In this document: one piece after another, positions 1 to 64,000 of the stretch
How the letters are laid out: every line of letters begins with the position of its first letter
How positions within the stretch are numbered: position 1 is the stretch's first letter
Assembly (NCBI RefSeq): GCF_011386835.1
Contig: NC_088791.1
Coordinates: forward strand, 88,722,001 to 88,786,000
Direction: 5' to 3'
From: Chrysemys picta bellii
Lineage: Eukaryota
DNA: 64,000 nucleotides
The notes under the pieces: model-generated
The model's database searches: none
The model's input: the letters and a program-made list of their open reading frames with translations, nothing else
What the model was told of the DNA's origin: nothing
Position numbers and translations under genes: made by a program

Positions 1-2559
1 TTTTCCCACCCCCATACCTCTGGGGTTCCAACTGGGCTGTGGTCTTCTCCCAGCGCTCCAGTCTGGAGGTCTGTGCTTTGGGCTCTCTTGGTTTAGAGCC
101 GCCCTTTTAACCTTGGCCACCCTCTGGAAAGGATCCTTTATGCTGGGCAAGGGTCCTAAAGCTGTTTTCCCCTTGTCCCAGGCCTTCCTCCCCCTCTGAC
201 AGGGGTCACAGGATCCGCAGTACTGTCGGACAGTAACAAAGACCCCAGGCCAGTAAAAGCTCCGTAGCAGCCTCTGCTGGGTACGCCAGGTTCCCTGGTG
301 CCCTGAGAGGGGAATGTCATGGGCCCGGCACAGCAGCTGGCGGCGATACTTCTGGGGTACCACCAGCTGCCTCCTGATCCCCCCTGACTCCATTTTCCCT
401 GGGGGAGCCCATTCTCGGTACAGGAACCCCTTCTCCCACAGGAACCTTTTCCGGCCACCTCGTTCCATGGTCTGTACCGCATTGAGGTCGGCCAGGTCCC
501 TTATCTTCCGCAAGGAGGGGTCTCTCTGTAACTCGGCCTGGAACTCAGCAGCTGGGACAGGGATGGCCACCTGCTCTTTCTCGCCCGCTGGGTCCGAAGC
601 TGCAGCCTCCCTGAGCCGCGTCCCTGGGCGTTCCCTCCCCACCAGGTTAGGGTCCTGCGCCTCAGGCAAGGCACCCCCCCCAAGGCCAGGGCGCAGGGCC
701 CCTCGCCGGCTCTGACTGCGGGTCACAACCAGTGCCTTTTGGGGGTTGCTTGGCCAGTTCTCCAGGTCCCCCCCCATCAATACCTCAGTGGGCAAATACG
801 GGTGTACCCCCACATCCTTGGGGCCCTCCTTGGCCCCCCACTTCAGGTGTACCCTTGCCACGGGCACTTTGACTGGTGTTCCGCCCACCCCCGTCAGGGT
901 CAGGTAGGAGTTGGGCACCACCTGATCTGGGGCCACCACCTCGGGCCGGGCCAGCGTCACCTCTGCGCCCGTATCCCAGTATCCATTGACCTTCCTCCCA
1001 TCCACCTCCAGGGGAACAAGGTACTCTCTCCGGAGGGACAGCCCCGCGCCCACCGTATAAACCAAAAACCCTGAGTCTGGGGCATCCAGCCCCCTAGAGG
1101 AGCTGGCCTGGGGCCCTTCTCTCTCTTGAGCAGTTGATAAGCTGCCAGCCCCTCTTGCGTGAGAAGCCTGCCCCTCGTCCGTCTGGGCCTCTACCAAGTT
1201 AACCCTATGCGGGTTCGGTCTGCTCAGTCTGTCCTTGAGCTTGGGGCACTGGGCCCGAACGTGGCCTCTTCGGCCGCAGTAATAGCAGCTCATGTCCTGT
1301 GGGTCCCCTCGAGCCGGTCGGTTGTCCCTGACGCTGGGCATTCCCCGTGGGAGGGGATTCCCCATATTCCCTCTTTGGGAGGTCCCAGGGTGACTCTCTC
1401 TCTGCATCACGGCGGGCCTGTTCCTTTGGGGCTCCTCCCTGCCACCCCCTGACCGGCTCTTTACAAACTCATCAGCCAGCTGCCCGGCGTGTCGCGGGTT
1501 CTCTGGCTTTCTGTCCACCAACCACAGCCTCAGGTCGGATGGGCACCGCTCATACAGTTGCTCCAGTACCAGCAGTTTAATCAGGTCCTCCTTCGTCTGG
1601 GCCCCACCAGCCCACTTGCTGGCATATCTTTCCATGCGGACGGCTAGTTGCAGATATGAGATCTCAGGGGTTTTATCTTGACTCCGGAACCTTCCCCGGT
1701 ACATCTCAGGAGTCAGCCCAAACTCACGTAGCAGGGCCTTTTTGAATAGTTCGTAGTCCCCTTTCTCTGCCTCTCCCAGTTGGCGGTACAATGCCACGGA
1801 TTTGGGGTCCAGTAAGGGGGTAAGGACCCGGAGTCTGTCCGCGGGATCAACCCGGTGCAGCTCGCAGGCCGTCTCAAAGGCCTCCAGGAAGTCATCCATG
1901 TCCTCCCCCTCCTTGTATGGGGCCATGATGCACTTATCAAAGCTCCGTGCAGTCCTGGGTCCCCCCTCACTCACCGCAGCCGGGGGTTCGCTGCCCCTCA
2001 GTCTCGCCAGTTCCAGTTCATGCTGACGCTGTCTCTCATTCTCCTGTCTCTGTCTCTCTTCATGCTGTCTTTGTCTCTCTTTCTCCTCCCGTTCATGCTG
2101 ACGCTGTCTCTCTTCATGCTGTCTCTGCTGTTCACGATCCTCCAGCTCTCTCAGTTTTAGCTCTTTCTCCCATTCCAGCCAATTCCGCTCCCCGGATGCC
2201 GAACGTCGCCGGGAGGCTCCTCTGCTGGCCGGCGAGCTTCGCCGGGGGGACCCCCTGCTGGCCGGGGGGGTCACGGCGCCTTCGGTATTTGCTGGGCTCC
2301 TCCCCACCCTTCCCCTAGGCATAGGAAGGAGGGGTCTCGGGAAGCCCTCAGCAGCCGGCTGACCACTCCCAGCTGGGACAGACACTGGTGCCTGTGCTGC
2401 ATTTGCCAGGCTGCTTCCCTGAGACACAGGGATCAGTTCATTCGCGCGATCTTCCGCCTCCAGCTGGGCGATGAGCTGTTCTTTGGTGAGCCTCCCAATG
2501 CGCAGCCGCCTCTGCTTGCACAGCTCCACCAGGTCGCTCTTAAGCCGCTTGGCATACAT
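1..2559 (-). CDS. Gypsy (Gmr1-like) gag-protease-integrase-zinc-finger polyprotein ORF, 853 codons, 3'-partial (runs off the window)
   Basis: ATG at 2559 (MYAKRLKSDLVELCKQRRL...). I read every codon down to position 1 and found no stop. Contains an ERQRQHE coiled coil, a capsid/SCAN-like region (PYKEGEDMDDFLEAFE...FGLTPEMYRGRFRS...LVLEQLYERCP), a CCHC knuckle (CYYCGRRGHVRAQC), protease YWDTGAEVT at ~960-980 and an integrase H2C2 motif (HDIPLSGH...FYWPGV...CGSCDPC). Confidence 0.9.
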   Translation of the reverse strand, partial: MYAKRLKSDLVELCKQRRLRIGRLTKEQLIAQLEAEDRANELIPVSQGSSLANAAQAPVSVPAGSGQPAAEGFPRPLLPMPRGRVGRSPANTEGAVTPPASRGSPRRSSPASRGASRRRSASGERNWLEWEKELKLRELEDREQQRQHEERQRQHEREEKERQRQHEERQRQENERQRQHELELARLRGSEPPAAVSEGGPRTARSFDKCIMAPYKEGEDMDDFLEAFETACELHRVDPADRLRVLTPLLDPKSVALYRQLGEAEKGDYELFKKALLREFGLTPEMYRGRFRSQDKTPEISYLQLAVRMERYASKWAGGAQTKEDLIKLLVLEQLYERCPSDLRLWLVDRKPENPRHAGQLADEFVKSRSGGGREEPQRNRPAVMQRESHPGTSQRGNMGNPLPRGMPSVRDNRPARGDPQDMSCYYCGRRGHVRAQCPKLKDRLSRPNPHRVNLVEAQTDEGQASHARGAGSLSTAQEREGPQASSSRGLDAPDSGFLVYTVGAGLSLRREYLVPLEVDGRKVNGYWDTGAEVTLARPEVVAPDQVVPNSYLTLTGVGGTPVKVPVARVHLKWGAKEGPKDVGVHPYLPTEVLMGGDLENWPSNPQKALVVTRSQSRRGALRPGLGGGALPEAQDPNLVGRERPGTRLREAAASDPAGEKEQVAIPVPAAEFQAELQRDPSLRKIRDLADLNAVQTMERGGRKRFLWEKGFLYREWAPPGKMESGGIRRQLVVPQKYRRQLLCRAHDIPLSGHQGTWRTQQRLLRSFYWPGVFVTVRQYCGSCDPCQRGRKAWDKGKTALGPLPSIKDPFQRVAKVKRAALNQESPKHRPPDWSAGRRPQPSWNPRGMGVGK

Positions 2560-2880
2560 CTTCCTGCTGGCCACTCACCGGCCTGTGTGCTCACAGCTCC
2601 CCACAGTTTGCAGGGGGCCCCCTAGTGTGCCAGCCCTTCTCGAGGTCACCACCTCTCTGCCAGGGTCGAGCTGCAGACTCCTCCGCCCCTGGGACCACTC
2701 GCTGTGATCCCCCCCGGGGGACCCTGTTACTGCAAAAGTCCTTCTCGCTGGTCACACACTCCCAGGGGTAATAACCGTCTCTCTCCCACTCTTCAGCAGG
2801 CCTGGTCCCCGTCAATCCCCCTTCGTTTTACTGCTCCCCAGTCACTTACTGCAGGAAGCGCCGTCCACGGGGTGCAGTAG

Positions 2881-2898
2881 ATCCCGCCGCTGCCACCA
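2881..2898 (-). promoter_or_regulatory. Primer-binding site complementary to the 3' end of tRNA-Leu
   Basis: Minus strand reads TGGTGGCAGCGGCGGGAT, 2 nt after the LTR end. It matches the vertebrate tRNA-Leu 3' end ATCCCACCGCTGCCACCA with 1 mismatch. Confidence 0.8.
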
Positions 2899-2900
2899 GT

Positions 2901-3372
2901 TGTCACGGAGTATTGGGGAACTCAGGGCCCTGCACCCCCGGCTTCCTGCGATTCACCATGACTCTCAGCCAGCCAGTAAAGCAGAAGGTTTATTTGGATG
3001 ACAGGAATACAGTCCAAGACAGGTCTTGCAGGCACAGACAACAGGGCCCCCCTCAGTTAGGTCCAGCTTGGGGTCCCAGGGCATGCCAGCCCACCCCCCT
3101 TGGGGGGTCAGAGCCATCTCTGCCTCCCAGCCATCTCTCCAGCCTGCTTCCAGCCTGCTTCCAGCACTCTCCTTCCGCGACCCCTCCCACCGCCTTTGTT
3201 CAGTTTCCCGGGCCCCGGAGTCATCTGACCTCCAACCCCCTCCTGGGTTCTCATGTTACAAGCTCAGGTATGTTCCCTTGGGCCGGCTCCCATCCCCCGA
3301 TGCAGACCATCCTAGTCACACTCCCCTGTCAGCATTCACACACCCCAGCAAGAACAGTCCCGGTTCGTCACA
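2901..3372 (-). repeat. 5' LTR (472 bp) of the first Gypsy element
   Basis: TGT...ACA termini, AATAAA on the minus strand, adjacent PBS. Its 3' part is similar to the solo LTR at 41496-41943. Confidence 0.88.
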
Positions 3373-4046
3373 TCCCCCCCTAGAATGCCATGCAGCTGAT
3401 CTTAGAAGCAGCATGTATGGGGCTCTGACCCAGAGTGACTGTTTGCCTCCTTTGTCTTTTGGTAGGCTTGTCTGAGCTCCTTGACTTTCATACGGCACTG
3501 CTGTTTGTCCCTGTTGTAGCCTCTGTCCGTCATGCCCTGTGCGATTTTGGCATATATATTAGCATTTCTTCTTTTTGAGCCAAGTTCTGCCTACAGAGAT
3601 TCTTCTCCCCATACAGCAATCAGATTCAGTGTCTCGCATTCACTCCATGCTGGAGCTCGTTTGCGATTCTGGGGGGACTGCATGGTCTCCTGTGCCACTG
3701 AGTTCGCCACGCTGACCAAACAGGAAATGAAATTCAAAAGTTCCCGGGGCTTTTCCCATGTACCTGGCTAGTGCATCGGAGTTGAAAGTGCTGTCCAGAG
3801 CAGTCACATTGGAGCACTCTGGGATAGGTCCTGGAGGCCAATAATGTTGATTTGCGTCTGCACTACTCCAAATTTGACCCAGCGAGGTCGATTTTAGTGC
3901 TACTCCCCTAGCCAGGGAGGAGTACAGAAGTCGATTTTAAGAGCCCTTTAGGTTGACGGAATGGGTTTGCTTGCGTAGACACATTTATTATAAAATTGAC
4001 CTAATGCAGCTAAATTCAACCTAACCCTGTAGTGTAGACCAGGGCT
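3373..4046 (-). mobile_element. PIF/Harbinger transposon end with decayed Myb/SANT-like ORF (target of the Gypsy insertion)
   Basis: Minus translation ETLNLIAVWGEES*AELGSKRRNANIYAKIAQG...QCRMKVKELRQAYQK is a trihelix/Myb-SANT domain with stops. Terminus GTAGTGTAGACCAGGGC at ~4030-4046. Confidence 0.75.
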
Positions 4047-4119
4047 TTATATTCTTTAACCTATTTTTTCCCTATTTTGGCTTATATTCCTTCTCCCTTG
4101 TTGTGAATATTAATTGTGT

Positions 4120-4690
4120 TGAATATCTGGTCAGCATTAAATGTTTTAGGGAAGACTGAAGGAAAAGGGGTATTAAACATCTCAGCTTTCTTGATGTAAC
4201 CACTTATTAGCTCTCCTGTCCTGCTGAGTAAAGGACTACACTGTCCTACATCTTTATCTTGCTGCTGGTGTATTTAAAGAACCTCTTCTTGTTGCCTTTT
4301 ATGTCCCTGGCTAGGTCTAATTCAATTTGTGCCTTAGCTGTTTTGATTTTTTTCCTACCTGCTTGTGTTATTCGTTTGTATTCCTCCTGAGTAATTTGTC
4401 CATGTGTCCACTTTTGCTAGGATTCCTTTTTGATTTTCAGGTTATTAAAGTGCTCCTGATGGAACCATATTGGCTCCTTACTATTTTGTCCATCTTTACT
4501 TCACACTGGGATAGTTCCCAGTTGGATCTTTTATATTGTCTTCTTGAGAAACTGCCAGCTCTCCTGAACTCCCTTTTCCCCTAGATTTGCTTCGCATGGT
4601 AACTTGCCTACCAGTTCTCTGTGTTTGTTAAAGTCTACCTTTTTTAAGTCCATTGGCCTTATTCTGCTGCTAAAATGTCTGTCTCTCTGG
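4120..4690 (-). mobile_element. CR1 LINE ORF2 fragment
   Basis: Minus translation DLKKVDFNKHRELVGKLPCEANLGEKGVQESWQFLKKTI is typical of the CR1 endonuclease-RT linker. Confidence 0.75.
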
Positions 4691-4718
4691 TTACTTCCTC
4701 CACTTTCTGAAACAAAAA

Positions 4719-7333
4719 GTTCTTCTTTGAGTGCTTGTTCATGTCCATTCCAATCAGGTGTGTGCGTCCGCATGTGCACGTTGGCTGGAAGATTTTTCCC
4801 CTAGCAATATCCATTCGGTCGGCCTGGGTGCCCCCTGAAGTCGCACCCTCATGGCATCTAATATATAGCCCTGCTGACTCACCACCCCTTCAGTTCCTTC
4901 TTACCGTCAGTGACCATGGCTGGAACTTCCCTTAGCTCTTGCACTGCAAGTTCACTCTCTATCCGGTTGTATATAGTTAGTTGTTAGTGTTGTCAGAGTT
5001 ATTAGAGTTTAGTATAGTGTTTGTTGGGGGGTCCCCCCGACCCACTTTGGTTCCCAGAGCAGTGGTATGTCACGGTCCCCAGGTTTCAAAAACTGTGTGG
5101 CCTTCGCCAAATGCATGCCCAAAAGTGACCCGCACTCATCGTGTCTACGGTGCCTGGGGCAGACCCATCAGAAAGATCTCTGTAAGATCTGCTGTGAGTT
5201 CCGTCCGAGAACTCTTAAGAAAAGGGAACAGCGGCTCAAAGTGATCCTCATGCAGGCAGCTCTATGTCCCCACTCTGACCTGGGCTTGGGACATCCGACC
5301 CCTACGGCGTAGTACTCTATGCGGAGTGCCCCGGCACCATAGGCGAGCTTGGCGCTGAGAAAGGACTCTTCCAGAGACGCTCGGCACTGTCATTACTCCT
5401 CACGGGGCCCATCTGACAGTAGGCACTGCTCCCACTTGCCGGTGCCTCAAAAGAAGAAAAAGCTGGACGATCGTTCTCCTCTGGCTAAGCCATGAGATGT
5501 GTGACCCCAGGTGGGCCACTCCTCAGGATCTCTTTCCCGGGCTGTGTTGACTCCTGCCCAGGTGCAGCAGTTGAGTCCGGCCCCGCCTCAAACACCAGAG
5601 CCTATACAGCAGCTGCAGCCCCCGTCCACGCCAAAAGCATACTAGGCTGCTCGGGACCTCCTCCACCTGACGGCACTGTTCTTGCCTGTCAGGGAGGAAC
5701 TCTCAGTGCCGGTGAACCCACATCCTCCGGTGCATTCGAAGGGGAAGCCGGCTATGATGTCATGTCGCCATGTCCCTCGGAGCCTACCTGCTCCGACAGA
5801 ACCTACTTGCTCCCCGAGCTCTCAATGTTCAAGGCACCGAGGACTGGCTCCTCCGTGGTCTTCAGTGTCTGAGACCTCGGAGTCAGAGTCCAACTCCTAT
5901 CGCTCTGGTAGGAGCAGAAGTCACACATCAAGGTCCGGTAGAGACAAAAGAGAGCCCCAGGTGTGGCCTTTGCAGTGGCAGAATCCACCTCAGTGGCCCT
6001 TCTGGACCCCCTGTGCTTTTCACCAGCACCAAGCAGGAACCCAAGTAACATCCCAAGGAACCTCAGTAACATCTTCCGTGGCCTTCGCCACCATCGTGCC
6101 ACCTTCCGCTGCACATCTACGCTCGGCACCATCGGTCCTGATGCCTCTGCCTCCGGCACCATGCTCAGCTCCGACCTCGGCATCACCTTTCACAACGTCG
6201 ATGCATCCGTCTCTCATGCCTGCACCATTGTCGACGTCGACCTTGATGCAGGAACCTGTGAGCATGGCAATGCAGCTCCCTCCTGTAGGACTGATGCCAC
6301 TGACTATGCCAGTTCCGACGTCCATAGCCCCAGCACCGTCAGCAGTGCAACTGCCTCCGATTTTGCCCCCGGAGTCACGTGACCCCTCGGTAGGGAGGTA
6401 GATGGAACTTCCACTACCGGCACACACTTCATCCTCCTCATTGCTGGATGAAGCATTGGCGGGGACAGCCATAGCCCCTGCGTTAGAGGACAACAGAGTT
6501 GTGCAGCAGTTGCTGTGCAGGGCTGCCCAGGGTCTGGACATCAAGGCTGAGGACATGGTAGGGGAAGGGATCCCATGGTGGATATCCTGGCACCCTCGGG
6601 ACCTTCACATATAGACTTGACTCTTATAAAGACCATTGTGGACTCCACTGAGACCCTGTGGCAGATGCCGGCATCCTTGCCACCTACTGCCAAGCACAGC
6701 TGGTTTCAGCCCAGCGCATTTCATCATGGATCGTGGCCTGTATCAGTGAGTGCTACACTCTAGCAGGGGTTCCCACACCTCCGATCACAGCGCACTCTAC
6801 CAGGGCACAGGCTTCATTGACACCCAGAAAATCTGCAGGGCAGCGACATGGTCATCCATACACACTTTTGCTGCACACTATGCAATCACCCGGCAGGCCA
6901 GAGACGATGTGACCTTAGGAAGAGCAGAACTCCAATCAGTGGACATCTCCGACCCCTCCTCCTGAATTTGGCTTGGGAGTCACCTGATTGGAATGGACAT
7001 GAACAAGCACTCGAAGAAGAAAAACGGTTACTCACTTCTCGTAACTGCTGTGCTTTGAGATGTGTTGTTCGTGTCCATTCCAATACCCATCCTCCTACCC
7101 CTCTGTCGGAGTAGCCAGCAAGAAGGAACTGAAGGGGTGGCGGGTCACCAGGGCTATATATTAGGCACCATGAGGTCATGACTCCAAGGGGAGCCCAGAC
7201 CGACCCGATGGATGTTGGTAGGGGAAAAATCTTCTGGCCAATGTGCCCGTGCGTGCGCACACAAATGATTGGAATGGACATGAACAACACATCTCAAAGA
7301 ACAACAGTTATGAGAAGTGAGTAACCATTTTTT
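4719..7333 (+). mobile_element. DIRS1-like tyrosine-recombinase retrotransposon, internally deleted
   Basis: Inverted terminal repeats at ~4719-4912 and ~7120-7333. The ICR at ~6976-7090 is complementary to both termini. Broken gag-like ORF1 from ATG 5067 (CLRCLG..H...CKIC). YR C-terminus AHSTRAQAS...ICRAATWSSIHTFAAHY at ~6710-6960. Confidence 0.88.
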
Positions 7334-7341
7334 GGCCCCAT

Positions 7342-7690
7342 TGTGATGGGTGGACCCCCCTTCTGGGTGCCACCTGATGTGCTAGGGCCAACCTGTCCAC
7401 CAGCCTGGGTCCCCTCCCCCCACGCTGTGCTGTTGTGTCAGGCTCTCCAATCCCCTTCCAGCACAAACACAGGTAGGGACATGCCCAGCTGTGGAATCAC
7501 ACAGCATCTGCAATCAGCTCTATGTGGGAGGACTCAGTTCGGGGAATTGCCCATCTCTTTGGTGCACACCTGCTCTGGAGTGTAAACCCAAAATTGTATT
7601 GTCTTGCACTGTATACAAATGTGTACAGCATAAGCTCATAATATTCACCTCCTCCCTTAATGTGGAGGAAGATATACACAGCATTTTTTC
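7342..7690. mobile_element. LTR fragment (Gypsy-type)
   Basis: Starts TGTGATGGG and resembles reptile LTR families. The far end could not be defined. Confidence 0.5.
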
Positions 7691-8254
7691 ATTCTGTTTT
7701 GCTTTTTAAGTGGGGAATGGGGGGACACCACTTAGGATAGAGTTGGACAGCCAGTGATACTTGGCAACAAGTCAAGTTGTTATGTATATATTATGCATTT
7801 TATGTTTTTGTTTTAACCTCTCTTTTTGTGCTCTTCCCTCTCCCTCTCTGGTTCCCTCTTCTATAGCCCCTTATGACACCCATTCTCTGTACCCCTTCCC
7901 AGAGCCCTTTGGACAAGCAACACTCAGGACAATTATACCCTATCCGATTGTGATTTACATCAAACTTCTGCCTTTGCTGGCACCTTATGCTCATGCCTCC
8001 CCACAATTCTCCTGAATCTACTTTATTCCCTGGAAGTCTGGCAAGTGGCAAGCATCAGACAAGGTAATCCAACAACTATGAAATAAATGTCTGAAGCATT
8101 TCATCCATATACTCCCCCTCCTTTCCACCCTGTGGAATTCTGTGTGGGGAGTAGAATGGGATTCAACAGAGCAAATAATGCAAACATTTCATCACCCTCA
8201 TAAGATCACACATTAAAATAATGATAACGATAATAACTCTTAACCAGCCAACAG

Positions 8255-11060
8255 ATCCTGAATTTCAATTTTATTTCCTGGAATGTAAAGGGATTCACCA
8301 CTCCAATTCAAAGGATAAGGGGGATAAAAGCATTCTCATTATTAAAGAGAGCAAAGATCAATGTAGTTCTTTTGCAGAAGATACACTTGACCACAGATGA
8401 GGCTGCTAAATTAGAATGTGACTGGGTAGGAAAAACAATGTTTTGCTACTTCTCATTCCTATCCAGAGGAATAGCAATCCTCTTCCATACAGTACTGGCA
8501 ATAATAGTGTCTGAGTCAATTTCAAATGATCAGTGCAGATCTTTAATCCTTAAAGTCACCAGAAATGGATTTGAGCTAGTCATTGCTAATATACTTTTTT
8601 AACTTCTTTATATGGAGCACCCCATCTCCCTACTGTAATTGTTGGGGATTTTAATTAAGTGCTTTAAATGGATAAATCTGCCGGTAGGGTCATAAGCCAA
8701 CCAAAAGTAGAATGGCCCTGGAATTGCGTATGTAAGCGGGGGGATGGTCCTGCTATTATGGGGAACTTTTCTGGATTATAAATTACCCTGGTGAAATGGG
8801 CTAGCAAACGGAGTCCTCGCTCCCACTCCCTTTACCCAGAGGCCTGCCTGACCTCAAGGGTTCCCCTTCCACTCTCCTGTGTGGTAGAATCCTTGTAACC
8901 CCAACAAGGCTGGGCCCAGGATTCCTGGGGGATGGGGGCTCCCCCAACCCTGTAGTGGTCACTTAGCACAGGGGCTAGGGTGTCCCCACTCCAGGGTTCT
9001 CTCTCCGCACTGGATGCTTCCCTGACCTACTGAGCATTACATACAATTCAAAGCAGATACAATTTATTTAACAGCAATCAGTTTAAAAAAAATAAGGAAA
9101 AATGGGAAAGGTTAAAGTAAAACACATAACCCTGCTCTGTGGCATGGGGACATCACAAACAGCAGTCTCTGGAATGTAAGGGAAGTTCACAGTCTATTCC
9201 TCACATGTGCCAGGCCTCCTTCTCAGGCCCTGTCTGTGCTGCAGGGATGTTACTGGTCGGACACTCACTCGGGCTGTGACCACACGCCCTCAGGCTCTAG
9301 GTGGCAGGACTCTTCTTCCCAATGTCGGCCCCCTGTCGGAGTTACAATCCCCCTCCAAAGTTGCACCAGCCCTAAAGGACAGCTGTTATCTTGTTACTTT
9401 TAGAATAAACTCTTTGCCTCTGGATGTTTTTCTACAATTAGCACAGACCTTGAAAACTGACAGGCCTGTTTCAATTAGCACAAACTTAGCAGGTTGAGAG
9501 AGCAGGCTGAGAGACATATTTCTTTCTAATGGTCAGGACAAATCCAGGGTCTGTTCTGGAATAATTTTTCTTACAATTTCCACAACATAAATGTTATTAA
9601 TTATTACTTTTAATCCAACAATTGTGCCCCAGTCCTTTTCAAATAGGAACAGAACTGCATAAGAAACAGACATGTAGATGGAGACTTAATTCTTCGCTTT
9701 TATTAGATCCCCATTAAATATATATATATATTGAAAAAGGAATTGGCCTTTTCCTGGAGACAAACGAACCCTGAACATCTTCTAGCAGGATGTTGTTGGA
9801 GACTCTCAAGGCCTATTTGAGAGATCGAATTATTAGTTTAATGACTGCCAAGAAGAAGAAATATGAAGAAAATTTGAGTGGCCTGAAAAAAAAAAAAGTA
9901 ATAGAGCTTGATTTGTCTTATGCCATAGCCCCATCTCCAGATTTGTTGTGATCCCTGATCAATAATAGATATGAACTCAATGAGCTGCACTTGGCACAGC
10001 CTGAACTCACCCTATTTTGACTCAATAGTATTTCTGGAAATGGGATGAAAAAGCAAGCAAGTTGCTGGTATATCAACTAAGACAAAAGGCTTCTGTGTGT
10101 AGAATCATGGTCTTCTGTGATAAACATGGTAAATTACATACATTGCCCAATGAGATTAATAAATACTTCTTTAATTTCTACAAAGATCTGTACAAACCCA
10201 TCCACAGACGATTTGGATCGATTTTTTCAAAAATATTACATTACCACAAATTACTGCAGCCCAGTGTGGAAAACTTGATGCTCCCCTGAGGATGACTTAA
10301 GTGAGGTGATTAAGAATATGAAAGTGGGGAAAGTCTCAGGCCCAGATAAGTTCCCCACGAATTCTATAGACACTTCTTTGAACTTCTATCTGTCAAGATA
10401 ATTGAAATGTTTAATGAGTCATTTCTAGAAGGCACCCTTCCTCATATGCTGAGGGCAGTCCAAATATTAGTTATTCCTAAATGAGGAAGAGATGGTGAGA
10501 TGCCACACTATGTTCCAACTGCAGGCCAATTTCCTTTATTAATAGTGGTATCAGAATACTGTAGTGGCAAAAGTTCTGGGAATGAGACTGGAGAAGGTTT
10601 TAAGCTCTATCATGCATCCAAATCAGTTGGGTTTGTCAGAGACTTTCTTGGCTCTGATAACCTTTGACAAAGTTAATCATATCATACAATAGCAGTAAAA
10701 TATGGTGACCCTGAACCACAACCTGTTTTAGCCTTAGTTGCAGAAAATGCTTTTGAGAGGGTAAGCTGGAGGTATATTCTGTACTCTACAAAAATTTGTA
10801 TTTGTACCCATGTTTAGTTCCTACATCCAACTGTTACATTTTTTTCCCCAACCTCTCACCTCACAACCAGCAAAGTGACCTTGAATATTTTCAGCCTCTG
10901 CAGAGGAACTAGGCAAGTGTGACTGTTGTGTCTATTACTTTTTGATTTGGCTCTTGAGGCCCTGACAATATCTATACAGTCTCATCCAGATATCCAAGGC
11001 ATATAACTTGGTTTCATGTTGATGTTATATGCAGAGGATGTCCTGTTGTATTAATTTAGA
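8255..11060 (+). mobile_element. Decayed L1/Tx1-clade LINE ORF2 (APE endonuclease + RT)
   Basis: Motifs in order: FISWNVKG, LLQKIHL, RGIAIL, IVGDFN, KVSGPDKF, RPISFIN, AENAFERVSW, RGTRQ, LYAEDVLLY. Many stops and frameshifts. Confidence 0.85.
8731..9400. mobile_element. LTR-derived insertion inside the L1
   Basis: Begins TGTAAGCGGGGGGATGG and interrupts the L1 after the endonuclease domain. Right end is approximate. Confidence 0.5.
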
Positions 11061-11101
11061 TGGAATATATAGACCCAAAGAGTCCAATGTATTAACAAGA
11101 C

Positions 11102-11632
11102 TGTGACGGGGCGTGCATACCCCACACTAGGCAGTAAAGGGTTAATCCCACACTATGGGCGGAGGAAGTGCCATCCCTTAGACCAGACTGGGCACGCTCC
11201 AAATGCTGCACTAGTATAAAGGAGAGAAGACCACCTCATTCTGGATTGACAGCCGGGGAGGAAGGACACTCGGTGGAGGCTCAAGCCTGGGAGCTGCTTC
11301 AGCCCCCGATTGCAGGAACCAGAGAGCTTGAGGCCCAGACTGGAGACCGGTTGCCCCCAACCAGTTGACAGGAGTTGGAGTCCCAACCAGCTACCCATAC
11401 CAAGGAACTCAGAGATTCTGATGACAAACAGACCCTGGCTTCGAGACTCACAGTAGGAAGTGGCCTAGAGGTCTGTAGTGAGTGGTACCTCGCACCTGAA
11501 GAGAATCAGTGTGTTGCAAAAGGATCCCCGCTCACTGGGTGGTGACCACACTCAGCGCTGACAGGATCCTGGGCCGGAACCCCCTACCACCTCTGCTGCC
11601 ACCCACCCCTGGGTGGTGGTCCACTTCTTTGA
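11102..11632 (+). mobile_element. LTR fragment
   Basis: Starts TGTGACGGGG, has a TATAAA at ~11215, and is abruptly more GC-rich than its flanks. 3' end truncated. Confidence 0.5.
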
Positions 11633-37485: not shown

Positions 37486-38837
37486 CAGGAATGGGAAAAC
37501 TACCTTATGAGAGGAGACTCAAAGAGCGTGGCTTGTTTAGCCTAGCCAAAAGAAGGCTGAGGGGAGATATGATTGCTCTCTATAAATAGATCAGAGGGAT
37601 AAATACCAGGGAGGGAGAGGAGTTGTTGAAGTTTATTACCAATGTGGACACAAGAACAAATGTATACAAACTCGTCATCAACAAGTTTAGGCTTTAAATT
37701 AGATGAAGGTTTCTGACCATCAGAGGTGTGAAATTGTGGAAAGGGCTTCCAAGGGGAGAAGTGGGGGTGAAAAACATAGCTGGTGTGATAAATAAAAGGG
37801 AGGGGGTGGCTCCCTTTTATGAACACCCAGCCAGCTAGTTAGCTATAAAATCCTTCTTAGTAGTTGTTCTCTACTTGTTTTACTTGTAAAGGGTTAAAAA
37901 GGCTCCCCTGCATAGGTAAAAGGAAGGGAGTGGGCACCTGACCAAAAGAGCCAATTGGAAGGCTAGAACTTTTTAAAATGGAAAAAAAAAAAATCTTTCC
38001 CTGGGTCTGTCTGTTGTTGGTCTCAGGGAGAAGCAGAAACAGGCTGGAACTATGCTGTAAGAAGGTTGGGGACAGGTATGAAAAATCATCTAAATCATAC
38101 CTAGAAACTATTCACTTGAAACCCCCAGATATGTAAGTAGATCAGGAAATGTCTAGGAAGATGCGATTAGGTTTATTTCTTTTCATTGCTTTATGGCTTG
38201 TGGACTCCTCTGTGCTAACCCCAAATGCTTTTGTTTTGCTCGTAACCTTTAAGCTGGACCTCAGGAAGGTTATTCTTGATCCTTAATTTTTATAAGTGTT
38301 TTTTTTTTTAAATCTAGCAATAGCCTGAGTTTTCAAATGTATTTCTTTCTTTTATTGTTTTTTAATAAAATTTACTTTTTTTTAATAACAGGATTGGATT
38401 TTGTGTCCTAAGAGTTCTGTGCACATGTTGTTTAATTAGCTGGTGGCAACAGCTGATTTCCTTTGTTTTCTTTCTCAGCTCTTCCCTGGAGGGGGATAAA
38501 AGAGCTTGAGGTACCCCATAGGAAGGAATTTCCAAGTGCACCTTCCTGGGATTTCAAAGGGTTTTTTGTACTTGGGTGGTGGCAGCATCTACCCATCCAA
38601 GGTCAGAGAAAAGCTGTAACCTTGGGAGTTTAATACAAGCCTAGAGCGGCCAGTGTTTATTTTTAGAATCCTTGCGGGCCCCCACCTTCTGCATTCAAAG
38701 TACCAGATTGGGAATCAGCCTTGACATGGTGGCAGAGCGGTGGGATCATTTTGAACCAGAAGCACAGACCTCAGGATTTTAAAAGGACACATTTTTCCTT
38801 TTGGCAGTCTGCAAATTCAGGGAGGTTTTTTTTTTTT

Positions 38838-38883
38838 TTCCTTTTCTTTTCTTTTCTTTTCTTTTCTTTTCTTTTCTTTTCTT
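38838..38883. repeat. (TTTTC)n microsatellite
   Basis: Seen directly. Confidence 0.9.
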
Positions 38884-41495
38884 TGCTGCCTGAGGGGGAA
38901 CAGACATGAAAAGGGTTCAGCCTGCCAAGCCAGAGAGTCCAACAAGCAGTTTATTTTTCTAGCTTCGTGGCAACAAAATAGTTAGGCTAGAGAAGGGCAG
39001 TTCTTTGCATGAGGTTGCGGCCGGGCACCAAAATCCTAAGGCAACCAGTTTTCCCAAAGTGGCACGCCATGGAGAAGACAGACCCAGATCAAGCCCAGAC
39101 ATCCAGCTCCATGACAGAAATGTAGGGAGGGGATGGGAGACCATAGACTTCCCAGGAGGGAAGGGTCAGCCCTCCCCCACCTGAGATCCTAGTGCCAGGA
39201 TGGGGGGATGCCCTTAACCCAGGCAACGTTCTAACTGCGGAAGAAAGGAATTTCTTCCTAGAGATGAAGTGCTTGGAGGTGGAAGAAAGGTGAAGCACTG
39301 GGAGGTGGAGGTGGAAGCGGAAGCGAAGCGCTTGGAGGCGGAAGCTGAGGCAAAGCTCTTGGAAGCGGAGGTGAAGCGCTTGAAGGCAGAAATGGAGCTA
39401 AAGCGCTTAGAGCTGGAAAAAGCTAAGCTGGGTCAACCAGGTAGCCCTAACAGTCATTCTCCAGATACTGGTCCCCATTCCAAGAAATTCCCCACATACA
39501 AGGTAGGCGATGATACAGAGGCCTTCTTAGAAAATTTTGAAAGGGCCTGCCTTGGGTACAGCCTCCCTCCAGACCAGTATATGGTGGAGCTGAGGCCACA
39601 ACTCAGTGAACCCTTAGCAGAATTGACAGCTCAAATGCCTAAAGAACACATGAACGAGTATGAACTTTTTAAACAAAAGGCCAGAATTAGGATGGGACTA
39701 ACACCTGAGCATGCCTGTCGGTGGTTCAGATCCCTAAGGTGGAAACCAGACGTGTCATTTTCCAGACATGCCTACCACATTGTAAAAAATTGGGATGCCT
39801 GGATATCAGGAGTAAATGTTAAGTGTCTGGAAGATCTGTCTATCCTAATACAAATGGAACAATTCTTAGAGGATGTTCCTGAGGAAATAGAAAGGAAGAT
39901 TGGAGCCAAATGGGTGGAGGTGGCAGGGAAGAAGAAAGCTAGTAGCAGTTGGTGCAGATACCAGAAGGGGCAACCTGAGACAATGCCCCACCATTAGAGT
40001 CATCCCAAGGCCCCACCTCACAAGGAGGAGCCCTCCACACAGCCAGGGAAACCCCAGATGCCCTCTCGTCCCACCACCCTACTCGCCAACCACCCACCTT
40101 ACCCCAGCCCACAATCAGCTGGGCAATTCTTCAAATGTAATGAGCTGGGGCATGTGAAGGCCAACTACCCCAAGAGCACCAGATGACTGCAATTCATCAC
40201 CCCGAGGTCCCAACGAGAGCCTTCAGACCCAGATGCTTCACAAATACCCCCAGAGCTAAGGGAAACTGTGAGTGTGGGAGGGAGGAAGATTACTGTATGG
40301 ACAGACACTGGAACACAGGTGTCAGCTATCCACCAATCCCTGGTGGACCCCAAATTCATCAACCCAGAGGCCCAAGTGATGGTGCAACCCCTTAAAGCCA
40401 ACTCTTTTAACTTGCCTACAGCCAGGTTGCCTGTCCAGTACAAGGGCTGGTCAGGAATATGGACTTTTGCAGTCTATAACGATTATCCCATTCATTCCCA
40501 TGCTGCTGGGAGAAGACTTAGCCAACCATGTGAGGCTTATAAAAAGGGTGGGGATGGTCATCCGCAGCCAGGCTAAACAGGCCTCCAAACCTAACCCCAT
40601 TTCTGAGTCTCCTACAAGAACCCAGTCTGTGTCCCCTGATACCATAGGCCCAGGAACTCAGCCAGAGGTTGTGAAAACAAACCCCAGACCAGAGTCTATG
40701 GCAGCGGTTGTAAATCCAGTTCCTGGGACCCAACCAGAACCAGACCAAGGATCGGAACTCATGGAGCAGTCAGCACCAGAGCCCATTCTTGCAACCACAC
40801 CAAAGCCAGGGGAGCCAGCACCAAGGGGCGCCACAGAGCCGGCACCTGCAGCAGCAGCTAAACCGGTGCAAGAAGCTCAACCGGAACCTGAAATGCAACC
40901 TAGTGCACCAGTAGAGAGTAGTTCACAATCGACGGAGACACCCCCATCACCTGCATCGCTTCCAGTGGGACCAAGCCCAAGTCCACAACCCAGCAAGGAA
41001 CTAATGTCTCCAGCATCAAGTGAGCAGTTCCAGGCAGAGCAGGAAGCAGATGAAAGTGTCAAGGGAGCTTGGCCAGAGCACAGAGCAACTCACTACCTCT
41101 CAGCTCTTCCAATAGGTCCAGGTTTGTTGTAGAAGGAGGACTTTTATACAAGGAAACTCTTTCTATTGGGCACAAGGAGAACTGGCATCCTCAGAGACAG
41201 TTGGTAGTTCCAACTAAGTATAGGGAAAAGCTCTTGAGCATAGCCCACGATCACCCTAGTGGCCATGCTGGGGTGAACAGGACCAAGGACTATTTGGGGA
41301 AGTCATTCCACTGGGAGGGAATGGAAAAGAACTTTTCTATCTATGTCCAGTCTTGTGAGGTGTGCGAGAGGGTGGAAAAGCCCCAAGACCAGGTCAAGGC
41401 CCCCCCATAATTGAGGTTACATTTCAGTGGGTAGCTGTGGATATTCTAGGTCTTTTCCCTAAGAAGACACCCAGAGGAAAGCTATACATACTGCC

Positions 41496-41943
41496 TGTGA
41501 TGCAACAGGGAGTGGGGAGTATTGACCTGGGAATGTTGCAGAGGAGTTTTACTGGGACTGTGTGTGGGATGGGAGACTTTCCAAGGGAAGATACCGAAGC
41601 ATGTAACATGAGAGCCCAGGAGAGGGGTTGGGGCCAGGTGACACCTTCTGCCCGGGAAAATGGACAAAGGCTGGAGGAGGAACCAGGGGGAGGGGGTTTG
41701 AGATGGCTGGAGGAGGTTTCAGTTTGGAGCTGGCTGGGGAAACGGAGGGAGCCCCAGGACTGGGGTCTAAGTCCCTGTCCCCCAGAAGGATTTGACTGTG
41801 GGGTCCTGGTTAAACCTACAAGCTTTGTTTGGGACTGTGTTACTGTCATCCAATAAACCTTCCATTTTACTGACTGTCTGAGAGTCACAGTGAATCAAAG
41901 GAAGTGGGGGTGCAGGGCCCTGATTCCCCCACACTCTGTGACA
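41496..41943 (+). mobile_element. Solo LTR inserted in the integrase gene, related to the LTR at 2901-3372
   Basis: TGTGAT...GTGACA with TSD CTG(C/A)C. Removing it restores YILTFMDFAT. Shared 3' end CTGTCATCCAA(A)TAAACCTTC...GGGGTGCAGGGCCCTGA. Confidence 0.9.
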
Positions 41944-42772
41944 CTGACCTTCATGGATTTTGCCACCCGATGTCTGGAAGCAGTAGCTCTAAGCAACATC
42001 AGGGCTAAAAGTGTGGGCCAGGCATTGGCAGACATTTTTGCCAGGGTAGGTTGGCCCTCAGACATCCTTATGGATTCGGGAACTAACTTTCTGAAAGGGA
42101 CCATGAAACATCTTTGGGAAGCTTATGGGGTGAACCACTTCGTTGCCACCCCTTCCAACCATCAAACAAATGGCCTAGTGGAGAGTTTTAATGGGAATTT
42201 GGGGGCCATGATATGTAAATTCATGAATGAGCACTCCAATGACTGGGACCTAGTGTTCCAGCAGTTGCTCTTTGCCTATAGGGCTTTACCACATCCCAGT
42301 TTGGGATTTTCACCCTTTGAACTCGTTTATGGCCACAAAGTTAAGGGGCCATTACAGCTGGTGAAGCAGCAATGGGAGGGGGTTACATCTTCTCCAGGAA
42401 CTAACGTTTTGGACTTTGTAACCAACCTGCAAAACACCTAGCTCTTGCTTGAGAAAACCTACAGGATGCTCAACAAGAGCAAAAGTCCTGGTATGATAAA
42501 CATACCAGAGAGCGTTCCTTCAGAGTAGGTGACCAAGTCATAGTCTTGAAAGCGCTCCAGGCCAATACGATGGAAGCATTGTGGGAGGGGCCATTTATGG
42601 TCCAAGAGCGCCTGGGAGCTTTTAATTACCTCATAGCGTTCCCAGACCCTACCCTAAAACCTAAAATATACCATGTTTATTCTCTAAAGCCCTTTTATTC
42701 CTGACAAATCAAGGTTCTCCATTTACAGCCCAGGAGAGAGATGACACTGAGTAGGCTGAAGAAGTCTACTAT

Positions 42773-43975
42773 TGTAGAACTGATGAATGAAATTGCTTTT
42801 AATTGTTCACTTTATAATGTAACTTCATAAGTACAGTTTTATGAATGAAATAACATCCATTCATAAAACCAGTTACCCCAATAACTGGCTAATTGACAAT
42901 TAAGATGCTTGTTAAGAGCCACAGTTGTTCAGCCTGCTGCCTTTGTAAATTTCACTATCAATCCAATTCCTGCTTAAATCACTGAAACTTGCACTGTTTC
43001 AGTATTGTAACTTCTGTTCACCATTCATTACACTTGCCTACATTGTAACTTCTGTTCACTGTTTGCCATATTGTAATTCAAACCCCATTTTAAAACGCTT
43101 ACTCCATTTTGTAAAAGCTGGCTCCAACCTTCATTTTTGCAAGCCCTGCTGTAATCTTATTAGTTTAGTTTAGATGTGTGAATGAGGTATGGATGGATGA
43201 TGGAATCAACCTCCAGCACCAGCCTGTCCTGATGAAATAGTGTTCAAACATCAACGGCTGAAGATGCAGACAAGAGCCCTAACAAAGTAAGAAGAGTCCA
43301 CCCTAAAAAGAACAAAGGTACAATAGAAGGAAGATCAGAGCCAGGTCCCAGGCTGAAAGTTACGCCTGCAATTGACTGGTGATCAATCACCAAACCCAGT
43401 AGGGTGACCAGATGTCCCGATTTTATAGGGACAGTCCAGATATTTGGGGCTTTTTCTTACATAAGTGCCTATTACCCCCCACTCTCTGTCCCGATTTTTC
43501 ACACTTGCTCTCTGGTCACCCTAAAACCCAGAGGCAGCGTGACACAGCAAGACCTATAGACTCTGGATTCAAACTAAAGCCTACAAAAAGCGTGGGTGAG
43601 ATGGAAGACTTTGGAGGGTAACATTCTGCTGCCAACATGGAAGGGCATCGGTGCATGCCAAACAGAGACCCAGCCCTTCCTTGTGCCCGGCTTTCCTGGC
43701 CAGTTAGCCGCCACAAGCTACGAACCCAAGCTGCAAAATCAAGCCATGAACTCAAGCTATGTTCAGGACTGGTAACTATGCAGCAGCTGCAGAACATCTG
43801 ATGGATGTGTGAATGTGTGTGTGTGTGGATGTGTGTGTATAGGTATCAGGTATAATGTGTGTGTATAAGGATTAAGATATTAGTTATTGGTCATAAATCA
43901 AATTGTTATCATAATAAATGTGGCATCTTTGTCTTGCTCCCTGAAAAGATCCTGTGTTGTTTTGTCTGTATAACA
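42773..43975 (+). mobile_element. Solo LTR (possibly ERV-type) between IN and RT
   Basis: TGTAGAAC...TATAACA with 4-bp TSD CT(A/G)T and AATAAA at ~43913. Confidence 0.75.
43400..43523. mobile_element. hAT-type MITE (TAGGGTGACCAG family), copy 3
   Basis: Perfect 8-bp TSD AAACCCAG and TIRs. Confidence 0.93.
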
Positions 43976-44938
43976 CTGTGAAGGAAAAAGCAACAGTGGT
44001 GTAGAAGAGGTGAGGCTTTCCATAACCTTTGGGTGTAAGCACTGACAGCAAATCCAGGAGCTGTGCACTAGCTTTGCGCCAGTGTTTTTAGCCACCCTGG
44101 GATGGACAGAACAGTCATACCACTCCACTGACACAGGTGATGCTCACCCAATTAGAGCCCAACCTTACCGGATGGCTCCTCAAGCCAAAACTGCAATAGA
44201 AAGGGAGATCAAGGACATGTTACAGATGGTTGTAATCCACCCCTCTGAGAATGCATGGGCATCTCCAGTGATTATGGTTCCCAAACCTGATGGGGAAATC
44301 CACTTTTGTATGGACTACCATAAGCTAAATGCTGTAACTTGCCCAGAAAACTATCCAGTGCTACACACAGATGAACTATTGGAGAAACTGAGATGTGCCC
44401 AGTTCATCTCCACCTTAGACTTTACTAAGGGGTACTGGCAAGTGCCACTAGATGACCCAGCCAAGGAAAGGACAGCCTTCATCACCCACGTAGGGCTGTA
44501 TGAATTTAATGTGCTCCCTTTCGGACTGTGAAATGCACCCGCCACCTTCCAGAGACTGGTTGATAATCTTCTGGCTGGATTAGGGGAATTTGTAGTCGCC
44601 TACCTAGACGATGTGGCCATATTCTCAGATTCATGGGCAGAACACCTGGACGACCTCCCAGCTGTCTTCCAGCGCATAAGGGACGCAGGATTAACCATTA
44701 AGGCCAAGAAATGTCAAATAGGCCTAAACAGGGTAATCTACCTTGGACACCAGGTGGGCAAGGAACTATCAACCCCTTACAGGCTAAAGTAAATGCTATC
44801 CAAAATTGGCCTGTCCATAAGTCAAAAAAGCAGGTCCAATACTTCTTGGGCTTGGCCAGGTATTACCGACGATTTGTACCACATTACAGGTGGTTCCATC
44901 TGCAGACTGCCCATGCTGCACTGAAGTGGCTTCACTCA

Positions 44939-45244
44939 GGGTATGTCTATACTTACCTCCAGGTTCAGCGGTAAGCAATCAATCGTCTGGGATCGATTTA
45001 TCGCGTCTTGTCTAGACGCGATAAATTGATCCCGGATCGATCCCAGAAGTGCTCACCGTCGACGACGGTACTCCTGCTCCACGAAAGGAGTAGGCGGAGT
45101 CAATGGGGGAGTCTGCCTGCCGCGTGTGGACCTTTGGTAAGTACCTTTAAGTTCGAACTAAGGTACTTCGACTTCAGCTACGTTATTCACGTAGCTGAAG
45201 TTGCATATCTTAGTTCGAACTGGGGGGTTAGTATGGACCAGCCC
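44939..45244. mobile_element. Harbinger-type MITE, copy 2, inside RNase H
   Basis: Reverse complement of 33049-33343, flanked by TCA/TTA. Confidence 0.9.
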
Positions 45245-45888
45245 TTAGTCAAAGAAAGTAACAAAAATCTTCTTCAGTGGAGCTTAGCTCTTCAGGACTT
45301 TGATTTTGAAATACAACACATTTCAGGAGCCTCTAACAAAATGGCTGATGCACTCTTCCAGGAAGGTTTCCCAGAATCAGATGGGTAAAAATCTCCCTGT
45401 ATTCTAAGTTGTAGTAGTCCTAAAATGTGGAAAATACTGTTTAGTTCTTCATGTAATTAGTAGTAAAATTAGAGGTGCATGTATCTTATTAACTCTGTTT
45501 CCTCAACCTCCAGGAAGAAATCCCAGGCGGTGTGGACCCTACCTAAACCAGGCTGGCCAGCACTGTCTGTGATTTGGGGTGTGTGCGATAAATGAAAGTG
45601 GGGGTAACTCCCTTTTATGGACACCCAGTCAGCCAGTTAACTATAAAATCCCTCTTAGTAGTTGTTCTCTACTTGCTTTTCCTGTAAAGGGTTAAAATGT
45701 CTCCTGGCATAGATAAAAGGAAGGGAGTGAGTACGTGACCAAAAGAGCCAATGGGAAGGCAAGAACTTTTTAAAATTGGAAAACAACTTCCCCTTGGTCT
45801 GTCTGTTGTTGTTCTCGGGGAGAAGCAGAGACAGGGCTGGAACTATGCTGTAAGAAGCTTGGGGCCAGTTAGGAAAAATCATCTAAAT

Positions 45889-46651
45889 CAGGGGTGGGCA
45901 AACTACAGCCCGGGGGCCACATCCGGCCCTCCAGATGTTTTAATCCGGTCCTCAAGGTCCAGCCGGGGAGCAAGGTCCAGGGCTTGCCCTGCTCTGGTGC
46001 TCCAGCCGGGGAGCAGGGTTGGGGGCTTGCCTCGTTGCACGTGGCTCCCGGAAGCAGTGGCATGTCCCCCCCCCCGGCTCCTACGCATAGGGGCAGCCAA
46101 GGGGCTCTGCATGCTGCCCCTACCCCAAGCACCACCCCTGCAGCTCCCATTGGCCGGGAACCATGAACAATGAGAGCTGCAGGGGCAGTGCCTGCAGACA
46201 GGGCAGCGCGCAGAGCCTCCTGGCTGCGCCACCACATAAGAGCCGGAGGGGGGACATGCCGCTGCATCTGGGATCTGCTTGAGGTAAGTGTCGCCCAGAG
46301 CCTGCACCCCTGACCCCCTCCTGCATCCCAACCTCCTGTCCCAGCCCTGATCACCATCCGAACCCCTCGGTCACTGCCTGAAGCACCCTCCTGCACACCC
46401 AACCCCTCATCTCCAGCCCCACCCCAGAGCCCGCACCCCCAGCCAGAGCCCTCAACCCTCCCTGCACCACAACCCCTTGCCTCACCCCAAAGCCCCCTCC
46501 CGCACCTTGAACTCCTTATTTCTGGCCCCACCCCAGAGCCCGCACCCCCAGCCAGAGCCCTCACCCCCTCCCGCACCCCAACCCCAATTTTGTGAGCATT
46601 CATGGCCTGCCATGCAATTTCCATACCAGATGTGGCCCTTGGGCCAAAAAG
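45889..46651 (+). mobile_element. hAT MITE in the 3' LTR, right end deleted
   Basis: Left TIR CAGGGGTGGGCAAAC. On the right it joins LTR sequence at GGGCCAAAAAG|CTGTAACC. Confidence 0.8.
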
Positions 46652-47142
46652 CTGTAACCCTGGGAATTTAACACATGCCTGGAATGGCCTGTGTTAATTT
46701 TTAGAATCCTTGTGGGCCCCCACCTTCTGCACATGAAGTCCCAGGGTGGAGAATCAGTCTTGACAGCTGGCTTCAAGACTGAGCTTGATAAGTTTATGGA
46801 GGGTATGCTATGAAGAGACTGCCTACAACGGAATGTAGCCGATCCGTAACTGGCAGCAGCAAATCTCCAGTGGCCAATGATGGGACACTAGATGGGGAGG
46901 GCTCTGAGTTTCTACAGAGAATTCTTTCCCAGGTATTTGCCTGGCGGGTCTTGCGCACCCGCTAAGGATGGGATCTAACTGATCACCAGATTTGGGTTGG
47001 GGAAGCAATTTTCCTGCAGACCAGATTGGCAGAAACCATGGGGATGTTTTGCCTTCCTTTGCAGCATGGGTATCTTGCCAGGTTAATCTAGTGTAAATGG
47101 TGGATTCTCTGTAACTTGAAGTGTTTAAATCATGATCTGAGG

Positions 47143-47590
47143 CATGGGTGGTGAGTGGAGTCCCCCTTCCACCTGCTCCCCTCCCCCACCTGGAGGAAGC
47201 CCTGAGCTGCCCCCTCCCCCCCCCCCCACCTGCCTGGAGGTGTCCCAAGCCCCCACCTGCTCGGAGGAGCCCCGAGCCAGCCACGCCACACCTCCCCTCC
47301 CCAGACCCAAACTACTGCAGGGAAAAGCGTCTTGGACTCTTGTCTCCGCAGGAAGAAGTTTTCGCTATGCCCCATGCAGGTTTCGGGGCGGCTGAGGAGG
47401 TGGTATTTGCTACTTATCTTTCTGGGTTCATCATTAATCACTCTGGAGTCCAAGATTACTGATGAATCTGGGAAGCTGAATATCACATACAAGCCACCTG
47501 AAACGTGCATGGGGCATAATAAAACAAAAACTTCCCCCCGCTAAACCCCACAGCCGAGGGTCCAGCAGCCTATTATACCCACCGCCCGTG
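47143..47590. mobile_element. hAT-type MITE (448 bp) inside CR1
   Basis: TIR CATGGGTGGTG / CACCGCCCGTG with perfect 8-bp TSD ATCTGAGG. Confidence 0.88.
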
Positions 47591-47742
47591 ATCTGAGGAC
47601 TTCAGTAACTCAGCCAAAGGTCAGGGGGTCTATTACAGGAGTGGGTGAGTCAGGTTCTGTGGCCTGCAGTGTTCATGAGGTCAGATAGTCCCTTCTGATG
47701 TTAAAGTCTATGAGATCCTACACCAAAGACAACACTTGTAGC

Positions 47743-48830
47743 TGTGACGTTATTCATCTGAACTGTGACCGTGTAGATCATTGTTGCAACCAAGGTCCTA
47801 TAGAGGCACCGAATCTTGTACAAAGGGGGTTACGTAAGGTGTCCATGAAAAGGTTATGATTTACTGGTTATGATTACGCTATTTGTATGCATGTATCGTT
47901 TTTTTAAATTTAAAGTTATAAGTATTGGCTCTATACTGTCTGTATTTCAAACTTGTGCTATGCTTCTGGGTGACACCCCAGACAATTTGGCATCAGCACT
48001 GCCTAGCCTGCTTGATGGCCCATTAGGGACCATCAACTATACAAATAACCCATTGAGAGAAGGCAGATACACCTTGTGACTCAGCAAAGCATGCAGGGAC
48101 ATGCCTATGGACAGAACTCTGAGGTTTTTCCATGCCATGTGCTGGGTAGCTTGTGTTTGGAACAAAGGAAGCACAAGCCACATCGTGAAAGGACTATAAA
48201 GAAAGCTGCAGCATCTCCATTTTGTCTTCAATCCTGCTTCTTAACTCTCGAGGAACTTTGCTACAAACTGAAACTCTGATCAAAAACTGAATGACCCATC
48301 CCAGCTGGGGATGTATTCCAGAGACTTGATTTGAACCTGCAGTTTATTCCATCACTGCTACAAGCCTGAACCAAGAACTTTGCCATTATTGTATATAATT
48401 GATTCCATTTAACCAATTTTAACTTTCATCTATGTTTCTTTCTTTTTATGAATAAACCTTTAGATTTTAGATTCTAAAGAATTGGCAACAGTGTGATTTG
48501 TGGGTAAGATCTGACATATATTGACTTGGGTCTGAGACTTGGTCCTTTGGGATCAGGAGAACCTTTTTTCTTTTACTGTGGTATTGGTTTTCACAATCAT
48601 TCATCGCCATAAGGCGAGGTGTTGGTGGTGATATTGGAAAACTGCAGTGTCTAAAGGAATTGCTTGTATGACTTCTGGTAGCCAGTGGGGTAAAACTTAA
48701 GTCCTCTCTGTTTAGCTGGTTTGATGTGTAAAGAACTCACAGCCTTGGGCTGTGACTGCCCTGCTCTAAGCGATTTGTCCTGAATTGATACTCTCAGTAG
48801 TGTCCCACCACCAAAGGCAGCATTGTTACA
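47743..48830 (+). mobile_element. Solo LTR (1088 bp)
   Basis: TGTGAC...GTTACA with perfect TSD GTAGC. Confidence 0.92.
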
Positions 48831-49868
48831 GTAGCCAATCCTACAATGAACTATCCAAAAATGTATTAAGTAAGAAAGAAAAATAAGAGAGTGATTTATG
48901 GGAAGGGGATGTGGGAAAGCAGTGCTGCCCCTACACCCACCCCATCCTCATCATTCTCAATGACAGGGATTGAGGGTTAATTTTCCACCCCGCCTGATCC
49001 ATCACTCCCATAAAAAAGGGCTGCGGTCCCCACAACCTGAATCCAGATCGCTCTGCTCTCAGCCCGGATTGGGGCACCTGCCCTGCTGGAATCCCCTGGG
49101 GGGGAAGAACACCCCAACCCCCTCGTGCAAGGGGTCCTGGATCGGGCTCAGCTCTGACCTCCTCCTAGTGCAGGTCTCCTGCGGGGGTGGACCAGGCAGT
49201 GCCTCCTGCTAAGCCTGGCTGCCGCTAGAGGGTGTGGCTGTCAAGATCAGGGGCACTATAGTGTGGTCAGCCCCCTCGGCCATAGTGCAGAGCTGCCTCC
49301 CTGCCAGGTGCATCTTGCATACCCTGCTCTGTCTGCTGAATGCACCTGCTCCACCTTCCCTGTAAGGGCCCTGCCTGTGGCACCACCGCCACTTCCCAGA
49401 GCCTCCCTCTTGCCCCAGTACCCAGCTCCCTTTGCCCCGAACTACCTCCTGGCTGCATGGTCACCTTCCCTCTCCCTGACACCTCACCTCTCTCCTTGCT
49501 GCCAGCACTGTGGGATCCCCCCCAGGAAGCCAAGGGGATGTTGGTGCTGGTGCAAGCGCTGCCAGGGGGTGACATCCCCAACGGACTTTCAGCCCAGGAT
49601 ACAGGTGCTCAGCTTGCACCAAAGCACCTCCTCCACCCTGCCCTGGACTATCACGCAGAGCGTGGCCGTATATTTGGGGTGGGTGTTTGTTATGGGGTGT
49701 AGGCTGGGGAGTGTCTGGGGGAATAGTCAGGGCTGGGCAGGATGGGGGTACATGGGGGATAGGTGGGGTTCAGGGTGCATATGCTGTGTGTGGGATGGGG
49801 GAGTAAATGGGGGAATAGGCAGGGTTGGGTCACTTGAGTGTATGCGGTATACAGTATATGGGATGCAT

Positions 49869-49939
49869 CAGTGCTTAATTTGTGCTGGGGCTTGCCAGAG
49901 CTCAGCCCCAGCACCTCTTTCATTAGAAATTAAGCACTT
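49869..49939. mobile_element. Small TIR element
   Basis: CAGTGCTTAATTT...AAATTAAGCACT. Confidence 0.65.
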
Positions 49940-50479
49940 CTGGTCTGCCTTTTCACCTCATTCTGGACCACAGAACAAATGTATATTTTCTTGGTGTGCG
50001 ATAAAGCACATTCTCTTTCTTTTCCTTGCCTGTCCTTCCTGAACAAACTATACCCCTCTACCCAGAGCCATCCCTAGGGGACAGCGAATCAGGGCGACAG
50101 CTCCGGGCCCCGCGCTTTGGGAGGCCCCACAGGCTGGTGCAATTGGCCAGCACCGCATGGGCAGTGGGTGAACCACTGGCTGGGGTAGGCTACCCCCAAA
50201 CCTGCCCCTTCCACCTGAGGGAGAGCGCGCCAGGAGGGAGAGCGCGCAGTGGTGCCATTGCAGCCTTCCCAGTCCCAGAGTGCTAGGAGGGAGAGCGTAT
50301 GGTGCCGCTGTAGCCTCCCCAGCCTCAGGAAGGCGGGCGGTGTGGCCCCAGCCCCCTGGAGCCCAGCAGTGCCACTGAAGCGGGTCCCTGGGGGGGTGGA
50401 GTGTGGATGGGGACATGCCTGGCTGTTTGGGGAGGCACTGGCTCCCCATGCCTCCCCTACCTGCCCCCAGTACGGTCGG

Positions 50480-51160
50480 GCCCAGGTGGACCCCATCTCT
50501 TCCCAGCAATCCTTCTTCCTGGCACAACATCCCATGGTTGAGGAAGCCAAAGTCCTCCTGTCAACACCATCTTCAGAGCCATACATTCATACCAGGGATA
50601 TTTTTTTCCCTTCCGGCACACCTTTCCTCAACCACAGGCTGGACAAGAACACCACTTGAATCCCTGACTCCTTCATCTTAGCTCCCAGAGCCCTGTAAGC
50701 ACTACTTTATCTTCTCAGGGTCATACCTGGCAATACCATTAGTCCCCAGGTAAATAAGCAGAATGGGGTAGGGGTCAGAGGGCTGGATGAGACTCAGCAA
50801 CCTTTCCATAACACCTCAGTTGCAGGCTTCAGGCAAGCAGTACACCTCCCATGACATCACATCAGGCCACCAGATGGATACCTTTTCCCTCTCAGAAGGG
50901 AGTCCTCAACCACCACCACCACTTGTCTCCTCTTCTTGGATATGGAAGCAGTGAGCCTCTCAGGCTTGGGAGCAGTTGGCGTCTCCTCCTCAGATATTGG
51001 GGTCTGCTCCTCTCCTCCTGTTGCCAGTACAGCATAACAGTTCTTGACCTTGATGGACAGAGGACCAGAGTGGGGATGGAGCACATCCCACTGCCTGAAG
51101 AGCCAGCTGCCAGTCTCCTCCCTCCAGAGCAGCCCAAAACAATATCTAATCTTTCATTTG
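50480..51160 (-). mobile_element. CR1 ORF1 (SGNH esterase-like) remnant
   Basis: KRRQVVVVVEDSLLRG and GFLNHGMLCQEEGLLGRDGVHL. Confidence 0.8.
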
Positions 51161-52165
51161 AAGACATCAAGACTCAGAGGATCCACCAGATTCCTTGGTA
51201 TTTTGCTGAATGGTTAATCATCATCACTGTTAAAAATGTGTGCCTTATTTCTAATTATAATTTGACTAGTTTCAGTTTCCTACCATTGACGTTGGGCCCA
51301 GCTTGTCAGGATGTTCCCTGTAAAACTTTTTTTACTAGGTCGGGAACAAGGAAATGGGCAGCAGGTTCCCAGGAGCATTCATCAGGGCCATAGCCCTCCC
51401 AGGGTATGAGGTAGTACATTTGGCCTTGCTGAAGTTTGTAATCAAGAATAGCATGCACTATGTATTTCTCATGACCCTGTCTCTTGACTGGTGGCAGCAG
51501 CTGTTAGGCCTGGTCCAGGAACTGATCCTATGTATAGGGCTTCAAAATGATACGTGGAACACTGACTATATTTTGAGGGGCTTGGAGAGTTGAAGTTTGA
51601 AGGCAACAGTGTTCATCTGCTGACATATCCAGAAGTAGATGAAGAATTGGTTGTCTAGCTTGTGGGAAGGTCTATTTGTATGGAAGTGTCTCACGGCAAT
51701 TCAGTTGAATAACAAATAGTAGCAGTAGCAGGTTGTCCTCCTATATGAGGACCAGTCCCTTATAGACACACCACAGGTCGTCCTCACTTTGCTCATTAGT
51801 CAAATTTTCACTGGTTTGAAGATTGAGAGGCACGGAGAAGATGGCCTTGAAAATTCAAACTGATGTCTTGAGGCACTGCAGTGATCTAGGACAGGAGGGT
51901 GCCTAGCTAGAAAGTAGCACTTAGGCTGAAACTTGTAACTTTTCATAAAGGTTATTTATAGCTGTGTCACAGTTCCCTCCGCCCCCTTTCTCTCTGTGTA
52001 TCAGTGAATGTGGCAGTGTGTAGGAAATCAGCATATGAGAAAAGAGGTAAGTGAGGAAGTCCACAAGAATGAACATGTTAGAGCCAGAAATCATAATGGT
52101 ATAAACAATTATCTTATGTTTCACATTTGAAATTTCTTGGGTGGAGAAGTGAAGGTTAATTAACA

Positions 52166-52240
52166 CTGTTAGTCTTTAAGGTGCCACCAGACTCCTTGTT
52201 GTTTTTGTAGATATAGACTAACACGGCTACCCCCTGATAC
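52166..52240. mobile_element. Penelope-type terminal fragment
   Basis: CTGTTAGTCTTTAAGGTGCCACC...GACTAACACGGCTACCCCCTGATAC. Confidence 0.7.
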
Positions 52241-53207
52241 TGAAAGGGTGCACACTTATTAAAAACAAAATACAATTGTTTTTGTTTACTCCTCCCCTCT
52301 CCCCCACTTGTCAGGCTCCAAATTGTGTCAGGCTATATTTTAAACATGTTTACAATCTGACCTGCCACTTGCTATCCGTTTGTTCAGTACCTAGCATTAT
52401 AGGGCCTTCGCCTTATTAAGGTATCTACGGGTCACCTCAAGGTAAAAGGGTGGAAATTATATGAATAACTAATAATTCTGGCAAATATTTATAAAAGTTT
52501 CCCAATAATTAGACCTCAGATATAGCAAATGTACCTTATATAACTGAGTTTCTACTGACAAGTTCCAGTCTACTGACCAGTTCTCCATGGGGAAAATCAA
52601 ATAGTATTCCAATATAAATTAAAATAAGCCTATTGTGAAACTGACAGAGGTGAACCACAGGGGATGTTTAAGTATTTATGATTAAATAGATATTTATTGT
52701 TCCTGCTGTTTGGTTGTATGATGGTCTTTATTTCTTAGCTGTTATTAGTAAACATTGAACCGTAAAACAGGTTTTTATATCGTTTACAAGTTCTGCAATT
52801 TAAAAAAGAATGTCCATCAGATGGCAGTAAAGGATAAGAAATGAGAAAGTGAAATACATTTCACAGCTTAACAGAACCCCTTCTGATTATTTTGATCTAT
52901 AGTTTTCAAAGATCTGCAAATTCTTAAATAATTTGTACAGTGTAGCCTTTGAGCTGACACCTACACGTATAGCACTGTCTTCTAAATACTGCACCCTGTT
53001 TTCATAAAAGCAATTCAGAAGCCCCTTCTCTACATTAAGTAAATAAAATCTTCCTATAGGTTTAGATGAATGAGTCTCTTTCCCTGGAATGGGAAAGGGG
53101 TCAGATTTTCTGAGCGATTAGCGATTTTCTCTGCAGACTTTCAAACAAAGTTACACAACTTCCTGTATGTACTGCAAAAGGCATAGTAGTAATTAAATTA
53201 TTTCCTG

Positions 53208-53556
53208 TGTTTGAAAAACCCGCGCAAGGATTGTCCAGTAACAACCCTCTTTTTTACCTCTTCAATGAGCTATCTGGACGCATCCCTTTGCTCGGTCGGA
53301 GGAATGCGGGGTGGTTTTGACTACTCGTTCCGTACAAAACTACGTGCCCGGGATTTTCCAATAGACTGTCAGATTCGTTACCCACTTGGAGACCTCTATT
53401 CTCGTACATCTGACAACAAATAACCCGTAAAGGAGAAGGTTGGATGTGAGGCTTGAGAGCTGTAAATACTGACTTCTGTTGCAAGTTATGCAGTGGGAAA
53501 ATGATCATTACGCATTAAATCTCAAATTTCCCATGTCATCTTCAGACAAAGTTATC
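53208..53556 (-). repeat. Inverted diverged copy of the module at 54967-55345
   Basis: CCCTTTGCTCGGTCGGAGGA, GGTGGTTTTGA and TACAAAACTA match the reverse complement of 55200-55262. The motif variant is at 53210-53225. Confidence 0.85.
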
Positions 53557-53802
53557 CCCCCCCCCCCGCAGTAAGGCACTTTTAAGTGCGTGTGTGAACG
53601 GAATGTAATTTACACATTTTGCCCAATTTAATCCACCGCTAGAAAAAAATGAGGGCGAAATCCTGTCCCCGCTGTCAGTTATTTTTGTTTGTTTGATTTT
53701 GTCACGTTGATTTTTGTAAGAGGGGGATTTCACTGTTTGGCGTACACACGATTCCTACCGGAACTTTTGGAGATAATCAAACCCTTTTTTGACTTTGTGG
53801 GT

Positions 53803-53818
53803 GGCTCTGAAAAGAGCC
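53803..53818 (-). terminator. Histone stem-loop of H2A
   Basis: GGCTCTTTTCAGAGCC-ACCCA. Confidence 0.95.
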
Positions 53819-53863
53819 GTTAAGTTAGTTTTAAATTCGAAGTGTTTATTTCTCACTTCAGCT

Positions 53864-54271
<408 letters not shown>

Positions 54272-55311
54272 CTAGCACCGTTTGCTCGGGAAAAGAAATG
54301 CAAAGTAAGCCAAGGGACACCCAGCAGCCGCCCTTATATTTCTTCCGTTTTCAGACTCAAACTATTTGTGATAGGCTGGCTGAAGACTTGCATTCTCTGA
54401 ACAGCCAATGGGGAAGCGGATCTAACTGTGACCATTGGTGAAGTGTAATATGCCGGTTGGGAATGTGGTGGGTTTTGCGTCTCCCCAAAAGAGACGCAAT
54501 AAAATAGAATTTAAAAAAAAGTAAGAAAAAAAAAAACGGGGGGTGGGAGGGGTCGGTACCATTTTCCCCTCACACTGTTATTGCGGAGCTGCAAAGAATA
54601 CGAGAGACTACCCTGATTTCAAGCTCATTGCATATCAAGGGAGTTTTGTGTTTACAGTTTAGAAATGTCTGCAATGGGTCTTGTACATTGGCCCTCAGTG
54701 ACATGGAACACTCATTGAAGGTGCTCGTGCTCCTAATTTAGTTTCTTTGAGGTAAACTTATCAATTAAATTAATTTTAAACAAAACCCTAATCTCTATCT
54801 TCGAGACTATCTTGCGGAGGTAATTAAACCAGGACATAAATAAATCAATAATTGGTCCATTTATCAAACAGTCAAAAAGACTGGCTAAAGTGAGTATTCC
54901 ATAGCAGCAGTGCATTCAGTTTACAGAAACACACAAGAGCATTTATGTAAATATCTAGTGGGTAGGAAATAATTTTGTCTGAAGACGACATGGGGGAATT
55001 GAGATGTAATGCATAACGATCATTCGCCCACAGGGTAACTTTTTACAGGAACAGTTAGTATTTATATATGCATTTCACGTCCTACACGCAACTTTCTTTT
55101 CCAGATAGTTATCAGATTTAGGAGAACAAAGGTTTCCAAATGACTAGTGCATCTGTTTGAAAGTCAAATAGAAAATGATTTTCTGAAAATCCCCAGGACC
55201 TAGTTTTGTACCGAACTAGTATTCAAAACCACCCCCTACTCCTCCGACCGAGCAAAGGGGTGCGTTTAGGTAGCTCCTTGAAGGGGTTAAAAGGACGGTT
55301 TGTCATTGTGC

Positions 55312-55545
55312 AATCCTTGCAGAGCGCGGGCTTTTCAAACTCACGCAAGTGTGTAATTGACTAATCCTTGCACAGCGCGGGCTTTTCAAACTCACGCAAG
55401 TTTGTAATTGACTAATCCTTGCACAGCGCGGGCTTTTCAAACTCACGCAAATCTGTAATTGACTAATCCTTGCACAGCGCGGGCTTTTCAAACTCACGCA
55501 AAACTAGTAATTGACTAATCCTTGCACAGCGCGGGCTTTTCAAAC
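55312..55545 (+). repeat. 51-bp tandem array (4.6 units), each with GCGCGG-GCTT-TTCAAA
   Basis: Units start at 55312, 55363, 55414, 55465 and 55517 (partial). Confidence 0.97.
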
Positions 55546-56255
55546 GCAGGAACTTGTTTTTAATCCGCGCCAAGCAACCAGATAGAGAACGGATTTTTGC
55601 TTCTAAAACTGCCATTTTCTCCCGCTTCCCTCCATCACTCTCCTCGCCGACCTGGGCCAATGCGCGTTTACGCGGTAATCTTATGGCTATTCTAGATCAG
55701 TCCCCTAACAGCATTTATACGAACAGAATGATTGGCTCCCTCACTAATATTACAAAATGCATCTTCCAAATTGAATACACTATCTAAAAATATTAGCATT
55801 ATTTTAATACCCCCGTAACGCTGCTTTCTAGAAAATGCGCTCGACATTCTTCCCTATAAACCCAACTTCCCGTGCCCCTGCGACTGATGGGGGAAGTGGC
55901 CAGAGACTGCATCTAACGACACCATCTACAGCAAAATGGTATTTTCCTGCAAGTGTTTGCTGCTAATCAAATAGCTTCAATACTTTACAACTATTACTTC
56001 GATATTCTAAACAAAATATGAATTAACACAAATGGTAGGAGCCCAGTTAAGAGTTTGCTCCGTGTTCCCTTGAGCAGTTTTATTTGCTGTTTTCAGAAGT
56101 TCATGATTCAACCCCGCACCTCTACATAAATGACCGCTGAAAGAGAGGTGCATCTGTACAGTCTAATAGAGTGACAAACTTGTTGCTAGATGAGAAGTTC
56201 TAATACAAAGTATTTTTCCCTCGTCCAACATCTTCTTTCTCGTGCTCATTATGAT

Positions 56256-56297
56256 ACAGCTCTTACTGTGAAAACGTGGGAGGCTCTGAAAAGAGCC
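56256..56297 (-). terminator. Histone stem-loop and HDE of third H4
   Basis: GGCTCTTTTCAGAGCC-TCCCA...TAAGAGCTG. Confidence 0.9.
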
Positions 56298-56329
56298 GTT
56301 GTTAATTATATATGGAGAGTAGAAAGACT

Positions 56330-56692
<363 letters not shown>

Positions 56693-56719
56693 CTATACCA
56701 GTGACTGTGGGCTCGTCTC

Positions 56720-56756
56720 CCTATATACAATTAGAGCCGACCTAATTGAAAACCTT
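56720..56756 (-). promoter_or_regulatory. H4 promoter site II-like element and TATA
   Basis: Minus strand GGTTTTCAATTAGGTCGGCTCTAATTGTATATAG. Confidence 0.75.
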
Positions 56757-57244
56757 AAAGAGGCGGGTCTATGCTAGTTGTCTTCCCCTTCCTTTCCCCA
56801 CTGACCTCTGTACAATGCTCATTCAGAAGAAAAGGGCGGGAGAGCAATCCCCTCCCCCCCCCCCCCCCCCCCGCTCGCCTTTGGCAGTAGACTGCTCCTT
56901 TTAAAATTCAGAAATATTTTGATTACAGATATATACATTTAGTTCTGTAGTATTTCCTGAGATTTTGTATTTATATACATTACTAAATCCTAACTAATTA
57001 TTGGAATCCCAGATTTTCCAGCAATACTGGTCACTTTAAACTCCTTAAAATAAGAGCCACATTCCAAGTGTGCTTTTTATTTGTCATTGTTGTATTTTCA
57101 CTTCGAGAGGATCTTCCAAAAAGTGCTTCACATCATGGCCTATTTCTTTTGAAAACACTCCTTAGATTTTGGGAGCAGATTGGATTTTAGCTGGAGGCTA
57201 AAATGGTGGATTTGGCTAACCTTTTCTCACAGGTCAATGAGAGC

Positions 57245-57480
57245 CAGGGCCGGCTCCAGGCACCAGTCCTCCAAGCATGTGTTTGGGGCAGCACCTGGAG
57301 GGGGGCGGCGTCACCCGGGGAGAGTGGGGCCCCGGCCGGGCTCTCCGCCCTCCTCCCGGCACTCCGGCTAGTCGGGGAGAGCGGGGCCGCGGCAGCGCTC
57401 GGCGCCCTCCCTTGCCGCGCTCCCCGCCGCGGGGCAGCAGAAGGCTTTTTTGCCTGGGGTGGCAAAAAAGCCAGAGCCAG
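57245..57480 (+). mobile_element. GC-rich hAT MITE
   Basis: Left TIR CAGGGCCGGCTC, degraded right end AGAGCCAG. Confidence 0.65.
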
Positions 57481-58380
57481 TGTATACACCTGCCCTGATG
57501 AGAACTCACACACTGTATATAGTTAAGGGGGTCATTCTTTAAGCTGGAGGGAGCATGTGACACACTGAGGTTCTGGAACTATGCATACTAGAGAGGCAGT
57601 GGACTTGATCTGTGTGGTTATTGACAGTCTTGGACAACAAAACACAGCTGTCCATAAAGGGCTGTACAGCTGGAGTACAGCTTTGCAGATACCACTTCAA
57701 AATGTGTAAAGCTGGAAAATGAATATAAAAGACACAGATAACCTTAAAGCTTCCAAATGCATTGGCCAAAAAATGTGTTCCACACTGGGCAAAAAGATGA
57801 AAAGTTTACAATCCCACAATTTAGAAGCTAGTGAGGCATTAGGAAATGTCCTATTCCACAATGAAAAACTGAAGCTGAGTGATTTAAGGAAGGGGATGTG
57901 AAGTTAAAAGGAGTTTTGTACTGATTAAGAACACTGCAGAGAGAAGAAGTTAGACAGTCGGGGGGAGTGCAAGTATTACATTGTTAAAAATGTAAGTGTT
58001 AAAGGGAATGTTGATGACTTTTTTAAAAAAGGCATGTCGAGAGAAGAAATATCTACTAAGATCAATAGAAAAAAGAAAAAGTAACATAGCCGCTAATATT
58101 ACTGTCAGAAAAAGAACAGTTTAAGTGTAGCAGCAGCGGTACCTATATTGAAGCTGTCTGAAAAGAATAAGGAAATCAAAGCTGTATCAACATGGACTAT
58201 TTCTAAAATAAAGCAATTAACAGAGCCCCCACCCCCAAAGTTATCTCACCTGTGAAAAATGTATTCAAAGCTGATATATAAAAATAAAAGTTATAAGTAA
58301 GTTTATTTAACAAAGGGAGGTTAAAGCTGTATTGGCCTGTGCTGGAGGTGACTGTGATGAGATCATACTGATGAGCTTCC

Positions 58381-59519
58381 TGTGACGGGTTGGGTCACAG
58401 AAACCCCCTTGAGAGCTGCCACCCGATGTGTAAAGACTACCTCTGCTTCTGTTTTCCCTGCCAGCTCAGGACTCCAGCACCCTGTCTTGCTGAGCCAGAC
58501 ACTCCTGTCTGGCTCCAACACAGACTCAGGGTCTGAATCACTTGTCCCAAAGCTGCAAGTTTACCTGAAAACAGCTCACAGTAGTGTGCTTGTCTTTAGC
58601 ACTCAGATGCCCAACTCCCAATGGGGTCTAAACCCAAATAAATCCGTTTTACCCTGCATAAAGCTTATGCAGGGCAAACTCATAAATTGTCCGCCCTCTA
58701 TAACACTGATAGAGAGATATGCACAGCTGTTTGCTCCCCCAGGTATTAATACACACCCTGAGTAAATTACTAAATAAAAAGTGATTTTATTAAATACAGA
58801 CAGTAGGATTTAGGTGGTTCCAAGTAGTAACAGACAGAACAAAGTAAGTCACCAAGCAAAATAAAATGCGCAAATCTATGTCTAATCAAACTGAATACAG
58901 ATAATCTCACCCTCAGAGATGCTTCAGTACGTTTTTTCTCAGACTGGACACCTTCCAAGCCTGGGCACAATTCTTTCCCCTGGTACAGCTCTTGTTCCAG
59001 CTCAGGTGGTAGCTAGGGGATTCTTCATGATGGCTCCTCTCTCCCCTTGTTCTCTTCCACCCCTTTATATATCTTTTGCATAAGGCGGGAACCCTTTGTC
59101 CCTCTGGGTTTCCACCCCCCCTCACTGGAAAAGCACCAGGTTAAAGATGGATTCCAGGTCAGGTGACATGATCACATGTCACTGCAAGACTCACTTGCCA
59201 GCACACACATATACAGGAAGACTCACAGGTAAATACAGCCATCTGCAGACAATGGTCCTTGTTAATGGGAGTCATCAAGATTCCAAACCATCATTAATGG
59301 CCCACACTTTACATAATTACAATAGGTCCTCAGAGTTATATTTTATATTTCCAGTTTTAGATACAAGAGTGGTACATTTATACAAATGGGATGTTCACAC
59401 TCAGTAGATTATAAGCTTTGTAATGATACCTTACAAGAGACCTTTTGCATGAAGCAAATTCTAGTTACATTATATTCACTTATATTTTTATAAAACCATA
59501 TAGACTGCACAACGTCACA
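58381..59519 (-). mobile_element. Solo LTR (1139 bp)
   Basis: TGTGAC...GTCACA with perfect TSD CTTCC. Reverse-complement relative of 25006-26196. Confidence 0.92.
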
Positions 59520-62502
59520 CTTCCCACTTCTAAGTAACTGATCACCACTTGCTGAGTGTTTTGCCTTAAAGATTTGTTAGACCCATCTGCTGAGTAAGTG
59601 AACCTCAGTCCAACATACAGCTGTTCAAGTTTAGGTGCATTTGACATTTAGAGATGATAGGAGGCACTGCCAATCAACATAAACTCTGTATTAACCAAGA
59701 TTTTGGGTAGTGAGTTTTCCTTGATTTTTGAGGAAGTGGTGGTAGAGAGGGGGAAATGACAGAGACAACTATGGGAGGGCATGAAGGATGTTTGTGGGTA
59801 TACTTTAGTCTCCCCCTGTACCAGCTCTGGGCTCCTGTGCATCTTGCCCCCTGCCCCCAGTAAAAGTGCGGAGGCCAAGGCGAAGAGGGAAGCTGGTAAC
59901 TGAAGGGTTATGAGGAACAAATCAAGCAGCTGAAGACAAGGTAAACCCCAGATTCTTTATTCCTCTTTGGAGGCTGGTGAAGGGGAGAAGGACTCTGCAC
60001 AGCCCTGTGAACAATCCATGGAGATAAATGTATTCTGATACATCAGCTCTGAAAAGGGTGAACTGCTCTGTTCTTCTCCAGCCTTGTTTTCGTCCACCCC
60101 TCAAAGTAATCCATACCCCCACCGCTTTTGTGGAATACCAAATTTCAAGACAAATGTCGTATGTACATGGATATTAGAACAATATGAATATTGAAATCAG
60201 GTCCATATTGGAGGAATAGAATAAAAGAATGCCTTACACAAATTATCTCACAATTATGAAACAAACCTGCCATAGCCCCTGATGCATCAAACTTATTTCC
60301 AAGACAATTCTCCATGTCTCTGGATTTTAGAGGAATTTGAATATTAAAATCACCTTCTTAGTGGAAGGGCTGTATATGAGGAACTTTTTGAATCATTGAC
60401 CCCCAACATTTGTATAACAGAGTGTACCTCTGCTCCTCTTTTGATATACCTATATTCAAGATAATATTACCATGCATGTGGATTTTGAACATTAAAAATT
60501 AATTGGGGGGGGGGTATATTATCACCCACTGATCAAATAACCCCAACTTTGCCACACAATTTTTGCATTGTGAGGCATTGTTGCATCACACCAATTTCTA
60601 AGGCAATTTACCTATACATTTGGATTTTATAGAATTTTGAAATATGCAAACAAATCATTGGGATATGTTATATCTCAGGAATCCCTTGACTAACTGAATC
60701 TGAATTTGCTTTATATATGTTACCCAAATCCTGCTGCATGCCTGTGCACAACCCTTCATCATTCAGCTACCAGGTCTCGCAGCCTCCTGGCCACTCCATG
60801 CATACACCTGGGTCTACTACATACTGATGGGGCTCTGCACCCCAATAGGTAACATGGGAGCCTGTACAGCAGTCACAGGTGAAAGAACACCTGATGAGAA
60901 TGAATGAAAACTGAAACAATAGCTCTGATGTGTGAATTTCTCCATTAATCACCATGAATGTTCTTTTATCTCTTCCCTTGTCCCAGTGCCTGGGTGTTTG
61001 TGTTATATACTGCATCATATACAGTATTTGAGAGAGAGAGAGAGAGTCATTTTAAGGGACAGACTAAAATAAACTCGGGGATTCATTAGGATACAGCTAT
61101 TGTTGTTTCCAACAAGTATCTTTGGGCCTTGCTCACATCATAATGTGTGTGGGGTGGAAAACAAAACACAAAGAAACAAACAAATAAAAAAACCTCTGAC
61201 ATTATTACCAGAATCTTCCCTGGATATTTAAGTAGACATTTGCTTATTACCTGTTGAAGGCTAATCAAATAGTAAATGCTGCCTTAATTTTATCTTTCAC
61301 ATTGTATTATCTTCTGTCACAGAAGCAGCTTCTTTAGGGAATGATTTGTGGACTAATTTTCACCAGCTTAAACCCAAGATCATCACAAGAAGTGACAACT
61401 GTTATTGTGGAATACAAAGAGAACATAAAGTTTCAGTACTTTGATTGTGAGTGCAAAGTAGGTTATAGATAATTCAGTCCTTTTCTGAAATGATTAGCTC
61501 TGAGAAAAGAAAGAGAGAGACACTCTCTCTCTCAACAGTCCCTTTAGCTGTTAAAAAGGAGTCAACATGAGTCATATTATATTAGTGCTACAGAACATAT
61601 ACAACAGTCTCCTGCAATTCAGATGACTAAATAAAGTGTTATCATTAATTATACCCGTTAAAGAAGCCAGCTTTACATAAGCTTAAATTAAGTAGAAGAA
61701 AATAATTTATTAACAGAATTTTCCCCTCTAGATAATGTTATCCCTATAGTTTGTTTATACTACAAAATTGTACCTTAATTGTTGTTCTAATCAATAATGC
61801 TGTTACCCTCTCCTGTAAAGAGACTAAAATACAAAATACTAATTAGCAAATTATTTGCCTGATGCATTTTTAAAAGGTACTTTAAAGGGAAAATACAAAT
61901 AACATTAAAATTACTTTGAAACTGTACAATGGGCTAGTGTGCTTACCTTCAGTTGGAATATCTGGAATGGTAAAATATAACAATTATTCGCATAAATGTT
62001 CAGAGCATAAACATCCTTTTATAAGTATTTTAAAAGCCCTGCATGATTTTGTATGTGGCACTATTTCAGGAGAATTAAATGATTTTAGGAGGTAAAAGAC
62101 ATTGTTAAGGGAGCCAATTCTTATTCTTGTTTTCAAAACTCAGGGACAAGTTTGTGTTATTTCCTTCTCTTCAAAATTAATTTACACTGAGGAAATCCAT
62201 TCATATAACTAGTTTTATACTCTGACTTGGAGAAAACGCCCTAAAGAGTAATATTTCATGGTGAATGTAATTCTATTGACAACTGTACCATTTTCATTTG
62301 TAAGTTTAAACAAGTTACCCAGTCCGGAGCTGTCTAGCGCTTCAGGATCCAAAGTTTATGGGCTCTTCTTTAACTCATCTTTATATTCTACAACTGAAAA
62401 CTCTGTAGGCTGAAAATACCTTGTTTCCCCTTTACCCAGCTAAGAAACTGAGCGATTTGGTAGCAGATATTACGAAAAAAAATTAACTTTTTGATTACAA
62501 AG

Positions 62503-62583
62503 AAACACATGCGAGGCCTTTTGCAATGAAATTGGGCGGGATCTTTACCTCACCAATCAGACCTCAGTTCGTCTCTAAAAATA
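62503..62583 (+). promoter_or_regulatory. H1-type promoter with mutated TATA
   Basis: AAACACA 62503-62509, GGGCGGG 62534-62540, CCAAT 62553-62557, TAAAAATA 62576-62583 (intact H1 has TATAAATA). Confidence 0.75.
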
Positions 62584-62645
62584 CCAGGCATCTGATCTGC
62601 TGCAGTTGTTTCTTTCTGTCCCAGGCCGTCAGATACTCAGCCAGT

Positions 62646-63256
62646 ATGTTGGAAACGGCACCTATTGCCTTTCCCCCGTCACTGCTCCTGGGGAGAAATC
62701 CCTCGCCAAAAAACCGAAGAAGGCAGAAGGAGGCTCCAAAGCTCACAAACCCTCGGGTCCCAGCGTGACCGAGCTGATCACCAAGGCTGTGTCCGCTTCC
62801 AAGGAGCGCAAAGGGCTCTCCTTGGCCGCTCTTAAGAAGGCTCTGGCCGCCGGCTGTATGTACGATGTAGAGAAAAGCAACAACCGCATCAAGCTGGGGC
62901 TCAAGAGCCTGGTGAGCAAGGGCACCTTGGTGCAGACTAAAGGCACCGGCGCATCGGGCTCCTTCAAAGTCAGCAAAAAGCCTGATGTGACCAAGGAGAA
63001 GGCGCCGAAGAAAAAGCCTAAGAAACCTGCCAGCGCCGCCAAGAAACCCAAAAAGGCTGCGGCCGTGAAAAAGAGCCCGAAAAAAGCCAAGAAAGCAGCA
63101 GCTGCCACAGCCAAGAAAGCGGCCAAGAGCCCCCAAAAGCTTACAGCCGCTAAGCCCACGAAAGTACCTAAGAGCCCGGGTAAAGCCAAAGCGGTGAAGG
63201 CCAAGTCTGTGAAGCCAACTAAACTTAAAGCAGCAAAGGCGGCGCCCAAGAAGTGA
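62646..63256 (+). pseudogene. H1: Histone H1 pseudogene (probable)
   Basis: ATG 62646 (MLETAP) shifts frame at the C5 run 62673-62677. One extra codon in the globular domain (GCMY vs GGY). Mutated TATA. Stem-loop mismatch at 63317 (GGCTCTTTTAAGAGGC). Confidence 0.82.
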
Positions 63257-64000
63257 AACTGATTAAAGAGGAAAGGACTCTTCTCAGCCGAACAAACCCA
63301 ATGGCTCTTTTAAGAGGCACACATCCCTTCCCCAAAGGAGCTGAAACATCGGGATCACTTACTTAATAACCTAACCGTGTCTCCCTTGAAGGGCAGAAAC
63401 TCCCTTCTCACTTGGTAACAGAAGAGGACAGATACACGGCTCTGGGAAAGGGTATTTCTTAGTACGTTTCTTATCCTACCTCCTTCATATCAGCTTTAGT
63501 CCCGCGCTCTCGGAGAAAAATGCTAAAATGTTAGTGATCTATAGACAAAGGTCCCTTTTCTGACCTGGAAGGAGCGGGAATAGGGATCAGAGCCGCACTT
63601 TGCCGGGATTGGCCAGTGAGAACGCACACTGCCCCCCCCTCCCCATTTATAAACGAGATTAAGCGTCTCGTACAGGCGTCTTTATCTATTTTGGCAAGAA
63701 CATTTGAGAAGATCAGTGGCTACAAATTATTCCCCCCAGGAAATGTATTTGTTTTCCAATCAGATTTGTGGGCTATTTGGAACTCTACGCTCTTTTCAAT
63801 CGGTATCGAAGCAGTGGAGAGAGGAACGCTGGTCATTGTTATTACACTTTGGCTATAATATATTTTTCATATAGATTCTAATCCATTCCCCACTTTTATG
63901 ATACTTCTAAATTACTGTTTCCAAAGATGAATCGGGAATAAATAAAAATTCTGTTGTAGTTGTTTCACTCGTCTCAAAAAGTCAGATAATTTCAGCTCTT

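What the first reader, a model, noticed from the sequence alone, without database searches (positions are those of the whole stretch)
55312..55545. Tandem array of five CDE/CHR-geometry sites between H2A and H4
Seen: GCGCGG-GCTT-TTCAAA at 55324, 55375, 55426, 55477 and 55529. Single copies occur at 15451, 17766, 22277 and 53210, where the spacer changed to GTTT but kept 4 nt. Established: CDE/CHR elements have a GC-rich CDE 4 nt upstream of a CHR, LIN54 of MuvB binds TTYRAA (includes TTCAAA), and DREAM/MMB use these sites for cell-cycle control. Inference: an amplified multivalent E2F/MuvB platform acting on the histone locus, not attached to any gene start. I am not aware of such an array being described.
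Basis: partly seen in the sequence, partly recalled or inferred. Interest (0 to 1): 0.78.

Follow-up and report, generated by a model that had tools for sequence, protein, structure and literature searches.

The report
Tandem relic of H3 promoter element
A short DNA word that normally sits upstream of histone H3 genes in turtles and birds has been copied five times head-to-tail in a gene-less spot of a turtle histone cluster; it is a real, inherited repeat, but most likely a left-over of a dead H3 promoter, not a proven cell-cycle control platform.

Summary
Positions 55312-55545 are a 51-bp-period tandem repeat (4.6 units, 96% matches) with five exact copies of GCGCGGGCTTTTCAAA. The window has nine copies against 0.02 expected. 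One detail is wrong: only the copy at 53210 has the GTTT spacer.

The 16-mer is not an orphan invention. Its core, GCGGG-N-TTTTCAAA, is the H3-specific upstream promoter element of turtles and probable birds. It lies 126-154 bp before the ATG of 14 of 17 intact H3 genes, just ahead of two CCAAT boxes and a TATA box. It never sits at promoter distance from H4, H2A, H2B or H1.

Gene-less copies elsewhere are shown to be promoters of decayed H3 genes. The three gene-less sites in this window keep only a roughly 35-nt distal module.

The array grew from one such module, bounded by AATCC direct repeats. An orthologous array with four motif copies exists in another turtle assembly.

The CDE/CHR resemblance is real in spacing. 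It fails on half-site orientation, on position (about -100, not at the start site) and on cell-cycle timing (S-phase genes). DREAM/E2F binding stays an untested candidate.

Another first-stage note records the same motif about 81 kb upstream in this genome.

The parts
55312..55545 (+). 51-bp-period tandem array, 4.6 units by TRF. A diverged fifth unit runs on to the closing AATCC at 55562.
   Evidence: TRF; sequence; AATCC at 55312, 55363, 55414, 55465, 55517 and 55562; unit alignment
55324..55339 (+). Motif copy 1, GCGCGGGCTTTTCAAA
55375..55390 (+). Motif copy 2
55426..55441 (+). Motif copy 3
55477..55492 (+). Motif copy 4
55529..55544 (+). Motif copy 5
54969..55363 (+). Right arm of an inverted paralogous pair flanking H2A. 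The array grows from its inner end.
   Evidence: Self-BLAST, 71% identity over about 400 bp to 53555-53187; alignment A1
53187..53555 (-). Left arm of the inverted pair, downstream of the H2A 3' end. It carries the single motif copy 53210-53225 (GTTT spacer).
22263..22299 (+). Gene-less distal module with an exact 16-mer at 22277-22292. It lies 586 bp beyond the H1 stop codon and points toward the H1 3' end.
   Evidence: The same position and orientation occur in other turtles and in probable birds, where it is an H3 pseudogene promoter.
15451..15466 (+). The same 16-mer in a working H3 promoter. It is followed by a second TTCAAA (15469), CCAAT (15479, 15507), TATA (15530) and the ATG (15617).
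17766..17781 (-). Mirror copy in the H3 promoter of the other palindrome arm
15617..16027 (+). Histone H3.2 gene with a 3' stem-loop at 16081-16127
53864..54253 (-). Solo histone H2A gene with no H2B partner. Its stem-loop is at 53778-53823.
56330..56641 (-). Histone H4 gene. Its stem-loop at 56256-56302 scores below the Rfam gathering threshold.

Best explanation
The feature is a minisatellite built from the distal module of a replication-dependent histone H3 promoter that has lost its gene.

**Shown**
- The core GCGGG-N-TTTTCAAA is an H3-subtype-specific upstream element in turtles and probable birds. It sits about 65-80 bp upstream of the TATA box, directly ahead of two CCAAT boxes.
- H3 genes in these clusters die often and leave promoter-bearing relics.
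- The window's three gene-less sites share a roughly 35-nt module, CAATCC-TTGCA.A-GCGCGGGCTTTTCAAAC.
- The array's 51-bp unit is bounded by AATCC direct repeats.
- An orthologous array with one unit fewer exists in another turtle.

**Inferred**
- The array arose by replication slippage or unequal exchange between the AATCC repeats inside a relic module. Its copy number has drifted since.
- Each unit still offers a binding site for whatever factor reads the H3 element. E2F/DP with or without LIN54 is one candidate; the factor is not identified.
- The array therefore acts at most as a passive cluster of sites within the histone locus, not as a dedicated regulator of a gene.
For: **The repeat**
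- Array and motif counts.

**The motif as an H3 promoter element**
- The core occurs 30 times in 272.5 kb of sauropsid histone loci, against 0.045 by shuffling. It lies 126-154 bp upstream of 8 of 11 H3 ATGs and at no other histone promoter.
- A further 6 of 6 H3 genes carry it in new loci.
- Promoter landmarks.

**Gene-less copies as H3 relics**
- A profile of the bird gene-less copies aligns colinearly with real H3 genes from the motif into the coding region (E = 1e-9) and hits only H3 targets.
- L020 holds a truncated H3 pseudogene (E = 6e-15). L016 holds a promoter fused to an H3 3' end.

**The array locus**
- L017 has the orthologous array, with 3.6 units and 4 motifs.
- Only the roughly 35-nt module is shared by four diverged paralog types.
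- AATCC bounds every unit.
- Downstream of the array there is no ORF, no H3 or H2B remnant, no Rfam match and no unusual single-strand fold.
- Between the two species the array is 88-96% identical, against 93% overall, so it shows no extra constraint.
Against: - No H3 coding remnant is detectable beside any of the window's three gene-less sites. Their origin as H3 promoter relics is inferred from the shared module and from better-preserved relics in other species.
- The module survives in paralogs that are otherwise unalignable.
- Within both species' arrays the 16-mer shows 1 variant cell in 144, against 25 in about 298 elsewhere. Fisher p is about 8e-4, but the units are not independent.
- CpG observed/expected is 1.15 in the array, against 0.56 and 0.82 in the flanks.

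The last three points hint at selection or protection from methylation. The sites may therefore be used rather than neutral.
Confidence: 0.65

Rival explanations
1. Each unit is a CDE/CHR-type composite site bound by E2F4-DP and LIN54 (DREAM/MuvB), and the five-fold array is a selected multivalent platform for cell-cycle control of the histone locus.
For: - The unit has a GC-rich block, 4 nt, then TTCAAA, which fits TTYRAA.
- Inverse TTCAAA CHRs bind DREAM and MMB in Ube2c and Plk4.
- Human histone genes are DREAM-bound by ChIP yet lack recognised CHR or E2F sites, so an unrecognised site type is conceivable.
- The motif is conserved at H3 promoters and is invariant within the arrays.
Against: - The CHR half is flipped relative to the CDE compared with every validated tandem, and LIN54 binds in one orientation.
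- The G/C block beside the Ube2c inverse CHR is not a CDE.
- Functional CHRs lie at the start site, whereas the H3 element is about -95 to -110, upstream of the CCAAT and TATA boxes.
- CHR genes peak in G2/M and histones in S phase.
- In pseudogene copies of probable birds the hexamer drifts to TTCCAA or TTCCGA.
- Array copy number differs between species, and its conservation equals that of the flanks.
Confidence: 0.12
2. The array and the other gene-less modules are selected locus-level elements, such as an enhancer or a histone-locus-body recruitment site. They bind the unidentified H3-element factor, independently of DREAM.
For: - The roughly 35-nt module persists in paralogs that are otherwise unalignable.
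- Both motif CpGs are retained in every copy, while a spacer CpG decays in L017 units.
- The array is kept in two species and appears in contigs of three coded organisms.
- A putative RNA or open-chromatin run holds low-depth contigs on both sides of the array.
Against: - Conservation is not above the flanks between the orthologs.
- Other blocks of the two arms are equally conserved.
- Turtle DNA evolves slowly, so persistence is weak evidence.
- H3 promoter relics are common by-products of gene death.
Confidence: 0.18
3. The array is the upstream part of a promoter for an unannotated transcript running toward the H4 3' end.
For: - A CCAAT (55657) and an inverted CCAAT (55731) follow the array, and there is a TATAAA-like word near 55855.
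- A run guessed to be RNA has contigs at 55643-56087.
Against: - There is no ORF of 90 aa or more, no Rfam family and no conserved structure.
- The first CCAAT is 113 bp from the last motif, against 12 bp in real H3 promoters.
- The RNA status of the run is a guess. Its depth is 2.5-4, and contigs also lie upstream of the array.
Confidence: 0.05

Closest known systems
CDE/CHR tandem promoter elements bound by DREAM and MMB (Mueller et al. 2012, 2014; Marceau et al. 2016)
   Same: A GC-rich block, a 4-nt spacer and a TTYRAA hexamer, in a promoter that also has CCAAT boxes and belongs to a cell-cycle-regulated gene.
   Different: - The hexamer is flipped relative to the GC block.
- It sits about 100 bp upstream of the start site, ahead of the CCAAT and TATA boxes, rather than at the start of a TATA-less promoter.
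- The genes are S-phase, not G2/M.
- It occurs in tandem and without a gene.
E2F/CLE tandem elements of S-phase genes (Mueller et al. 2016, PMC5716687)
   Same: S-phase target genes, with an E2F-like GC core followed after 4 nt by a CHR-related hexamer, within 200 bp of the start site in H3 promoters.
   Different: - The E2F consensus TTSSCGC is matched at only 5 of 7 positions in turtles and 6 of 7 in probable birds.
- A CLE must by definition differ from the canonical CHR, whereas this hexamer is the canonical one inverted.
Subtype-specific histone promoter elements (H2B octamer/Oct-1, H4 Site II/HiNF-P, H1 box)
   Same: A short word confined to one histone subtype's promoters, at a fixed distance upstream of the CCAAT and TATA boxes, and conserved across orders.
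   Different: - I found no description of this H3 word in the searchable literature.
- The binding factor is unknown.
- Gene-less and tandem copies exist.
Intergenic minisatellites formed by slippage between short direct repeats
   Same: A 51-bp unit, head-to-tail copies, a flanking 5-nt direct repeat, and copy number differing between related species.
   Different: The unit carries a conserved promoter element, so each copy is a potential factor-binding site.

Membership tests
CDE/CHR tandem element | CHR hexamer fitting TTYRAA / TTTGAA | tested here: met
   TTCAAA is present in all nine copies. It fits TTYRAA and equals the inverse TTTGAA.
CDE/CHR tandem element | GC-rich CDE placed 4 nt upstream of the CHR, read on the TTTGAA strand | tested here: not met
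   The 4-nt spacing is met (GCGCGG-GCTT-TTCAAA). Read on the TTTGAA strand, however, the GC block lies 3' of the hexamer (TTTGAA-AAGC-CCGCGC). LIN54 binds in one orientation. The papers read give no precedent, and the Ube2c G/C block beside an inverse CHR was non-functional.
CDE/CHR tandem element | [quoted passage not shown] | tested here: not met
   In H3 promoters the motif is at 15451-15466, with TATA at 15530 and ATG at 15617. That puts it about -95 to -110 from the inferred start, upstream of both CCAAT boxes. The array has no start site nearby.
CDE/CHR tandem element | Controls genes peaking in G2/M | tested here: not met
   The associated genes are replication-dependent H3 genes with 3' stem-loops. 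Such histone genes peak in S phase.
CDE/CHR tandem element | Bound by LIN54/MuvB (DREAM, MMB) | not testable with these tools
   This needs EMSA, DNA affinity purification or ChIP.
E2F/CLE tandem element | Consensus E2F site TTSSCGC in either orientation | tested here: inconclusive
   The best match to GCGSSAA is 5 of 7 in turtles (GCGCGGG) and 6 of 7 in probable-bird H3 promoters (GCGGGAT).
E2F/CLE tandem element | CHR-like hexamer 4 nt downstream that differs from the canonical CHR | tested here: not met
   The hexamer is the canonical CHR inverted, whereas the definition requires a non-canonical word.
Sauropsid H3 distal promoter module (defined here) | Core GCGG[GA]-N-TTTTC-N-[AG]A | tested here: met
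   All five array units and the four single copies match.
Sauropsid H3 distal promoter module (defined here) | Followed within about 12 nt by CCAAT, a second CCAAT, TATA and an H3 coding sequence | tested here: not met
   The first CCAAT after the array is at 55657. An H3 gene profile and local alignments find no H3 remnant. The array is a derivative of the module, not a working H3 promoter.
Minisatellite | Head-to-tail units of 10-100 bp with copy-number change among relatives | tested here: met
   Period 51 with 4.6 units here; period 52 with 3.6 units in the ortholog L017; a one-unit gap in the pairwise alignment.

The most novel reading that the evidence does not exclude
The sauropsid H3 upstream element is a genuine E2F-DP plus LIN54 (DREAM/MuvB) composite site in a previously undescribed flipped arrangement. 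This would explain how DREAM reaches histone genes that lack recognised CHR or E2F sites. On this reading the gene-less and arrayed copies are retained as locus-level recruitment sites within the histone cluster.
Probability: 0.1. Interest if true: 0.7.

Novelty: new member of a known kind. Interest (0 to 1): 0.33.

Why it matters
The array itself is a lineage-restricted minisatellite and is modest news.

The more useful result is the element it is made of. It is a short word specific to H3 promoters, conserved between turtles and probable birds, and I could not find it described. It leaves recognisable footprints wherever an H3 gene has died.

Published work notes that human histone genes are DREAM-bound but carry no recognised CHR or E2F site. 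A CDE/CHR-shaped word at H3 promoters is therefore a concrete sequence to test. The natural one-, four- and five-copy versions give a ready-made dosage series for such a test.

Tried and rejected
- **H3 remnant beside the array and at 22277 and 53210.** Local alignment against shuffles gave z below 2.5. An H3 gene profile found nothing at E of 1 or less. No remnant was found.
- **Lost H2B partner of the solo H2A.** tblastn at E of 5 or less found none.
- **Structured RNA.** Rfam at gathering and at E of 1 or less found only histone stem-loops. The single-strand fold z-score is +0.9.
- **tRNA genes.** None.
- **Transposon origin of the arms.** Contig depth over the arms is single-copy in a DNA run.
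- **Assembly artefact.** Rejected because of the orthologous array in another assembly and the read-derived contigs.
- **Copy-number polymorphism and transcription from public runs.** All runs were k-mer contigs that break inside the array, so no copy number was obtained. The RNA status of the one informative run is a guess.
- **Extra constraint on the array.** None is visible at 93% orthologous identity.
- **The 16-mer at H3 promoters of ten non-amniote loci.** Absent. Only loose TTTGAAA or TTTCAAA words lie near the CCAAT box in two fish-like loci.
- **Literature description of the H3 element.** Not found. Older subscription papers on chicken H3 genes are outside the library.

Full report
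**1. Observation**

The window is a vertebrate replication-dependent histone cluster.
- H4 13997-14308 (+), H3 15617-16027 (+), H3 17205-17615 (-), H4 18924-19235 (-).
- H1 22878-23531 (-), a solo H2A 53864-54253 (-), H4 56330-56641 (-).
- Histone 3' stem-loops follow the genes.

The H1 protein occurs only in assembly GCA_011386835.2, on a 360-Mb chromosome. Earlier scan notes call this genome the painted turtle.

Tandem Repeats Finder confirms the array at 55312-55545: period 51, 4.6 copies, 96% matches. The 16-mer GCGCGGGCTTTTCAAA occurs nine times, against 0.02 expected.

The statement that the single copies carry a GTTT spacer is true only for 53210.

**2. What the 16-mer is**

The copies at 15451 and 17766 each begin 166 bp upstream of an H3 ATG. 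On the + strand the order is:
- the motif (15451-15466);
- a second TTCAAA (15469);
- CCAAT (15479, 15507);
- TATA (15530);
- ATG (15617).

I fetched histone loci from other assemblies by exact H3.2, H2A and H2B protein matches. No tool verified this.

Results for the core GCGG[GA]-N-TTTTC-N-[AG]A:
- In 272.5 kb it occurs 30 times, against 0.045 by shuffling.
- It lies 126-154 bp upstream of 8 of 11 H3 ATGs, and at promoter distance from no H4, H2A, H2B or H1 gene.
- In nine further loci, 6 of 6 intact H3 genes have it.
- Probable-bird H3 promoters carry ACGCGGGATTTTCAAA.
- Ten non-amniote H3 loci lack it.

The word is therefore an H3-specific upstream promoter element conserved between turtles and probable birds.

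**3. What the gene-less copies are**

In probable birds, a copy about 700 bp beyond the H1 stop points at the H1 3' end and is followed by two CCAAT boxes. A profile of five such sequences aligns colinearly with real H3 genes, from the motif through the CCAAT boxes into the coding region (E = 1e-9). It hits only H3 targets, not H4, H2A or H2B. These copies are ancient H3 pseudogenes.

In turtles, an H3 gene profile finds two clear relics:
- a truncated H3 pseudogene at the same H1-3' position in L020 (E = 6e-15);
- a promoter fused to an H3 3' end in L016.

H3 gene death that leaves a promoter relic is thus common in these clusters.

The window's own gene-less sites (22277, 53210 and the array) have no detectable H3 or H2B remnant. 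They share a module of about 35 nt, CAATCC-TTGCA.A-GCGCGGGCTTTTCAAAC. It is the only block conserved among four diverged paralog types. Loose ends of contigs show at least one more genomic copy of this module outside the window. Another first-stage note reports the same motif about 81 kb upstream.

**4. Anatomy and origin of the array**

The solo H2A is flanked by an inverted pair of paralogous arms, 53187-53555 (-) and 54969-55363 (+), 71% identical. Each arm ends in the module. The left arm has one copy. The right arm has the array.

Every unit begins with AATCC (55312, 55363, 55414, 55465, 55517), and a sixth AATCC at 55562 closes a diverged last unit. A short direct repeat bracketing about 46 nt is the classic seed for slippage or unequal exchange. 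I infer that is how the array arose.

L017, another turtle assembly, has the orthologous layout: H4, array, H2A, single motif. Its array has 3.6 units of 52 bp and four motif copies. The array therefore predates the split of the two species and has since changed by one unit.

Across the 4-kb orthologous interval identity is 93%. The array is 88-96% identical, no better than its flanks.

Three observations hint at constraint:
- Within the arrays of both species the 16-mer is almost invariant, with 1 variant cell in 144 against 25 in about 298 elsewhere. The units are not independent.
- Variation is concentrated in a roughly 12-nt patch.
- CpG observed/expected is 1.15 in the array, against 0.56 and 0.82 in the flanks.

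None of these is decisive.

**5. Surroundings**

- There is no ORF of 90 aa or more between the array and H4.
- Rfam finds only histone stem-loops, there are no tRNAs, and the array has no unusual fold.
- Public runs hold the region in three coded organisms. The contigs break inside the array, so they give no copy number.
- One run guessed to be RNA has low-depth contigs on both sides of the array. This is ambiguous.

**6. Comparison with CDE/CHR**

- LIN54 recognises TTYRAA, and many DREAM promoters have a CDE 4 bp upstream of the CHR.
- Inverse TTCAAA CHRs work in Ube2c and Plk4, and 45% of CHRs are reversed relative to the gene.

Membership fails on three tested features.
- **Half-site orientation.** LIN54 binds TTTGAA in one orientation. 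Validated tandems read CDE-N4-TTTGAA. Here the GC block is 5' of TTCAAA, so the two halves are in a flipped relation. The G/C block beside the Ube2c inverse CHR was shown not to be a CDE.
- **Position.** Functional CHRs lie on or very near the start site. The H3 element lies about -95 to -110, upstream of the CCAAT and TATA boxes.
- **Timing.** CHR genes peak in G2/M, and histones peak in S phase.

The E2F/CLE class of S-phase genes is closer in biology. It needs a consensus E2F site and a non-canonical hexamer, and neither is clearly met.

Human histone genes are DREAM-bound by ChIP yet have no recognised CHR or E2F site.

In pseudogene copies of probable birds the hexamer has drifted to TTCGAA, TTCCAA or TTCCGA. 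That is what one expects once the gene is dead.

**7. Verdict**

The feature is a promoter-derived minisatellite in an H3 promoter relic (confidence 0.65). A selected locus-level role for the module is possible (0.18). The specific DREAM/MuvB platform model is possible but fails three family criteria (0.12). A hidden promoter is unlikely (0.05).

I did not take any fetched contig to be human.

Noticed in passing
L012:7900-8630, L013, L014:7790-8605, L015, L018 (minus strand): Probable birds keep an ancient H3 pseudogene (promoter module, two CCAAT boxes, decayed coding sequence with the first codons deleted) between the H1 3' end and the H2B 3' end. It is alignable across divergent species at about 78-86% identity.
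   Followed up: partly
window 52804-53121 vs 12815-13147 and 20085-20390: The segment next to the left arm is about 69% identical to the outer ends of the H4-H3|H3-H4 palindrome. This suggests an older duplication unit shared by the two histone islands.
   Followed up: no
window 12840-20392: The H4-H3 | H3-H4 inverted duplication has identical H3 promoters and genes on both arms. Another first-stage note (s1-329916) already records it.
   Followed up: partly
window 39269-45388: A run of long ORFs reads like gag-pol fragments of a retroelement, broken into several frames. Together with other non-histone DNA it separates the H1 island from the H2A-H4 island by about 30 kb.
   Followed up: no
window 62606-63256 (+): An H1-like ORF has a normal globular and C-terminal part, but its N-terminus does not match the H1 at 22878-23531. 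It may be a pseudogene or a variant.
   Followed up: no
window about 21092-22915: In run X15 (guessed RNA) a 1823-nt contig at depth 14.7 spans the gene-less module at 22277 and reaches the H1 3' end. The stretch downstream of H1 may be transcribed or accessible in that sample.
   Followed up: no
outside the window (contig loose ends at 55359/55391 and 55513/55545): At least one further genomic copy of the 33-nt module exists, flanked by ...CGGGCGGGAGAAG and CCTCCACCAATTTAG.... It is seen in all four runs laid.
   Followed up: no
window 53864-54600: This H2A has no divergent H2B partner. Its upstream region shares only a 45-bp block with the usual H2A-H2B intergenic promoter of other turtle loci.
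   Followed up: partly
window 56849-56872: A 24-nt poly-C run lies about 200 bp upstream of the H4 start.
   Followed up: no
L002 and L007 (fish-like H3 loci), about 100-150 bp upstream of the ATG: TTTGAAA or TTTCAAA words, and in L002 a perfect GCGGGAAA E2F-type word, lie just upstream of the distal CCAAT box. The TTCAAA part of the H3 element may be older than amniotes.
   Followed up: no
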